Assembly: GCA_019057815.1 (NCBI GenBank) | Contig: JAHLWR010000006.1 | Span: 32,001-96,000, forward strand | Direction: 5' to 3' | Source of the DNA: Candidatus Heimdallarchaeota archaeon | GTDB lineage: Archaea; Asgardarchaeota; Heimdallarchaeia; Heimdallarchaeales; Heimdallarchaeaceae | DNA: 64,000 nucleotides | Part shown: positions 1 through 64,000 of the stretch, piece by piece | Position numbering within the stretch: position 1 is the first letter of the stretch | How the letters are laid out: the number at the start of each line of letters is the position of its first letter | Made by a program: the position numbers and the translations under genes | The notes under the pieces: model-generated | What the model was told of the DNA's origin: nothing | Seen by the model: only the letters and a program-made list of their open reading frames with translations | The model's database searches: none

Positions 1-456
1 TTAAGTCCCACCGGTGATGAATTCACATATTATGAAACTATTGCTGGTGGAATAGGTGCGGGGAAGAATTACCATCCTCCAAATGCAACACATAGCCACA
101 TGACAAATACGCGAAACACATCAATAGAGGTACTGGAACGATATTACCCATTACGTGTGTTAGAATACTCTATTTTGCCTGATTCGGGCGGTTCTGGGAA
201 ATGGTCAGGCAGTAATGGAATACGTAGATCAATTCAATTGTTGACAGAAGAAAGTATCCTCTCTATTCAAAGTGAAAGAAGAAAATATCCCCCATTTGGC
301 TTATTTGGAGGGAGTCCTGGAACGAAAGGGAAAAACACCCTTAAAACAGCTAATAGACAAGACATACTCCCTTCCAAAGTTACAAGAAAAATAAAGAAAG
401 GTGATATTGTCATTATCGAAACACCAGGTGGTGGAGGATATGGTGTTAAAAGTTGA
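1..456 (+). CDS. Hydantoinase B/5-oxoprolinase family protein, C-terminal part (5' end outside window)
   Basis: Frame is open from base 1 (..YYETIAGGIGA..HSHMTNTRNT..); DSGGSGKWSG and C-terminal ETPGGGGYG motifs are typical of hydantoinase B/oxoprolinase. Confidence 0.9.
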   Translation, partial: LSPTGDEFTYYETIAGGIGAGKNYHPPNATHSHMTNTRNTSIEVLERYYPLRVLEYSILPDSGGSGKWSGSNGIRRSIQLLTEESILSIQSERRKYPPFGLFGGSPGTKGKNTLKTANRQDILPSKVTRKIKKGDIVIIETPGGGGYGVKS

Positions 457-464
457 AACATGTC

Positions 465-1244
465 TTAGTATTTTGAAGTTTTGTTAAATTCAATATCAAT
501 TATTCTCAGTTTAGCATAACTAATGTTCTTGTCAGGCAAATTCCATTCTACTTCACCTTCAGTTGGAATTCTTACGTTGTTTATTTTCTTGTATTTTCTG
601 CAATAACAAGACCATTTTTCTTTTTTTAATTCACCTTTTTCTTCCATGAATCTGTCTTCAGTTGTTAGTTTTGTTATTTGCCCTTCTGCATTGAAATAGA
701 AAAGGAATGATAAATTACTACCTCTATAATTGACAATAGCTCGTGCTGTTTCACTATCAATTGGTTCCCAATTCAAGAATTCGTTTGGCAATAAAGCTGT
801 TGGAAACCACACAGATTCTGCAATATATCTAATAAATTCCGATTGATCGCATTCTTCTCCTTTCAAATTGACCACTGTAATGATAGACAATAATTTGATA
901 ATTAAATTTCCTTTATTTTGAAAATAACTATCTTTTCCTGTTATCCAGAAAAAAGGCAAAGGCTTTATTTTACAATACCAGAGAAAAGCAGGATTTTGAG
1001 TGGTGAAGTACTGCTCTGCTATAATAGGTATCCATTTCGAGTTCTCATTCATTTTAAATAAGCCGTCTTGTTTTAACCTAACATAACTAATATATTCTTG
1101 TCCCTCCTTTAATGCATACTTAAAGTACCTTTGAACAGGATCTGGAAGACTCTTTATCTGATCATAAGTAAATACTTTGTCTGAAATATTTCCGGAGTTT
1201 GCAAATAGGCTTTCAATTTCTTTGCTTTTATTGTTCCTTAACAT
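465..1244 (-). CDS. DUF6544/DUF6920-like conserved protein
   Basis: LPDPVQRYFKY, AEQYF, RYIAESVWFPTALLP and IPTEGEVEW motifs recognised from this uncharacterised family. Confidence 0.7.
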   Translation of the reverse strand: MLRNNKSKEIESLFANSGNISDKVFTYDQIKSLPDPVQRYFKYALKEGQEYISYVRLKQDGLFKMNENSKWIPIIAEQYFTTQNPAFLWYCKIKPLPFFWITGKDSYFQNKGNLIIKLLSIITVVNLKGEECDQSEFIRYIAESVWFPTALLPNEFLNWEPIDSETARAIVNYRGSNLSFLFYFNAEGQITKLTTEDRFMEEKGELKKEKWSCYCRKYKKINNVRIPTEGEVEWNLPDKNISYAKLRIIDIEFNKTSKY

Positions 1245-1383
1245 ACTACCATCTACACAGTTATACTACTGAAATATGAAAAACAAATAGTAACTTTACT
1301 TACTTTAAGTTTTTTAAATACACTTTCCTTCAATCTAGAAATGTAAAAAAAAAGAAAATGTTTGTAAAGTGAATCAATGCAGT

Positions 1384-1656
1384 TTACTTTCCTTTCCACA
1401 TTTCAACTACTTTTTCCGCTTCAATAACGGGATCAATTCTACATTTGACTTCAGGCGCATAGTGAAGTACATACTTCAATAGTTCATCTGGATTATCTGC
1501 TTCAAAGATTTGAAAGCCAGAGAACTCTCCACCAATCGCATAATTGGGTGAGATAGATTCCAAATTTTCAACTTCGACATCTTTAATCTTTTCCCATTTT
1601 TTAATGACGGCATCCATATCAGCGGGATCAAATTCCCAGAATAGCACATATTTCAT
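1384..1656 (-). CDS. DUF3303-like small ferredoxin-fold protein
   Basis: MKYVLFWEF...GGEFSGFQIFEADNPDEL pattern; GGAGG SD-like motif upstream on the - strand. Confidence 0.6.
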   Translation of the reverse strand: MKYVLFWEFDPADMDAVIKKWEKIKDVEVENLESISPNYAIGGEFSGFQIFEADNPDELLKYVLHYAPEVKCRIDPVIEAEKVVEMWKGK

Positions 1657-1733
1657 ATCTTTATAACTCCTCCATCATTGAATAATTATCACTCTTCAAA
1701 ATTTCATTTAAACTTTTTGTATTCTAGACCTAG

Positions 1734-1755
1734 TGTATCATTCCAAAATGATACA
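1734..1755. promoter_or_regulatory. Perfect palindrome, putative transcription-factor operator
   Basis: TGTATCATT-ccaa-AATGATACA (9+4+9) in a divergent intergenic region, just upstream of a TTTAAAT TATA-like box of the 1384..1656 gene. Confidence 0.45.
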
Positions 1756-2049
1756 TATCTTCTTCTTCATAATCTTTTGATTAAAAAAGGCAGACAAATT
1801 TCAAATTAGTATTGTTTTCATAATTGCCTTTTTGTGTTTTTTTGAACATAAATTTGTTAGCATCTGAAAGTTTTTAATAAACTAAACGTATTTTTATCGT
1901 ATTATTTATGTAATGTACTCGTTCTTAATTCCCTAATTACACTATGTTCTTACATCACAGATTGCAATTGTTGTTAACACAGGAAAAAGGGATTTTACAA
2001 GTGATTATTATTCCCAAAAATTTAGATAAGTGTAATCAACTGTTATTGT

Positions 2050-2844
2050 ATGTCTGAAAATGAGAAGTTAATAATGGTAAAGAAGGTAGGTGTACATAAT
2101 AATATTGCACTCATTATACTCAATCGCCAAAAAGCTCTCAACTCTTTTAATAATTCTATGTTGAAAGAACTAGAACAAGTTTTTCACTCAATGAAAGAAG
2201 ATCCGGAATTGCGTGCAGTTATAATAACCGCTGAAGGTAAATCTTGGTGTGGTGGTGCTGATCTAAAGTGGATGTCAACATTAGATGATAATAGTTATGA
2301 ACAGCTTATCAAGTGCGGTCAAGATGTTTTTGAAATTATAGAAACGTTTCCTTGTCCTACAATTGCTGCGATAAATGGTTTCACATTAGGTGGTGGTATG
2401 GAATTAGCTCTTTGCTGTGATATCCGTATCGCTTCAGAAAATGCTGTGCTAGGACAACCTGAAGTCACTCTTGGGCTTTCTCCTGGTTGGGGAGGTACAT
2501 ACCGCTTGCAAAAAATAGCTGGCGTGGGAGTAGCTAAGGATCTTATTCTTACTGGGCGGAAAGTTTCTGCTAAAGAGGCTTTGCGTATGAATATACTAAG
2601 TGAAATATGCCCTCCAGAAAAGCTGAAAGAAAAAGCAATAGAATGGGCTGAAATAATTGCTAGAAACGCTCCATTAGCTATTACTGAAGCTAAGAAAGCA
2701 ATTAATGATTCAAGAGATGGAACCATTAAAGAAGGTTATATGAATGAGGTTCAAGGAGCAAGAAAATGCTTTGCCAGCCAAGACTTAAAAGAAGGCATCG
2801 CTGCTATATTTGAGAAGAGGAACCCAACGTTCAAAGGAAAATAA
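2050..2844 (+). CDS. Enoyl-CoA hydratase/isomerase (crotonase family)
   Basis: CGGADL, AAINGFTLGGGMELALCCDIRIAS and GQPEVTLGLSPGWGGT motifs. Confidence 0.95.
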   Translation: MSENEKLIMVKKVGVHNNIALIILNRQKALNSFNNSMLKELEQVFHSMKEDPELRAVIITAEGKSWCGGADLKWMSTLDDNSYEQLIKCGQDVFEIIETFPCPTIAAINGFTLGGGMELALCCDIRIASENAVLGQPEVTLGLSPGWGGTYRLQKIAGVGVAKDLILTGRKVSAKEALRMNILSEICPPEKLKEKAIEWAEIIARNAPLAITEAKKAINDSRDGTIKEGYMNEVQGARKCFASQDLKEGIAAIFEKRNPTFKGK

Positions 2845-2874
2845 CCCTCCTCTTTACAAAGAAGGTGTAGAAAT

Positions 2875-3624
2875 TTGGCATCTGATGATATCTCTCACAC
2901 AGAGGAAGAATATTTGGAGGTCTTTTTTTGGTTTTTAGAGTATGGTAGTAGTCACGTTAAGACAAATCAAATTGCTGAGATGATGAATGTCCACCCAGGT
3001 ACTGTAACATCGATGCTACGAAAGTTATCTAAGAAGAAGCTGATAAAATATACACCCTACTATGGAGCTGAGCTTACTTCTAAGGGGAAAAAAATTGCAC
3101 TCAAAGTTGTAAGAAACCACAGGCTTGCTGAAAGTTTTCTTTACTGGTTAGGTTTACCATGGTCAAGAATACATGAAGAGGCTTGTAAATGGGAGCATGT
3201 ATTAACAGATGAAATTGCGGCAATGATTGAACAAAAAATCAAATTACCAGAAAGAGGTCCTTCTGGAGCATTCACACCTAAACATGATGGAACTGTAGAA
3301 ACTATTCCTACCAAACAACCTCTTGCTCTTTTTGAAGAGGGAAATAAAGTGGAAATCGTAGAAATTCTGGAAAGAGTGATAGTAAGACACATGCCTAAAA
3401 CTCTTGATTTGCAGGATATATTTGAGGAGTTAGAAGAAAAAAACCTTCTACCAGGGCAAAAATTGACAATCATATCAGTAAAGACTAGAACGGATGTGAA
3501 TATCGAAATGTGGTCACATCTCTATGCTACAGATATGGTTTTAGAAGGCAAAAGTACAAAAAAGATTAATGTGCCTTATTACCTTGTAAATATGATATTG
3601 GCAAGAAAGGTGAACTGTGATTAG
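2875..3624 (+). CDS. DtxR/MntR-family metal-dependent repressor with C-terminal FeoA-like domain
   Basis: EEEYLE, HTH, RNHRLAESFL and IHEEACKWEH metal-site motifs; TTG start. Confidence 0.9.
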   Translation: MASDDISHTEEEYLEVFFWFLEYGSSHVKTNQIAEMMNVHPGTVTSMLRKLSKKKLIKYTPYYGAELTSKGKKIALKVVRNHRLAESFLYWLGLPWSRIHEEACKWEHVLTDEIAAMIEQKIKLPERGPSGAFTPKHDGTVETIPTKQPLALFEEGNKVEIVEILERVIVRHMPKTLDLQDIFEELEEKNLLPGQKLTIISVKTRTDVNIEMWSHLYATDMVLEGKSTKKINVPYYLVNMILARKVNCD

Positions 3625-3632
3625 AAGATTCA

Positions 3633-5072
3633 TTATTTGTTTTGTTCTGTTAATTTCCACAGTACTCTCTTAGGTGTATCCTCTAAAGTAATATCAGCTT
3701 CTTTCAGAACATCCCTAATTTTATCACTCATTACCCAATTTTTATCTTTTCGAAATTCTTGACGGATGTCAATTAATAAATTGACAAGTTTTTCAACAGT
3801 TTCAATAGAGTGATATTGATTAATATCTTCAAATAGTCCTAGAACGGACATGAATTCATCAAAAAGCTTTTCAGATTCTCTCATTAGGGCACCATTTATC
3901 TCTTCAGTATTCCTGATGTAATCGTTAACGTCTCTAGAATAATTAAATACAACAGCAAGACCATTGGGAGTATTAAAATCTTCATTCATGGCTGTAATAA
4001 AATCATGTCTAGCTTTTTCAATTTTGGTAAACAGATTAGCATCAGTGTCATTCAAAACATCCTTGATTAATTCATTTGAACCATCTGCGAAATTCTTTGT
4101 TAGTAGAACAACATCAAACAATCTGTTAGAAGTAGTTTGAGCTTGTTTAATGGCGTCTTCATTGAAGCTAATGGGACTGCGATAATGGGTCTGAAGGATA
4201 AATAAGCGAACAGCATCGGAAGAATAATGTTTTAGTAGATCGAAGATGTTAACGAAATTACCAAGGGACTTACTCATTTTCTCTTGGTCAATATTGATGT
4301 AACCATTATGGAGCCAATATCGAGCAAAAGGTTTACCAAACAAAGATTCAGATTGAGCGATTTCGTTTTCGTGATGAGGGAAGATAAGATCTTGGCCACC
4401 GCTGTGAATATCGATAGATTCACCTAAATAGGTCATTGACATAACAGAGCATTCAAGGTGCCAACCAGGTCTTCCGTCTCCCCATGGTGATGGCCAGCTT
4501 GGTTCCCCTAGTTTTTTTGCTTTCCATAGGGCAAAATCTGCTGGATGGTGTTTATTGGGATTTTCAGCATCTTCAGTGTCTAGTAAAATATTAGCTAATT
4601 TTTGATTAGAGAGTTTACCGTAGTTATCAAATTTCTGGATGTCGAAATAAACATCACCATGACTCTCATAAGCGAAACCCTTCTCAATAAGTTTGATAAC
4701 AAAATCTATCATAGGATTGATATGGAGCATAGCACGGGGGCTGATTGTAGCTGGTTTAATGTTCAAACTTCGCATATCTCTGCGGAAATAGCGCAAATAC
4801 TCCTCAACTAATTCCAAAACTCCACGCTTTTCCTGTTTAGAAACTTCAATAACCCTATCTTCAATATCAGTGAAATTCATAATATACTTAACAGTGTAAC
4901 CTCTGTATTCTAAGTAACGACGAATAGCATCAAAAGCAACAGCAGAGCGAGCATGACCGAGGTGCATAAGCCCATTGACAGTCGGTCCACAATTATAAAA
5001 GCGGACAACATTGGGTTCAAGAGTAGTAAACTCTTCAAGTTGCCGTGTAAGAGTATTGTAAATCTTAATCAT
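3633..5072 (-). CDS. cysS: Cysteine--tRNA ligase
   Basis: CGPTV, HLGH (HIGH), GRPGWHLECS, DLIFPHHENE and KMSKS motifs. Confidence 0.98.
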   Translation of the reverse strand: MIKIYNTLTRQLEEFTTLEPNVVRFYNCGPTVNGLMHLGHARSAVAFDAIRRYLEYRGYTVKYIMNFTDIEDRVIEVSKQEKRGVLELVEEYLRYFRRDMRSLNIKPATISPRAMLHINPMIDFVIKLIEKGFAYESHGDVYFDIQKFDNYGKLSNQKLANILLDTEDAENPNKHHPADFALWKAKKLGEPSWPSPWGDGRPGWHLECSVMSMTYLGESIDIHSGGQDLIFPHHENEIAQSESLFGKPFARYWLHNGYINIDQEKMSKSLGNFVNIFDLLKHYSSDAVRLFILQTHYRSPISFNEDAIKQAQTTSNRLFDVVLLTKNFADGSNELIKDVLNDTDANLFTKIEKARHDFITAMNEDFNTPNGLAVVFNYSRDVNDYIRNTEEINGALMRESEKLFDEFMSVLGLFEDINQYHSIETVEKLVNLLIDIRQEFRKDKNWVMSDKIRDVLKEADITLEDTPKRVLWKLTEQNK

Positions 5073-5204
5073 AAGTGAACAACAAAAAGGGCTTAAAAAA
5101 GCGTTTCGTTAGGTCAGAAGTTAAAATTTGTTGTCTTCTACCAATAATTCTTTGTTTTACTGATGTAAGTGAGAACTTTTTAAATAACTAGAATTAAAAA
5201 ATAA

Positions 5205-6224
5205 TTGAAAGTTATGACTATTTTAATTACTGGAGCAACAGGACTTGTAGGTTTTCATATTGCTAAATTAATACGAACTCAAAAACCAGATATTTCAATT
5301 AAATGTCTTATTCGCTCTAATAAAGTACACAAGGATTTGTTAGGATTAGATATTGAAACTATAAGGGGTGATTTGTTAAATAAGGAATCTTTGAAATGCG
5401 CTTTATCAGGAGTGGAAACTGTGTATCATGCAGCTGCTGAAGTTAGGGAAAATGCGTCATCTGATGCTTATTACAGGACAAATGTAATTGGCACTCAGAA
5501 TTTAGTTGAATCATTTGTTGAAAATGATGGTAAGAAATTTCTGAATGTTAGTACTGCTGGTGTATATGGTTATCGTCTTCCAAATCTGCCGGTTAAAGAA
5601 GACTATTCAATAGAAATTAAACATCCCTACCATATAAGTAAATTAAAAGCTGAAAATGAGGTCTTCAAGAGTGCGAAGGAGTATGGTTTTTTTACAAGTG
5701 TTATCCGCCCTCCAATGATTGTGGGACCTGGAGACAGGCATGTTGCTCCAGCATTTTTTAAAATGGTAATAAGTCAAAAAACAATCCCCTTAATTAGTGG
5801 TGGTACAAAGTCTGTAATGTCTTTTGCTCACGTAGAAGATGTAGTACAGGCTTTAGTAGCTTGTGGAGAAACAAACAATGCTAGTGGCGAAGCATTTAAT
5901 GTATGTAGTTTCGCCGCAGCTCCAAAAGAGATTTTTGATACAGTTGGTAATGTCTGTGGTGTGATGCCAAAATATCTTAAAATAGGTTACTCAACAGCTT
6001 ATGCTCTTGGTATCCTTAGTGAGTTTTTAAGTAAAATTTCTGGAAAAAAGAATCCTAAGATAACTCGTAGAAGAGTTAAGCAATTAGGAAGCACTAGAAT
6101 GTATGATACTACTAAGATTGAAAAAGTTGTCAAATTCAAACCCAAATTTAACATGAAAAAAAGTCTTGAACATGCCTATCAATGGATGAAAGAGGAACAC
6201 TTAATTGAACAATGGAAGCAATAA
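5205..6224 (+). CDS. NAD-dependent epimerase/dehydratase (extended SDR, 3-beta-HSD-like)
   Basis: TGATGLVG Rossmann motif, HAAA, YHISK (YxxxK), RPPMIVGPGD; ATG start probably at 5214. Confidence 0.9.
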   Translation: MKVMTILITGATGLVGFHIAKLIRTQKPDISIKCLIRSNKVHKDLLGLDIETIRGDLLNKESLKCALSGVETVYHAAAEVRENASSDAYYRTNVIGTQNLVESFVENDGKKFLNVSTAGVYGYRLPNLPVKEDYSIEIKHPYHISKLKAENEVFKSAKEYGFFTSVIRPPMIVGPGDRHVAPAFFKMVISQKTIPLISGGTKSVMSFAHVEDVVQALVACGETNNASGEAFNVCSFAAAPKEIFDTVGNVCGVMPKYLKIGYSTAYALGILSEFLSKISGKKNPKITRRRVKQLGSTRMYDTTKIEKVVKFKPKFNMKKSLEHAYQWMKEEHLIEQWKQ

Positions 6225-7254
6225 AACATCTAAAATCAAGCTAATTCAGAAGATAATTGCGCCAATAATCACCGTGGGATTATTGACGTTTCTTATCTGG
6301 AAGTTTGAACCCAGAAAAATAGCTGGATCTATGAGTCAAGTTAATCTCTGGTATTTGTTAGGTTCATTTGGAATTGTGGTACTTATATTCCTTTTGAAGA
6401 CTCTTCGTTGGCATTATATTCTCAAAAGGCTGGATGTTAAAATAAAGTGGTATAAAACCCTCTGGTTGATTTTTATTGGGATGTTTGGTGCAGCGATTAC
6501 ACCCTCAAAAGTAGGTGATGTAATTAAAGCCCATTATCTCAGTAAATGGACAGGAAGAAGTGAAACTGACACATTTTTTAGTGCGGTTTTGGATAGACTA
6601 ACTGATTTAGCAGCTGTCGCGGTTTACTCATTAATAGCTATACCATTCTTCTTTGATCCCTTAGACAATGTAGTAAAATGGGCTGTTTTTGGTGGGATTC
6701 TAATTATAGCAGCATTAATTATTCTAATGTTTAACGATAAAATTGTAAAACTTATTGTTACTACATTAGCAAAAATGAAAAAACCAAAGAAAAAACAAAA
6801 ATCTGTTAAAGAAAGCGAAGGCGAACAATCACCAAAACCTTCAACAAATAGAGTTATAGACGAATATTACGCGAATCTTGTATTCTTTAGTAAAACTAAT
6901 TATATAATAATTTTTTCAATCTCATTTGTTATTTGGTTATTATTAGGTTTCCAAGCCAGTTTACTTCTCGTTGGTATGAGTTCAACAATAAAAATTGAAA
7001 GTGTTTTGTTAGTGATGACAGGAGTTGTTGCAGTAGCAGCTGTTGTTGCTCTAATTCCAATAAGCATCAGTGGTATAGGAATTAGAGATGCCACAATAGA
7101 ACTTCTAGCTGTTTTCAGTCTAGGAATTTTACCAGAAGTAGCAATAAGTGTTTCATTTATACAAACCATCTTAAATGTCTTCATACCCGCATTAATCGGC
7201 GGAGGCGTGCTTCTTTTCCTGAGACGGAAGAGAAGGAGGGCAAAAAATTCTTAG
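6205..7254 (+). CDS. UPF0104 / lysylphosphatidylglycerol-synthase-TM-like (flippase-like) membrane protein
   Basis: LRWHYIL, ITPSKVGDVIK, DRLTDL and PISISGIGIRD motifs; multiple TM helices. Confidence 0.85.
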   Translation: MNNGSNKTSKIKLIQKIIAPIITVGLLTFLIWKFEPRKIAGSMSQVNLWYLLGSFGIVVLIFLLKTLRWHYILKRLDVKIKWYKTLWLIFIGMFGAAITPSKVGDVIKAHYLSKWTGRSETDTFFSAVLDRLTDLAAVAVYSLIAIPFFFDPLDNVVKWAVFGGILIIAALIILMFNDKIVKLIVTTLAKMKKPKKKQKSVKESEGEQSPKPSTNRVIDEYYANLVFFSKTNYIIIFSISFVIWLLLGFQASLLLVGMSSTIKIESVLLVMTGVVAVAAVVALIPISISGIGIRDATIELLAVFSLGILPEVAISVSFIQTILNVFIPALIGGGVLLFLRRKRRRAKNS

Positions 7255-7259
7255 ATTAT

Positions 7260-8207
7260 TTAATCTTTTTCTATTTCTTCATGTATTTTTTTAATGTTAT
7301 AAACTGAAGATGGTTTGATGTTTTGTCTTGCACTAAGTTCAGCTAAAAACCCTGTCAATATAAACTGAAATCCTGCTATTCCAAGAAGCATGGTTAACAG
7401 TAATAAAGGACGAGTACCTATATCTTGATTATATACAAATTTCTCAATAAGTAAGTATATTCCAAGACCTAGGGCAATAAATAGAAAAAGTGAACCGATT
7501 TTTGAGAATAGTTTGATAGGTCGTTGACTATAATTAAAAAGGAATCTTAAAGTAATTAAATCAGTAAAACCTGCGAATAATCTCTGAAAACCATATTTTG
7601 TTTTTCCTCTAGTACGAGGTCGATGATTGACTTTGACTTCTGTGATTTTAAAACCTTTATGTGAAAGAATTGCAGGAAGATATCTATGTTCACCACTTAC
7701 TAAAACTAAGTTAATTACAGCTTCACTCCTGTAAGCGCGGAAAGTGCAACCACTGTCGTGTATTGATAGTCGGTTAAGGCGTCTATTGAGAAAATTTGAA
7801 ATTTTGGATGGAATTGATTTCAGAATGAAAGAGTCATTCCTCTTAAATCTCCAACCACAAACTACGTCAAAATCGTCTGTAAGCGCGGAAAGCAATATAG
7901 GGATATCATTAGGGTCGTTCTGACCATCTCCGTCTAAAGAAATAATAATGTCTCCCTTTGCAGAATGGAAACCAGCTACAAGTGCAGCTGTTTGACCAAA
8001 ATTTTTTCGTAATTGAACTATTTTAAGATGCGAGTCCCTTCCTGTTAGTAGAGAGCATAACTGTGATAGAGTAGTATCAGTTGAGCCATCATCAACAAAA
8101 ATAATTTCGAAATATTGCTTCTGGGTGGTCATTACATGAACGATTTCGTTGTAGAGAGGAATAATATTCTCCTCTTCGTTATAAACAGGTACAACAACAG
8201 ATAACAT
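7260..8207 (-). CDS. GT2 glycosyltransferase (DPM-synthase/ArnC-like) with two C-terminal TM helices
   Basis: SVVVPVYNEEENI, VDDGSTD, LDGDGQNDP; ATG at 8207 preferred over the ORF-track start at 8252. Confidence 0.92.
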   Translation of the reverse strand: MLSVVVPVYNEEENIIPLYNEIVHVMTTQKQYFEIIFVDDGSTDTTLSQLCSLLTGRDSHLKIVQLRKNFGQTAALVAGFHSAKGDIIISLDGDGQNDPNDIPILLSALTDDFDVVCGWRFKRNDSFILKSIPSKISNFLNRRLNRLSIHDSGCTFRAYRSEAVINLVLVSGEHRYLPAILSHKGFKITEVKVNHRPRTRGKTKYGFQRLFAGFTDLITLRFLFNYSQRPIKLFSKIGSLFLFIALGLGIYLLIEKFVYNQDIGTRPLLLLTMLLGIAGFQFILTGFLAELSARQNIKPSSVYNIKKIHEEIEKD

Positions 8208-8260
8208 ATAATCAAAACTAGATTCATTTAAAGGAAAAAAAAGCTTTCTCAAGAAGAGTT

Positions 8261-8364
8261 TGGTGGACCGGTCGGGACTTGAACCCGAGGCCTCTTCGGA
8301 TCTTGAAATAAAGTGTTACTTTATATTTGCAAGCGAAGCGATCTTCCAGCTGATCTACCGGCCC
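8261..8364 (-). tRNA. tRNA-Ala(UGC) with 28-nt intron at 37/38 (8300-8327), encoded CCA
   Basis: GGGCCGG/CCGGTCC acceptor with G3:U70, anticodon stem CTTCG/CGAAG, TTCAAGT T-loop; BHB central helix CTTG/CAAG. Confidence 0.96.
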
Positions 8365-8561
8365 TGTAAAACTTACATTATTCAATCGGGAGACCCTTTT
8401 TTTAAGATTTCTATATGCAAGAGTTCGTTTAGAACAGCATTTTACAGAAGTACACAATACATATTAGCGTTTGAATTGTTTTTTGAAAATCTCAAATCTT
8501 TTCCTTAATAAACTCGTTTTTTACTTATTTCATCCTTGCTTTATTGCTTTGAGTTGTTTTA

Positions 8562-8868
8562 CAGCTATTTTGACCTGGTTATTTATTAGATTTAATATCA
8601 CATCGTAAAGATGGCATATCTACGACATTATTATCTTGGTATTACAAAACCCGACAAAAACACGTTCGAAAAACCGTGTTAGGCGCGCCATACTCACATT
8701 CTGAGTACAAAAACGCTTGAAACAGCCCATCCCCATTACTTCCAGTGGAAAGCGCGGTTTTTGGGGCTTAAAGGCTCTAATACCCGCGTTCTTGAGTTTC
8801 CTTCATTAAATGCTTTATTGCTAAAATTTCTAATGGAAAAGTAAAGCATTAAGTAAATATAATAGCTG
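8562..8868 (-). ncRNA. Candidate structured non-coding RNA of about 310 nt, family unknown
   Basis: Seven mutually nested helices, closed by CAGCTATT/AATAGCTG; G-U extensions work only on the - strand; no credible ORF. Confidence 0.5.
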
Positions 8869-8920
8869 AGTATTTAAGTAATGTTATCTTGCTATATATA
8901 GAGAAAACTGGAAGTAGTAA

Positions 8921-9241
8921 GTGAGGAAAATGGTAACGATAAACGAAGCACAAAGAAAACTGTTGGAACTGATAAATAGTAGAAATAGTGTTAAACAAAT
9001 GGATGTGTTGAGCATTCCAAAAACACCTAGCCGAATACTAGGTGAAAGAATGTTGAATGTGTTTGCAAATCAGATAATGGATGACTGTGTGGGATTAGAA
9101 TGTGATCCTGCAATAGAGGATGAACTGGTTGAAAGTTTGTTAAGCACACTAGCGCTTGCAGGAATAGTAGGAATAGACTTAGAAGGCAAAATTGATGAGA
9201 TACTAGGGTTAATGGAAATAGTCACAGCTGATAGTGCTTAG
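8921..9241 (+). CDS. Small helical hypothetical protein; C-terminus resembles a degenerate MazG-like (all-alpha NTP-PPase) helix pair
   Basis: DELVESLLSTLALAGIVGIDLEGKI resembles EELADVL..LANxLGIDLE; likely ATG start at 8930. Confidence 0.55.
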   Translation: MRKMVTINEAQRKLLELINSRNSVKQMDVLSIPKTPSRILGERMLNVFANQIMDDCVGLECDPAIEDELVESLLSTLALAGIVGIDLEGKIDEILGLMEIVTADSA

Positions 9242-9622
9242 ATAAAAATAGTTGTTCCTCTACTATAAGACAGTTTACCACAGGGCGGAGGTATTATTTG
9301 TATTTTTCGAGCGAAATTTATTAGTGATATCAGATATAAAAAATAAGAATAAAGGTGAGAACCATAGGAAGAGCTGTGGATGAGATTATTTTTCCTCCTT
9401 CCTTTCCATAATTTCCTGAAAGAAGATGGGAGAAGATGAAGAGTGAGATAGGGGGGTTTCTTGCTTCCCATCTCCCTTAAGGATAATGTTAATGGGCTTC
9501 TTATGTGAGAAACACTTTTTGTGATTCTCAAAGAATTTACAAAAGTTAAATATATAAAAGCCACAATTTTTCTTTTAAATGTTAGTGATGTATTGAGCTA
9601 AAAATAAATAATGAATAGAGAT

Positions 9623-9814
9623 TCATTGTCTGGGGATTGCATTTCTTATTCTCTGCCTAAATGTTTCCTTATTTTTTATTTCATTTAAAGCCTCTGTTTC
9701 CTTTCTTTGTGTTTTTACACCCTTTTTTCTGATATTGTGTATTCTTGCATAAATGATGAAAAGAAAAATAATAATAACTGATGTAACAATTAAAATGATA
9801 GCTATTGGGTGCAT
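9623..9814 (-). CDS. Small single-pass membrane protein with basic C-terminal tail
   Basis: N-terminal hydrophobic helix followed by a K/R-rich tail; lies downstream of the tRNA pair on the same strand. Confidence 0.5.
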   Translation of the reverse strand: MHPIAIILIVTSVIIIFLFIIYARIHNIRKKGVKTQRKETEALNEIKNKETFRQRIRNAIPRQ

Positions 9815-9893
9815 TTTGTTATATATAATACAACTACTAATTATTTAAATATTTATATTTCTTGTATTAAAATGTTTGAATAAAGATATTTTG

Positions 9894-9990
9894 TGGAGCC
9901 CCGGGGGGGAATTGAACCCCCGACCATCTGATGTCTTGATATGAAAAAACACAATACAAGTCAGACGCTCTACCTCTGAGCCACCGAGGC
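9894..9990 (-). tRNA. tRNA-Thr(UGU) with 22-nt intron at 37/38 (9933-9954), encoded CCA
   Basis: GCCTCGG/CCGGGGC acceptor, U73, anticodon stem TCTGA/TCAGA, central helix CTTG/CAAG. Confidence 0.96.
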
Positions 9991-10012
9991 TGTATTCTTT
10001 TTAATAAATTTT

Positions 10013-10108
10013 TGGCGCCACCCGCAGGACTTGAACCTGCGACCGTCCGGTTTCTGTGTACTGTTTTTTCTTAACAGCCGAACGCTCTACCGACTAAGCT
10101 AGGGTGGC
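10013..10108 (-). tRNA. tRNA-Asn(GUU) with 20-nt intron at 37/38 (10052-10071), encoded CCA
   Basis: GCCACCC/GGGTGGC acceptor, G73, anticodon stem TTCGG/CCGGA, central helix CTGT/ACAG. Confidence 0.96.
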
Positions 10109-10324
10109 TTGTTATTTTATTGCCGTTTCTTCTTTTTCCCTTTAACTTTTAAACCTTTTTTTCTTATGGTTTTACTTTTTCTACTCAGAAGTTACATTTA
10201 GCATTGTATGAATTTGATATTATATATTTAAAGAGCTTTATTCATAATGCAGATACAGTGCTCAGTTTTTGATATCGTGTGAAAGATTTTTGTAAGATAA
10301 GACATAGAAGAAATTTGGATTTGA

Positions 10325-11359
10325 ATGAAGGAAACACACAAAGTTAATGTCTTATGCATTTGGCAACCTAATGAACAACTGTTAAATTATCTGACGGATG
10401 GATTAGCAAAATATCCACAGGTAAATCTGATTATTCCACCTGATAGAGAAGAGGATTCATTTCTTGAACTTATCAAAGAATATAAACCAGAGATTATTAT
10501 GGGTTGGAGACCTACAAAGAGGTTATTAGAGGAAGCAAAGAATTTGAAATTGTTCATCAATCCAGGAGCTGGGGTTCAACATCTTATACCTCTGTTTAGT
10601 GAAGTCACAAAGGAAAGAGAAATAATTCTTGTAAATGGTCATGGTAATTCCTATTTTACGGCTCAACATGCTGTTGCCTTGTTGTTATCATTAACTAATA
10701 AGATAATATTACATCATAATTGGATGAAAGAAGGTTTGTGGAGACGTGGAGACAACTTTGCTGAGTCAACTCCACTATGTGGAAGAACAATAGGTTTACT
10801 TGGTTATGGAGCTGTTAACAAGAAAGTTCATCGTTTTCTCTCTAGTTTTGATGTAGATTTTAACATTTTTCGTAGAGATTGGAATAAGAAAGAAATTACT
10901 CTACCAACACAAGTTAAAACATTTGGTTACAATCAATTACATGAATTTTTGGAAGATGTTGATGTTTTGATTATAGCTGTACCTCTTACTTCAAAAACTG
11001 AAAGAATGATTAGAAGTAAAGAATTGGAGTTATTAGGAAAGAATGGATTGCTTGTCAATGTTGGGCGAGGTGCGGTAATTGATGAAGAGAGTCTGTTTGA
11101 GTCTCTTAAAGACAGAGTTATTGCAGGTGCAGCTATAGATGTATGGTATAATTATCAACCTGAACCTGCAGGAGATGGCAAGAAATATCCTACGAAATAT
11201 CCTTTTCATAAGATGGACAATGTAATTCTCTCACCTCACAGAGGAGCTTCTCCAATGGGTGATCTTAAGCGTTGGGATGAACAAATAGAAAATATTGCTC
11301 GCTTTGTAAGAGGAGAAAAAATATTTTTGAATGAAGTAGATGTAGAAGAAGAATATTAG
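10325..11359 (+). CDS. D-isomer-specific 2-hydroxyacid dehydrogenase
   Basis: GLLGYGAVN, VPLTSKT, VNVGRGAVIDEE, AAIDVWY and LSPHRG motifs. Confidence 0.92.
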   Translation: MKETHKVNVLCIWQPNEQLLNYLTDGLAKYPQVNLIIPPDREEDSFLELIKEYKPEIIMGWRPTKRLLEEAKNLKLFINPGAGVQHLIPLFSEVTKEREIILVNGHGNSYFTAQHAVALLLSLTNKIILHHNWMKEGLWRRGDNFAESTPLCGRTIGLLGYGAVNKKVHRFLSSFDVDFNIFRRDWNKKEITLPTQVKTFGYNQLHEFLEDVDVLIIAVPLTSKTERMIRSKELELLGKNGLLVNVGRGAVIDEESLFESLKDRVIAGAAIDVWYNYQPEPAGDGKKYPTKYPFHKMDNVILSPHRGASPMGDLKRWDEQIENIARFVRGEKIFLNEVDVEEEY

Positions 11360-11387
11360 GTAATCTTTAGCAGAAGAAAATCTAGAA

Positions 11388-11993
11388 TCATTGTTCTTCT
11401 TTTTTCTTCTTTGATTTCCTTTTAAACCTTTTAAAGAATGGAAATCCAAGGATGTAAATATAAAATTCGAAGAAAAATGACCCCTTTTCAGGTGGTAAAC
11501 CATGTAACCTGCTCTCAAAAGCATCAAAAGTGTTTCCTAATAGATTGCCAATTGTTATTATCTGAATGAATAGGATGATATCATTCGCTTTTTCCTCTCC
11601 GTAATGGGAAAAAAGTTTTTGGTAAGCTTCTTCAGATGGCAATCCTTCTGTTTCTGCATAACATTGTGCAAATGCAAGACCAACAACTTCATAGGGATCA
11701 CAAGAACTAAAATCATGGACCATAATTTCTTTTATCTCCTCATTAGTGCAACCTTGTTCAAGTGCTACTTTTGTATGAGCCCACTCACAATATACACACT
11801 CATTTACTGCGGTTACAGCTAGCATAATACGCTCTCGAAATTGAGCGCTAATTCTCCCAGAATCCATGGAATCGTGGATTCGTGAAGATTTTCGAAGTAA
11901 CCTTATTACATCTCGTGTAAAACCACGAAAGGTATAGCTGCGTTTTTTAAAATACTGAGTAGCTAGCATCAATTTTAGAAAGATGATACTCAA
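11388..11993 (-). CDS. Carboxymuconolactone decarboxylase/AhpD-family protein
   Basis: RERIMLAVTAVNECVYCEWAH (CxxC) AhpD core. Confidence 0.85.
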   Translation of the reverse strand: MSIIFLKLMLATQYFKKRSYTFRGFTRDVIRLLRKSSRIHDSMDSGRISAQFRERIMLAVTAVNECVYCEWAHTKVALEQGCTNEEIKEIMVHDFSSCDPYEVVGLAFAQCYAETEGLPSEEAYQKLFSHYGEEKANDIILFIQIITIGNLLGNTFDAFESRLHGLPPEKGSFFFEFYIYILGFPFFKRFKRKSKKKKEEQ

Positions 11994-12043
11994 TAAATAT
12001 GTTATCCTTAAGCAAAATAAAATAAGAAAAGGAACATAACTGT

Positions 12044-13087
12044 TTAGATTTCAGGGAAGAAACATGCACAATAATGATTAGGACGAATCTCATCTAGAGT
12101 TGGTGATTTTTGAGAACATATTTCTTGAGCTTTCCAGCATCTAGGATTAAATGGACAACCAGGTGGTGGATCTATCGGACTTGGTACATCTCCTTCTAGT
12201 AGTATTCTATCCATTTTAATTCTTGGATCTGGTCTTGGAATTGCTGAGAGAAGTGAAACAGTATAAGGATGAGCTGTTTTTCTAAATAGATCTCCCGTTG
12301 GCGAAAGTTCCATTATTTTACCTAAGTACATTACTGCTACACGATCGGAAACGTGTTTAATAACACTCAAATCATGAGCGATAAACATGAATGTGAGATT
12401 AAGCTCCTTCTGCAAGTCATGTAGTAGATTAAGGATTTGTGCTTGAACTGAAACGTCTAGTGCACTAACTGGTTCATCTAGTAACACTACTTCTGGGTGA
12501 ATAGCCAGTGCTCTAGCAATCCCTATTCTCTGTCTTTGCCCCCCAGAAAACTCATGGGGATATCTAAGTGCGTGATAATCCTCTAATCCTACTTTTGCTA
12601 GTATTTCAAGCACTCTTGATTCTTTTTCCTCATATAGCATGTCTGGGAAGTGTATGTCAAAAGGTTCCTTAATGATGTCAAGAACCATTTTTCTGGGATT
12701 AAGGCTTGAGTAAGGATCTTGAAAAACCATTTGTAATTGTCTCTTAATCACTAGTTCTTCTTCTTTTGTCATTGGTTGAAAGATATCTACACCTTTAAAA
12801 TAAACCGAACCTTCAGTAGGTTCTTCTAGCTTAACTGTTACTCTAGCTGTAGTGCTCTTACCACAGCCTGATTCTCCAACTAGTCCGAGAGTTTCTCCTT
12901 TGTTTATAAAGAGTTGAACACCGTCAACAGCTTTGATATTAGATATAACTTTGGAAAATAAGAGTGATTGTTGACTAACTGGGAACCATTTTTTAAGGTT
13001 GTTCAATTGAATGACTGGTTGCTTTTTAGAGTCCCAAGATGCAAATAAATCGATTGTTTCGTATTCTTCAAATACTGATGACGCCAT
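12044..13087 (-). CDS. oppF: Oligopeptide/dipeptide ABC transporter ATP-binding protein (OppF/DppF)
   Basis: GESGCGKST, FSGGQRQRI, DEPVSALDVSVQAQ, C-terminal GCPFNPRC. Confidence 0.93.
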   Translation of the reverse strand: MASSVFEEYETIDLFASWDSKKQPVIQLNNLKKWFPVSQQSLLFSKVISNIKAVDGVQLFINKGETLGLVGESGCGKSTTARVTVKLEEPTEGSVYFKGVDIFQPMTKEEELVIKRQLQMVFQDPYSSLNPRKMVLDIIKEPFDIHFPDMLYEEKESRVLEILAKVGLEDYHALRYPHEFSGGQRQRIGIARALAIHPEVVLLDEPVSALDVSVQAQILNLLHDLQKELNLTFMFIAHDLSVIKHVSDRVAVMYLGKIMELSPTGDLFRKTAHPYTVSLLSAIPRPDPRIKMDRILLEGDVPSPIDPPPGCPFNPRCWKAQEICSQKSPTLDEIRPNHYCACFFPEI

Positions 13088-13089
13088 TT

Positions 13090-14124
13090 TTACACTTCTT
13101 CCTTAATTTTTACTCGTTCTCGCATTGTTTCTTCATCTACATCTAAATCTAGTTCTTCGTAGTGGTGACATGCAACACGTCGTTTAGGGCCTAACCAGAC
13201 ATCTTCAGGTCTTTCTCGAGAGCAGATTTCTGTAGCATACTTGCATCTAGGATGGAAACGACAACCTTTTGGTGGGTTGATTAATCGAGGAACATTTCCT
13301 GGTATTGTTTCTAAACGTGTTTTATCTTTTTCAATAGATGGTATACTATCAAAAAGTGCCCTTGTATATGGATGTTGAGGATTGATGAATACATCCTCTG
13401 TTGGACCTGATTCCACCACTCTTCCACCATAGAAAATATGGACTCTTTTAGTAATTTCTGCTACTACCCCTAAGTTGTGAGTTATGAGCATCATAGCTAA
13501 GCCAAGTTTTTTCTGCATTTCCTTAATAATCTCAAGAACTTGTGCTTGTATTGTTACATCTAGTGCAGTTGTAGGTTCATCCGCAATTAACAAACTTGGT
13601 TGAAGTGCTAAAGCTCTTGCGATTAGTATTCGTTGGCGCATTCCACCAGAAAATTGATGTGGATAATCATGTATTCTTTTTTCAGCGTCAGATAGTCCTA
13701 CTGATTCAAGCATTTCTATTGCTATATCTAAAGCCTCTTTTTTGTTAACTTTTCTGTGTAAACTAATAACTTCTGTCATCTGGTCGTCTACTCTGAAAAT
13801 GGGATTGAGACTTGTCATCGGGTCTTGAAAAATCATAGCAATTTCTTTACCTCTGATGCTCCTCATTTGGTTGTGGGTAAGGTTGAGGAGATTGATTCCT
13901 TTGTAAATTATTTTTCCTTTAATTGTTTTACCGTTCTTTGGCAATATTCTAAGAATGGAATGTCCTGTAACGGTCTTTCCACAACCTGATTCACCGACAA
14001 TACCAACAGGTTCGCCTGCTGTCACATCAAATGATACTCCATCAAGGGCTTCGACTACACCCGATTCTGTGAAGAACTGGGTGTAAATGTCTTGAATTTC
14101 TAGTAAGGGTTTTTTTTCACTCAT
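13090..14124 (-). CDS. oppD: Oligopeptide/dipeptide ABC transporter ATP-binding protein (OppD/DppD)
   Basis: GESGCGKT, FQDPMTSLNP, FSGGMRQR, DEPTTALDVTIQAQ. Confidence 0.93.
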   Translation of the reverse strand: MSEKKPLLEIQDIYTQFFTESGVVEALDGVSFDVTAGEPVGIVGESGCGKTVTGHSILRILPKNGKTIKGKIIYKGINLLNLTHNQMRSIRGKEIAMIFQDPMTSLNPIFRVDDQMTEVISLHRKVNKKEALDIAIEMLESVGLSDAEKRIHDYPHQFSGGMRQRILIARALALQPSLLIADEPTTALDVTIQAQVLEIIKEMQKKLGLAMMLITHNLGVVAEITKRVHIFYGGRVVESGPTEDVFINPQHPYTRALFDSIPSIEKDKTRLETIPGNVPRLINPPKGCRFHPRCKYATEICSRERPEDVWLGPKRRVACHHYEELDLDVDEETMRERVKIKEEV

Positions 14125-14129
14125 CTTTA

Positions 14130-15236
14130 TTACTCCCTTAGTCTTGGATCCAGTGCGTCTCTTAACGCATCTCCTAGTAAGTTAAACGCTAGTACTACAA
14201 AGAATATGGCAAATCCTGGTAACAAAGCTAATTCTGGATTAAGTTTAAGCTCTGTTTGTGCTTCATTTACCATCTGTCCCCATGACACTGTTGTTGGGCT
14301 ACCTAATCCTAGGAAGGTTAACCCAGCTTCTGACAGTATTCCACCTGCAATAGCAAGAGTTCCCAATACTATAATTGGTGCCATAATATTTGGCAATATA
14401 TGAGACATTATTATTCTTTTATTACTCGCTCCAAGTACTCTTGCAGCATTTACGTAATCGAGGTTGTATATTTGTTTTGTATTTGCAGCTACTAGCCTAC
14501 ATAGTCCTGCCCACCCAAAGACTCCTAATACTATGATGATAACTACTGATTGAGGTATTTGTCTTAGGAATTCTAACGTTCCTCTTTGTATGAAAGAAAC
14601 AGCGAGGATTGCGATTACTAAAAATGGTAAAGCTAGGAACATATCCGTTATCCTCATTATAACTTCCTCTGTCCATCCTCTATAATATCCTGCTAACGCT
14701 CCGAGAGTTACTCCGATTAGTAATGAAAGAATGCTTGAAAAGATTCCTACAGTTAAGGATACTTCGCTTCCTGCGAGTAATCTTGAAAATTCATCTCTAC
14801 CTAGAATGTCAGTGCCCGCAGGATATTTCATATTTGGTCTCGTTGTTGAACCTCCACCGTTCCATGCATCAAATAATGGTTCTGTTCCAACAGGACCGAA
14901 TGGCATTAAAATTGGGTAAAATATTGCTAGTAATACTGTTATCGAAACTAAAACCCCTGAAAGTATGGCAACCTTGTTTTTACTGTACCTTTTCCACACT
15001 AATGACCATTGCGAAGGGCTTCTTTCTCTTAATGTTCCATCTTTAGCAATTATGATAGTCTCTTTTGCACCAAACAGCCTTTTAATAGCTGTAAAACCAT
15101 CATTAATGTAATAAGCGCATATTACCAAGAATCCTGCCCAAATCATTGATTTTGGGAGTCTATGCTCATACATGTACTTATCCAATTTCACGGTAAATGT
15201 TACTCTTGTTGTTTCTAATCTTTGCAATTTAATCAC
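14130..15236 (-). CDS. oppC: Oligopeptide ABC transporter permease (OppC/DppC)
   Basis: GTDILGRD, EAA-like DYVNAARVLGAS, FNLLGDALRDALDPR. Confidence 0.92.
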   Translation of the reverse strand: MIKLQRLETTRVTFTVKLDKYMYEHRLPKSMIWAGFLVICAYYINDGFTAIKRLFGAKETIIIAKDGTLRERSPSQWSLVWKRYSKNKVAILSGVLVSITVLLAIFYPILMPFGPVGTEPLFDAWNGGGSTTRPNMKYPAGTDILGRDEFSRLLAGSEVSLTVGIFSSILSLLIGVTLGALAGYYRGWTEEVIMRITDMFLALPFLVIAILAVSFIQRGTLEFLRQIPQSVVIIIVLGVFGWAGLCRLVAANTKQIYNLDYVNAARVLGASNKRIIMSHILPNIMAPIIVLGTLAIAGGILSEAGLTFLGLGSPTTVSWGQMVNEAQTELKLNPELALLPGFAIFFVVLAFNLLGDALRDALDPRLRE

Positions 15237-15241
15237 CTTAG

Positions 15242-16978
15242 TTACAATTCTATTCTCGGATCTACTGCAACATATACAATATCTGTTATTAAATTCCCAA
15301 TAAGTATCAATATCGTCAACACCGCTGTTACCCCGAGTATCATCGGGAAGTCAAGATTAAATATCGCTAGTACATACCGGTAACCCAGTCCTGGCCACGT
15401 GAACAGTGTTTCTGTAATTGGAGCACCAGCTAAAGCAAACGCTAAGAAAAGTCCAATATATGTCACTATTGGAATTAATACATTCCTAAATGCGTGTTTC
15501 CAAGTTATTGTTCTTTCTGATAAACCATTAGCTCGAGCAGATAGAATATAATCTTGTCTTAATACTTCTAACATCGTTGATCGGACAAGTCTAGTGTAAA
15601 GCGCGAGAAAAGTGAACGTTAAAGCAATTGTAGGTAGAATCATATGTAGAATTGAATCCAAAAACCGGTCCGTAAACGTCACCCACCATATGTTAAACCC
15701 TTCTCCTGTAATCACCACCGGTGTTGGAACTCGATGAGCTTTTGCAGCAGGTAACCAGCCTAACCCTAATCCGCTGAATATGAAGATTAAAATCAATCCA
15801 AAGACGAAGATTGGCATTGATAGACCTAGTAGAGCTATTGTGCTTGAAAAAGAGTCTATCCATGTATTTTGGTTCTTAGCTGCCCAAATCCCAAGTGGGA
15901 TGGCAATTATCAGCGCAAAGAAGAAGGATGTAAGTTGTAACTTTAGAGTTTCCCAGATCAGTTCTCCAATCATTTCATTAATTGGGCGTTCAGATCTATA
16001 ACTATTCCCCATATTGAAATGGAGAAGTTTGTAAAACCATAGAACAAATCGTGCGTAGACTGGTTGATCTAATCCCAAATCCCGCGTGATATTAATTTTG
16101 TCTTGTTCAGTAGCTCGCGGTTTACCAAGTAATATTAGAGCTACTGGATCCCCCATTCCATTTACCATTACATAGGTCATTACACAAATGGCAATAAATA
16201 GCGGGATTAGTGTTAACAATCGACGAGTAATGTAAACAGATAGTCGCATTGTCAAAATATTCTTGATTTTTTGAAAAACTTTCGTTTCACCTAAACCTCT
16301 GAGCTTGGTGGAGCTAGTTGGTTTTTCCCAGTCTATAGGCAGGAACAAGCTAGTAACAACCATCATAATACCGATAATATAAACATAAAATCCAGGAGCA
16401 AATTTTCCTATAAATGTTAATTCAAAGTAAGCTGGAGTTGCTTCATTAGGGTTGAATGTAATCGGGCCCAAACTAAATGCCTCGTTACCATCAACTCTCA
16501 TTTGATAATCTTCTGAAATGATGTTGAAACCATTATTCATTGCAATAACTGAAACTATCAATGCACCAAGCAGGAGAATAGCTGCTGTAATATCTGAAAA
16601 TATTCCACGCTCTCTAAAACCACCACTTTGGAATACTTGACCTAGAATAGCAAATAAAATTGCAAAAACTATTAGAAACCAGAGTGCTGCAGAAAGAAGT
16701 ACAACCGCACTAGCCATCTCAGTAGGCCTAAATATAGATTGAACCGCATTTATCGTGTTTCCTTCAGTATCAATACCTATAAAAATTAGCTGTTGGACAT
16801 CTAAACGAGCTCCAAACAATTGAAAAATTAAGCCTTCACTTTCTAATAACTCTTCAGATCCAGGTAATCCAAGTATTGGATCAGAATTAAAAGCTACCTC
16901 GTATAAAGGTATAAATGTACCTATTATTATTAAGACGAATCCAAAAATTTTGAGAGCTATTGATACATTTTTGTCCAT
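15242..16978 (-). CDS. oppB: Oligopeptide ABC transporter permease (OppB/DppB) with an extra N-terminal multi-TM domain of about 240 aa
   Basis: OppB core starts at MRLSVYITRRLL; RSTMLEVLRQDYILSARANGL, ETLFTWPGLG, VDPRI. Confidence 0.9.
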   Translation of the reverse strand: MDKNVSIALKIFGFVLIIIGTFIPLYEVAFNSDPILGLPGSEELLESEGLIFQLFGARLDVQQLIFIGIDTEGNTINAVQSIFRPTEMASAVVLLSAALWFLIVFAILFAILGQVFQSGGFRERGIFSDITAAILLLGALIVSVIAMNNGFNIISEDYQMRVDGNEAFSLGPITFNPNEATPAYFELTFIGKFAPGFYVYIIGIMMVVTSLFLPIDWEKPTSSTKLRGLGETKVFQKIKNILTMRLSVYITRRLLTLIPLFIAICVMTYVMVNGMGDPVALILLGKPRATEQDKINITRDLGLDQPVYARFVLWFYKLLHFNMGNSYRSERPINEMIGELIWETLKLQLTSFFFALIIAIPLGIWAAKNQNTWIDSFSSTIALLGLSMPIFVFGLILIFIFSGLGLGWLPAAKAHRVPTPVVITGEGFNIWWVTFTDRFLDSILHMILPTIALTFTFLALYTRLVRSTMLEVLRQDYILSARANGLSERTITWKHAFRNVLIPIVTYIGLFLAFALAGAPITETLFTWPGLGYRYVLAIFNLDFPMILGVTAVLTILILIGNLITDIVYVAVDPRIEL

Positions 16979-17177
16979 ACTTTTATCAACTCACTGGTAT
17001 ATTTAAAATATATTATCCTCGAACAACAGACATAGAAGTTTTTATAAATGTTTTCTGTCAATGTGTCAACTTAAGGAAGAAAAAAGTCGAAAAGAGAGAA
17101 TATGTAACGAGTAGGATGAAAAAGATAGGCGTTTATACTGAACTATAGCTAAATTTATGAAAGTTAAAGTTTTATGA

Positions 17178-17402
17178 ATGGAATCAATAGATTTGAGATA
17201 TCCTCAAACTTTAGGTACACTCTGTCATCAAGTAAAGAATCTCTATAATAGGGAAAATTTTCTGGTAAAAGAGCAGCTCAAGAAGAAAGGAAAAATATTT
17301 TTCTACAGTAATCTTAACAAACTGTTAAAACAGGAAGGGTGTTACAGGATATTACCTGTACATACTGCCCAACACACTCTCAAACTTCTTACTCGAAACT
17401 AA
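17178..17402 (+). pseudogene. tnpB: Truncated IS200/IS605-family TnpB (OrfB) N-terminal fragment
   Basis: LCHQVKNLYNRENF...YRILPVHTAQHTLKLLTRN matches the TnpB N-terminus; it stops after 74 aa with no RuvC or Zn finger. Confidence 0.75.
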
Positions 17403-17726
17403 TAAATATACTCGACCCTCCGTTGTCTTAGTTGACATGGAGACAAAAACTCATCATAAATGTTTTCTAGATAATTTTGGGAATTATTTCGCAGAAAACC
17501 TATCCTTAGAAAGTTCTGTAAATAGATTGTTTTTTTTTATTAGAAACACAACAATGAAGTGATACCACTAATAAAAACAGTATTTCACAAAATATGCTGT
17601 TTCAACAAGAATTAGATTGAACTAGTATTTCTTGTATGATTAAAAGATTAAAACAAAAAATATTTAAGCAAAAGAAGAAAACAACCAATGGAATTAAAAA
17701 CCTCTGTTAGAAAAAACTCTAACTAA

Positions 17727-17804
17727 GGGGTGGTGATCTAGCCTGGCTATGATACCTCCTTGACGTGGAGGATGTCGCAGGTTCAAATCCTGCCCACCCC
17801 ACCA
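17727..17804 (+). tRNA. tRNA-Val(GAC), intronless, encoded CCA
   Basis: GGGGTGG/CCACCCC acceptor, CCTCC-TTGACGT-GGAGG anticodon arm, TTCAAAT T-loop. Confidence 0.97.
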
Positions 17805-17864
17805 TACATTTTCTGGGTTTTGAATTACTGATACGTTTTTTAATTAAAGTATCTACTAAAATCA

Positions 17865-19688
17865 ATGATGATTGAAGTATTAATTGAGAAATTAGCTCGT
17901 ATACCCCAGTTCTATATGACCAACCTCAACCATGCAAAGGATAAAATTGCCTTCTATTGGGATATTACGGGTCGTATAGAACTATATGTAATGGACATTG
18001 AAACTAAAAAACATATACAAATAAGTCACGGTGAAGTACCTCGTGCACTTCGTTCTGGTTTTGTTTGGACAAGGGATGATAAATCCATCATTTTTGTAAA
18101 AGATAAAGGTGGTAATGAGCAACATGATCTCTATCGTCTTGATATTGAATCCGCTAAAGTAACTCAGTTAACTAACACACCCAATTTTCAGGAACATGTC
18201 GTTGATACAAGCCCAAACGGCAAATCTCTTCTTTATACCTCTACAAAAAAAGGTCAAGTGAACTTGCATTTTTATGATTTTGAAACTAAAGAGGACAAAG
18301 CACTCACTAATATGCCCACACCTGTGAGAGGTGGTAAATATGATCCAACAGGTTCCTTTATTGTCTTTGGCTATAATGACACACAAGATTTCCGAAATTT
18401 GGATATTTGGATAATGAATTCAGATGGTTCAAATCAGAAGAAACTTCTAAGCTTAAAGGATGGTTCTAGAGAAATTGTATCTGATATTTCAAAAGATGGA
18501 AAGATACTCGCCATTACTTCTGATTTTGAGGGCACATCTCGTGCAGGTGTTTATAATTTGGAATCAAAAGAACTCAAATTGTTTGGTGAAGGTGCACATG
18601 AAGAATATTCTGGTAAATTCACAAGCGATGGCAAATATCTCGTGTGTTTACAAAATTTCAAAGCTACAATTAAACCTATTATATACAACTGCGAAACAGG
18701 AGAAAAGCGTGTATTGGAATTCCCATCAGGTATTGTTGCTGGTACCCAAGTTACATCTGGAGACCGTTACTTAATCCTTTCATTAAATACTTCTACTAAT
18801 CCAAGTTCGTTATTGAAATACGATTTGAAAGAAGACAATTATGAGGACCTTATCCCAGTTCAAATTGGTGATATTGGCACTAATTTCTTCGTTGAAGACG
18901 AATATGTTGAATACGAATCAATAGCTGGTCTTACAATAGGAGCAATTCTTTATAAACCAAAGAACATAGAACCTGGAGTAAAACTCCCTGCTTTAGTTGA
19001 AGTTCATGGAGGACCAACCGGGCAGTATTTCAGAAACTTCGCTATGTTTTCTCAAATAATAGTAAACGAAGGCTTTGTAATAATAAAACCAAACTTCAGA
19101 GGTTCAACTGGCTATGGGCGAGCGTTTACTGATATGAATATAAAGGATATAGGAGGTGGAGATTTAGAAGACGTAGCAGCTGGAGCAGAATATCTGAAAA
19201 CATTAGATTACGTAGACCCTACACGAATAGGGATTTTTGGAGGTTCATATGGAGGTTATATGACTTTCATTGGAACGGTTAAAAAGCCTGATTTTTGGAA
19301 AGCTGGTGCTGCTTCTCAAGGTATAACTAATTGGCTAAAACTCTATGAAGAAAGCATGCCTCATTTCAAGTACTATTTACACATGCTACTGGGAAAACCA
19401 GAAGAAAATGAGGAACTCTGGAAAGATAGAAGCTCGTATTATTTTGCAGAGAATCTAAAATGTCCATTACTTATAATTCACGGTATTAATGATCCAAGAT
19501 GTCCAATATCTCAAGCTAGGATTTTCAGGGATAGACTTCTTGAGTTAGGGTGGAAGGAAGGAAATATAGGAGACAAAACTTTTGAATATCAAGAATTTGG
19601 TGATATAGGTCATGGTGGTTTCACCGATCAAGAGTTTAGAATACGAAGTTTTAAGACTATTTTAGATTTCTTCAAGCGAAGATTATGA
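17865..19688 (+). CDS. S9 family acylaminoacyl-peptidase/prolyl oligopeptidase (beta-propeller + alpha/beta hydrolase)
   Basis: HGGP, NFRGSTGYG, GGSYGG nucleophile, HGINDPRC, GHG. Confidence 0.95.
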   Translation: MMIEVLIEKLARIPQFYMTNLNHAKDKIAFYWDITGRIELYVMDIETKKHIQISHGEVPRALRSGFVWTRDDKSIIFVKDKGGNEQHDLYRLDIESAKVTQLTNTPNFQEHVVDTSPNGKSLLYTSTKKGQVNLHFYDFETKEDKALTNMPTPVRGGKYDPTGSFIVFGYNDTQDFRNLDIWIMNSDGSNQKKLLSLKDGSREIVSDISKDGKILAITSDFEGTSRAGVYNLESKELKLFGEGAHEEYSGKFTSDGKYLVCLQNFKATIKPIIYNCETGEKRVLEFPSGIVAGTQVTSGDRYLILSLNTSTNPSSLLKYDLKEDNYEDLIPVQIGDIGTNFFVEDEYVEYESIAGLTIGAILYKPKNIEPGVKLPALVEVHGGPTGQYFRNFAMFSQIIVNEGFVIIKPNFRGSTGYGRAFTDMNIKDIGGGDLEDVAAGAEYLKTLDYVDPTRIGIFGGSYGGYMTFIGTVKKPDFWKAGAASQGITNWLKLYEESMPHFKYYLHMLLGKPEENEELWKDRSSYYFAENLKCPLLIIHGINDPRCPISQARIFRDRLLELGWKEGNIGDKTFEYQEFGDIGHGGFTDQEFRIRSFKTILDFFKRRL

Positions 19689-19752
19689 TTTACCTTCTAC
19701 TTTTTTCTTTAATAAAATTGAAATATGAAAATAGATGATACAGATTCTTAGT

Positions 19753-20520
19753 TTACATTTTCTCGTTTTTCACCGGAAAGTAGAGTGGATAAATAAGTCT
19801 CGCAAAGTTCTGATATGCTTCCACACTATAATCATTTTCATTGAGTAAAACTTCAAGTTTAATAATTTCATATTCGCTGTAGCCACGCATTTCAGGGAAA
19901 AGGTTTGAATCACCGAAGTCGAATATTTTGTAAACTACATCTTTTAACTCACCTAATTCTACATATGCTTCAACAAGTAAGTGAATGTGAGGTGTAAGTT
20001 GTTCTAGTTGGTTATCTTCTTTTACCGATTTTGCAATTCGAATGATTGAATGTATAGCTGCTCTACGTGTGATGTAATCCTTCACGTAAATGACATTTTT
20101 AAGTGAATATAAAACATCCACATCATCAAGAAAACCTATAGATCTAATTGCTGCATACTGTAAATCATAATCACTTTCTTCTAGAATTTTGGCTATAATT
20201 TCTTTTGAAGAATAATCTTGCATTTTACCTAGAACTTCTAATACAACAAGTTTAACTGATAAAGAAGATATATTGATTAAATCGTGAAGGTGGTTAAGAG
20301 TGTTCCCTTTATGTTCAGGATAAACTTCTATCAGTTCTAGCAACGTAGAAGCTGCAGCGTTTCTAACATTCCAATCACTATCATGAAGGAAAGTATAAAC
20401 TAAATTTAAATCAGTTTCTTTTCCTTTTTCTTTCAAATAAAACAAAACTTTGAGCCGATTTAAAGCGTTTTCATTATCTTTTTTACGAAGAATAATTCGG
20501 CGTTTTAGGAAGTTAAACAT
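19753..20520 (-). CDS. HEAT-repeat protein
   Basis: Repeats LHDSDWNVRNAAASTL / SLSVKLVVLEVLGKM / DYDLQYAAIRSIG / DYITRRAAIHSI. Confidence 0.8.
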   Translation of the reverse strand: MFNFLKRRIILRKKDNENALNRLKVLFYLKEKGKETDLNLVYTFLHDSDWNVRNAAASTLLELIEVYPEHKGNTLNHLHDLINISSLSVKLVVLEVLGKMQDYSSKEIIAKILEESDYDLQYAAIRSIGFLDDVDVLYSLKNVIYVKDYITRRAAIHSIIRIAKSVKEDNQLEQLTPHIHLLVEAYVELGELKDVVYKIFDFGDSNLFPEMRGYSEYEIIKLEVLLNENDYSVEAYQNFARLIYPLYFPVKNEKM

Positions 20521-20532
20521 AATTTTCCCTGC

Positions 20533-22083
20533 TTATAAATTATATAACCCTTCTTTGATAAGATAGGCTATTGCTCCTCTTTGTGGTTGCGTTAGTTTCT
20601 TCAAGTATGTGTAATCAATGTTTTCAACAACTGTCTGTTCCTTTTCTTCATCTAAGTCTGATATATATGCATCTTTTCTCTTTGATACTTGAACTGCTCT
20701 TGTCACAACGGGAAGATTGTAAGGACTTAGAGGTTGTTGTTTACCTATTTTATGTACTGCAAAGAGAGTTGCAACATGCATTCCTCCAATTTTCTTAATG
20801 GTAATAATATCAGCAAAAGCCGGTAAAATTGTTCGAAAGTCCTCTCTGTATAAAACCATATGATTATGGAGTATCACAAGCTGATCCAAACCTATACCGT
20901 GATCATTAACCTCAAACACATAGACTTTCTTTTCATCAGCATTAACATAACCTTTCGAAGATATTCTAGGGTTATCATCAAGTAGTTGTCCAAAGGTTCC
21001 ATATTTCTTTCGATAAGTTTTTTTGATGTAATTATCTATTAAATTCCAACCATAAGCGTAAATTGACCAAATGTCAGTATAGTGGCTTTTAGTTGTATGC
21101 CATGAATCAACGACAGTTTCAGAGTGGGAGTTCTTTTGAGTTGATAACCAATCTTTAAACTCATTCCAAGTAAAGTTTTCGAAGAATTCTAAGTCTGTTT
21201 TGAAACTAAATAGCTTTTCAAAAAGTTCTTTTTCATCACGTAGTTTTACAGCCAATTTGTCAACAAGGAATAGACTAAAAACCCCAATGGGTGGGGCCAT
21301 GTACCCTTTCAATTCTTTTAGATGCTCCTTTGGTGAGTATTCTTTACTCTCCTTTAAGTATTCTATGTGCTTTCGTTGAATATAAAAAGCAAAACCTTCT
21401 TCAACAAAATCATGTAAGTGCTTTTTTCTTGCAACATTTGCTCTTTCTTTGAGAACATTTATAGCTTCTATTGAAAAATTATTAAACAATGTATATTTTC
21501 GGGCATCTTCTGGAGGTTGATAAAAATCTTCAATCCCCGCCTCTGTAAATAATCTGATAACCGCAACTAAATCCTGATAGTATTGCCAAGCCCACATATG
21601 TTTTTTTTCAGATAAATCATTGAGTCTAAAAGCATTATTTTGGAATAGTTCCTTCAATATTATGTCAAATTGGTATAACTTAGCCAGTGTTCGAGCACTA
21701 TTCGATGAAGATTTTTCATTCATATATGTGTGTGCAAATGCATGCACTAACATTACCCGCAGAGTGTACTTTTGCTCATTAGAAAGTTCATAATTTGGAA
21801 CAGAAAGATAAATTAAAGTTGGTAAGGAATTGAATGTTGTTTCTTTTCCAATGGGCATGAACTCACTTACTCTCGCAGATCGCAGATGAGTTATCTCTTC
21901 AGCGGAAAGAATTGCTACTGGAGTACCAGAAGATTCTAACACTCTATTAACAGAAATGTGTATCTCAGGATTAAGAAAAACAAGCACTCTATAATTCTCT
22001 GGAGTGTCTTCAACAAGAGTTTTGAAATCTTCTCTCGCTTTCTGATAAACGGTAATTATGTCAGCTAATTCAGTTTTAAGCAT
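20533..22083 (-). CDS. Hypothetical protein with zincin/SpoVR-like HxxxH and EEGFA motifs (catalytic Glu absent)
   Basis: VMLVHAFAH (H114/H118) and VEEGFAFY (E228-G230); overlaps the vWA gene by 8 bp. Confidence 0.55.
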   Translation of the reverse strand: MLKTELADIITVYQKAREDFKTLVEDTPENYRVLVFLNPEIHISVNRVLESSGTPVAILSAEEITHLRSARVSEFMPIGKETTFNSLPTLIYLSVPNYELSNEQKYTLRVMLVHAFAHTYMNEKSSSNSARTLAKLYQFDIILKELFQNNAFRLNDLSEKKHMWAWQYYQDLVAVIRLFTEAGIEDFYQPPEDARKYTLFNNFSIEAINVLKERANVARKKHLHDFVEEGFAFYIQRKHIEYLKESKEYSPKEHLKELKGYMAPPIGVFSLFLVDKLAVKLRDEKELFEKLFSFKTDLEFFENFTWNEFKDWLSTQKNSHSETVVDSWHTTKSHYTDIWSIYAYGWNLIDNYIKKTYRKKYGTFGQLLDDNPRISSKGYVNADEKKVYVFEVNDHGIGLDQLVILHNHMVLYREDFRTILPAFADIITIKKIGGMHVATLFAVHKIGKQQPLSPYNLPVVTRAVQVSKRKDAYISDLDEEKEQTVVENIDYTYLKKLTQPQRGAIAYLIKEGLYNL

Positions 22084-23461
22084 TTAGAATACTCTCCCTT
22101 AGTATCTGTTCTCCTAGCTGCTTTATTTGCGCTGGGTCAATCAAGATTGGTCTAGTAATACCTTTTAACATTCTTTTTGTGTGGCTGTAGATTTCTCTTT
22201 TCCTTAGTGCTTCGGTTCCCATCAAAAAGTAACTAATGTTCCAGTTTCTAGCGTGATCTCTCTTTAGATTTTGAAAAATACCATTTAATTGCACTAAACA
22301 TTCGATTGTTTCTAGTTTTGTTTTTGTATCTATTTCATTGAAATAACGTTTGAGGTCAGAACTAGTTTTATGTTTAAATGGATATGTTGGGACATTTGGC
22401 ATACCGTCTGTTACTATTGTAAATTGAACATCTATATTTTTCTCATTATACTGCTTCTTAGCGTGTTTAATTGCTTGGAGAACACTTTGAACTGTATATG
22501 TTTTTCCTTTAGCTTTTGCGCTTAATAACAAATTCTCCATCTTGTAGTCATCATCAACAACGAATGGATTGTTTGTGATAGGTACAACTGCTAGCTTAAA
22601 CATGTCGTAACGTTTCCTTTTCCTGCGATTTAATATTTTAAAGTAATAATACAGACTTAAAGATGTTAATAAGGCTCCATCAAGACGCGACATACCGCCT
22701 TCAAAAACTGCTTTTTGCATGGATTGGCTCAAGTCTACAATGAAATAAACAAGACTTTTTCGATCTTTTTTTACTCGTATAATGTCTTCTTGTTTGACAC
22801 TAGTTGGTGGAATGCTTTTTGAACTCAGAATTGCACTTTTATATGTTTCCTTCAATTTTATTGTTCCACGAGGACGCTTTTGAACATCATCGATTGGTGA
22901 AACATTTATTTGCTTCATTAAATAGTTACCAAGAAGTTTTCCTAGAACTTCCATCACGTCTTCTCGGCTAATTCTTTTTTTCCTCCCAAAAGCATCAGTG
23001 ATTTCAAGATCAACTATTTCTCTAAGTTCTTTCAGCTTTTCAGCGAGCATCTGTAAATCTGCAAATCCTTCGTATTTTAAGTCATGAAGGAGTGTATTAA
23101 TGTACTTCATAATATCTTCAACCGTCTGAAGTTCATTTCTATTAACTCTTTCAAGCACATCTGGAAGAATTCTGTCCCCTATAAAACGTAATAATTTGAG
23201 TTCATTAACAAGCCTTTCTTCCTCAGCTTGTGTTAAGTGGGTTGTCATTATTTTTTGAGCTATGTTAGCTATAGCTACAGCATTTTTAGCTCCTAAAGAT
23301 AGTACAGCTCCTTCACGTGAACTACGACCCAGATGTGGGTTCCTCCAAAGTCTCAGGAGCTGTGCAGCACCTTCCCAATCGAGAATAAATTCTGCATCAC
23401 CAAAGTTTTGTAATGGGTCCCGAAACTCCGATTCTGTAAGAAGGAAAATACGGTGAGGCAT
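22076..23461 (-). CDS. vWA (MIDAS) domain protein, AAA+ partner
   Basis: FIVDLSQSM (DxSxS), GKTYT (T), IVTDGMPN (D) after an N-terminal helical region. Confidence 0.88.
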   Translation of the reverse strand: MPHRIFLLTESEFRDPLQNFGDAEFILDWEGAAQLLRLWRNPHLGRSSREGAVLSLGAKNAVAIANIAQKIMTTHLTQAEEERLVNELKLLRFIGDRILPDVLERVNRNELQTVEDIMKYINTLLHDLKYEGFADLQMLAEKLKELREIVDLEITDAFGRKKRISREDVMEVLGKLLGNYLMKQINVSPIDDVQKRPRGTIKLKETYKSAILSSKSIPPTSVKQEDIIRVKKDRKSLVYFIVDLSQSMQKAVFEGGMSRLDGALLTSLSLYYYFKILNRRKRKRYDMFKLAVVPITNNPFVVDDDYKMENLLLSAKAKGKTYTVQSVLQAIKHAKKQYNEKNIDVQFTIVTDGMPNVPTYPFKHKTSSDLKRYFNEIDTKTKLETIECLVQLNGIFQNLKRDHARNWNISYFLMGTEALRKREIYSHTKRMLKGITRPILIDPAQIKQLGEQILRESILNA

Positions 23462-23487
23462 CTTTGTTTGTCACCCTTATGGATTTT

Positions 23488-25032
23488 TTATATATAATCA
23501 ACTTTTAATAACTGCTCATAGCTTGACTTAAGATTTTCAACTATAGCAGGAATCTCTTCAGTTTTGTAATAACGTTCTAGATTTTCATATTTAACAATTA
23601 AACCAGAAAGTTCTTTGTCACTTAAAGCTTTCATTTTTGATATATCTTCACTTATATCCTCTGCTTTGACTGCGATTTCAGACTCTTTGATATTGCTTCT
23701 CAAGTGTATTTTTATCTCTTGTAAAGCATCATTAATCATTGAAACAGGAATGTCATAATCATTAATTATCTGTCTTACATGTTCCAAAGATATTATATTG
23801 AAACCATCATCGTCAACATCTTTTGTTCGATTGAGTAGAACGCTACCAACAATGTTTGAAGTAGTACGAAGGTCTATATGGGGATTACGTTGAGGATCGT
23901 GAATTTCATCAAGACCTGCATAGAAATCAAGTCTTTGAACACGGCTTTCTGATCTTATCCCTCCACGCTTTAATGAAGGGGGGAGCGAATTGTTTCCAAT
24001 AAACGATAGAAAATCAATTGCTAACCGACTAACATAATCTTTTACGCTTCTTTCTCTTTCATATAACTGGAGAAGTGCAGGATTTGCAGTAATTCTCTGT
24101 CTCGAAAGAATTACTTGCTCAACAAACATATCTCTAACAATTTGGTTACGATTTTCAACTGACCTTGCTGGCCAAAGAACTTCGGGAATACGGTTAATAA
24201 TAGGTTGGGATTCTTCTCCAAATACTGTTAATGGGGCATTTGAGGTGAATATAACTGCACCATCTATATACACAGGTTCACCTTGAATATTATATTTAAC
24301 AGAGCTTGTGTCTTCTAAGAAACCCATTAGTGATTCCAACAACGATAGTGGTAATCTTTGAATTTCATTTACTACAATAAAACCTTGGCTGAGTACACCA
24401 ACTTTATGCGAAGTAGCAGTGTACGTTGTACTAGTTTCTTTGCCAAAAAGTTCTTCGAGATTTTCAACACCAGCTAAAAGCATGTAAAGACTCTCTGGAT
24501 CAGTACGAGGATCCAATTGTGCTTTACGAACAATCGTTTTTTCAACTGCTAGTTCCTTTAACCTTTCAACAAACATAGCAGGTTTTATTTGGAGTATACT
24601 ACTAGTATCATCTAATAGTACCCCTTCTCCCAAAACTTTCTCAATATTAGCTCTACAGAATGGGCATAATGATTGTAAAACCCTTATACTACCAAAAGGA
24701 TTAGCTTCGAAATCTTCAATGATATTGATGATATAACCAGCATCTTCAAGAAATGGACATTCAGCAATGTGTTGCTTGGAATTGTTTATTTCTCTGACAA
24801 TGTGATCAAGAAGTATTCGTGCAAACATTGATTTTCCTTCACTTGTTACACCAGTTATCAGTACTTTTCCTCCAACTGCTAATTTATCCATTATGAGATT
24901 CTTAGCATCTATGTTTCCTCTAACACTTGGATCATTTATTACTCTTTTACGAAATTCTTGATCCATTAAAATATGTCTAACTGAATAACCTTTGTAGCCA
25001 TCTTCAATTAATTTAGCAACTGTATGTGTCAT
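23488..25032 (-). CDS. AAA+ ATPase of the Mg-chelatase/MoxR (helix-2-insert) clade
   Basis: Walker A GVTSEGKS, CPF..CPFC insert, Walker B GFIVVNE, sensor-1 FTSN, Arg finger PIINR. Confidence 0.85.
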   Translation of the reverse strand: MTHTVAKLIEDGYKGYSVRHILMDQEFRKRVINDPSVRGNIDAKNLIMDKLAVGGKVLITGVTSEGKSMFARILLDHIVREINNSKQHIAECPFLEDAGYIINIIEDFEANPFGSIRVLQSLCPFCRANIEKVLGEGVLLDDTSSILQIKPAMFVERLKELAVEKTIVRKAQLDPRTDPESLYMLLAGVENLEELFGKETSTTYTATSHKVGVLSQGFIVVNEIQRLPLSLLESLMGFLEDTSSVKYNIQGEPVYIDGAVIFTSNAPLTVFGEESQPIINRIPEVLWPARSVENRNQIVRDMFVEQVILSRQRITANPALLQLYERERSVKDYVSRLAIDFLSFIGNNSLPPSLKRGGIRSESRVQRLDFYAGLDEIHDPQRNPHIDLRTTSNIVGSVLLNRTKDVDDDGFNIISLEHVRQIINDYDIPVSMINDALQEIKIHLRSNIKESEIAVKAEDISEDISKMKALSDKELSGLIVKYENLERYYKTEEIPAIVENLKSSYEQLLKVDYI

Positions 25033-25066
25033 GCGCCTATCAACCTTTTTTTTTCAATTGTAAATT

Positions 25067-25675
25067 TTATTTTTGAGAATCTTGTAAATCCTCTTCAATA
25101 ACTATTTCAACGCGTTTTTTTGCGCGTTTTTCTAATAATTTTTCTTTTTTCATCCAATCCTTTTTCCAGCCTAACCTAATTACATCCTTGAGCCAGTTCA
25201 TAGCTTCAAGAAGTTCCGAAACCTCTGGTGTTTCAAATATTTGCCAGTTTCTATCAGTAAGTCGAATAAGCGAGAGGTTTTCTATGAGTTCTCCTCGAGA
25301 TAGTGCACCTTGAAGGTTTGAGTTGTAGGAACATATTGCAATTGGAAGATTCTTAGTGTTTTCAGACCAAAGTAGTTTCTCCCATAAGAAAATTCTTTCA
25401 TATTTAATCATATCTTCTTTTGATGCATCAATGAGATAAAGTATGCCTTCGAATGGTTCAAACAAATTTGGTTTGAACTTAAATCTTTCGTTTATTGGTA
25501 ATTTATTGAGGGAGTCATCGATAATAAAATCAGATGTTGGAGCATGTGTATTTAAAAGGCGAACTCTGTTGCGCGTTGCAGGATTAGAACAACCAATAAT
25601 TAGTATAGAAACCTCTGGTTTACCTAATTTTCTACGTAATTTCTGTTTTAAAGATGATTTGGTCATGCTAGTCAT
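25067..25675 (-). CDS. Arf/Sar1-like small GTPase-fold protein with degenerate G motifs (pseudoGTPase)
   Basis: Collinear with Arf: EVSILIIG, GILYLIDAS, PIAIC, LSLIRLTDRNWQIFET, LLEAMNWL; G1 reads GCSNPATR and G4 reads YNSN. Confidence 0.75.
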   Translation of the reverse strand: MTSMTKSSLKQKLRRKLGKPEVSILIIGCSNPATRNRVRLLNTHAPTSDFIIDDSLNKLPINERFKFKPNLFEPFEGILYLIDASKEDMIKYERIFLWEKLLWSENTKNLPIAICSYNSNLQGALSRGELIENLSLIRLTDRNWQIFETPEVSELLEAMNWLKDVIRLGWKKDWMKKEKLLEKRAKKRVEIVIEEDLQDSQK

Positions 25676-25804
25676 TGGGTCTCGCTATTGTGCAAAGACT
25701 ATAAATGTTTAAGAATGTTATGTCACCAAACTCATAAGTGTACAGACTAGTTCAATCAATCTGTAATGGGTTTTACTTCCCATATTTGTAGAGGAGAAAA
25801 AAAC

Positions 25805-26305
25805 ATGCTATATAAACAAAAGATTCTCAATGTTGTTGTTGCTGGTATTAATAATGAAGACAAATGGCTACTAATTAAGCGTAAAAAAGGGGATTACCAA
25901 GATAAGTGGGCACTTGTTGGGGGAAAAATGGAATTTGGTGAAACAATTAAACAAGCTATACTGAGAGAAATTAGAGAAGAGACAGGATTAAACGTCGTTT
26001 GGAATGGAGTAAAGGCTCTAATTAATGAAAGATTACTAGAGAAAGAATCAGGACAACAAACGAAACATTTTCTAATAATATTATGCCACACTGTTACTGA
26101 AACTGGAAAAGTGAAACCTACAGATGAAGGGTTATTACAATGGTTTAGTTTAGATGAGATTAGAACAATAGAAGAACAAATAATTCCTTCTGATTTTTAT
26201 ATGATAACAGAGTTGTTAATTGCACAAAACATGAGTGGAATTATTGAAATTGACTTGGAACAGGAAGAAGGAAATCTAGAATTAAGTAAACTAAGTATTT
26301 ATTAA
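25805..26305 (+). CDS. NUDIX hydrolase (MutT-like)
   Basis: Nudix box [24 protein letters not shown]; ATG 25805 follows GAGGAG. Confidence 0.92.
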
Positions 26306-26323
26306 AGAAGGTAAAAGAAGGTA

Positions 26324-27286
26324 ATGAAATTGGATGTCAAAAAAGAAGTTTTAGACGCGGAAATACGCATAAGAGACTATATAAGAGAAACTCCAATCGA
26401 ATATTCCCCTTTTCTAAGTAAAAAGGGGAAAGGAAAAGTTTTTCTTAAACTGGAAAATTTTCAGATAACAAGTTCTTTTAAATTACGTGGCGCGTTAAAT
26501 AAACTTCTATTTTTTAAGGAACAAGGCATTAAAGAAGGTTTTATCACTGCTTCAACAGGTAACCACGGGGCCGCATTTGCTTATTCATTGGAAAAGCTTG
26601 GATTGTCTGGGTCTATCTATTTACCTAAAACCACTTCACCTGCTAAACTCGAAGCTCTACGGGATTATAACGTGGAACTAAAATATTATGGAAATGATTG
26701 TATTGATACTGAAAAATATGCTAAAAAAGTAGCAGAAAACGAAAATAAACATTATATTTCTCCCTACAACGACCCACAAATCATTGGTGGTCAGGGAACA
26801 ATAGGAATAGAACTTGAGAGACAACTTGATGTCTTAGATGCTGTTTTTGTTCCTATAGGTGGAGGAGGGTTGATTTCTGGTGTTGGAGGATATCTCAAAT
26901 CTATTAATAATGGTATTGAAATCGTTGGATGTCAACCACTAAACTCTCCTGTTATGTATGAATCTCTGAGAAAAGGGCAAGTTATTGATATGGAATCAAA
27001 ATCTACTCTCTCTGATGGCACTGCTGGGGGTATAGAAAAAGATTCAGTAACTTTTGATATATGCAAGCAGAGTGTTGATAATTTTGAACTTGTTTCCGAA
27101 GAAGAAATAAAAAGAGCTATACATCTGGTTTTTGAAAAACACTTTATGACTGTTGAAGGAGCTGCAGCTCTTACTGTTGCCTCGTTCATCAAAAGAGAAG
27201 AACAGTATTCAGAACAAAACGTAGTTTTAATAGTTAGTGGAGCTAAAATAAGCTTGGATGTAATGAAAAAAGTTTTTTGTAAATAG
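26324..27286 (+). CDS. ilvA: PLP-dependent threonine/serine dehydratase
   Basis: LKLENFQITSSFKLRGA, ASTGNHG, PIGGGGLISG. Confidence 0.85.
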   Translation: MKLDVKKEVLDAEIRIRDYIRETPIEYSPFLSKKGKGKVFLKLENFQITSSFKLRGALNKLLFFKEQGIKEGFITASTGNHGAAFAYSLEKLGLSGSIYLPKTTSPAKLEALRDYNVELKYYGNDCIDTEKYAKKVAENENKHYISPYNDPQIIGGQGTIGIELERQLDVLDAVFVPIGGGGLISGVGGYLKSINNGIEIVGCQPLNSPVMYESLRKGQVIDMESKSTLSDGTAGGIEKDSVTFDICKQSVDNFELVSEEEIKRAIHLVFEKHFMTVEGAAALTVASFIKREEQYSEQNVVLIVSGAKISLDVMKKVFCK

Positions 27287-27401
27287 ATTTAGATATTTTC
27301 AAATAGTTTGTGAATTAGGTTTATGAACTACACCACCTAAAGGGAGATAATTTATACTGTGTTCAGTAAAACATATTTAATGTAAAGATAATGATAGACA
27401 A

Positions 27402-28316
27402 ATGAAAGCTATAGAAAATATGATAGAATTAATTGGTAACACACCTTTGTTGAGATTACGAAAAGTTTTTCCTGATTCCAAAATTTTTGGAAAGTGTGAA
27501 TTTATGAATCCGTTAAGCTTGAAGGATCGACCAATTTTACAGATTTTCAAAGATGCTGAAGACGCAAGTAAATTGAAACCCGGTGATACCGTAATTGAAT
27601 GTACAAGTGGTAACACAGGAATGGCTGTTGCTTTCATTTCAACCATTAAAGGTTATCATGCTGTTTTAGTGATGTCTGAAATCCAAAGTATTGAAAGACG
27701 TCAGATTCTGAGAGCGTTAGGAGCCGAGTTGATTCTTACTCCTGCTGAACTTGGAACTGAAGGAGCAAGACAAAAATTAAAAGAGATACTCGAAGAACAT
27801 CCCGATTATTTCTATGTTGGACAACATATTAATTCCTCCAACCCAAAGGCTCATTATTTGACTACAGGACCAGAAATATGGACAGATACTGAAGGTAAAA
27901 TAGATATTTTAATTGCTGGATTAGGTACTGGTGGAACAATATGTGGTGCAGGGAAGTATTTAAAAGAAAAAAATCCCAATATTCGTCTTCTAGCCGTTGA
28001 GCCTTTTGAATCACCATATATTTCGAAGGGAATCTTTCATCCCCACATGATTATGGGTACAGCACCTGGTTTTTTCCCAAAAATACTAGATGTAGAGATA
28101 ATTGATGAAATTGTTTTAATAAAACAGGAAGATGCCTTTCAGATGTGTAGAGACATTGCAAGAAGAGAAGGATTATTAGTAGGTATTAGTTCTGGAGCTG
28201 TTTGCAAAGCTGCAGAGAAAATTCTTCAATACACAGAGAATAAAGATAAAATTATCGTTGTTGTATTGGCTGATACTGGACAGCGTTATTTAAGTGTTGA
28301 AGGGTTGTTTGGGTAA
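27402..28316 (+). CDS. cysK: Cysteine synthase (O-acetylserine sulfhydrylase family)
   Basis: IGNTPL, NPLSLKDR, TSGNTG, GLGTGGT, GISSGA, DTGQRYLS. Confidence 0.88.
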   Translation: MKAIENMIELIGNTPLLRLRKVFPDSKIFGKCEFMNPLSLKDRPILQIFKDAEDASKLKPGDTVIECTSGNTGMAVAFISTIKGYHAVLVMSEIQSIERRQILRALGAELILTPAELGTEGARQKLKEILEEHPDYFYVGQHINSSNPKAHYLTTGPEIWTDTEGKIDILIAGLGTGGTICGAGKYLKEKNPNIRLLAVEPFESPYISKGIFHPHMIMGTAPGFFPKILDVEIIDEIVLIKQEDAFQMCRDIARREGLLVGISSGAVCKAAEKILQYTENKDKIIVVVLADTGQRYLSVEGLFG

Positions 28317-28521
28317 GCTTCTTTATTATAAGTGGTCCACATTACATCTTTGATACTTAGATCAATTTCTTCTTCGAGACCTTCCGGATTATGTTTGATT
28401 TTGTAATTTGATATAAACTGATAAGTGATTTACATTTATTGATATTTCATTTTCAACAATCATTTGGACTGTTCAATTGTATTAACTTTGTAATACACGT
28501 TTTTATTAGATACAAATATTA

Positions 28522-28731
28522 TTGTTGGATGTGGAGTTTCTTAACTACTTTGATGTTCAAAGCGAAGAAATTGAAAACAAAGATGTCAGAAACTACTTAA
28601 AAAAACTCTATCAAGAAATTAGTGCTCCAAAAGGAAAAGTTTCCTCTTGGCAGATACTTTCTCATCCGGACGAAGGCATGAAGCGGATTTCAGTAATTTA
28701 CGATGTAGAAGGAATAAAAAATCTGAAATAA
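28522..28731 (+). CDS. Small hypothetical protein
   Basis: Free-standing 69-aa ORF with protein-like composition, co-oriented with its neighbours. Confidence 0.5.
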   Translation: MLDVEFLNYFDVQSEEIENKDVRNYLKKLYQEISAPKGKVSSWQILSHPDEGMKRISVIYDVEGIKNLK

Positions 28732-28882
28732 AAGTTGTATTTTCAGCTTTAACATTATGTTTAACAACATTTTTTTGTAAATCATTAAAATAACCTTAAA
28801 TTGAAGATAAAACTTCACTTCTTTTTAAGGTGAAATCATTCTGTTGAATAAGCAGACTTTTCAATCTGAAAGAGAGGTGAAA

Positions 28883-30862
28883 ATGAGGATGCCACTAAAA
28901 ATAGAAACATCAATGAAACCCAAAGGAGACCAACCTAAAGCAATAAATCAGTTAGTGGAGGGTGTGAAGAAAGGTGCGAAATTTCAAACACTGATGGGAG
29001 TGACAGGATCAGGAAAAACAGCTACAATGTCATGGGTTATTGAACGCCTTAATCTTCCTACTCTTGTTGTTGCTCCAAATAAGACTCTTGTGGCTCAGCT
29101 TTATGGTGAATTTAAAACTTTCTTCCCTTCTGCTCGCGTGGAATATTTCGTTTCATTTTACGATTATTATCAACCTGAAGCTTATCTTCCCTCTAAAGAT
29201 CTCTATATTGAGAAAGATGCCGATATCAATAAAGAGATTGAACGCTTACGTCACTCAACACTTGAAGCTTTAGCCACCAGAGAAGATGTAATAATTTGTG
29301 CTACCGTTTCTTGTATTTATGGCACGGGTAATCCTGAACTTTATCGGCTTAAAAAAATCTCTTTGGCTGTTGGGGCTCCTTTTGATCGTAAGGATTTAAT
29401 GATGCAACTTGTATTGAATCAATATCAAAGGAATGATATTAACCTGGTTAGAAAGAGTTTTCGCGTGCGTGGAGATTCGATTGATATCTTTCCAATGTAT
29501 GGTGATCATGTATATCGTATAGAGTTCTTTGGAGATGAAGTTGAACGCCTAACATCTCGTGATCCCATAACTAATGAGAAAGTTAGAGATTTAAGGTATC
29601 TAGATCTCTACCCAGGTACGCACTATTTAACAAGTGAAGTGTGGTTTGATGATGCTTTAGAAGCTATCAAAATTGAACTGGATATGCGCTTAGCTGAACT
29701 AGAGAAAGAAGGAAAAATTGTCGAAGCCCATAGATTAAGACAACGAACACTTCATGACTTAGAACTACTAAAGGAAACACATGGGTGTCCAGGAATCGAG
29801 AACTACTCTCGACATTTTGATATGCGGAAGAAAGGCGAAAACCCCTTTACTCTCCTAAATCACTTTCCTGAAGACTTTCTTCTAGTTATTGATGAATCGC
29901 ATCTTACAATTCCCCAAATAAGGGGGATGTTTAAGGGAGATTATGCTAGAAAGAAGAATCTCATAGAGCATGGTTTTAGACTCCCTTCAGCTTTTGATAA
30001 TCGTCCTCTTAAATTTGAAGAATTTGAGAAATATATCAATAAGACTATTTTTACCAGTGCAACACCTGGTCCATATGAAGAGAAAAACTCGTCCCAAATT
30101 GTTGAACAAATCATACGTCCAACAGGATTAATTGATCCTAGTATTGAAGTTAGAGCAACTGAAGGGCAGATTGTGGATCTTATTTCAGAGATAAAACAAA
30201 GAATATCCAATAAAGAGCGTGTTTTAGTTACAACCTTATCAAAGAGTATGGCTGAAGAATTATCAGGATATCTTATAGATATGGGAATAAAATCTGTTTA
30301 TTTACACCATGAAGTTAACACATTAGAGCGAATAAACATACTTAAAGATTTGAGAACGGGTAAATATGATGTTGTAGTAGGAATAAATCTTCTTAGAGAG
30401 GGATTAGATTTACCTGAAGTAAGTTTGGTTGCTATCCTTGATGCAGATAAAGAAGGTTTCTTGCGCTCTAAAACATCACTTATTCAATTAATGGGACGAG
30501 CTAGTCGTAATATTCATGGTCATGTGTTACTTTATGCGGATAAAGTGACCGACTCAATGAAATATGCTATTGTTGAAAATAATAGAAGAAGACAGATACA
30601 ACTTGATTTCAACCGAAAATACAATATTAAACCAAAAACTGTCACAAGCGAGATCAAATCAATAGTTGACGCCTTAATGCAAGTTTCACAGGATGATGAA
30701 ACAATAAAACTTCCTAGAGAAATGTCAAGCTCTGATATACCTTTTATTATAGACGATTTGAAACACAAGATGGCGGAAGCAGCTGCTGAACTGAATTTTG
30801 AACAAGCAGCTTCTTATCGCGATAAAATAATAGAACTTGAAAAGATGAGGTCTAATTTATGA
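28883..30862 (+). CDS. uvrB: Excinuclease ABC subunit B
   Basis: GDQPKAI, GVTGSGKT, YDYYQPEAY, DESH, GINLLREGLDLPEV, C-terminal UVR; ATG 28883 follows GAGGTG. Confidence 0.98.
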   Translation: MRMPLKIETSMKPKGDQPKAINQLVEGVKKGAKFQTLMGVTGSGKTATMSWVIERLNLPTLVVAPNKTLVAQLYGEFKTFFPSARVEYFVSFYDYYQPEAYLPSKDLYIEKDADINKEIERLRHSTLEALATREDVIICATVSCIYGTGNPELYRLKKISLAVGAPFDRKDLMMQLVLNQYQRNDINLVRKSFRVRGDSIDIFPMYGDHVYRIEFFGDEVERLTSRDPITNEKVRDLRYLDLYPGTHYLTSEVWFDDALEAIKIELDMRLAELEKEGKIVEAHRLRQRTLHDLELLKETHGCPGIENYSRHFDMRKKGENPFTLLNHFPEDFLLVIDESHLTIPQIRGMFKGDYARKKNLIEHGFRLPSAFDNRPLKFEEFEKYINKTIFTSATPGPYEEKNSSQIVEQIIRPTGLIDPSIEVRATEGQIVDLISEIKQRISNKERVLVTTLSKSMAEELSGYLIDMGIKSVYLHHEVNTLERINILKDLRTGKYDVVVGINLLREGLDLPEVSLVAILDADKEGFLRSKTSLIQLMGRASRNIHGHVLLYADKVTDSMKYAIVENNRRRQIQLDFNRKYNIKPKTVTSEIKSIVDALMQVSQDDETIKLPREMSSSDIPFIIDDLKHKMAEAAAELNFEQAASYRDKIIELEKMRSNL

Positions 30863-32658
30863 GCCTTTTCTCCGATTTAGAATCTTTACCTGATGTTCCT
30901 GGGATTTATTTAATGAAGGATGAAAATGAAACAGTTATCTACGTTGGCAAGGCTAAAAGTTTGAAACAAAGGGCAAAACAGCATTTTGCAATCACTGAAG
31001 ATTCAAAAGAACTTCAACTTCAAACATTAACAAAAAGAGTCGATTGGTTTGTAACAAGAACAGAAGCAGAGGCTATATTATTAGAAAAAAGGATGATACA
31101 GCAATTATCACCCAAATTGAATGTTAAGCTTAAAGATGACAAATCGTCTCTTCTAATCCGAATAACAATGGAAGAGAGATATCCACAACTTTTGATAGTT
31201 CGGGATACTGACTTAAAAATGAGAAAAAGCCTATATTTCGGTCCATATCCAAGCGCGACTGCACTTCGTGAAACTGTTAAGCTGATTTTGAGACTTTTTC
31301 CTATTTGTAATTGTGGAAAAAAAGTTGAAAGGATGAGAGAAAGGAAAACTACTGTTAGGTGTATGCGTGCCAGAATTGGACGATGTTTAGCTCCCTGTAT
31401 GAACGATGTTTCAGTAAGGCAATACAAAAAACACGTTCGTAATGCCATATCTTTTCTTCAAGGGGAGGTTGCAGATCTTTTTGATAGCCTTGAAAAAGAA
31501 ATGTGGGAAGCAGCAGAACAAGAAAATTTTGAGAAATCTTCAGAAGTTAGAAATCTTATTGCAACTATTCAATCGTCTCTGTTTTTCCAGAAAGATACAA
31601 GATCAGAAGTGCGTGATGTTGATATATTAGCATTTGAAGAAGATGAAAATATTATTGTTTTTTGTAAACTGGAATTTCGTGCTCACCGTATTAATCATTT
31701 ACAAATTTATACACACATGAAAGAAGAAATATCTCCAACTACCATGAGAGAAATATTCTCTCTCGTATATGGTATTGAGCGTCCAAAAGCTAAATTACTA
31801 ATAAGTAAAAAAATGGTAGAGCGGTTTGTGAATGATGAAAAAATAGATTTCTCTACTCCAACCGATGAAAAATCAGAAGATTTAGTTGAAATTGCAAGGA
31901 AAAATGCAAAAACTGAGCTCCTAAAATATATGAGAGACGAAAAATATAAGGAAGATTTAGTCAAAACTCTGATGGAAATGCAAAAACTCCTACGTTTACC
32001 AAAAAAGCCTGAAATAATACATGGAATTGATGTGTCTACTTTGATGGGACGTTTATCTGTTGGATCATGTGTTACTTTTGTTAATGGTATTCCTGAAAAA
32101 AAACTCTACAGAAGATTCAGGATTAAAAACCCCTATTCCAACTCTAATGATTATGCTATGATGAAAGAAGTGATTACTAGAAAATATCGTTCTCCTCAAT
32201 TAGAATCTGATCCATCTCCTGATCTCATCGTGATAGACGGTGGAAAAGGACAATTAAATGTTGCACGAAAAGTAATGATAGATCATGATTTGCCTTTTCC
32301 CGTTGTAAGTATTTCAAAAAAGCATGAAAAAATTTTTGTTGAATGGACCAATGACCCTATAATTCTCCCTAAAACATCTCCAATGCTTAAATTAATACAA
32401 AGAGTAAGAGATGAATCTCATAGATTCGCAATTAGTTACCACAGATATTTAAGAAAAACGACTATGCAAGAATCCATCTTTGAATCTATTAAGGGAATTG
32501 GAAAGCAAAAAACGCGAATACTATTTACTAATTATAAGAATGTAGAAGAAATTACTGAAGCAAAAATCGAAGATATTGCTAAAATACTGGGAACAAACGA
32601 AGAAATAGCGGAAAAAATTGTTGAACTTGCAAAAAAACTCAAAAAGACAGATTATTAG
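30859..32658 (+). CDS. uvrC: Excinuclease ABC subunit C
   Basis: PGIYLM..IYVGKAK GIY-YIG, Cys cluster, DLIVIDGGKGQ, RDESHRFA, HhH. Confidence 0.97.
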   Translation: MSLFSDLESLPDVPGIYLMKDENETVIYVGKAKSLKQRAKQHFAITEDSKELQLQTLTKRVDWFVTRTEAEAILLEKRMIQQLSPKLNVKLKDDKSSLLIRITMEERYPQLLIVRDTDLKMRKSLYFGPYPSATALRETVKLILRLFPICNCGKKVERMRERKTTVRCMRARIGRCLAPCMNDVSVRQYKKHVRNAISFLQGEVADLFDSLEKEMWEAAEQENFEKSSEVRNLIATIQSSLFFQKDTRSEVRDVDILAFEEDENIIVFCKLEFRAHRINHLQIYTHMKEEISPTTMREIFSLVYGIERPKAKLLISKKMVERFVNDEKIDFSTPTDEKSEDLVEIARKNAKTELLKYMRDEKYKEDLVKTLMEMQKLLRLPKKPEIIHGIDVSTLMGRLSVGSCVTFVNGIPEKKLYRRFRIKNPYSNSNDYAMMKEVITRKYRSPQLESDPSPDLIVIDGGKGQLNVARKVMIDHDLPFPVVSISKKHEKIFVEWTNDPIILPKTSPMLKLIQRVRDESHRFAISYHRYLRKTTMQESIFESIKGIGKQKTRILFTNYKNVEEITEAKIEDIAKILGTNEEIAEKIVELAKKLKKTDY

Positions 32659-32731
32659 CTAGAAAATTTTCTGCTATAAACATAGGTATATAAGATTTTG
32701 ATTGAATCAATTTAATTGGTGAAAAACTAAA

Positions 32732-33643
32732 ATGCAAAGAAAAGTTTTAATCGCAAGTTTTCTACTCACTGGGATATTGGTTGGAATGATGGTAAACCCA
32801 AGCTTTGCAGCTACAACATGGGGAATTGAAATCAATGAAAGATATGAGTTTACATTGAAAACATTCAAGTTTGGCTCACCAACTGACATATCATTTATGC
32901 TGAAGGAGAATGTTACTTTTGAAGTCGAATTCACTAGCTTTAACGACGCTGGATACACGTATGATATCTATAACTCATCAGGTCTTATGGAATCTGGGGT
33001 TTCAACACTTTTTGAAGAAATGGAAACAGAATTAGGGAACATTACTATGCCTCTAGGTATTCCAATTGCTATGCCATTAGCAATAGGAACAAGTTCCAAT
33101 TATCTATTAGAAATCGGAACTATAGCAAACCAGACTTCAAGTATGATAGGATTTGAAGATTTTGTCAATTTGACTGAATTTGGAAATGATACGGTTGTTA
33201 ATGTTTATTCTCTTCTTGATGAAGAATATTTGAAACTTAAAACCGATATTTACACATCTAACTTTAATGATTCGTTATTAGATGAACTCATAGGAGACTT
33301 TAGTGGCCAACCTTCAGATTTTCCAATAGATGATTTAACCTTAATAATTCCTGATATTATATATGAAATGACGGTAAATATTACAATATCCATTAATGCC
33401 AAAACTGGTCTATTTGATACATTAGCTTTGGTACTTAAGTCTAAAGGAGAACAATCGGGTTTTGAAATTGATTTCGATGTTGATATTCTATATGGTTATG
33501 AAGCTCCAGTTGTAACAACTCAAACAACCGAATCGGTTGAAACAACAGGTACGGAAACTACAGAAACTCCATATTCTTGGCTCTTTATCACTCCGTTTAC
33601 CCTTGTGACACTCGTATTTTTAATGAAGAAGAGAAGAAAATAA
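32732..33643 (+). CDS. Secreted acidic cell-surface protein with Thr-rich linker and C-terminal TM plus basic anchor
   Basis: Signal peptide (..PSFA), N-X-S/T sequons, TTQTTESVETTGTETTETPYSW-TM-KKRRK. Confidence 0.8.
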   Translation: MQRKVLIASFLLTGILVGMMVNPSFAATTWGIEINERYEFTLKTFKFGSPTDISFMLKENVTFEVEFTSFNDAGYTYDIYNSSGLMESGVSTLFEEMETELGNITMPLGIPIAMPLAIGTSSNYLLEIGTIANQTSSMIGFEDFVNLTEFGNDTVVNVYSLLDEEYLKLKTDIYTSNFNDSLLDELIGDFSGQPSDFPIDDLTLIIPDIIYEMTVNITISINAKTGLFDTLALVLKSKGEQSGFEIDFDVDILYGYEAPVVTTQTTESVETTGTETTETPYSWLFITPFTLVTLVFLMKKRRK

Positions 33644-33713
33644 TTTATCTCACTCCTCTTTTTTTCTTTCCAAATCTTTTTTAATTGTACTTTAAACACA
33701 TTTGTGAGCTAAT

Positions 33714-34829
33714 TTGATACTATCAAACGCAGAATATCTAATTCTGAAAGAACTTTTTCGTGATCCTATTCTGCCTTATAATAAACTAGCTAACTTAGTG
33801 GGTCTTTCTCCACCTACTGTAAAAAAGAAAATAGAGGGTCTTCTAGCCAAAAATATTATTAAAAGTTTTTATGGGGAATATTATCCGGAAGCAATTGGTC
33901 TTGAAAGTCATATGTTTCTTCTTAGGGTTCAATCAGTCGATAAGCTTCGCTTGGTTGAAAGGATTATTGACTTCTTCCCCTATCTTGTTAGTAGATCTAG
34001 GTGTTATGGTTCAATTTCAGGGATTTATGTCAAAGTTCATCTTCCCCTAAACTCTCTGAATAGATTCATGTTTCTCCTTGATTATTTGAGTGATGCAAAT
34101 TTGATTGCAGAAATTATTCCTTCTAGCACTATCGGTCGGGGAATAAAAACGCACACTGATCTTACATATTGGGATCAAAATACTGGGAATTGGACATTTG
34201 GGTGGCATATGTGGGAAAAAAATATAGATATGGTTGACTACATTCCACAATTTGATTATTTCCAAAAAGTTTCTAGTGAAAAACCTAAAAACGTTCTAAA
34301 ACATATGCATTTCCATGACTTTGAACTCCTTCGTGAATTGGTTTCTAATCCCGTGCAAAAACACATTCTTCTCGCAAAAAAAATTGGTCTACCTCCTTAT
34401 AACTTCTCGCGAAGAGTCAAGTTTCTGAATGAATACGTAATTCGAAAATATATGGTTGACTTTGATCGTAGCTTTTTTGGTCTTGAGGATGATTTTGTAT
34501 TCAAAGCAATATGCAGCCCAAGAGCAATGGCAAAAATAATCTATCTGATGCATAATTTGGACTTACCATTTAAATCTGATTTTAGAAATACGGAGAGAGG
34601 TTTTTTGTGGAAAATATTGTTACCTCCAAAGGATAAGCTAGGATTGATCAATATACTTTGGTCTCTCTTCCCTGATTTACAAATAATGATGCGTGATCCT
34701 CATGAAGCGGCAGTAAAACCCTTTAATCCCAATAATTATTCTTTTATGGATCATTCGTGGAAAGACTCAGAAGAATATATGGTTGATCAAGTCTTAGAAA
34801 TGGCAAGAGGAGAGTTTATTTTAGCATAA
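33714..34829 (+). CDS. Lrp/AsnC-like transcriptional regulator with duplicated wHTH modules
   Basis: ILKELFRDPILPYNKLANLVGLSPPTVKKKI and a second DFELLRELVSNP..LAKKIGLP..RRVKFL. Confidence 0.75.
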   Translation: MILSNAEYLILKELFRDPILPYNKLANLVGLSPPTVKKKIEGLLAKNIIKSFYGEYYPEAIGLESHMFLLRVQSVDKLRLVERIIDFFPYLVSRSRCYGSISGIYVKVHLPLNSLNRFMFLLDYLSDANLIAEIIPSSTIGRGIKTHTDLTYWDQNTGNWTFGWHMWEKNIDMVDYIPQFDYFQKVSSEKPKNVLKHMHFHDFELLRELVSNPVQKHILLAKKIGLPPYNFSRRVKFLNEYVIRKYMVDFDRSFFGLEDDFVFKAICSPRAMAKIIYLMHNLDLPFKSDFRNTERGFLWKILLPPKDKLGLINILWSLFPDLQIMMRDPHEAAVKPFNPNNYSFMDHSWKDSEEYMVDQVLEMARGEFILA

Positions 34830-34874
34830 TAGCAGTTTTCAAGGAATAAAAACTAAATGAAGAAATTATCTTCA

Positions 34875-37772
34875 TTACTCTGTGATGCGAAGTTCATGAA
34901 CAATTTCAAATTTAGTCTGTTTTCTAATTAAGGGTATTATTGTTATTAAAGATGCTAAGATCAATGAGAAAATGGCAACTAAAAGCATTAAAATTCCAGG
35001 TTCAAATACGATTGGTACTATTTCTCTTGGAATTAATAATGGTTTTATGAAACTCAGAGAGCTAAGTGCAGTAAGAAGTCCTACTGGTACGCCTATAAGT
35101 ATAGCTGATACAACAAAAACGAGAATTTCCCCTATAACAAGCCCCCTTATTTTAGTTTGCTTTCCACCTAAAGCTAGTAGTACTGCATATTCTTTCCTTC
35201 TTTGATTAAGAATAAAATCTGTTGATATCATAATGTAAACTATTGCTACAAAACTTAGAACAATTATTCCCAACATTAAAGTAACTGATACATGTGGAAT
35301 ATATTTTGTTATAAAATAGCCAATATAATTTGGATTAATTTTCTCGGGGTTAACAATTAATAAAGGACTAATACTTTGGATTTGTTCTATGATTTGATCT
35401 ATGTCTACATTTTTTCCAACAGATAACAAAAATAAGGACCCGTTCTCTACTCCTATTGATTGTAAGATTTCTTGGTTTACTAATACATATTCATCAGCAC
35501 TTTTTACCATTTTTGGGTCATTACCATGTGCCACTCCCAAACCTGGAGCAGAACTTATTATTCCTGTAATTAGGAGCGGTAGGGAAAATGGTCCGCCTTT
35601 GAAATCTGTAATAAACATATGTCGACCAATTGATAATCTCAATCTGTTGGCTGTATAATCGCTTATTATTAGTCCATCTAGAGTCTCTTCTAAAGCTGTT
35701 AAAGCTTCTTCCACTGTTGTATTCTGGAAACTATGCTCTATCCAATTTCCAACACTCAAATATTTCAAGGGGTCAACCCCAAAAACTTCTACATCTTGAG
35801 TTCCTATTGTTGCTCTAAGAGAATAGAACCCTAAAGTATCTTCAATTCCTTCAATCTTGCTAAATCTCTCATTGTATTCTGATATGTTAATTGGTACTGT
35901 TGTCTGAACTCTAATATCTGATCCGTTTCTATAATTATTTTCAAGTTCAATATTTGTTTCAGTTATGGAACGAATTGAGATAAGAAACGTCAATAAACTA
36001 ATGATTAAAATTAAAAAGAAAGTTAATTCTGTAAGAGTTTTGGTTTTCCTCTTAATATTATGGTAGATGAAGAAACCTCTATTTTTGAAGATTAGTCTAT
36101 AAACTTTAGGTGTTTTTTGTAAAAGTAGTACAATTCCCATTGATATATAATAACAAATGAAAAAGATTACTCCCATAAATGCTAGAAGTACCATAGAGCT
36201 CCTTTCGATAGAGTCAAATCCATAAGTGTCAAAAGGATCAAATACATTGCGGAATTCAATTAAAAGTAGGATAAAACCAACAAATACAAGGACGAAAACT
36301 GCAATATTTACTCCAAGACTCAATATTCTTTGACCCTTGCGTGTAATCAAAAGAACTTCTTGAACATCTTTTTTTACAAATGAAACTATGTTTACAAATG
36401 TAACACCAAGATATATCCCTAATACAATAATTGAAAATATTTCAATTTCATATGCTGAAATGTCTAAATATTGCATAAATCTGGATAAATTATAAGCAGT
36501 TATTGATTTTCCTCCAGCAATCAATGGAAACGCTGCAGCTGTAATGATTGATAACCCAAAGCTTACCAACAATGAAAAAATTCCGATAATAGAGTACTCA
36601 CTAAAGAAAATCCCAATTATTTGAACACTGCTTGCGCCTCGTGACCTTAGCAAAGCTATTTCTTTTCCTCTTCGTTTTATTGTCATCTGCGTAGCTAGTA
36701 CTGTTAATATTAATGCAGCAGCTATCGCTGGAATAAATAATGCCGCAGAACTAAAAGTTCTCTTATATTCATTGGCCATTGTTTCGATTTCATGTTTTAA
36801 GATTCTACAAAATGTATGATAATAATTTATTTCAATTCTTTCTTTGAGAGCAAGTAAGTTATCAGGCATTGTTTCAATATTACCTGTTCGTAATTTTTCT
36901 GCATCAGTTTTTACTAGTAATTTAGGTAGTAGACCGTTAGTTTCAAAAATATACAAATCTTCATAAGTTAAGTCTTCCATTGGAAATAGAACAGAATCAA
37001 CTATGTTTCCTGCTCCTTTCGCACCTATTAATTTGTCAATAATGCCGTCTGTTCCTGTATATTTAAATATCCCAGATATTGTGTAATTGTAATATGTTGT
37101 TTCATCTATGTCAAAAAACCTTAACTCGTCTTCACCAATATCCGTGTTTGGAATACGTCGAGTTATAGCAACAGTAATTATTTCTCCAGGAGTTATAGTT
37201 TTCTTATATGTTTTTTCTAGTTCCTTAGCTTCAGAATAACTTACCATTATTTCTCCAGAGTTAAGACTAGCGTTACCCTCTATTTCTAAATTTAATTTAA
37301 TTCTTTCAATAGCTCTTGTAGGGACAATAATTGCATTAGTGAGCGATATTGGATCTTCCAAATCATCTTGTTCAGATTCGGGAAAAACCGTGTAGTTTTG
37401 CTCCTTGTTTTCAAAGTTGAATAAAGCATATGTTACATATTGCCAATCTACCTGTCTGACTACAGAATCGTCAGATAGATAATCATAAACTTCATTCATT
37501 GCATTTGGGAGAAAGGTGTTAATATACATCTCATAGTCCAGTGTTTCTATATAATCATCAGCGATTATTTTTTGTGATGTATGAACCCATATTGAGCTGG
37601 AGAAAAGTATGGTTAAAGAGAAAATTAAACCTAGAGCTATAATAATCGCACTTTTTTTTCTGTGTTTTAGATTTTTTAAAATCAATCGTAAATTAAATAG
37701 TGTGGAATAAAGGAATTTGCTGTAAAAATTAGATTTGATTTCTGTATCTGTTAGTTTGTCAATCTCGTTCAA
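34875..37772 (-). CDS. ABC transporter permease, duplicated FtsX/MacB type
   Basis: Two halves with RGKEIALLRSRGAS and RRKEYAVLLALGG motifs plus large extracellular loops. Confidence 0.9.
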   Translation of the reverse strand: MNEIDKLTDTEIKSNFYSKFLYSTLFNLRLILKNLKHRKKSAIIIALGLIFSLTILFSSSIWVHTSQKIIADDYIETLDYEMYINTFLPNAMNEVYDYLSDDSVVRQVDWQYVTYALFNFENKEQNYTVFPESEQDDLEDPISLTNAIIVPTRAIERIKLNLEIEGNASLNSGEIMVSYSEAKELEKTYKKTITPGEIITVAITRRIPNTDIGEDELRFFDIDETTYYNYTISGIFKYTGTDGIIDKLIGAKGAGNIVDSVLFPMEDLTYEDLYIFETNGLLPKLLVKTDAEKLRTGNIETMPDNLLALKERIEINYYHTFCRILKHEIETMANEYKRTFSSAALFIPAIAAALILTVLATQMTIKRRGKEIALLRSRGASSVQIIGIFFSEYSIIGIFSLLVSFGLSIITAAAFPLIAGGKSITAYNLSRFMQYLDISAYEIEIFSIIVLGIYLGVTFVNIVSFVKKDVQEVLLITRKGQRILSLGVNIAVFVLVFVGFILLLIEFRNVFDPFDTYGFDSIERSSMVLLAFMGVIFFICYYISMGIVLLLQKTPKVYRLIFKNRGFFIYHNIKRKTKTLTELTFFLILIISLLTFLISIRSITETNIELENNYRNGSDIRVQTTVPINISEYNERFSKIEGIEDTLGFYSLRATIGTQDVEVFGVDPLKYLSVGNWIEHSFQNTTVEEALTALEETLDGLIISDYTANRLRLSIGRHMFITDFKGGPFSLPLLITGIISSAPGLGVAHGNDPKMVKSADEYVLVNQEILQSIGVENGSLFLLSVGKNVDIDQIIEQIQSISPLLIVNPEKINPNYIGYFITKYIPHVSVTLMLGIIVLSFVAIVYIMISTDFILNQRRKEYAVLLALGGKQTKIRGLVIGEILVFVVSAILIGVPVGLLTALSSLSFIKPLLIPREIVPIVFEPGILMLLVAIFSLILASLITIIPLIRKQTKFEIVHELRITE

Positions 37773-38521
37773 GCTTTGTCACCTTTAGGTCGATACAATT
37801 GCTCAAAATTATCATAATCAAAACTTATAGGGTCAACTTCTTTTTCCTCAAAAACCTTGCCTTGATGTAAAATTAGCACTCTATTTGCAAGTTTCGCAAC
37901 GTATGGATCATGAGTTGTATAAAGCATGGTCATATCATATTTCTTTATCAATCTCAATAATAATTTCATGATTCCATCTCCTGTTTTGCTATCTAAGGTT
38001 CCTGTAGGTTCATCAGCAATAATAAAGGAGGGATTATTAGCTATAGCTCTAGCAACTGAAACTCTTTGTTTCTGACCAGTACTTAGTTCATCAGGATAAT
38101 TCATTGTTTTATCGCCTAATCCCACTGCCTTTAGAAGTTCTAAGGCTCTTTCTTTTGCCAATTCTTCTTTATCATCGGCTAATATCATGGGAGTCATGAC
38201 ACTCTCTATCGCTGTTAAATGTTCTAAAAGATAAAATTCTTGGAAAATTACACCTGTTGTTTTCAACCTGAAAGCATGTAATTTTTCTGTTGACCATTGA
38301 GTAATATTCTTACCATTAACTATAATTTCACCTCCAGTTGGTTTATCAAGTCCTGCAAGTAGATTTAGAGTTGTTGTTTTTCCAGATCCAGAGCGTCCAA
38401 GAAGGCAAACAATTTCCCCTTTTTCAATTTGAAAACTAACTCCACGTAATACAGTAAGATTTTCGACTTTTGAAGTAAATGTATGCTTTAGGTTATTGAC
38501 TGAAATGAAAACGTCTGCCAT
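37769..38521 (-). CDS. ABC transporter ATP-binding protein (LolD/MacB-like)
   Basis: GRSGSGKT, LSTGQKQRV, ADEPTGTLD, TTHD. Confidence 0.93.
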   Translation of the reverse strand: MADVFISVNNLKHTFTSKVENLTVLRGVSFQIEKGEIVCLLGRSGSGKTTTLNLLAGLDKPTGGEIIVNGKNITQWSTEKLHAFRLKTTGVIFQEFYLLEHLTAIESVMTPMILADDKEELAKERALELLKAVGLGDKTMNYPDELSTGQKQRVSVARAIANNPSFIIADEPTGTLDSKTGDGIMKLLLRLIKKYDMTMLYTTHDPYVAKLANRVLILHQGKVFEEKEVDPISFDYDNFEQLYRPKGDKA

Positions 38522-38582
38522 TTAACTAACACACAAAGAGTATAGACATTTAAATTGTTTTAGTTCAACAAAAAAGACGATT

Positions 38583-38750
38583 TCAAGAGAATATACCTTT
38601 GATTACATAATAGCCTATAATAATAATAAAAGCAAAAGCAATAACCATGAAGAATTTCCACCAATCTCGGCCTTCATATTCTTCATCTATAATATCATTG
38701 GGCTGGGTTTTTTGTGTAGTATCTTGTGGTGATTTTTCTTTTTCTGACAT
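38583..38750 (-). CDS. Unannotated 55-aa tail-anchored membrane protein
   Basis: Hand-translated MSEKEKSPQDTTQKTQPNDIIDEEYEGRDWWKFFMVIAFAFIIIIGYYVIKGIFS*; below the ORF-track length cutoff. Confidence 0.65.
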   Translation of the reverse strand: MSEKEKSPQDTTQKTQPNDIIDEEYEGRDWWKFFMVIAFAFIIIIGYYVIKGIFS

Positions 38751-38922
38751 AATTAATCCCATTTCTTTGAAATGTGTAAAGTTAAGTTGTAATAATTCTG
38801 TATATTTTATTTATTTATTTTTTGCCATTGTTCTTTTTCTCTTTTGTATCAACATCTTGTCGGGAAGTTAAGTGTTTCGTCCCTAACTCAAACTTTTTTT
38901 AACTGAAAACCTTCAATAAATC

Positions 38923-39396
38923 ATGAAATCTTTTTCTGAGGATGAAGAAGTTTATAGGGCGATACAAATTGAGGTTTTAACTGTGAGTCCTGATATTATT
39001 ACTTCAGAAGAAGAGAGTAAAAGAGGAAGATTAACAGAAATACCGCTTTTAAGTTTTGAACTTGAAAATGGTGAAAATTTTCTTATGGCTAACATACCTG
39101 TTTCTATTGCAATTGAAATTGCGAGTAGACTTAATAATTTAGAAAGTAATGATTCTCGGCTTACAATAGCTGAACTTATTCCTGAGGTGTTAATTGTTGA
39201 AAAAGTAGTCATTGATTCCGTTGTTCCTTATTCAACTACATATCAAGCTACAGTGACGATTCGTTTAGAAGGTTTTTCAGAAATTCAACATTTCCAAATG
39301 GTTCCAAGTCACGCTACTTTACTTGCTATAATAGCTGACACCCCTATATACGTTTCAAAGAGCGTTTTATCTTCTACACCAGCCGTGAGAAAATGA
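38923..39396 (+). CDS. Bifunctional nuclease domain (DUF151-like) protein
   Basis: SRLTIAELI..IVEKVVIDSV..TYQATV..MVPSHATLLAIIADTPIYVSKSVL resembles DUF151. Confidence 0.65.
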   Translation: MKSFSEDEEVYRAIQIEVLTVSPDIITSEEESKRGRLTEIPLLSFELENGENFLMANIPVSIAIEIASRLNNLESNDSRLTIAELIPEVLIVEKVVIDSVVPYSTTYQATVTIRLEGFSEIQHFQMVPSHATLLAIIADTPIYVSKSVLSSTPAVRK

Positions 39397-39486
39397 CACA
39401 ATTTTGAACTGAAATACTTTCATACTTCTTAGAAAGACTAAAGGAAAACTTTTTGTGCTTTGTGTGAAAGAGAATATTGTGACATA

Positions 39487-40137
39487 ATGAGTATCTCTAA
39501 TCAGGTTCCTAACCCAGAAAATGAGCGAATTACTACAATATTAAAAATGTCTATATCGGCTTCATTAGCTAGTTTAGGAATAGTTTTATCATCTTTCGTG
39601 ATATTTGTACCTAACTTTGAATTCATATCTGTAACCATTTTCTTAATAGCTTTACTCCTTGGATTTCGTTATGGTATAATTTCAGCAATGATGCTCTCAC
39701 TTGTTTATGAGCTAATAGTTACACCGATTTTTGGTTCGGCTGGTTTGCTAATACCTGTAAAACTCTTATGTTATGGGATACTTGCTCTTTTAGGAGGGAC
39801 TATGAGACACGCGTTTCTAAAATTGTCTTTCTGGGAATTAGGTGTCTTTGGTGCATTATTTGCTTGTTTTTATGATATTTTAACAACTATATTTGGACAA
39901 TTGGTGATAATTCAAGAACAAATAACTTGGAACCATCTACTAACAGTTCTTATCTTTGGAATACCTTTTACAATTACCCACATTGTAGGGAACTTTGTTT
40001 TATTTAGTATGATTAAATCAATAATAAACCGGATAGAATCAGCATTCAAGTATAAAGGTGTTAAGTTTTTCCTTATTAGTGATGCAGCAGATTCTTCTGG
40101 AAACATTGAAACAACCTGTGAGGAAACTAATAAATGA
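39487..40137 (+). CDS. ECF transporter substrate-specific (S) component, CbrT-like
   Basis: About six TMs, VPNFEFISVTIF, GIPFTITHIVGN; next to a DUF4430 gene. Confidence 0.75.
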   Translation: MSISNQVPNPENERITTILKMSISASLASLGIVLSSFVIFVPNFEFISVTIFLIALLLGFRYGIISAMMLSLVYELIVTPIFGSAGLLIPVKLLCYGILALLGGTMRHAFLKLSFWELGVFGALFACFYDILTTIFGQLVIIQEQITWNHLLTVLIFGIPFTITHIVGNFVLFSMIKSIINRIESAFKYKGVKFFLISDAADSSGNIETTCEETNK

Positions 40138-40556
40138 ATCGCACAAAATATTTTTTCTTGAGTTTAAGCATTATTTTATTAGTTGTTCTTGGATGTGGCC
40201 TCGGCTTTTATATCATTAAACAGATTAAACCTCAATATGTAGAGGGGAATATTGTGATTACAGCAATAATTGATTACGGAAGTTTAAGGGTAGATAACTA
40301 TGAAGAATATAATGTTACTATTTCGAACGGTAGCACTGCTTTACAAGTTTTTATGAAAATTGCTGATTTGGATATAGTTAATCATACGTTTGGTTCTTAT
40401 ATTCGAGGAGTGAATGGGTACAAAGAACAACTGCCAAACTACTGGGCTTTTCACTATTTTAAACAAATATCACAAACATGGTACTATTCCGAAGTTGGAG
40501 TAAGTGCTTATTATGTTCAAAATGGTGGAAAAATAAAACTTGCATATACTGGTTGA
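40134..40556 (+). CDS. DUF4430 / transcobalamin-C-like membrane-anchored binding protein
   Basis: N-terminal TM, GSTAL, FGSYIRGVNG, YWAFHY, SEVGVSAY. Confidence 0.8.
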   Translation: MNRTKYFFLSLSIILLVVLGCGLGFYIIKQIKPQYVEGNIVITAIIDYGSLRVDNYEEYNVTISNGSTALQVFMKIADLDIVNHTFGSYIRGVNGYKEQLPNYWAFHYFKQISQTWYYSEVGVSAYYVQNGGKIKLAYTG

Positions 40557-40623
40557 ATTTATGAATATAAAAATGAGTTTGAAAAACACATATTATAAGT
40601 GAAACAACTGGAGTTTTGGATCT

Positions 40624-41496
40624 ATGAATTTCCTTTCATTAACTTATAGAGTTGAGAAAACCATTTTCATTCCGATTTCAATCTTATTAACAGTCAGCGG
40701 TTTAATAGGGTGGTTATATTCTCAAATTAATTATACTGTAACATTCTTTACAGAAGGAGAGGGTGGTTATGGAGCTCAAACCATAGAAGGGCTTTTTCTA
40801 GCATTAATGGCCATTTTAGGCGGATTTATAATAGTTTTTATCATGCGAAAAAAGTTAATAAAAATTCTACAAGTTTTTTATTCCTTGGGAATATTTCTTT
40901 TGATAGTAGTTTTTTCTTGGTTACACAGTTATTTTCTAAACAATATGTTTTTTGAAGGATACTTAGTTGTAGAAATTGTTGGTGTACTGTTAGGTATAAT
41001 AGTAGCTGCGACTGCGTTAATAACAATAGTTTTTGGTAAGGGTAATCAATTTGTTAAGAATGTTATAATCCTTGTAGTGAGTATTATAGTTGGGACTGTG
41101 ATGGGTGTAATTTTACCTATGGGTACTTTTCTCACTCTTATAATTATTATCTCATTATTTGATATATATTCTGTCTTTAAAGGACCCATTTCTTCAATCT
41201 TTAAACAAGAAGAAAAACCGTCCCTTTCTAAATATTCTAAACAAATAGGAATTTTTGAAATGAGGATAGGAATTGGGGATTTAGTTTTTTACTCTGCATT
41301 GGTAGTTTTTTCAGTAACATATTTTAATCCCATTTTAGGATTTGCTGCATGTATAGGTATTTTAACAGGTGTAAAGATAACAGAACATTTTCTGTTAAAA
41401 TTTCAAAAGTTTCCAGGCTTACCCATTCCTATCTTTATTGCTCTTTTTCTAGTACTAATTGGGTGGATTCTTGATAATTTTGTATTATTTTTTTGA
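40624..41496 (+). CDS. Presenilin/SPP-family (A22) intramembrane aspartyl protease
   Basis: ISLFDIYSVFKGP, IGIGDLVFYS (GxGD), PGLPIPI (PAL motif). Confidence 0.88.
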   Translation: MNFLSLTYRVEKTIFIPISILLTVSGLIGWLYSQINYTVTFFTEGEGGYGAQTIEGLFLALMAILGGFIIVFIMRKKLIKILQVFYSLGIFLLIVVFSWLHSYFLNNMFFEGYLVVEIVGVLLGIIVAATALITIVFGKGNQFVKNVIILVVSIIVGTVMGVILPMGTFLTLIIIISLFDIYSVFKGPISSIFKQEEKPSLSKYSKQIGIFEMRIGIGDLVFYSALVVFSVTYFNPILGFAACIGILTGVKITEHFLLKFQKFPGLPIPIFIALFLVLIGWILDNFVLFF

Positions 41497-41587
41497 ATTT
41501 TTCACATGTGTGTCCCCAATTTCATTATGCTCACAAAAATCAAAAGGTTTAAAATGAGAGCTAAAACGTAGTAAATCGGAGATATAC

Positions 41588-42001
41588 GTGTCAGCTAGGA
41601 AATTTAAATATAGAGGATTTACATTGGATGAACTTAAACAAAAATCCATGGATGAGATCCTTGAATTACTTCCCTCTAGAAGAAGGAGAAGCTTATCTCG
41701 CCAAGAATTCTGGACAACTCGTAGAAAAAAATTATTAGAAGACATAAGGGTATCTGTAGAAGCAATTGAAAGAGGAGAACAAATAACCGTCAGAACACAT
41801 ATAAGAGATATGCCTATACTTCCTGAAATGGTGGGAGCCACAGTTGGCATTTATAATGGAAAAGATTTCATTACAGTGGAAATCAAACCACAAATGATAG
41901 GTCATATACTTGGTGAATTTTCTCCCTGTACAAAGGTTGTGCGACATGGATCACCTGGTATTGGAGCAACAAGGTCTTCTCTTTATGTTCCGCTTAAATA
42001 A
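41588..42001 (+). CDS. rpsS: 30S ribosomal protein uS19 (archaeal S19/eukaryotic S15 type)
   Basis: FKYRGFTLDEL, VRTHIRDMPILPEMVG, HGSPGIGATRSSLYVPLK. Confidence 0.97.
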   Translation: MSARKFKYRGFTLDELKQKSMDEILELLPSRRRRSLSRQEFWTTRRKKLLEDIRVSVEAIERGEQITVRTHIRDMPILPEMVGATVGIYNGKDFITVEIKPQMIGHILGEFSPCTKVVRHGSPGIGATRSSLYVPLK

Positions 42002-42075
42002 ATCCATTTATCGTATTTTAGTTTTCCATTTTTTATGCAAAATTTTTAAAGTAACCGTGTTGCAGTAAGCATACA

Positions 42076-42450
42076 ATGTCCCATTCAGAAGATAATGTAG
42101 AACTTGAAGAAATAAAAGATTCAAAAGCGTTTCAAAGACTTAAAAAGAAAGTAACAATTGACCTACTATGGATTTGGGTTCTAAAACTGCTAAAAGAATC
42201 ACCTAAATATGCTTATGAATTGAAAAATGAGATGAGTAAAAAGTTTGGCTTCACTCCAGCAACAGTTACTAACTATAAAGTTCTTTATCTTTTAGAAAGA
42301 GAAGGTATTGTTAGGAAAGCTGAGATGAGGAGTGGTACAGAAAGAATAGATAGAAAATATTATGAGATAACTGAGATTGGAGATAAACTACTAGTAGAAG
42401 CAAAAGAATATTTTATACAACTGTTCCAAAAACTATTTCCTGACGAATAA
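42076..42450 (+). CDS. PadR-family transcriptional regulator
   Basis: LWIWVLKLL..PKYAYEL..YKVLYLLEREG..RKYYEIT. Confidence 0.88.
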   Translation: MSHSEDNVELEEIKDSKAFQRLKKKVTIDLLWIWVLKLLKESPKYAYELKNEMSKKFGFTPATVTNYKVLYLLEREGIVRKAEMRSGTERIDRKYYEITEIGDKLLVEAKEYFIQLFQKLFPDE

Positions 42451-42664
42451 TAGCCCAAACAACAAAGATTATTTCGAGATTAACTGTTGTAGTTATGTTA
42501 TTTATAAACATCAGCTGTTTTTTATAAATGGAAAATAATTTTGATACTTTTGGGGTGACTAACTGTTTCCATAAACTTGGACAAACCTTGTGCTCATTTT
42601 TCAACAGATTTAAAAGTTAAATTTTAAAGAGATGTTAGGTTATTATTATGAAGGTGATTTAAGC

Positions 42665-42946
42665 GTGCCTAAAAAAAGAAAGTCGGGCGGTAGGTCCGGT
42701 GGTAAGAGAGGTCGATCTAAACTTGTACAATGTCACTCATGTGGTCAACTTGTTGCACAGGATAAAGCTAAAAAATTTACAGTTTTTACAAGCGCTGTTG
42801 ATTATCGATTGGCAAAAGAGCTTCGAGATGAAGGAGCTATTATCCCTCGAGTAAGTAAGATTGTTTATTATTGTGTTTCTTGTGCCATACACAGACATAG
42901 GATCCATATCAGGAAAAAGTCTGATAGAAAAGGAAAAGAAAGGTAA
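42665..42946 (+). CDS. rps26e: 30S ribosomal protein eS26
   Basis: PKKRKSGGR, CHSC..DKAKK, YCVSCAIH; GTG start at 42665 follows GGTGA. Confidence 0.95.
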   Translation: MPKKRKSGGRSGGKRGRSKLVQCHSCGQLVAQDKAKKFTVFTSAVDYRLAKELRDEGAIIPRVSKIVYYCVSCAIHRHRIHIRKKSDRKGKER

Positions 42947-42986
42947 AAATTTATTTCCTTTATTTATCCTCTTTCGGGGGATTAGT

Positions 42987-43571
42987 TTGTCTCCACAATT
43001 AATTTTTATAATTCCGACACGAACTGTTCGTTTGGATTCTTCAAAGAAAATTAGAACTGTAGTATCTGGTAAGGAACGTGTTGATGTTCTTGCTCGTTGT
43101 CTTTTTAGTCTTCATAGATGGCAGTCACGATTGAAATATGATATAAAACTTGTTTTTTACTTATCGCATCCTCAGGAAGAGAAAGCGATTATTATTCCTT
43201 TGCACAATTTATCTGAAAAAATTGATGACGAGTTTAAAGCTACTCACCTTATGATACACCTTCTTTCATCTCCTGAAGTTTTTAACTGTGAAACACAAAA
43301 AATTAGTTTCGAAGAATTATTACTTCATACTTCTGCTAATTCAATCATTTATTATTTGACACCAAATGGATTACCATTTTCAGATGTGAAAAAAGAGCTA
43401 TCTAGAAGTGATTCACTTTGCTTTGTTTTGGGAAGTCAACATGATTTGACTCCTGAACAAGAAAGTGTAATGTGTAAGATTGGTGCTCTTCAGATAAGTT
43501 TGGGTCAACTCAACTATCTAGCTTCTCATGTTCTGACAATTATTTGTCACTGTTTGCTTGATACACTTTAA
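42987..43571 (+). CDS. trmY: SPOUT methyltransferase, tRNA pseudouridine54 N1-methyltransferase-like
   Basis: RVDVLARC, FVLGSQHDL, ISLGQLNYLASHVLTI; start placed at TTG 42987 to avoid overlap with eS26. Confidence 0.7.
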   Translation: MSPQLIFIIPTRTVRLDSSKKIRTVVSGKERVDVLARCLFSLHRWQSRLKYDIKLVFYLSHPQEEKAIIIPLHNLSEKIDDEFKATHLMIHLLSSPEVFNCETQKISFEELLLHTSANSIIYYLTPNGLPFSDVKKELSRSDSLCFVLGSQHDLTPEQESVMCKIGALQISLGQLNYLASHVLTIICHCLLDTL

Positions 43572-43752
43572 AACAGTAGCCTTTCTTAATTAAAATACAA
43601 ATTTATCTTTTGAATATAGCGTTTTCGTGACCAATTCTGTGGAATCAGATATAATCACATCAAGTATTTTTCTTCTACTAGTTTTCTTAATTCATTTTTA
43701 CTATTATTTCAAATAAAAACAGAAATAAATAAATTAAACATAATATGAATCA

Positions 43753-44148
43753 ATGGAAGATGTAAAAGTGGACATATGTTATTATTGCGGGAAAAAGCAT
43801 GAAAATCATCAAACCTTATTTCAATGTAAGAATTGTGGCAATATCGTTCGAATATGTTCAAACAAGAAAAACTTCTTTGTTTATCTCTTAGAATGTAAAA
43901 ATAGAACAATCTATACTGGAATAACTACAGATGTAGAGCGTAGAATCTCTGAACATAGAAGAGGTTTGGGTTCTAAATATGTTGTGAAAAAGGGAGTAAA
44001 CAGACTCTTAGCTACATGGATTTGCACAAACAGGAGTGAAGCTCTACGTTTAGAATACAAGATTAAACAGTTATCACACGCGGAAAAAAGGCAAATGGTT
44101 TCTCGTTGGAATAATATCGAAACAAAAGAGCCTTTTCCAAAAAACTAA
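43753..44148 (+). CDS. GIY-YIG nuclease (UPF0213-like) with N-terminal Cys-rich Zn-finger
   Basis: FVYLLEC..IYTGITTDVERRISEH..G, RSEALRLEYKIK; CYYC..CKNC. Confidence 0.85.
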   Translation: MEDVKVDICYYCGKKHENHQTLFQCKNCGNIVRICSNKKNFFVYLLECKNRTIYTGITTDVERRISEHRRGLGSKYVVKKGVNRLLATWICTNRSEALRLEYKIKQLSHAEKRQMVSRWNNIETKEPFPKN

Positions 44149-44302
44149 ATGTAAGTTTGTTAGAAAATCAATTTGGAGATAAACCATATACTGAAGATAA
44201 GTCATGCGCTTTATCTCTATTCTAGATTACAGATCCATAGTAATATGTTTAGGTGTACAAGCTAATAAAATAGTCATTAAAAACAAAAAATGGAAAAAAG
44301 AA

Positions 44303-45634
44303 TTAAAGAAATCCTTTCTCTTTCAAGATGTCCTCTAAGGTAGGATAACCGATTTCGCTAAGTTCATATTTAACACGAACTATAGGTTTGTTGACCTTAA
44401 CTAAACGGGTAATGTCGATTGGTGTAGCTGAAACAACAACATCACAGTCAACAGCGTTGATGGTCTCTTCCATATCCTTGAGTTGTTGATCGAAATAACC
44501 CATCGCTGGTAACAATACACCTATTTCTGGATATTTTTCAAATGTTTCTGACATTGATCCTACTAGCCATGGACGAGGATCGATTATCTCTCCTGCTCCA
44601 AAACGCATAGCTGCAACTATTCCTGCTCCAAAAGCCATTTCACCATGTGTTAGTGTTGGACCATCTTCAATAACTAACACGCGTTTTCCTTTGACGAGTT
44701 CTGGTTTATCGACAAAGATTGGTGAAGCTGCTTCGACAATTATAGCATCAGGATTAATCTCACGAAGGTTCTCTTCTAATTCAAGGATATCTTCATAATC
44801 AGCAGTAACAACTTTGTTGACTATGATAACATCAGCAAGATTAACGTTGATGGCTCCTGGATAGTATTCCCTTTCATGACCTACTCTGTGTGGATCTGCA
44901 ACTACAATGTTCAAGTGCTTTTCAGAGGTATAGAATGGGAAATCATTGTTACCACCATCCCAAAGGATAATATCTGCTTCTTTTTCTGCTTCACGTAAAA
45001 TAGCTTCATAGTCAACACCAGCATAGATTACAAGACCTCGATCTATATACGGCTCATATTCTTCACGTTCTTCGATGGTAGTTTCGTGTTTATCTAAATC
45101 CTCATAGGTTGCGAATCTTTGAACAGCTTGCTTAGCAAGGTCACCATATGGCATAGGATGCCTAATCGCAACAATCTTCTTACCAGCTTTTCTTAACGTG
45201 TCAACAATTTTTCTACTAGTCTGAGATTTACCACAACCAGTTCTAACAGCACAAACAGAAATTAATGGTTTGTCCGTCTTTACTTGTGTATCCTTTGTAC
45301 CAAGCATGGAAAATCTTGCACCAGTAGCATTAACTAATGCTCCCTTGGCCATGACATAATTATTTGTAACATCGCTATAACTAAAGACTACTTCATCAAC
45401 ATTGAGCTCTTTAATCAAGTGACATAAATCTGCTTCATCATAAATTGGTATTCCATTGGGGTAGAGTTTACCAGATAGTTCAGTTGGATATTTTCTATCC
45501 ACAATGTCAGGAATTTGTGTTGCTGTAAAAGCAACTATTTCGTATTTTGGATTATCACGATATAAAGTATTAAAATTGTGAAAATCTCTTCCAGCAGCTC
45601 CCATTATGAGCACTCTGATTCGATCTGAAGACAT
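44303..45634 (-). CDS. COG2403 P-loop NTPase (cyclic 2,3-diphosphoglycerate synthase-like; possible arginine synthetase)
   Basis: GAAGRDFHNFN, AVRTGCGKSQ, RHPMPYGDL, WDGGNND, EDGPTLTHG. Confidence 0.8.
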   Translation of the reverse strand: MSSDRIRVLIMGAAGRDFHNFNTLYRDNPKYEIVAFTATQIPDIVDRKYPTELSGKLYPNGIPIYDEADLCHLIKELNVDEVVFSYSDVTNNYVMAKGALVNATGARFSMLGTKDTQVKTDKPLISVCAVRTGCGKSQTSRKIVDTLRKAGKKIVAIRHPMPYGDLAKQAVQRFATYEDLDKHETTIEEREEYEPYIDRGLVIYAGVDYEAILREAEKEADIILWDGGNNDFPFYTSEKHLNIVVADPHRVGHEREYYPGAINVNLADVIIVNKVVTADYEDILELEENLREINPDAIIVEAASPIFVDKPELVKGKRVLVIEDGPTLTHGEMAFGAGIVAAMRFGAGEIIDPRPWLVGSMSETFEKYPEIGVLLPAMGYFDQQLKDMEETINAVDCDVVVSATPIDITRLVKVNKPIVRVKYELSEIGYPTLEDILKEKGFL

Positions 45635-45780
45635 ATAAAAACCTCAAATTAACTTCTAATCGTACAAGTTACTGTACCATGACCAACTTAAACAAGAGTT
45701 TTTTAAAATTTCTGATTTGACATTACATTTTTAGTGTTTTTTAGATTTGATTTGTATAGATTGGAAAACAAATTGCTGCT

Positions 45781-46536
45781 TTATTCTTGCGTTTTTAAGT
45801 AAAAATACATGAATCCATTAAAATTTTTTGTTATTATTATTGGTTTTTTATCATCAACCCATCTTGGTATTTCTATACCCTTCTTAATTAGACATGATTT
45901 TATTCCTATATTATAAGCTCCCACGATGTCTGCTTCATATGAATCTCCAATCATGAAGGCTTGTTCTTTTGTTACTTCTAATTTGTCTAGTGCGTGAATA
46001 AAGATTTTTTTGTGAGGTTTTGGTTTTCCCACTTGTTCACTTGTTACATATCCATCTACAACTTCTAATAAATTCGTTTTTTTGATTCGTTGTTCTTGAA
46101 CATAATGAATGCCATTAGACACTATAAAAAGATTAATTCCTCTATTTTTTGCTTTTTTCAACAAACTTAGTGACTTCGGATCGAGCGTAGTATTTTTTAT
46201 CAAATAACTAAGGTATTCTTCATCGATTTTCTTAGGACTATCTTCAAAGGCATATTTTTCCTTCATTTTCTCAAATCTCTGAATCCTAACTTCTTCTAAT
46301 GTAAGAGTGTTTTTCTCAAACTCTCTCCAAAGGCTATTATTTATCTTTTCGAAATCATTTTTTCCAGCCTTCAAAACTTTTTTTGGTAACTTATGCTCTT
46401 GAAATAATTGTTCAAGAGCTTTGTCTGCAGCTTTTTTATAGTCAACAAGCGTGCCATCAAAATCAATTAGGAGTGTTTTTGTTTTTCTAAAAACATCCAA
46501 AACATCATTTTTCGTGAAAGGAAGGACACAATCCAT
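45781..46536 (-). CDS. HAD-superfamily hydrolase (YjjG-like nucleotidase)
   Basis: DFDGTL, SNG, KPHKKIF, GDSYEADIVGA. Confidence 0.9.
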   Translation of the reverse strand: MDCVLPFTKNDVLDVFRKTKTLLIDFDGTLVDYKKAADKALEQLFQEHKLPKKVLKAGKNDFEKINNSLWREFEKNTLTLEEVRIQRFEKMKEKYAFEDSPKKIDEEYLSYLIKNTTLDPKSLSLLKKAKNRGINLFIVSNGIHYVQEQRIKKTNLLEVVDGYVTSEQVGKPKPHKKIFIHALDKLEVTKEQAFMIGDSYEADIVGAYNIGIKSCLIKKGIEIPRWVDDKKPIIITKNFNGFMYFYLKTQE

Positions 46537-46596
46537 AAATATAAGAGTTTTAGTTCTTAAAAAGTTTAACTAATAAAGGAGGTATTATTTGTTTAT

Positions 46597-46848
46597 CTAT
46601 AAATTCGGTTTTTTCTTTTCTCCAATCTTTTTATTTATTATTTTCTGGATGATAAGTAGACCTATAATGGATAGAAGTAATCCTGTTAATGTTCCTGCTA
46701 TCATAGCAATTGCTTTTATTTGAGTTGGTGATTCTTTTGTAGCAAAAAAGGCTATTGCCATACCCATGATACTGAAAACAATTGGTGCGGCTAGTCCATA
46801 AGTTAACATCTTCTTTGTTACATTAAATTCTGTTTTCTTCTCAGTCAT
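46597..46848 (-). CDS. Small two-TM membrane protein
   Basis: Two hydrophobic helices, basic tail, GGTGA upstream. Confidence 0.7.
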   Translation of the reverse strand: MTEKKTEFNVTKKMLTYGLAAPIVFSIMGMAIAFFATKESPTQIKAIAMIAGTLTGLLLSIIGLLIIQKIINKKIGEKKKPNL

Positions 46849-47163
46849 ATTTTCACCAGTGATTGAAGCCCTATCATAACTTGTTTTAATATATGTCTTT
46901 ACTTTTTCTATTTCCGAAAAGATAAGAAAAAATAGGGTAATGTCTACGATTTGAAAGAAAATATCTATGAATTAGTTTATTTGCGAGAAACAATCTGATT
47001 TTTTTGAAACTTACTATTGTGATTATACTGATCTTTCTCATTCTTTTTCATAGGCACTTCGTTTTGTGAATATTCTAGTATATCTTACATGTTCATGCAA
47101 TAACGTGTGTCACAAACAAAATAAGATATAAATCCCTTCATTTTTCTATATTTGCTGATAATC

Positions 47164-47973
47164 ATGTCCGATATTGCGATAAACTCCAATGGCTTAATTG
47201 GAGAAGGTTCTGATGTTCTTATAGTGTTGGATGACAAAAAACGTTGGATAGTCAAGGTGAAAAGCGGAAAACAATTTCATTGTCACAAGGGATATTTTGA
47301 CTATGATGAAATAATTGGGAAACCCTATGGCATAAGACTCCTTACTAGTAAATCCACCCCTTTAACAATTTACAAACCTCTTCCAAGCGACTATTTGAAA
47401 AATATCTCCCACAGTTCACAAATACTTTACTCTAAAGATATTGGCGCAATTTTATTGAACGGTGGTATTTCTTCTGGTTCCAAGGTAGTAGAAACTGGTA
47501 CGGGAAGTGGGGCACTAACTTCTATTTTAGCAACTTACGTCAAGCCTGAAGGACATGTTTATAGCTATGAAATAAGAGAAAACGCCTTTAAAACAGCAAC
47601 AAAGAACATTGAGAAACTTAATCTTACACCTTATGTTACATTAAAACATAAAGATGCTAGTTTAGGGTTCGATGAGGAAAATGTTGATGCTGTGGTTCTA
47701 GATTTGGGTAATCCTATAGAGGTGATACATCACGCTTATGATGTTTTACGTCCTAGTGGCTTAATGTCTATATTTCTCCCAACCTATAATCAAATTGAGA
47801 AAATTTTCGAGCAACTTAAGCTGCTCAACTTTGGTGATATAACAGCAATAGAACTAATAAAAAGAGAAATACAACTTAAGAAGAATGCAATACGTCCTAA
47901 AACCTGGATGGTGGGACACACAGGCTTTCTAATATTTGCAAGAAAAATGCACAAAAATAATTTAGAAAGATAG
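47164..47973 (+). CDS. trmI: tRNA (adenine57/58-N1)-methyltransferase
   Basis: QILYSKD, VETGTGSGALT, YEIRE, VLDL, RPKTWMVGHTGFL. Confidence 0.93.
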   Translation: MSDIAINSNGLIGEGSDVLIVLDDKKRWIVKVKSGKQFHCHKGYFDYDEIIGKPYGIRLLTSKSTPLTIYKPLPSDYLKNISHSSQILYSKDIGAILLNGGISSGSKVVETGTGSGALTSILATYVKPEGHVYSYEIRENAFKTATKNIEKLNLTPYVTLKHKDASLGFDEENVDAVVLDLGNPIEVIHHAYDVLRPSGLMSIFLPTYNQIEKIFEQLKLLNFGDITAIELIKREIQLKKNAIRPKTWMVGHTGFLIFARKMHKNNLER

Positions 47974-47993
47974 AAAGAAAAAAAGTAATACTT

Positions 47994-48587
47994 TTAAGAG
48001 TATTTCTTTTTAGCTCTTCTTTCTTTAAGCCACCCGTAGATTAGATAAAGTGCGACTATACCTATACCTATCGCGAAAATGGTACCTATTAAAAGAACTG
48101 CACCTGATGAACTGGATTTAGCAAGAACTCTAACCTCAAGATTATTAATCAAATAAAAATCTCTTGCAACCGGTCCTACTGTTGAATTGTAAGGATTCGC
48201 AATGACAAAGTATATTGAAACATTGTACGTTGCTTCATAATTGGTTATTTCTGCTTGTAATGTTGCAGTATATGTCTCGTTTGGACCAATTGTTCTATGA
48301 TCAAAATCTAGTCCGACTGTGTAAGTTATATCGTATTGGGTGTTATTTTCAGAGTGAATAAAATCTGCATTAAGTGATATAATTTCCACAGAATCGTCCC
48401 CTAAATTTGTTGCCGTACCATGAAAATTCACTATAGAACCTCGTGTGATAACTGTCTCAGAGATAGAGCCATCCATTACAATTATCAACTCCTCTTGTAG
48501 AGCATTAACATTATATGCAACGCTTGCAAACGCCATAGCTAGAAATATAACTAGCGAAATAATTTTCCTATTGCTTATTGTATTCAT
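47994..48587 (-). CDS. Secreted Ig-like protein with C-terminal TM anchor
   Basis: Signal peptide, beta-rich CARDB-like core (ATNLGDDSV..IGPNET), TM followed by KERRAKKK. Confidence 0.7.
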   Translation of the reverse strand: MNTISNRKIISLVIFLAMAFASVAYNVNALQEELIIVMDGSISETVITRGSIVNFHGTATNLGDDSVEIISLNADFIHSENNTQYDITYTVGLDFDHRTIGPNETYTATLQAEITNYEATYNVSIYFVIANPYNSTVGPVARDFYLINNLEVRVLAKSSSSGAVLLIGTIFAIGIGIVALYLIYGWLKERRAKKKYS

Positions 48588-48598
48588 AAAAATCAGCT

Positions 48599-49231
48599 TT
48601 ATTCTTTTATTAACATCAATGAGAGTTCTCTTTTAATATCTTCATCATACCTTTCTAGTCTTTTTTCATAGGTGTTGTCGATTCTTATTTTACCATCTAA
48701 AATCTGCAAAATGACACCACCTCTGCAACTTATAAACTTATCAGCTAAGCTAAATTTTGTATCAATTTTTGCATCTTTTTTAAGCTTTTTAGAAATCCCA
48801 GCCAAGAATTCTTTTGTTAAAAGTTTTTCATCTTCTTTACGACAGCAAATTACTAAATCTGGCTCTTCTAGGGTACTAGCTGCATCAAAAATCAGTTTCT
48901 CTAAACTTTTAGAGTATTTCTCAGTCTTGGTTAAGGTTTCTATTTTTTTTAGAGATTCCTCAATAAGATCTTCAACTAACTTATCTTGAAATTTAGTTTT
49001 TTTTAGTCTAATTTCTAATTTTTGTTTTGCTTTCTCTTTTTGAAATTCTGATTCAGCTTGTTCAGAAGCCTCCTCTATTATCCTCTCTCTCAATTTTTTT
49101 ATTTTTTTCTCAGTTTCTGATGAAATACTCTCTATAGTTGCTTTTTGTTCTTTATCAATTTGTTTTATCTGAATTTCTGTTTTTGCTTTGATTTTTTCGA
49201 TTATTTCTGGGTTAAAATATTCATCGCTCAT
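48599..49231 (-). CDS. A/V-type ATP synthase subunit E (stand-alone)
   Basis: N-terminal coiled coil; C-terminal ISCRGGVIL..DGKIRIDNTYEKRL signature. Confidence 0.85.
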   Translation of the reverse strand: MSDEYFNPEIIEKIKAKTEIQIKQIDKEQKATIESISSETEKKIKKLRERIIEEASEQAESEFQKEKAKQKLEIRLKKTKFQDKLVEDLIEESLKKIETLTKTEKYSKSLEKLIFDAASTLEEPDLVICCRKEDEKLLTKEFLAGISKKLKKDAKIDTKFSLADKFISCRGGVILQILDGKIRIDNTYEKRLERYDEDIKRELSLMLIKE

Positions 49232-49373
49232 TCTAAATACCCCTATTGGTCAGAGATGTTGTTTTGGAGTTCAATACACATCTTATAAGAATTGTGGTTT
49301 GATTTTTTTAGCAGGAAAATTCTGATATTTTACCATTATTTCAAATAAAGTGTAGGATAGGGGAAAATAAATT

Positions 49374-50396
49374 TCATCTGTCAAATAGTGTTTCGTCGGT
49401 GGCAGATTTATACGCGTATAAGAAAAGAGCAAAGAAAAGGAATCCTGAAAGACCAATAATAATTGAAATAGCTCCTGCCCAGAAACGAGCAACGAAATTT
49501 ATTGCGATAAAGACTGCAACCATAAATGACCCTCCATTATTATTATCAGCTTTTGAGAATTTCTTTCTCCATCTTATTACCGTTTCTAAGACCCCTAAAA
49601 TCACTGCAACTATATTTATTATATACATTGATGTGTGTGCTGGATCCCATTTAGATACTAAACCATAAAGAAGAACAATTCCACCAAGTAGACCCCCTTT
49701 AATGAATAGAACTACTCGTGGTTGAACTGGTTTAGTATAAGATACTTGTGATGCTCCTTCGCGAAGAAAAACGAAAAAGTTTCCAATAGCTATAGCACAA
49801 GCCAAACATAAAACAGCACCATAGAAAATAGGTGCAATATCTGACCACTCGCTAAGAATTGGCACTATAACTAGCTGATATTCGCTGTAAAACGCAATTG
49901 TGACCATTAATGGGATTGTAGCTAAAAATAATCCTGGAATAACAATAAGAATTGCCGGAACATGTTTCTTAATACCAAAAGCGTATAAAAGCAATTTTAC
50001 TGCGAAAAATGCTCCGAAAACAGCTAATATGGGTCCTCCAAATGGTAAAATGAAGAAAAATAAGCAGAATATAGCATTAACAAAGTAAAAAAGACGAGTA
50101 TCAATTCTAACTTTCCCTAAACTTCGCCACATCAATTCATAAGTGTCAGATATTCTGTTAGCTTTAACAATCGAGAAAAGTGTAAACGGGAGAGCAAATA
50201 TGAGAGGTGAAAGTATTTTTAAAATAACTAATTCACCTGTACCTGAAAGTGGATTACTTCCCCAAAAGAAGAATTTGTCAAGTGTCAAGTCTTTCATCGG
50301 TCCCAATAAGAACCACACATAAAAATAAGCAGGAAAAACAAAAATTTGTATCAATACAATTAACCTGTTTACCATTAATCCTCTCAGTTCTACCAT
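49374..50396 (-). CDS. Polytopic membrane protein of unknown function
   Basis: About 10 hydrophobic segments; ATG 50396 follows AAGGAG. Confidence 0.75.
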   Translation of the reverse strand: MVELRGLMVNRLIVLIQIFVFPAYFYVWFLLGPMKDLTLDKFFFWGSNPLSGTGELVILKILSPLIFALPFTLFSIVKANRISDTYELMWRSLGKVRIDTRLFYFVNAIFCLFFFILPFGGPILAVFGAFFAVKLLLYAFGIKKHVPAILIVIPGLFLATIPLMVTIAFYSEYQLVIVPILSEWSDIAPIFYGAVLCLACAIAIGNFFVFLREGASQVSYTKPVQPRVVLFIKGGLLGGIVLLYGLVSKWDPAHTSMYIINIVAVILGVLETVIRWRKKFSKADNNNGGSFMVAVFIAINFVARFWAGAISIIIGLSGFLFFALFLYAYKSATDETLFDR

Positions 50397-50594
50397 TTTC
50401 TCGTCTCCTTTATAGAAAGGTATACGCAGATAAAAAAACATTTCCTAATTGAGCAATCCTTTCTTAGTGATATAGGTTCTTTATAGGCTAGTTTTGTGCA
50501 ACAAATCTAGCTTATAGGCCTTATATTGCTATACATATTTAGTTCAATAATAAACTAAACTTTATTAATTTAATCTATAATAGATAAATAGAGT

Positions 50595-51824
50595 GTGATG
50601 ACTGAACAAACAACTACCTTGGAAGAATTACTTTCCAAATATACTATACAACTCATGGATTTGGAGTACATATTAAACTTCATGAAGAACGAGAATATTT
50701 CACCCCAACTAGCTATGCGAAGAATTAAGTTATTTGAAAAACTACAAGAAAAGATGTCTCAAGTTCAATCTGATGAGAAAGTACAAGAATTAACTTCTGA
50801 ATTAGATCATCTTTCCAAAATAGTTGAAGAACTTCAAGAAGAAAAAGATAAGCTCCAAGAAGAAAAAACGCAGTTAGACAAGGCAATTGAAGATAGTAAA
50901 CTTCAGCAAGATTTGTACGATGCAGAACGTGAAGAACTTAAAATGCAAATGAGTGCTCTTTTGGGTTCTGTTGGTGCTTTAGAGGAAGAGTATTCCGAAG
51001 AGACTGACCTGAAAACTGAAATACAAGATTATAAGAAGCAAATCGGGCTAATGACAGCTGCTTGTCAAACAATGAAAGAAAAAGTCAAAGAATTTGGTCT
51101 AAAATATGAACCGCTCCAAACTTTAAGTTATGAAATCGAAAAAGGTCTAGAAATTATATCAAAAGGTAAAGAGTTACCAAAAAATTTAGTATTCGATATA
51201 CCAGGTGATTTTTTAGTTTCTGCTCAAAAAGCAAAGGTGGTTAAAACTAAAGAACCCTCAATCATAGACGCAAAAAAAGAGGAAACAATATCTCCTGACC
51301 AAATAAGATTTGTACAACCTTCAAAACCACCATCAGCCCCTTCCAAAACCGCGGTTTCGACTTCTTCTACATCTCCTACCGTTCAATCAGATAAGGTTTC
51401 CACCACATCTTCACAACCTATAATTAAAGAAAACCTATTTGCTGAACCTGAAGAAATACCTAAAGCTCCTACACCCAAACCCAAACCTAAACCCGAACCC
51501 GAACCCGAACCCGAACCCGAGTTAAAGAAAAAGGAAACGCCTGAGAAAGTAGACATTGGGATTAAACCCATTAAAGACGAAAGAGAAGTATCACCAAAAG
51601 TTGAAAAAATACTCAAACTCTTTATTTCCTATGTTGACCAAGCTGATTCAAACGAGAATTTTAAAGCTAGAGTATCTGCTATTTGTGATATGGATGAAGC
51701 TTACATCGAATTGGGTGGTTTGGCAATGGCTCAGATATATTCTTATCAAACACAATCAATAAAGAAAAAGAGTGAATTTGAGCGTCTGATAAACAGTTGG
51801 ATTGATAACGGCTTACCTCGGTAA
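50595..51824 (+). CDS. Coiled-coil protein with Pro/Ser/Thr low-complexity linker and C-terminal helical domain
   Basis: Heptad-rich residues about 40-165; PKPKPKPEPEPEPEPE segment. Confidence 0.8.
   Translation: MMTEQTTTLEELLSKYTIQLMDLEYILNFMKNENISPQLAMRRIKLFEKLQEKMSQVQSDEKVQELTSELDHLSKIVEELQEEKDKLQEEKTQLDKAIEDSKLQQDLYDAEREELKMQMSALLGSVGALEEEYSEETDLKTEIQDYKKQIGLMTAACQTMKEKVKEFGLKYEPLQTLSYEIEKGLEIISKGKELPKNLVFDIPGDFLVSAQKAKVVKTKEPSIIDAKKEETISPDQIRFVQPSKPPSAPSKTAVSTSSTSPTVQSDKVSTTSSQPIIKENLFAEPEEIPKAPTPKPKPKPEPEPEPEPELKKKETPEKVDIGIKPIKDEREVSPKVEKILKLFISYVDQADSNENFKARVSAICDMDEAYIELGGLAMAQIYSYQTQSIKKKSEFERLINSWIDNGLPR
51474..51521 (+). repeat. In-frame hexamer tandem repeat, 8 units: (CCCAAA)2 CCTAAA (CCCGAA)4 CCCGAG
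   Basis: Read directly from the sequence; encodes (PK)3(PE)5. Confidence 0.95.
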
Positions 51825-51928
51825 GTTAAAATAATACAAGCTTGAATTCACCTATCATTTTTATTTACATTACATTCATTAATCAGAAAAGATAAAAATA
51901 ATGATGTAAAAATCGACAAATAAGAAGT

Positions 51929-52006
51929 GGGCGAGTAGTCTAGCTCGGATAAGGCACCAGACTTCGGATCTGGAGGTCGCAGGTTCAAGTCCTGCCTCGC
52001 CCGCCA
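51929..52006 (+). tRNA. tRNA-Arg(UCG), intronless, encoded CCA
   Basis: GGGCGAG/CTCGCCC acceptor, CCAGA-CTTCGGA-TCTGG anticodon arm, TTCAAGT T-loop. Confidence 0.97.
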
Positions 52007-52063
52007 AAATAAATCTAAGAGTCAGGTTTCAACAATATCTTAAAACAGAAAGGTGCAACTAAA

Positions 52064-52786
52064 TTGTTTAAAACTATTAATATTCCTTTTAAAATAACTA
52101 TACTCTTTGTTCTGTTGATTTTGATTTCTTCCTTGAATGCTAGAGCTTATTTCGTTTTTGAGATTAATATAGGTGACACAGTAACTTATAACGTTGTTGC
52201 ATCAAGTGAAACAATCAATGGTTTTTGGGGTAGTTGGCCTCCTGGAACTTATTTTGGTAATTGGTCTGTTTCAAAAGGTGATAATATTTCTTACACAATT
52301 TTAGGTGGCATTGATACAGACTATGTGGGTAATATCCAGCTTGGAAATTATACTTTTGAAAATGTTAGTGATGTTGATCTCGCAAGTGCTTTGATTATCA
52401 GCATTTATCCGTGGAGTGGTGGTTTCTTTGCAAATTTTTCCGATTGGGATTCAATAGAGAACTCTGTTGTTTCAGCAAATACTACCATTGAGAACAAAAA
52501 TGATTTGAGTCTAGTTATAAATGGTAAACAACATACATTTAATGCAAAAATTTTCCATGTTCAGAACTATTATGGTCAATATTCAGATTTATATTATGAT
52601 ACTACAACTGGTTTATTTTTAAACGGGACTACTTCTTTTGGAAATTATTCTCTCAGCCTTGTTCTCTCTAAAACAACTTTCGAGGTTGAACTTATTTCTG
52701 TTAAAGCGTATTTAGATTTTCAGTTAATACTAATAACACTTCCAATTCTTATCATTTTGATAAAGAGATTCCAGAAATTTAAATAG
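52064..52786 (+). CDS. Secreted beta-rich cell-surface protein with C-terminal TM plus basic tail
   Basis: Signal peptide, many N-X-S/T sequons, YYDTTTGLFL, TM followed by KRFQKFK. Confidence 0.75.
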   Translation: MFKTINIPFKITILFVLLILISSLNARAYFVFEINIGDTVTYNVVASSETINGFWGSWPPGTYFGNWSVSKGDNISYTILGGIDTDYVGNIQLGNYTFENVSDVDLASALIISIYPWSGGFFANFSDWDSIENSVVSANTTIENKNDLSLVINGKQHTFNAKIFHVQNYYGQYSDLYYDTTTGLFLNGTTSFGNYSLSLVLSKTTFEVELISVKAYLDFQLILITLPILIILIKRFQKFK

Positions 52787-52882
52787 AAACATGGAACTTC
52801 TTGTTTCTTGTAGACATTTTCCTTTTAGTTTCCTAGCCACAACAATTATTAATTACAAATTGGTAATAGGAATTGAATAAAT

Positions 52883-53698
52883 ATGAGTGAGAACACACAA
52901 AAATGCTCCAGTTGTTCTGAAAGTGTCCCTTTGGAATATTCTGTCTGCCCATTTTGTGGTTTTGGTTTGTTAGAGTATGAAATGAAGAAATTCGCCTACA
53001 AACCTTCGATAAAAGAGGTCTTTATCCGTGTTTATAACTTCTTCCGTCATCCTTTTCCTACAATAGCAGAGATGGGAGTAGCAACAGAAACAAAAGGGGG
53101 GAACTTACTTATTCTCATATTCTCACTCTTTCTGTCATTACGTTTTTATATTCTACTAGTCGTGAAAACAGGATTTGATTTTGCTTTCGTAATAGATCCA
53201 GGCGCTCCTGGAAAGTTCCAAATCTCACTGGGTTTTATCATGTTCCTACTAAGTATCCTGTTTCTACCGTTTACAATATGGTTGGTCTATAAACTTCTCT
53301 ATTCTATGGGTACTTGGTTTATGGCCAAATTTGCTGCGATGTTAGGTTCAGATCTTTCAACCAAACAGCTCCGTACTATCGTTGGATATTCTATTGCTCC
53401 TGTTGTTATAGGGGAGTTTTTAGGTATCTTTTTTACTTTGATGGGTCCACCAGGCGGTTTAGGTACTTCTACTTCATTCAATGCAATACTCAGTTTTTTA
53501 ATTGTGTTTAATAGCTCTGGTGCAATCATAGCTTATAAATTCATAATGATAGCTTTATGGCTAATTGTGTTAGTTTACACATCTTTTGGTTTCAGAATTA
53601 CAGGAAAAATGGCTTGGATAAATGCTTTCGTCGCGGCCACCGTGCCTATAGGCTTGTTTGTGTTCTTTTTCTACATACTAGGGATGTTTGGTGGGTAG
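52883..53698 (+). CDS. Yip1-domain membrane protein with N-terminal zinc ribbon
   Basis: CSSC..CPFCG; FFRHP..; five TMs with IVGYSIAP motif. Confidence 0.75.
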   Translation: MSENTQKCSSCSESVPLEYSVCPFCGFGLLEYEMKKFAYKPSIKEVFIRVYNFFRHPFPTIAEMGVATETKGGNLLILIFSLFLSLRFYILLVVKTGFDFAFVIDPGAPGKFQISLGFIMFLLSILFLPFTIWLVYKLLYSMGTWFMAKFAAMLGSDLSTKQLRTIVGYSIAPVVIGEFLGIFFTLMGPPGGLGTSTSFNAILSFLIVFNSSGAIIAYKFIMIALWLIVLVYTSFGFRITGKMAWINAFVAATVPIGLFVFFFYILGMFGG

Positions 53699-53817
53699 CA
53701 TCATTTCCTTCCCTTCTTACTTCTTGGGCGATTCATTAAAAATGTGAAAGGGTAACATATATCAGAAGAGCATTGTAATCAAAAATAGCTTGGAAACAGA
53801 TTTGTTTGAGGATTAAA

Positions 53818-54822
53818 ATGAGCTTTGAATTTAATAAAAGAATAAAAGACATAGGAGAGCGGGTTTTTTTGGCTAAAATTGCAGGTTTGATTGATGATGA
53901 TATTTTAGGATTTGATGATGATGCTTCTGCTTTCCTTCTACCTTCTGGAGAGATATTAGTGTTGAATGTAGATATGTTAGTTAAGAAAACAGACGTTCTT
54001 CCTAGTATGTCACCTACACAAATAGGTAATAAAGCTGTAACTATGTCTGTAAGCGATATTGTTGCAAAAGGAGTAAAACCTTTAGGATGTCTAGTAAGTG
54101 TTGGGTTCCCCTCAAACATGGGTGTTCAAGAAGCAATGGCAATACTTGAAGGAGTCAAAGAGCAATGCACCACATATAACGTGTCTTTTCTCGGTGGAGA
54201 TTTGAATGAAAGCTGTGATGTTATTATTGATGTTGTTACATTCGGACTTAGCAAAAAAGAATCTTTAGTATCTAGAAAAGGAGCAAAGAACGGTGATTTA
54301 GTGTATAGCACTGGTTTGTTTGGTTGGACTTCTTTAGGTTTTAAAATTCAATTAGAAGACTTATCTGTCCCGTCTAGTTTAGCTGAGAAGAGTAATAAAT
54401 CTGTTAATCAACCTGAAGCAAAGATATCTTATCTTCCACTATTCAGCAGTTCACCAATTATAGCTTGTATTGATAGTTCTGATGGGCTTTTCGTAAGTCT
54501 TTCAACATTAAGCACATTAAATAATCTAGGGATTAAAGTTAATCACGTTCCAATTGATTCTGAAGTGGCTGCATTTGCAGAAAAAAGAGGTTTGAACCCA
54601 TTGGAACTCGCATTTCAAGGTGGGGAGGAGTTTGAATTACTTTTTGTTGTGTCTCCTAAGCACAAAAAATATGTTGAGAAAAAGGCTAAAAAGTTAGGAT
54701 TGGATATTTATTATTTAGGAACGTTTACTGAAGAACAAAAGGGTGTAGTCATTCTTGATCCGCTTTTCAGTAATTATGTGTTACCAAAAAAAGGTTTTGA
54801 ACATTTTACAGAGAATGATTAA
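53818..54822 (+). CDS. thiL: Thiamine-monophosphate kinase
   Basis: DDDAS, SVSDIVAKG, GGDLN, IDSSDGL, GGEEFELLF, GFEHF. Confidence 0.93.
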   Translation: MSFEFNKRIKDIGERVFLAKIAGLIDDDILGFDDDASAFLLPSGEILVLNVDMLVKKTDVLPSMSPTQIGNKAVTMSVSDIVAKGVKPLGCLVSVGFPSNMGVQEAMAILEGVKEQCTTYNVSFLGGDLNESCDVIIDVVTFGLSKKESLVSRKGAKNGDLVYSTGLFGWTSLGFKIQLEDLSVPSSLAEKSNKSVNQPEAKISYLPLFSSSPIIACIDSSDGLFVSLSTLSTLNNLGIKVNHVPIDSEVAAFAEKRGLNPLELAFQGGEEFELLFVVSPKHKKYVEKKAKKLGLDIYYLGTFTEEQKGVVILDPLFSNYVLPKKGFEHFTEND

Positions 54823-54875
54823 GACTCAACCCAAAAATCCTTAATAACTTCTTTTTACATAGAAACTTGATTGAT

Positions 54876-56129
54876 ATGGTAAAGATTACTAAAATTATCC
54901 CACGAGAAATAATAGATTCAAGAGGAAATCCAACAGTTGAAGTTGATCTATATGCTGAAAACGGAGCTTTTGGACGTGCACTGGTACCTTCTGGGGCTTC
55001 AACGGGTGAATATGAGGCGTTGGAATTTCGTGATAAAAATCATAGATTTCTTGGAAAAGGTGTTTTGAAAGCTGTAAAGAGTATCAAAGAGATAATCGCA
55101 CCCAAAGTTATCGGGTACGAAGTGACAGAACAAGAGAAAATAGACAAGTTAATGCTTGAGATAGATGGAACGGATAGTAAATCTAAATTGGGTGCCAATG
55201 CGATATTGGGTGTTTCACTTGCTGTATGTAAAGCTGCGGCAAATAGCTTAGGTATTCCAATATTTGAATATTTGAATAGAGAAGCTTGTACTTTACCTGT
55301 TCCAATGTTGAATGTTATTAATGGGGGGAAACATGCTGGTGGAAATCTTAAAATTCAAGAATTCATGATTTTACCTCACGGTTTTACCAATTTCAAAGAA
55401 GCATTAAGAGCAGCATGTGAAGTATATCAAGTCTTAAAGGTTAACCTCAGGAAATTCGGTCCTTCTGCAATAAATTTGGGTGACGAGGGTGGCTTTGGAA
55501 GTCCAGTAGATACTGCTCCTGAAGCATTAAATATGTTAATGGAAGCAATTGAAGGTGCAGGATATGAGTCAGGAAAACAAATATCTATAGGACTAGATGC
55601 TGCAGCCTCTGAATTCTTCAGCGATAATCTCTATGAGGTAGATGGAAAGAAGTTAACTGGTGAAGAATTAGTCGATTATTATGTTGATTTAGTAAAAAGA
55701 TACCCACTAATAAGCTTAGAAGATCCATTCGATGAAAACGATTTTACAACTTTTGCCAAACTTAAAGCTAGATTGCCAGAGATATCAATTGTTGCTGATG
55801 ATTTAACGGTAACAAATCCAAAAAGAATCCAAATGGCAATAGATCAAAAGGCTGCAAATTACTTATTATTAAAAGTCAATCAGATAGGAACGCTTACAGA
55901 GTCCCTTCAAGCAGCAAACTTAGCAAAAGATGATGGTTGGGGCATTAATATATCTCATCGTTCAGGAGAAACCTGTGATGATTTCATTGCTGATTTGGCA
56001 GTAGCAATTAAAGCTGAAAGAATAAAGACGGGAGCGCCAGCTCGTGGCGAACGCACAGCTAAATATAATCAACTTATGCGTATAGAGGAATATCTTGGTG
56101 AGAAGGCTAAGTATTTAGGTACATTATAA
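54876..56129 (+). CDS. eno: Enolase
   Basis: DSRGNPTVE, VPSGASTG, GDEGGF, LLKVNQIGT, SHRSGET. Confidence 0.98.
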   Translation: MVKITKIIPREIIDSRGNPTVEVDLYAENGAFGRALVPSGASTGEYEALEFRDKNHRFLGKGVLKAVKSIKEIIAPKVIGYEVTEQEKIDKLMLEIDGTDSKSKLGANAILGVSLAVCKAAANSLGIPIFEYLNREACTLPVPMLNVINGGKHAGGNLKIQEFMILPHGFTNFKEALRAACEVYQVLKVNLRKFGPSAINLGDEGGFGSPVDTAPEALNMLMEAIEGAGYESGKQISIGLDAAASEFFSDNLYEVDGKKLTGEELVDYYVDLVKRYPLISLEDPFDENDFTTFAKLKARLPEISIVADDLTVTNPKRIQMAIDQKAANYLLLKVNQIGTLTESLQAANLAKDDGWGINISHRSGETCDDFIADLAVAIKAERIKTGAPARGERTAKYNQLMRIEEYLGEKAKYLGTL

Positions 56130-56252
56130 GAAGAAAATCCTTGAAAACCAAGTAATACCCCTTTTTTCTTTTTTTAATTTTCAAAATTTTTATTGCTTCA
56201 ACTTCGTTGATAATCTTTTTGAATATCTAAGCAAATTTGAAAATGAGATTAA

Positions 56253-57770
56253 ATGAAATCAGCATATGAACAACTATTAGAAAGATATCAAGAAATGCAA
56301 CTTTTTGGATCTATAAGTGGTGTTCTTTACTGGGATATGAATACTTACATGCCACCATCAGCTGTAGAACATCGAGCAAAACAATTCAAGTATATTAGTC
56401 AAAAATTACACAAAATGTGGATTGATTCTAGCTTTGCCGATTTATTATTACAAAGTGAAAAGATTGATTCATTAGACTCTCTTCAGAAGCGCAACGTAGA
56501 ACTTATACGCAGATCTTATGATAGTCGAACAATACTTACTAGTGAACTAGTAGGCCAAATGGCCACTCAATCAAATAAAACGTTAGAAACATGGAAAAAA
56601 GCGAAAGCGAAGAAAGAGTTTCAAATGGTACTTCCTGATATGGAGAAACTATTTGCACTTAATGTACAAGTAGCTGAATTGTATGCAAAATCAAAAAATA
56701 TGCACGATTCTTTTGATGCTTTGATTGATCATAGAGATAAAGGATTTAGTGTGGAGAAACTAACGAAACTCTTTGATGAGGTAAAAGTGTTCTTAATCCC
56801 ATTTATTAAGAAATGTACAGAATCAGAAAACCAACCAGACAGGTCGTTTTTATCAAGAAAAGTACCAAGAAATGTGCAAGTTAAAATGGTACAAGACCTA
56901 GCAACTTTCCTAGAATATGATTTCTACTCGGAAAAAGCAGTGGGACGAATAGATGAAGTTGAACACCCATTGACAATAGGGTGTGGGTTAAACGATGTAC
57001 GAGTGACAGTGAAGTATCATGAGGACAATGTGCTATCTGCTTTTCTAGCTGGAGCACATGAGTGTGGTCATGCTTTAAATGGCTTGCAAGCTAACCTTGA
57101 ATGGTTTGGGCAACCAATTTATGCTTCGTCTTCCCCTAGCTTTGGTGAATCCCAGTCAAGATTTCTAGAAAATATTATAGCTAGTTCAAAAGAATTTTGG
57201 ACTTATTATTACCCTAGATTCCAGAAAGTGACTGAAGGGGCATTCAACGATATTGATATGGAACAATTCTATCAAGCTCTCAATGCAGTTACTCCTGGTT
57301 TTATTAGAATTCAAGCAGATGAGGTAACCTACATTTTACATATAATTATCCGCTTCGAAATAGAACGAGACTTATTTGCTGGAAAGATAGAAATCAAAGA
57401 CTTACCTCAAATTTGGAATGAAAAACACTTTAAATATTTAGGTGTAAAAGTGCCAAATGACACACTAGGTGTGATGCAAGATTTACATTGGTATAGTCAA
57501 TATTATGGTTACTTCTATGGTTATGGTATTGGTGATTTAATTTCTTCTCAAATCGCTACTAAATTAAATAATGAATTATTCAACTGGCGAGATATTCTAC
57601 AAAATGGTTCCTTTACTCCTATTCGTCAATGGCTGGCCGATAATATTCATTTAAAGGGTGGTTTTTATGATGGTCTTGATTTGGTTGAAAATGTCACAGG
57701 TGAACCTCTTAATATTAAATACTTTGTAAACTATATTGAAAACAAGTATAAAGAACTATACAAGTTGTAA
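56253..57770 (+). CDS. M32 family carboxypeptidase
   Basis: HECGH (HExxH), ESQSR, IRIQADE, QDLHW. Confidence 0.93.
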   Translation: MKSAYEQLLERYQEMQLFGSISGVLYWDMNTYMPPSAVEHRAKQFKYISQKLHKMWIDSSFADLLLQSEKIDSLDSLQKRNVELIRRSYDSRTILTSELVGQMATQSNKTLETWKKAKAKKEFQMVLPDMEKLFALNVQVAELYAKSKNMHDSFDALIDHRDKGFSVEKLTKLFDEVKVFLIPFIKKCTESENQPDRSFLSRKVPRNVQVKMVQDLATFLEYDFYSEKAVGRIDEVEHPLTIGCGLNDVRVTVKYHEDNVLSAFLAGAHECGHALNGLQANLEWFGQPIYASSSPSFGESQSRFLENIIASSKEFWTYYYPRFQKVTEGAFNDIDMEQFYQALNAVTPGFIRIQADEVTYILHIIIRFEIERDLFAGKIEIKDLPQIWNEKHFKYLGVKVPNDTLGVMQDLHWYSQYYGYFYGYGIGDLISSQIATKLNNELFNWRDILQNGSFTPIRQWLADNIHLKGGFYDGLDLVENVTGEPLNIKYFVNYIENKYKELYKL

Positions 57771-57879
57771 ATCAATCTTGTTCTCTTTTCTTATCGATGT
57801 AGATTATTGCACTATTCTTCTATTTTTGGTTTGACTAATAAATTGTTAAATAAAGAATATAAAAAAAAAGAAGAAAAAA

Positions 57880-59709
57880 TTAATCTTCGATTCTAATTGT
57901 TGCTTGCTGTTGTCTTACCGGACCATCTGCTCTGATATGTAGAGTTAAAGTAATAGTTTCGCCAGTGTTAATGCGCTTTATATGACATTTTACATTACTG
58001 CCCTCAATTTTCACATCTACTGTAGGTGGAGTATGACTGGAGTATTGAGCATTGAAAATAGGTTGCGTGATAATCACATTTTCTAGAGCCATTTCACCGC
58101 TGTTTGTAATAGGTATCTTTATTTCAAAATCCCCTTCTTCCTTCTTTGTGAAGATTGATGTTAACTTGTACGAACGTTTCTTAAACTCAATTATAAGAGT
58201 TGGTTCCTTCCCTTCCATTTCAGCTAGTGCTACATGTGGTTTTGTTGGTTTTGTTGCATATGCTTTGATTTCTACAGCAGCTGATTGGGGACCTACTCCT
58301 CTTGGTTTATTAGCAATACCAATTGTTTTTAACTTTATAATTTGTCCGGGGTTTATGTTTAAATCGGAAATGATGTAGTGGTATTTGCGTACTGTAGTGG
58401 TATCTTCTGGTATTTTTTCTGTTTCTTCTATTTCTGTTTCTGGAGCTAATTCAGGTTCTTGTTCTAGAGCTTCAAAAGTTGCTATTTCTCTTTCTTCATC
58501 CACGACTGGTTTTGGCTTAGCTTTTGGTCTCTCAACAAAATCCACCTCAATTGTATTACCTGAGGTTTCAGCAGAAACTTGATGGAATTCAACATAACTT
58601 GGAATTGTATCTTCGATTTCTATTCTGCCTACGTTTGCAGTGCCTGTGTTCACAATGTCAATAGTTGCAACTAGATTAGTAACTGCGTAGGTTACAACTT
58701 CTAGTGGATCAAAATATTTCGTTGCGCTTGTTTTTAACACATAAATTTGATCATTCTCTTTTTCAAATACTATAATAGAATGCTCTGTAACATCAAATAA
58801 AGTATAATAATCGAAATTTTTTGTGATTTCTGGATATCCTGTTGATTCTACAATAATACTTTGTTTCCAAATAGGCTCGTCTTCAAATGTTTCTAATTCT
58901 TCTTGGGGCTTTTCGGAATATTTTTCTTCACCATTAACATGTATGTTAACATATTTCAGGAATATTTCAAAACCACTTGCATTTCTCAGACCAAAATTAA
59001 TTTTCCATTGATTTGGAGCTGAAGTTTCGATAGCTTCAATCGATAAATCAACATTATCACATTCTCCATCAATTGTTGGAACAATTGAGCTTAATATGTG
59101 ATCAGCTTCACATCGGCAGATAATAATTCCTGTTTTGTATGGTTGTACATTTGTAGGATGACAAGTAGATGAAATAATTAGCGATGCAGATTCTCCTGCT
59201 TTTAATTCAGGAAGAATCCATGTCACAATTCTATCACTTTCAGTTATAGTTATTTCGCCTGCAAAAGGTTCTATAGCTCTAATATCTTTTGTATCGGGAA
59301 GGAAGTGTTTTTCTAGTGTGATGCTTTTTAAATCAAATTCAAAATTGTTTTTGATGGTGATTTTGAATGCAAGACTCTGGTCTATATTATATACTAAATC
59401 TTTGTTATCTGGGTTTACTTCATCTCCATCAAAATTTGTGTCGAATATCTCATTGATTTCAAATAAAGCCTCTACCTTTGTTTTGTAATCGCAAGTATAT
59501 TCTTTTCCCGCTTCAACATGTGGTATAATTTCTTCACTAAAATCTTGAATGTCTTCTTGATAATCAGCTTTTAAGTTGATTCCCCAAATAGTCGTTTTTG
59601 AGCTTGTGTTTATAATGCTTAAAACGCCTTGTGACTCAACAGAAATTGTTTCTCCTTTTGGTCCTGATTTGACATTTAAGTTTTCTTCTAGATGTATAAT
59701 TGCCTTCAT
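57880..59709 (-). CDS. Cytoplasmic multi-beta-sandwich protein with mu/delta-COP homology domain (MHD)-like N-terminus
   Basis: IHLEENLNVKSGPKGETISVESQGVLSI and RIVTWILPELKAGESASL resemble MHD strands; no signal peptide or TM. Confidence 0.55.
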   Translation of the reverse strand: MKAIIHLEENLNVKSGPKGETISVESQGVLSIINTSSKTTIWGINLKADYQEDIQDFSEEIIPHVEAGKEYTCDYKTKVEALFEINEIFDTNFDGDEVNPDNKDLVYNIDQSLAFKITIKNNFEFDLKSITLEKHFLPDTKDIRAIEPFAGEITITESDRIVTWILPELKAGESASLIISSTCHPTNVQPYKTGIIICRCEADHILSSIVPTIDGECDNVDLSIEAIETSAPNQWKINFGLRNASGFEIFLKYVNIHVNGEEKYSEKPQEELETFEDEPIWKQSIIVESTGYPEITKNFDYYTLFDVTEHSIIVFEKENDQIYVLKTSATKYFDPLEVVTYAVTNLVATIDIVNTGTANVGRIEIEDTIPSYVEFHQVSAETSGNTIEVDFVERPKAKPKPVVDEEREIATFEALEQEPELAPETEIEETEKIPEDTTTVRKYHYIISDLNINPGQIIKLKTIGIANKPRGVGPQSAAVEIKAYATKPTKPHVALAEMEGKEPTLIIEFKKRSYKLTSIFTKKEEGDFEIKIPITNSGEMALENVIITQPIFNAQYSSHTPPTVDVKIEGSNVKCHIKRINTGETITLTLHIRADGPVRQQQATIRIED

Positions 59710-59778
59710 TTTCTACCCTTCGTTTATTACTCTTCGTTTATTTTTAATGCTTTGATTTATATAGAGATGGGTTAAAAC

Positions 59779-59887
59779 TTATTATGTTATTTCTTCTAAC
59801 ATAACATAATAACTTTATGTTAGTTTTCTCTGTGGTAGCTTTCTTGAAAACCAATTTTTCAAAAAAATCTCACTCAATTTTGAGTGA
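59779..59887. promoter_or_regulatory. Cluster of inverted repeats upstream of the MHD-like gene
   Basis: TTATTATGTTAT (59779-90)/ATAACATAATAA (59801-12); TCACTCAA-tt-TTGAGTGA (59870-87). Confidence 0.45.
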
Positions 59888-60133
59888 AGGACTATAACAT
59901 CTGTTGGATATTTTTTCAATAAAATTTTAGTATATCATTGAAAGTATATGCTTCAAATCTTTCTTTACATTTAGGTAAAAATAGCTTTTTACCTTCTTGA
60001 TAGTACTTGTTACTAGAAAAAAAACAACAGATAAGTTGGGGAAAAAAGGGACCTAATCTTCTAATAGACTTAAATGAGAGATCAAGAACAATTGGAAAAT
60101 GCGATTTTTGTAAGGTAAAAAGAGGGAAACATG

Positions 60134-61033
60134 TTAAAGCTTCAAAGCCTCTTCAGCTATTTTTACTGGTTCATTTTCCAATTTTACATTATCTGTTATC
60201 AGCAAATCTTCTACATAATAAACTGTCCCATGAATTTTAGTATTGGGACCTAATTTTACAATCTTACCTTTGACATCTCTTTCTACGTATATATCATCAA
60301 TTTCTACTTCGTTTTGAGCGAAAATATTACCCTCAACAGTTGAAAGTTCTCTTCGTCTAAAAAGTCTTATCTCAAATGCAAATCTCTTTGATTTAAAATA
60401 GACATTTTCACCCACAACATCACCACTAATTGTAGCTCTTCCTGTTATGTCAATAGTTTTCTGTGAAACTAAGTTACCTTCAATAGTAGATGCACCTGAC
60501 AGAGTGACGCCATTTATTGCTTGAACGTTGTCTTCACACTTGAATGAGCCAGATGCTTTCAGGTGACCTTGAGCTATTATCTCACCAACAACTTTTGCTT
60601 CTCCGCTAAAGATTGCATCCTCATCTGTATGAAGAAAGTCTTCACACTTGAATGAGCCAGATGCTTTTACTATTCCATGAGCAGTAATGCTTCCCGTACT
60701 TTTTACAGCTCCTGCGCATTTGATAGACTTACATTCAATATCACCATCAATTTTTCCAGCTCCGGCTATGCGAATATCTCTCATCATCTTACCCCCCGGT
60801 ATTTTTGCAGATCCAGAAACCGATAAAGAATCCGGTGTGAGTGTTTGGGAGCCAGCCACTTTGATCTGTGGAGCTCTTTCCAATTCTTCAAAATTAGTTT
60901 GTGCGTCTTCCAATTTCTTCTCATATCTCTTTTTTAGCTCATTAAAACTATTATCGTCAATTTCCCCTTCTTTATGTCTCTTTTCGAGGAGTTCTAGTAA
61001 TTCTTTATGCATTTCGATATCGTTTTCACTCAT
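60134..61033 (-). CDS. Bactofilin-like (polymer-forming) beta-helix protein with N-terminal SHOCT-like helical domain
   Basis: LELLEKRHKEGEIDDNSFNELKKRY followed by repeated (I/V)xGx(I/V)xGx(I/V) rungs; GKIVKLGPNTKIHGTVYY. Confidence 0.75.
   Translation of the reverse strand: MSENDIEMHKELLELLEKRHKEGEIDDNSFNELKKRYEKKLEDAQTNFEELERAPQIKVAGSQTLTPDSLSVSGSAKIPGGKMMRDIRIAGAGKIDGDIECKSIKCAGAVKSTGSITAHGIVKASGSFKCEDFLHTDEDAIFSGEAKVVGEIIAQGHLKASGSFKCEDNVQAINGVTLSGASTIEGNLVSQKTIDITGRATISGDVVGENVYFKSKRFAFEIRLFRRRELSTVEGNIFAQNEVEIDDIYVERDVKGKIVKLGPNTKIHGTVYYVEDLLITDNVKLENEPVKIAEEALKL
60530..60667. repeat. Exact 30-nt direct repeat (60530-60559 and 60638-60667)
   Basis: GTCTTCACACTTGAATGAGCCAGATGCTTT twice, 108 nt apart, encoding KASGSFKCED. 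Confidence 0.95.
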
Positions 61034-61155
61034 TTTTATCGCCTCAAGTCTTTTTTATCACCACTTTATATAATATTTTGTTTAATCATTTAACTACACC
61101 CCTAAAATGCTGGGTTGTAAGCTTTAGCTATTCGGTTAATACCAAAAAAATATAA

Positions 61156-61614
61156 ATGATAAAGCTAAAAAAATTAACAATGGTTAGTGAAACTACTTAT
61201 CCTCCCATTGTCGATTTATTATTTTCAATTTTTAGGGATACAACACGTAGAAGAGTTCTTTACCTATTGAATAACATGAAGTTAACAGCTGACGAAATTA
61301 CAAAAGAATTGGGGATTTCAAGACCAGCTGTTGAAAAACATCTAAAACAAATGCTTGATGTAGGTTTAATTGAGAGAAGAGCAGAAACCTTTCCAACCTT
61401 AAAATACCTTTACTCTCTTCCTGCTCACGGAATTGAAATAGTGTCAAACTTAGAAGATGCAATAGATCAATATATTACATCGCTTAAAGAAGAGTATAGT
61501 CGTCGCCTTGAAAATGAAGAACAATTATTCTTACTTGGTCACTCTTCTAAAGATAAGTATGAAGCTATTAAAGTATCATATAATCACATTTTAGAAAAAT
61601 TACAATCAGAATAA
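61156..61614 (+). CDS. ArsR-family wHTH regulator with SHOCT-like C-terminal helices
   Basis: FRDTTRRRVLYLL..TADEITKELGISRPAVEKHLKQM; probable ATG start at 61180. Confidence 0.85.
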   Translation: MIKLKKLTMVSETTYPPIVDLLFSIFRDTTRRRVLYLLNNMKLTADEITKELGISRPAVEKHLKQMLDVGLIERRAETFPTLKYLYSLPAHGIEIVSNLEDAIDQYITSLKEEYSRRLENEEQLFLLGHSSKDKYEAIKVSYNHILEKLQSE

Positions 61615-61645
61615 ATGAAACGATAGCTCAAAAAGGAGGATTATC

Positions 61646-62137
61646 ATGCTTGTTAAATCAAGGAATGTTTTATCTAATAAAGAGAACAAACAACTAGTTG
61701 TTGATTTATTGAATGTGCTTGGAGAACAAGCTCAAACATTTTTTAATAAAAAAGATAAACTTGAAAAAATCAAAACTGATAAAGGTACTTTTGTGGTTAA
61801 AGAAAAAAAAATTTGGTTGTTTCAATGGAAAAACCAATTCTTTCCCTCAATTCATTGTTTACGGGAATCTAAATTATTAGTGCACAAAGTTGTTGTCGAT
61901 GTAGGTGCCATTAAATTTGTTTTAAATGGTGCTGATATAATGTTTCCAGGTATAGTTTATTTTGATGATGTAATTGAGAAAGGAGATTTTGTGGTTGTTC
62001 GTGAAGAGAAAGCAGATACAATAATCGCTGTAGGAATCTCCCTAATATCTCACAAGGATTTCAGCAAAACAAATAAAGGGAAGGCCGTTAGGGTTATAAA
62101 TCACTTAAGGGATGAAATTTGGAATTTCAGGTTGTAA
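61646..62137 (+). CDS. Pre-PUA/PUA RNA-binding protein (archaeal MCT-1/MCTS1-like)
   Basis: VVVDVGAIKFVLNGADIMFPGI, GKAVRVINHLRDEIW. Confidence 0.9.
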   Translation: MLVKSRNVLSNKENKQLVVDLLNVLGEQAQTFFNKKDKLEKIKTDKGTFVVKEKKIWLFQWKNQFFPSIHCLRESKLLVHKVVVDVGAIKFVLNGADIMFPGIVYFDDVIEKGDFVVVREEKADTIIAVGISLISHKDFSKTNKGKAVRVINHLRDEIWNFRL

Positions 62138-62141
62138 TTAC

Positions 62142-64000
62142 CTATCTTAGTCTTATTGTTGAACCATTTTTTGGTGCTAAACTCTCTCTTTTTGCAGCTC
62201 TGTAAACATATGAAGCAAATTTTGTCGTTTTTGATTCCTCACCGTGAAGGATGATGAATCTTTCTGGTTTTGGTGAAACCTTGGCGATGTAGTTCTCTAA
62301 TTCTCTTCTATCACAATGACCTGTAAATCCAGTTATACTATGAATTTTAGCCTGGATGCTGTACATTACAGTTTTTCTATCCTCGATTAGCTGGATTTCA
62401 GTTATTCCTTTCTGTATTCTTCTTCCAAGCGTTCCCTTACCTTGGTAACTCACGAAAATAAGTGCGTTTTTCGGATCCTCACATAGTTTCTTGAAATAGA
62501 AAATACTTGGTCCACCAGATAACATACCACTTGTTGCTAAAATAATAGCTGGATCACCATTTACTATGAGCTCTCTTTCTTCGCTAGACGAAACATGTTT
62601 CATCTGTTCAGCCAAAAATGGATTTTGACCAACATGGAATATTCTTTCACGTAAGGATTTTGAAAGGAACTCTGGGTTACATATTGTTATCGCCGAAGCT
62701 TCACGAACCATGCCATCTGTATATACTGGAACTTGAGGAATATCTCCATTTCTCATCAATTCTTCTATAACAACAATAATCTCTTGTGCTCTTCCAACAG
62801 CTAGCACAGGTATGAGAACTTTTCCTCCACCACTAATAATTTCCTTTATTATGTTCTTCAACTGTTTCTCAGATTCAGACCTAGATGGGAGCACATCTTG
62901 TGGTTTTCCATAGGTAGATTCAATAAATAATGTTTCTAATCGTGGGAATCTAACTGTTGCGGCGTCTAAAAGATTTGATTTTGAAAATTTTATGTCATGG
63001 GCGAAAGCCATGTTATATACTCCTTCACCAATGTGGATGTGAGGAATGGCACTTCCTACTATATGACCAGCATTGTGGAACGTTAATCTTGCATCGGGTG
63101 ATATGTCTGTGACTTCTCCATAATCCAAAACCACAGTATGAAGAACCGCTTCTCTGATATCTCTTTGCATATAAGGGAGAGTTTTTCCTTCTTTTGTTGC
63201 AACATCCAGATAATCGATATGTAACATAGTCATCAAGTCCCTTGTGGGTCTAGTCACATAAACCGGACCTTGGTAACCATATTTAAACAAATAAGGAATA
63301 AACCCTGAATGGTCTAAGTGCGCATGGGATACAACAACTGCCTCCAATAGATCTACATCAAATTCTGGCAAATCAAAACGTGGAAACATATTGTTGGGTG
63401 TGTTGCTGCCTACATTTATTCCACAATCGATTAGTATGTGGCTTTCTCCTGTTTGAATAAGTGAACAACTCCTTCCTACTTCGGAATATCCTCCCAAAGC
63501 TGTTACACGGATGGTATCATCTCGATAAATTGGTGGTCGGTGAATTCGTTTTCCGATATTTCTCAATATTTCTAATCTCTTTTTAGAGTGCTCTTGGAAT
63601 AGATATCTAATTGTTTTGATAACTCTCGATTCAATTGGAGGTGTCCTCATGACTCTTGGGCGCCAAAATGTTTTTGCTATGATTGTTCTTAACATTTCAC
63701 CAGATTTTCCAATTATTACTCCAGGTTTTAATGCCTCGATAATCACTTCTCCAACTATATTGTCAAAATCAATAGAGGTTATGTTTCCTGCTTCTCCAAC
63801 TAACTCATTTATAAGATAAATAGTCTCGTCTTTAGGTAACCTTACACTTGGATCAGAGCGGATAACAATTCTTTTTCTAAGTTGTTTTGCAAGCTCTTTC
63901 ACAATGGTTTCATCATTTACTAACACTCTAGGATTTTTTGAATAAATAGCTACTTCAGGACCTTCAAATTCAATTTGTGTTATCTCTGAATTGTCAGGAA
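62142..64000 (-). CDS. fttA: Beta-CASP ribonuclease aCPSF1 (transcription termination factor FttA); 5' end outside window
   Basis: KH domain (KPGVIIGK), EVGRSC, SHAHLDH, AGHIVG, ESTYG, GHCD; frame stays open to base 64000 (..IEFEGPEVAIY..). Confidence 0.96.
   Translation of the reverse strand, partial: PDNSEITQIEFEGPEVAIYSKNPRVLVNDETIVKELAKQLRKRIVIRSDPSVRLPKDETIYLINELVGEAGNITSIDFDNIVGEVIIEALKPGVIIGKSGEMLRTIIAKTFWRPRVMRTPPIESRVIKTIRYLFQEHSKKRLEILRNIGKRIHRPPIYRDDTIRVTALGGYSEVGRSCSLIQTGESHILIDCGINVGSNTPNNMFPRFDLPEFDVDLLEAVVVSHAHLDHSGFIPYLFKYGYQGPVYVTRPTRDLMTMLHIDYLDVATKEGKTLPYMQRDIREAVLHTVVLDYGEVTDISPDARLTFHNAGHIVGSAIPHIHIGEGVYNMAFAHDIKFSKSNLLDAATVRFPRLETLFIESTYGKPQDVLPSRSESEKQLKNIIKEIISGGGKVLIPVLAVGRAQEIIVVIEELMRNGDIPQVPVYTDGMVREASAITICNPEFLSKSLRERIFHVGQNPFLAEQMKHVSSSEERELIVNGDPAIILATSGMLSGGPSIFYFKKLCEDPKNALIFVSYQGKGTLGRRIQKGITEIQLIEDRKTVMYSIQAKIHSITGFTGHCDRRELENYIAKVSPKPERFIILHGEESKTTKFASYVYRAAKRESLAPKNGSTIRLR

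Follow-up and report, generated by a model that had tools for sequence, protein, structure and literature searches.

A conserved Arf-fold pseudoGTPase in an AAA+/vWA operon of Heimdallarchaeia and its predicted HEAT-repeat partner

The locus described here raises the question of what an Arf-family protein may be kept for when the motifs that make an Arf a nucleotide switch have gone. The window (the whole stretch of archaeal DNA that was analysed, 64,000 nucleotides) contains such a gene, and for its product, called here pseudo-Arf, a first-pass annotation had proposed a nucleotide-independent adaptor or membrane tether. It is the first of five co-oriented genes, separated by gaps of 34, 26, -8 and 12 bases:

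25067..25675, minus strand: Arf-fold pseudoGTPase (pseudo-Arf), 202 aa, first gene of the operon (open reading frame, Pfam, PDB match and model)
23488..25032, minus strand: AAA+ ATPase, 514 aa, MoxR/chelatase-like, with Walker A GVTSEGKS, a variant Walker B VVNE and a cysteine-containing insert (Pfam and features)
22076..23461, minus strand: vWA protein, 461 aa, with the conserved MIDAS residues D243, S245, S247, T321 and D352 (profiles and alignment)
20533..22083, minus strand: SpoVR-like protein, 516 aa, so called by predicted shape only, with a zincin-like HAFAH without the catalytic Glu (model)
19753..20520, minus strand: HEAT-repeat protein (HEAT_2, alphaRep-like), 255 aa, with a basic amphipathic N-terminus, the predicted partner of pseudo-Arf (Pfam and predicted complex)

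The frame of pseudo-Arf is intact, as had been annotated, and the plus strand of the same span contains many stops. Residues 71-165 match the Pfam Arf profile (PF00025) with an E of 1.7e-8 and 34.6 bits, above the cut-off of 22.3, and the Arl3, Arl1 and Arf1 chains of the PDB were matched by sequence, the best one at E 6.8e-8, so the likeness to Arf that had been noticed by eye is real and beyond chance, although it extends over the C-terminal half of the protein and not over two-thirds of it. The Arf profile was matched by 33 of the 42 aligned orthologs and the Ras, Roc and Gtr1 profiles by none of them (E 0.01), while a search of NCBIfam with pseudo-Arf gave no match. Judged by its sequence, the protein is related to Arf by descent, yet it fails to show the motifs of an active switch. 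It is found as a single copy in the genome of the window, which also encodes three intact ArfRs and numerous further small GTPases. The degenerate parts are:

25571..25594, minus strand: degenerate G1/P-loop position, residues 28-35, GCSNPATR (sequence and ortholog alignment)
25448..25543, minus strand: shortened switch I/interswitch/switch II region, residues 45-76, with one strand, no DxxG and no modelled switch II helix (model and alignment)
25316..25327, minus strand: degenerate G4, YNSN, residues 117-120 (sequence and ortholog alignment)

The G1 sequence GxxxxGK[S/T] is absent, with GCSNPATR in its place, the G2 threonine and the G3 DxxGQ region are deleted or replaced, and YNSN and FETP stand where NKxD (G4) and SA[K/x] (G5) would be found. 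The erosion of G1, G3 and G4 was therefore described correctly in the first-pass annotation, and the SAK of G5 is missing too. The shortening of switch I/II was also borne out: the G1 glycine and the beta4 aspartate are 56 residues apart, versus 69-77 in canonical Arfs, and 14-16 residues are missing from the switch region.

An AlphaFold model, built on an alignment of 44 sequences (pLDDT 83.5, pTM 0.81), has five strands (beta1, one in the old switch region at residues 50-57, and beta4 to beta6), and both the switch II helix and the two-stranded interswitch hairpin are missing, with no helix before beta4. With Foldseek, GerdArfR1 and HodArfR1 ranked first (E about 1e-7) and the Arf family filled the whole top 50. 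VIA-align gave Z values of 15-16 against Arf6, Arf1 and HodArfR1 (144-158 residues aligned at an rmsd of 2.5-3.1, with one chimera at 5.2), 13-16 across Arf/Arl/Sar and below 13 for other GTPase families. The predicted fold is thus that of a small GTPase, nearest to Arf, with the switch parts cut away, since the structural matches are Arfs and the elements on which Arf switching depends, namely the interswitch hairpin and switch II (bioRxiv 10.1101/2024.02.28.582541), are absent. With G1, G3, G4, G5, switch II and the interswitch hairpin all missing no GTP/GDP cycle is expected, and from sequence and model together we infer that pseudo-Arf does not bind nucleotide.

The loss is shared by the relatives. 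Neither DxxG nor NKxD is present in any of the 42 aligned orthologs, which come from five families, and none of them has a whole P-loop; 43 further database proteins (55-93% identity), labelled Heimdallarchaeaceae or Heimdallarchaeota where named, with one Thorarchaeota label, show the same eroded motifs. The P-loop position is kept in Heimdallarchaeaceae as PATRNR, with R35, N36 and R37 invariant and G28 nearly invariant. Three pseudo-Arfs of Kariarchaeaceae type (L087:6856-7386, minus strand, L085 and L086) have a bare G-K-T straight after beta1 and have lost the remainder of the P-loop, the tripeptide being likely a vestige of the GTPase ancestor. The nearly invariant G28, the PATRNR kept in Heimdallarchaeaceae and the G-K-T of some Kariarchaeaceae could mean that pseudo-Arf acts as a sensor on the AAA+ machine, regulating it through retained, non-canonical binding of a nucleotide or some other small ligand, but the P-loop segment varies in length and sequence across families (weighted identity 0.41) and no family has G4 or G5, the motifs that recognise guanine, so we find this reading unlikely.

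A search of 400 genomes of the phylum brought up pseudo-Arf in 57, belonging to five families (f1-f4 and f7) and only to Heimdallarchaeia; f1 contains the Heimdallarchaeum genomes and f4 proteins labelled Kariarchaeaceae, and distant members were brought in by a deeper search. The median dN/dS over 52 close pairs, which are not independent of each other, was 0.094 (0.03-0.24), and the value between the pseudo-Arf of the window and its nearest relative was 0.071; the all-pairs median of 0.62 stems from saturated distant pairs and the close-pair figure was used instead. If the gene were an active ArfR copy now decaying towards a pseudogene, the three intact ArfRs of the genome could make such a fourth one redundant, and the protein of f3 is indeed very diverged (158 aa, no Pfam match). 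Against this, the frame is open in 57 genomes of five families, dN/dS is about 0.09, the pseudo-Arfs form one clade (100/99) and surface residues are invariant. The orthologs share the loss of the motifs under purifying selection, and the ortholog census and the dN/dS values refute a decaying copy, to which we give practically no credit. Having a GTPase fold and degenerate G motifs and being conserved under selection, pseudo-Arf is probably a class I pseudoGTPase.

In a tree of 97 usable columns the clade of pseudo-Arfs sits on a long branch, and AU tests on these columns, with a Rab-like outgroup included, rejected no sister group (p 0.30-0.50). A first tree had joined the pseudo-Arfs to P0070, a degenerate eukaryote-like Arf; this was treated as long-branch attraction and the P0070 row was left out of the second tree. 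A transfer from a eukaryote, considered because the best PDB sequence matches were Arl3 and Arl1, is compatible with the tree and yet unsupported, since the family is found in two orders and has the longer alpha3 seen in Asgard ArfRs (in HodArfR1 and the Heimdall ArfRs, as in pseudo-Arf, alpha3 is one residue longer than in eukaryotic Arfs). The family profile scores the HodArfR1 type highest among Asgard GTPases (up to 52 bits versus 18-36 for other ArfRs). All 24 genomes of f5 and f6 have this type, against none of the 59 genomes of the families bearing pseudo-Arf, which hints, as one phylogenetic contrast on which the AU test has no preference, that pseudo-Arf may be a dead ortholog of HodArfR1. 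The active HodArfR1-type ArfR (L094:220-786, minus strand; genomes G056-G079) matches PDB 8OUL at E 1e-83, and in the loci seen another small GTPase gene stands in tandem with it.

The conserved operon and the predicted HEAT partner, neither of which the first-pass annotation of this gene mentions, are the main clues to function. Up to the ends of their contigs, all the named loci (29 of 29) have an identical gene order. Of the 55 genomes with the AAA+ gene, all from one class (the order of the window, f1-f4, and family f7) among the 400 of the phylum, every one also has pseudo-Arf. It lies directly upstream of AAA+ in 45 of 55; in 9 genomes it is not linked or stands in a rearranged order, and in 1 it is truncated by a contig end. 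The HEAT gene is accompanied by pseudo-Arf in 53 of 54 genomes, and none of the AAA+, pseudo-Arf and HEAT genes was found in the 24 f5/f6 genomes. Because the genomes are kin, these counts show stable co-inheritance and not many independent events. In a metagenome contig of 2.85 Mb pseudo-Arf (L131:10001-10603) and AAA+ (L137:8001-9560) are about 400 kb apart and the other operon genes are not nearby.

The surroundings of the operon vary. In the window it is flanked on its upstream side by divergent plus-strand neighbours (25766-32658), a NUDIX hydrolase (Pfam), two genes for PLP-type enzymes and, by eye, uvrB/uvrC. The NUDIX gene is directly upstream in nearly all Heimdallarchaeaceae loci, and uvrB/uvrC come after the HEAT gene instead in many relatives. 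In f7 an actin-like gene is located two genes upstream (L032:488-1549), and the operon is followed by a Roadblock/LC7 gene of 133 aa (PF03259, E 7e-6; L078:2437-2838, minus strand, and L079-L082), whose family is known for regulating small GTPases in other systems. At 30 bases upstream of pseudo-Arf stands a TATA-like hexamer, which is not conserved among orthologs, and no fused forms of pseudo-Arf were found among proteins of 376-2000 aa, which is weak evidence. Four of the operon genes are partly covered by contigs of one metatranscriptome from a related strain, pseudo-Arf among them with its 3' half; DNA carry-over is possible there, and the data were not counted as evidence.

The AAA+ members match Sigma54_activat, AAA_5 and Mg_chelatase and the vWA members VWA_2 and VWA_CoxE. 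The AAA+ features resemble those of MoxR/chelatase clusters and a vWA gene bearing a MIDAS is adjacent, as in MoxR-type pairs. The Asn of Walker B is invariant (VVNE in all members) and Walker A reads GPTGEAKT in most families. The model of the SpoVR-like protein, compared with models of SpoVR clusters, reaches a TM of 0.55 over 371 residues, a predicted model against a predicted model; a Foldseek search of the PDB gave no match for this 516-aa protein. HAFAH replaces the zincin HExxH, with an EGF glutamate downstream, and the histidines and the glutamate are lost in other families, so the SpoVR-like protein is, from its sequence, probably a second dead enzyme of the operon. The AAA+, vWA and SpoVR-shaped genes are in the same order as in the bacterial PrkA(YeaG)-YeaH(DUF444)-SpoVR(YcgB) system, whose proteins act together (bioRxiv 10.1101/072470), but the AAA+ protein is shorter here and MoxR/chelatase-like, and no Pfam PrkA, DUF444 or SpoVR (PF04293) match was found in the operon members scanned. 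Compared with that system and with MoxR-type pairs there are two extra genes here, pseudo-Arf and HEAT.

A distant version of the cluster (L133:3894-9530 and L135:3803-9530, with the NCBI labels Heimdallarchaeota and Hodarchaeota) has AAA+ divergent from vWA, the SpoVR-like gene and a HEAT gene of 377-391 aa. These distant triads have no adjacent pseudo-Arf and their HEAT gene is a different, longer one, which suggests that the AAA+/vWA/SpoVR-like triad is older and that pseudo-Arf and the short HEAT were added to it. A search next to distant AAA+ homologs for an intact Arf, as the ancestral state, found none; the neighbours of 171-192 aa are unrelated.

The prediction of a complex between pseudo-Arf and the HEAT protein gave an ipSAE of 0.77, a mark reached by roughly 58 of 80 solved pairs and 2 of 110 mismatched ones (own alignments used), and the best of the three controls gave 0.00. 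At least 98% of the contacts are shared between runs, and the partner has a pLDDT of at least 79. The score is a model confidence, and as the PDB contains Arf-solenoid complexes a memory effect is possible. The predicted HEAT face of pseudo-Arf (residues 94-103, 135-145 and 161-169) lies on the back, away from the old nucleotide site:

25367..25396, minus strand: alpha3 part of the predicted HEAT face, R94, W98, E99 and W103 (predicted complex and conservation)
25241..25273, minus strand: alpha4-beta6 loop, core of the predicted HEAT face, residues 135-145 including R138, T140, D141, R142 and W144 (predicted complex and conservation)
25169..25195, minus strand: alpha5 part of the predicted HEAT interface, W161 to G169 (predicted complex)

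W161 aligns with W172 of Arf1, which we take to be part of its contact with AP-1 gamma. Weighted identity is 0.68 in the interface and 0.42 elsewhere (0.41 in the old G1 and 0.44 in the old G4), and 8 of the 15 most conserved positions of pseudo-Arf are found there, although the conservation test and the complex prediction share alignments and are not independent, and the conserved L-x-x-R-x-W of the patch is also an Arf family signature that may be structural. On the HEAT side D119 is invariant and L87, E95 and Y122 nearly so. Between f1 and f7 the two proteins differ hardly at all in their interface residues, though the pseudo-Arfs of the latter are 24-32% identical to that of the window. 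In f4 pseudo-Arf 143-144 and HEAT 50-51, which are predicted to touch, have changed together, and in f3 there is drift on the two sides of the interface; these paired changes, two or three events seen in the same alignments as the model, are only suggestive. The model thus predicts that pseudo-Arf binds the HEAT protein as a heterodimer through its back face.

The gene of pseudo-Arf adjoins AAA+ and not HEAT, alphaRep-like HEAT proteins are generic binders and the HEAT pairing is the sole one modelled, and this leaves some room for an artefactual HEAT prediction, with AAA+, vWA or the SpoVR-like protein as the main partner or pseudo-Arf as a client of AAA+/vWA. We think this improbable, as the score was 0.00 when the HEAT protein was paired with either of two unrelated proteins of similar size, and also when pseudo-Arf was paired with an unrelated protein, and the distant triads without adjacent pseudo-Arf have a different, longer HEAT protein.

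The membrane part of the first-pass annotation is less well supported. The feature concerned is:

25628..25669, minus strand: basic N-terminal helix, residues 3-16, amphipathic in most Heimdallarchaeaceae and absent from f2 and f7 (model and alignment)

The helix is present and basic as annotated (net charge +6), and in this copy it is weakly amphipathic, with a hydrophobic moment of 0.44 and a mean hydrophobicity of about 0. In most Heimdallarchaeaceae orthologs it has a moment of 0.52-0.82 and a charge of +3 to +5, and in the alignment of 42 orthologs those from f7 and f2 lack it, so tethering cannot be family-wide. The C-terminal tail, K/R-rich and then acidic, was confirmed as well; it is modelled with low confidence as a helix (174-200) and is a typical feature of this genome family only. 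Asgard ArfRs bind membranes via their N-terminal helix (bioRxiv 10.1101/2024.02.28.582541; PMC11914678), and the helix of Heimdallarchaeaceae pseudo-Arfs resembles those of the three intact ArfRs of the same genome (moment 0.56-0.66). The truncated interswitch is the part that normally pockets or ejects the helix, and its deletion could leave the helix always exposed, as in GTP-bound Arf, making pseudo-Arf itself a constitutive membrane tether or curvature factor. We consider this rather unlikely: the invariant residues sit on the predicted HEAT face and not at the N-terminus, and with the helix missing in f7 and f2 and weak here such a role could hold additionally for one family but cannot explain the retention of the whole family. 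The N-terminus of the HEAT protein is basic and moderately amphipathic in all families (moment 0.32-0.69), and with the helices of both proteins membrane binding is possible for the pair, although, from the sequences, it is not the conserved job of pseudo-Arf.

The best reading, in which we place somewhat more trust than doubt, is that pseudo-Arf is a nucleotide-independent, HEAT-binding accessory subunit serving the AAA+/vWA/SpoVR-like machine, probably a permanent building block rather than a switch. The proposed adaptor function agrees with the Arf fold, the motifs gone across orthologs and the purifying selection. The nucleotide site of an Asgard Arf-family GTPase would have been lost before several families of Heimdallarchaeia radiated, and the protein would have been kept afterwards as a rigid binding domain without a GTP/GDP cycle, retained in single copy under purifying selection, co-occurring with the AAA+, vWA-MIDAS, SpoVR-like and HEAT genes and usually preceding them. 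Its alpha3, alpha4-beta6 loop and alpha5 are predicted to pack against the HEAT repeat helices. The pair would be an accessory module added to the older triad, which may position an ATP-driven remodelling machine or bring clients to it, and basic amphipathic N-terminal helices (of HEAT, and of pseudo-Arf in some families) might, more speculatively, hold the module at the membrane.

Pseudo-Arf has the same fold as the Asgard ArfRs (HodArfR1, 8OUK/8OUL; GerdArfR1, 8OUM/8OUN) and eukaryotic Arf/Arl, collinear from beta4 to alpha5, and shares the N-terminal helix with them in some families. It differs from them in lacking G1, G3, G4, G5 and the switch II helix, in a shorter switch region, in family-specific alpha3 tryptophans and in a fixed operon context. 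Eukaryotic class I pseudoGTPases (the N-terminal domain of AAGAB, CENP-M and the pseudoGTPase domains of p190RhoGAP) likewise have a GTPase fold without G motifs, whereas pseudo-Arf is archaeal, Arf-derived, stand-alone, operon-encoded and of independent origin, its loss of nucleotide binding being deduced. CENP-M is a weak feature look-alike (0.86), a lead only, and FBXO4, whose GTPase-like domain is presumably counted in the same class, is among the structural matches of pseudo-Arf (Z about 12). AAGAB contacts its partner through a surface other than the switch regions (PMC12490416), which is also the prediction for pseudo-Arf. In Arf1 the back side, a surface off the switches, contacts the helical repeats of the AP-1 gamma trunk, an alpha-solenoid (PMC6627992), again as predicted here, but the HEAT protein is short and alphaRep-like, with generic adaptin similarity only, and this likeness implies no homology and is drawn without a geometry comparison. 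Neither of the Asgard Arf papers cited here (bioRxiv 10.1101/2024.02.28.582541; PMC11914678) mentions the pseudo-Arf family, and a literature search for pseudoGTPase with Asgard gave no match and no description of pseudo-Arf.

Asgard Arfs have so far been described as nucleotide switches, and the present data indicate that in Heimdallarchaeia one was made into a switch-less binding module long ago, a use of the GTPase fold otherwise known from eukaryotic pseudoGTPases. Counts of "Arf GTPases" in Asgard genomes based on Pfam include proteins unable to switch. Pseudo-Arf offers an entry point to an uncharacterised AAA+/vWA/SpoVR-like machine, for whose bacterial look-alike we know of no biochemistry either, and with the HEAT solenoid it would form a small two-protein complex with named interface residues that can be tested. 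As a long shot, an ortholog of HodArfR1 may have lost its switch and become the permanent partner of a HEAT solenoid, using the back face of the Arf1:AP-1 gamma contact, in a pair that recruits the AAA+/vWA machine to the membrane. If true, this HodArfR1-derived pair would be a prokaryotic Arf-plus-solenoid adaptor in the archaea closest to eukaryotes.
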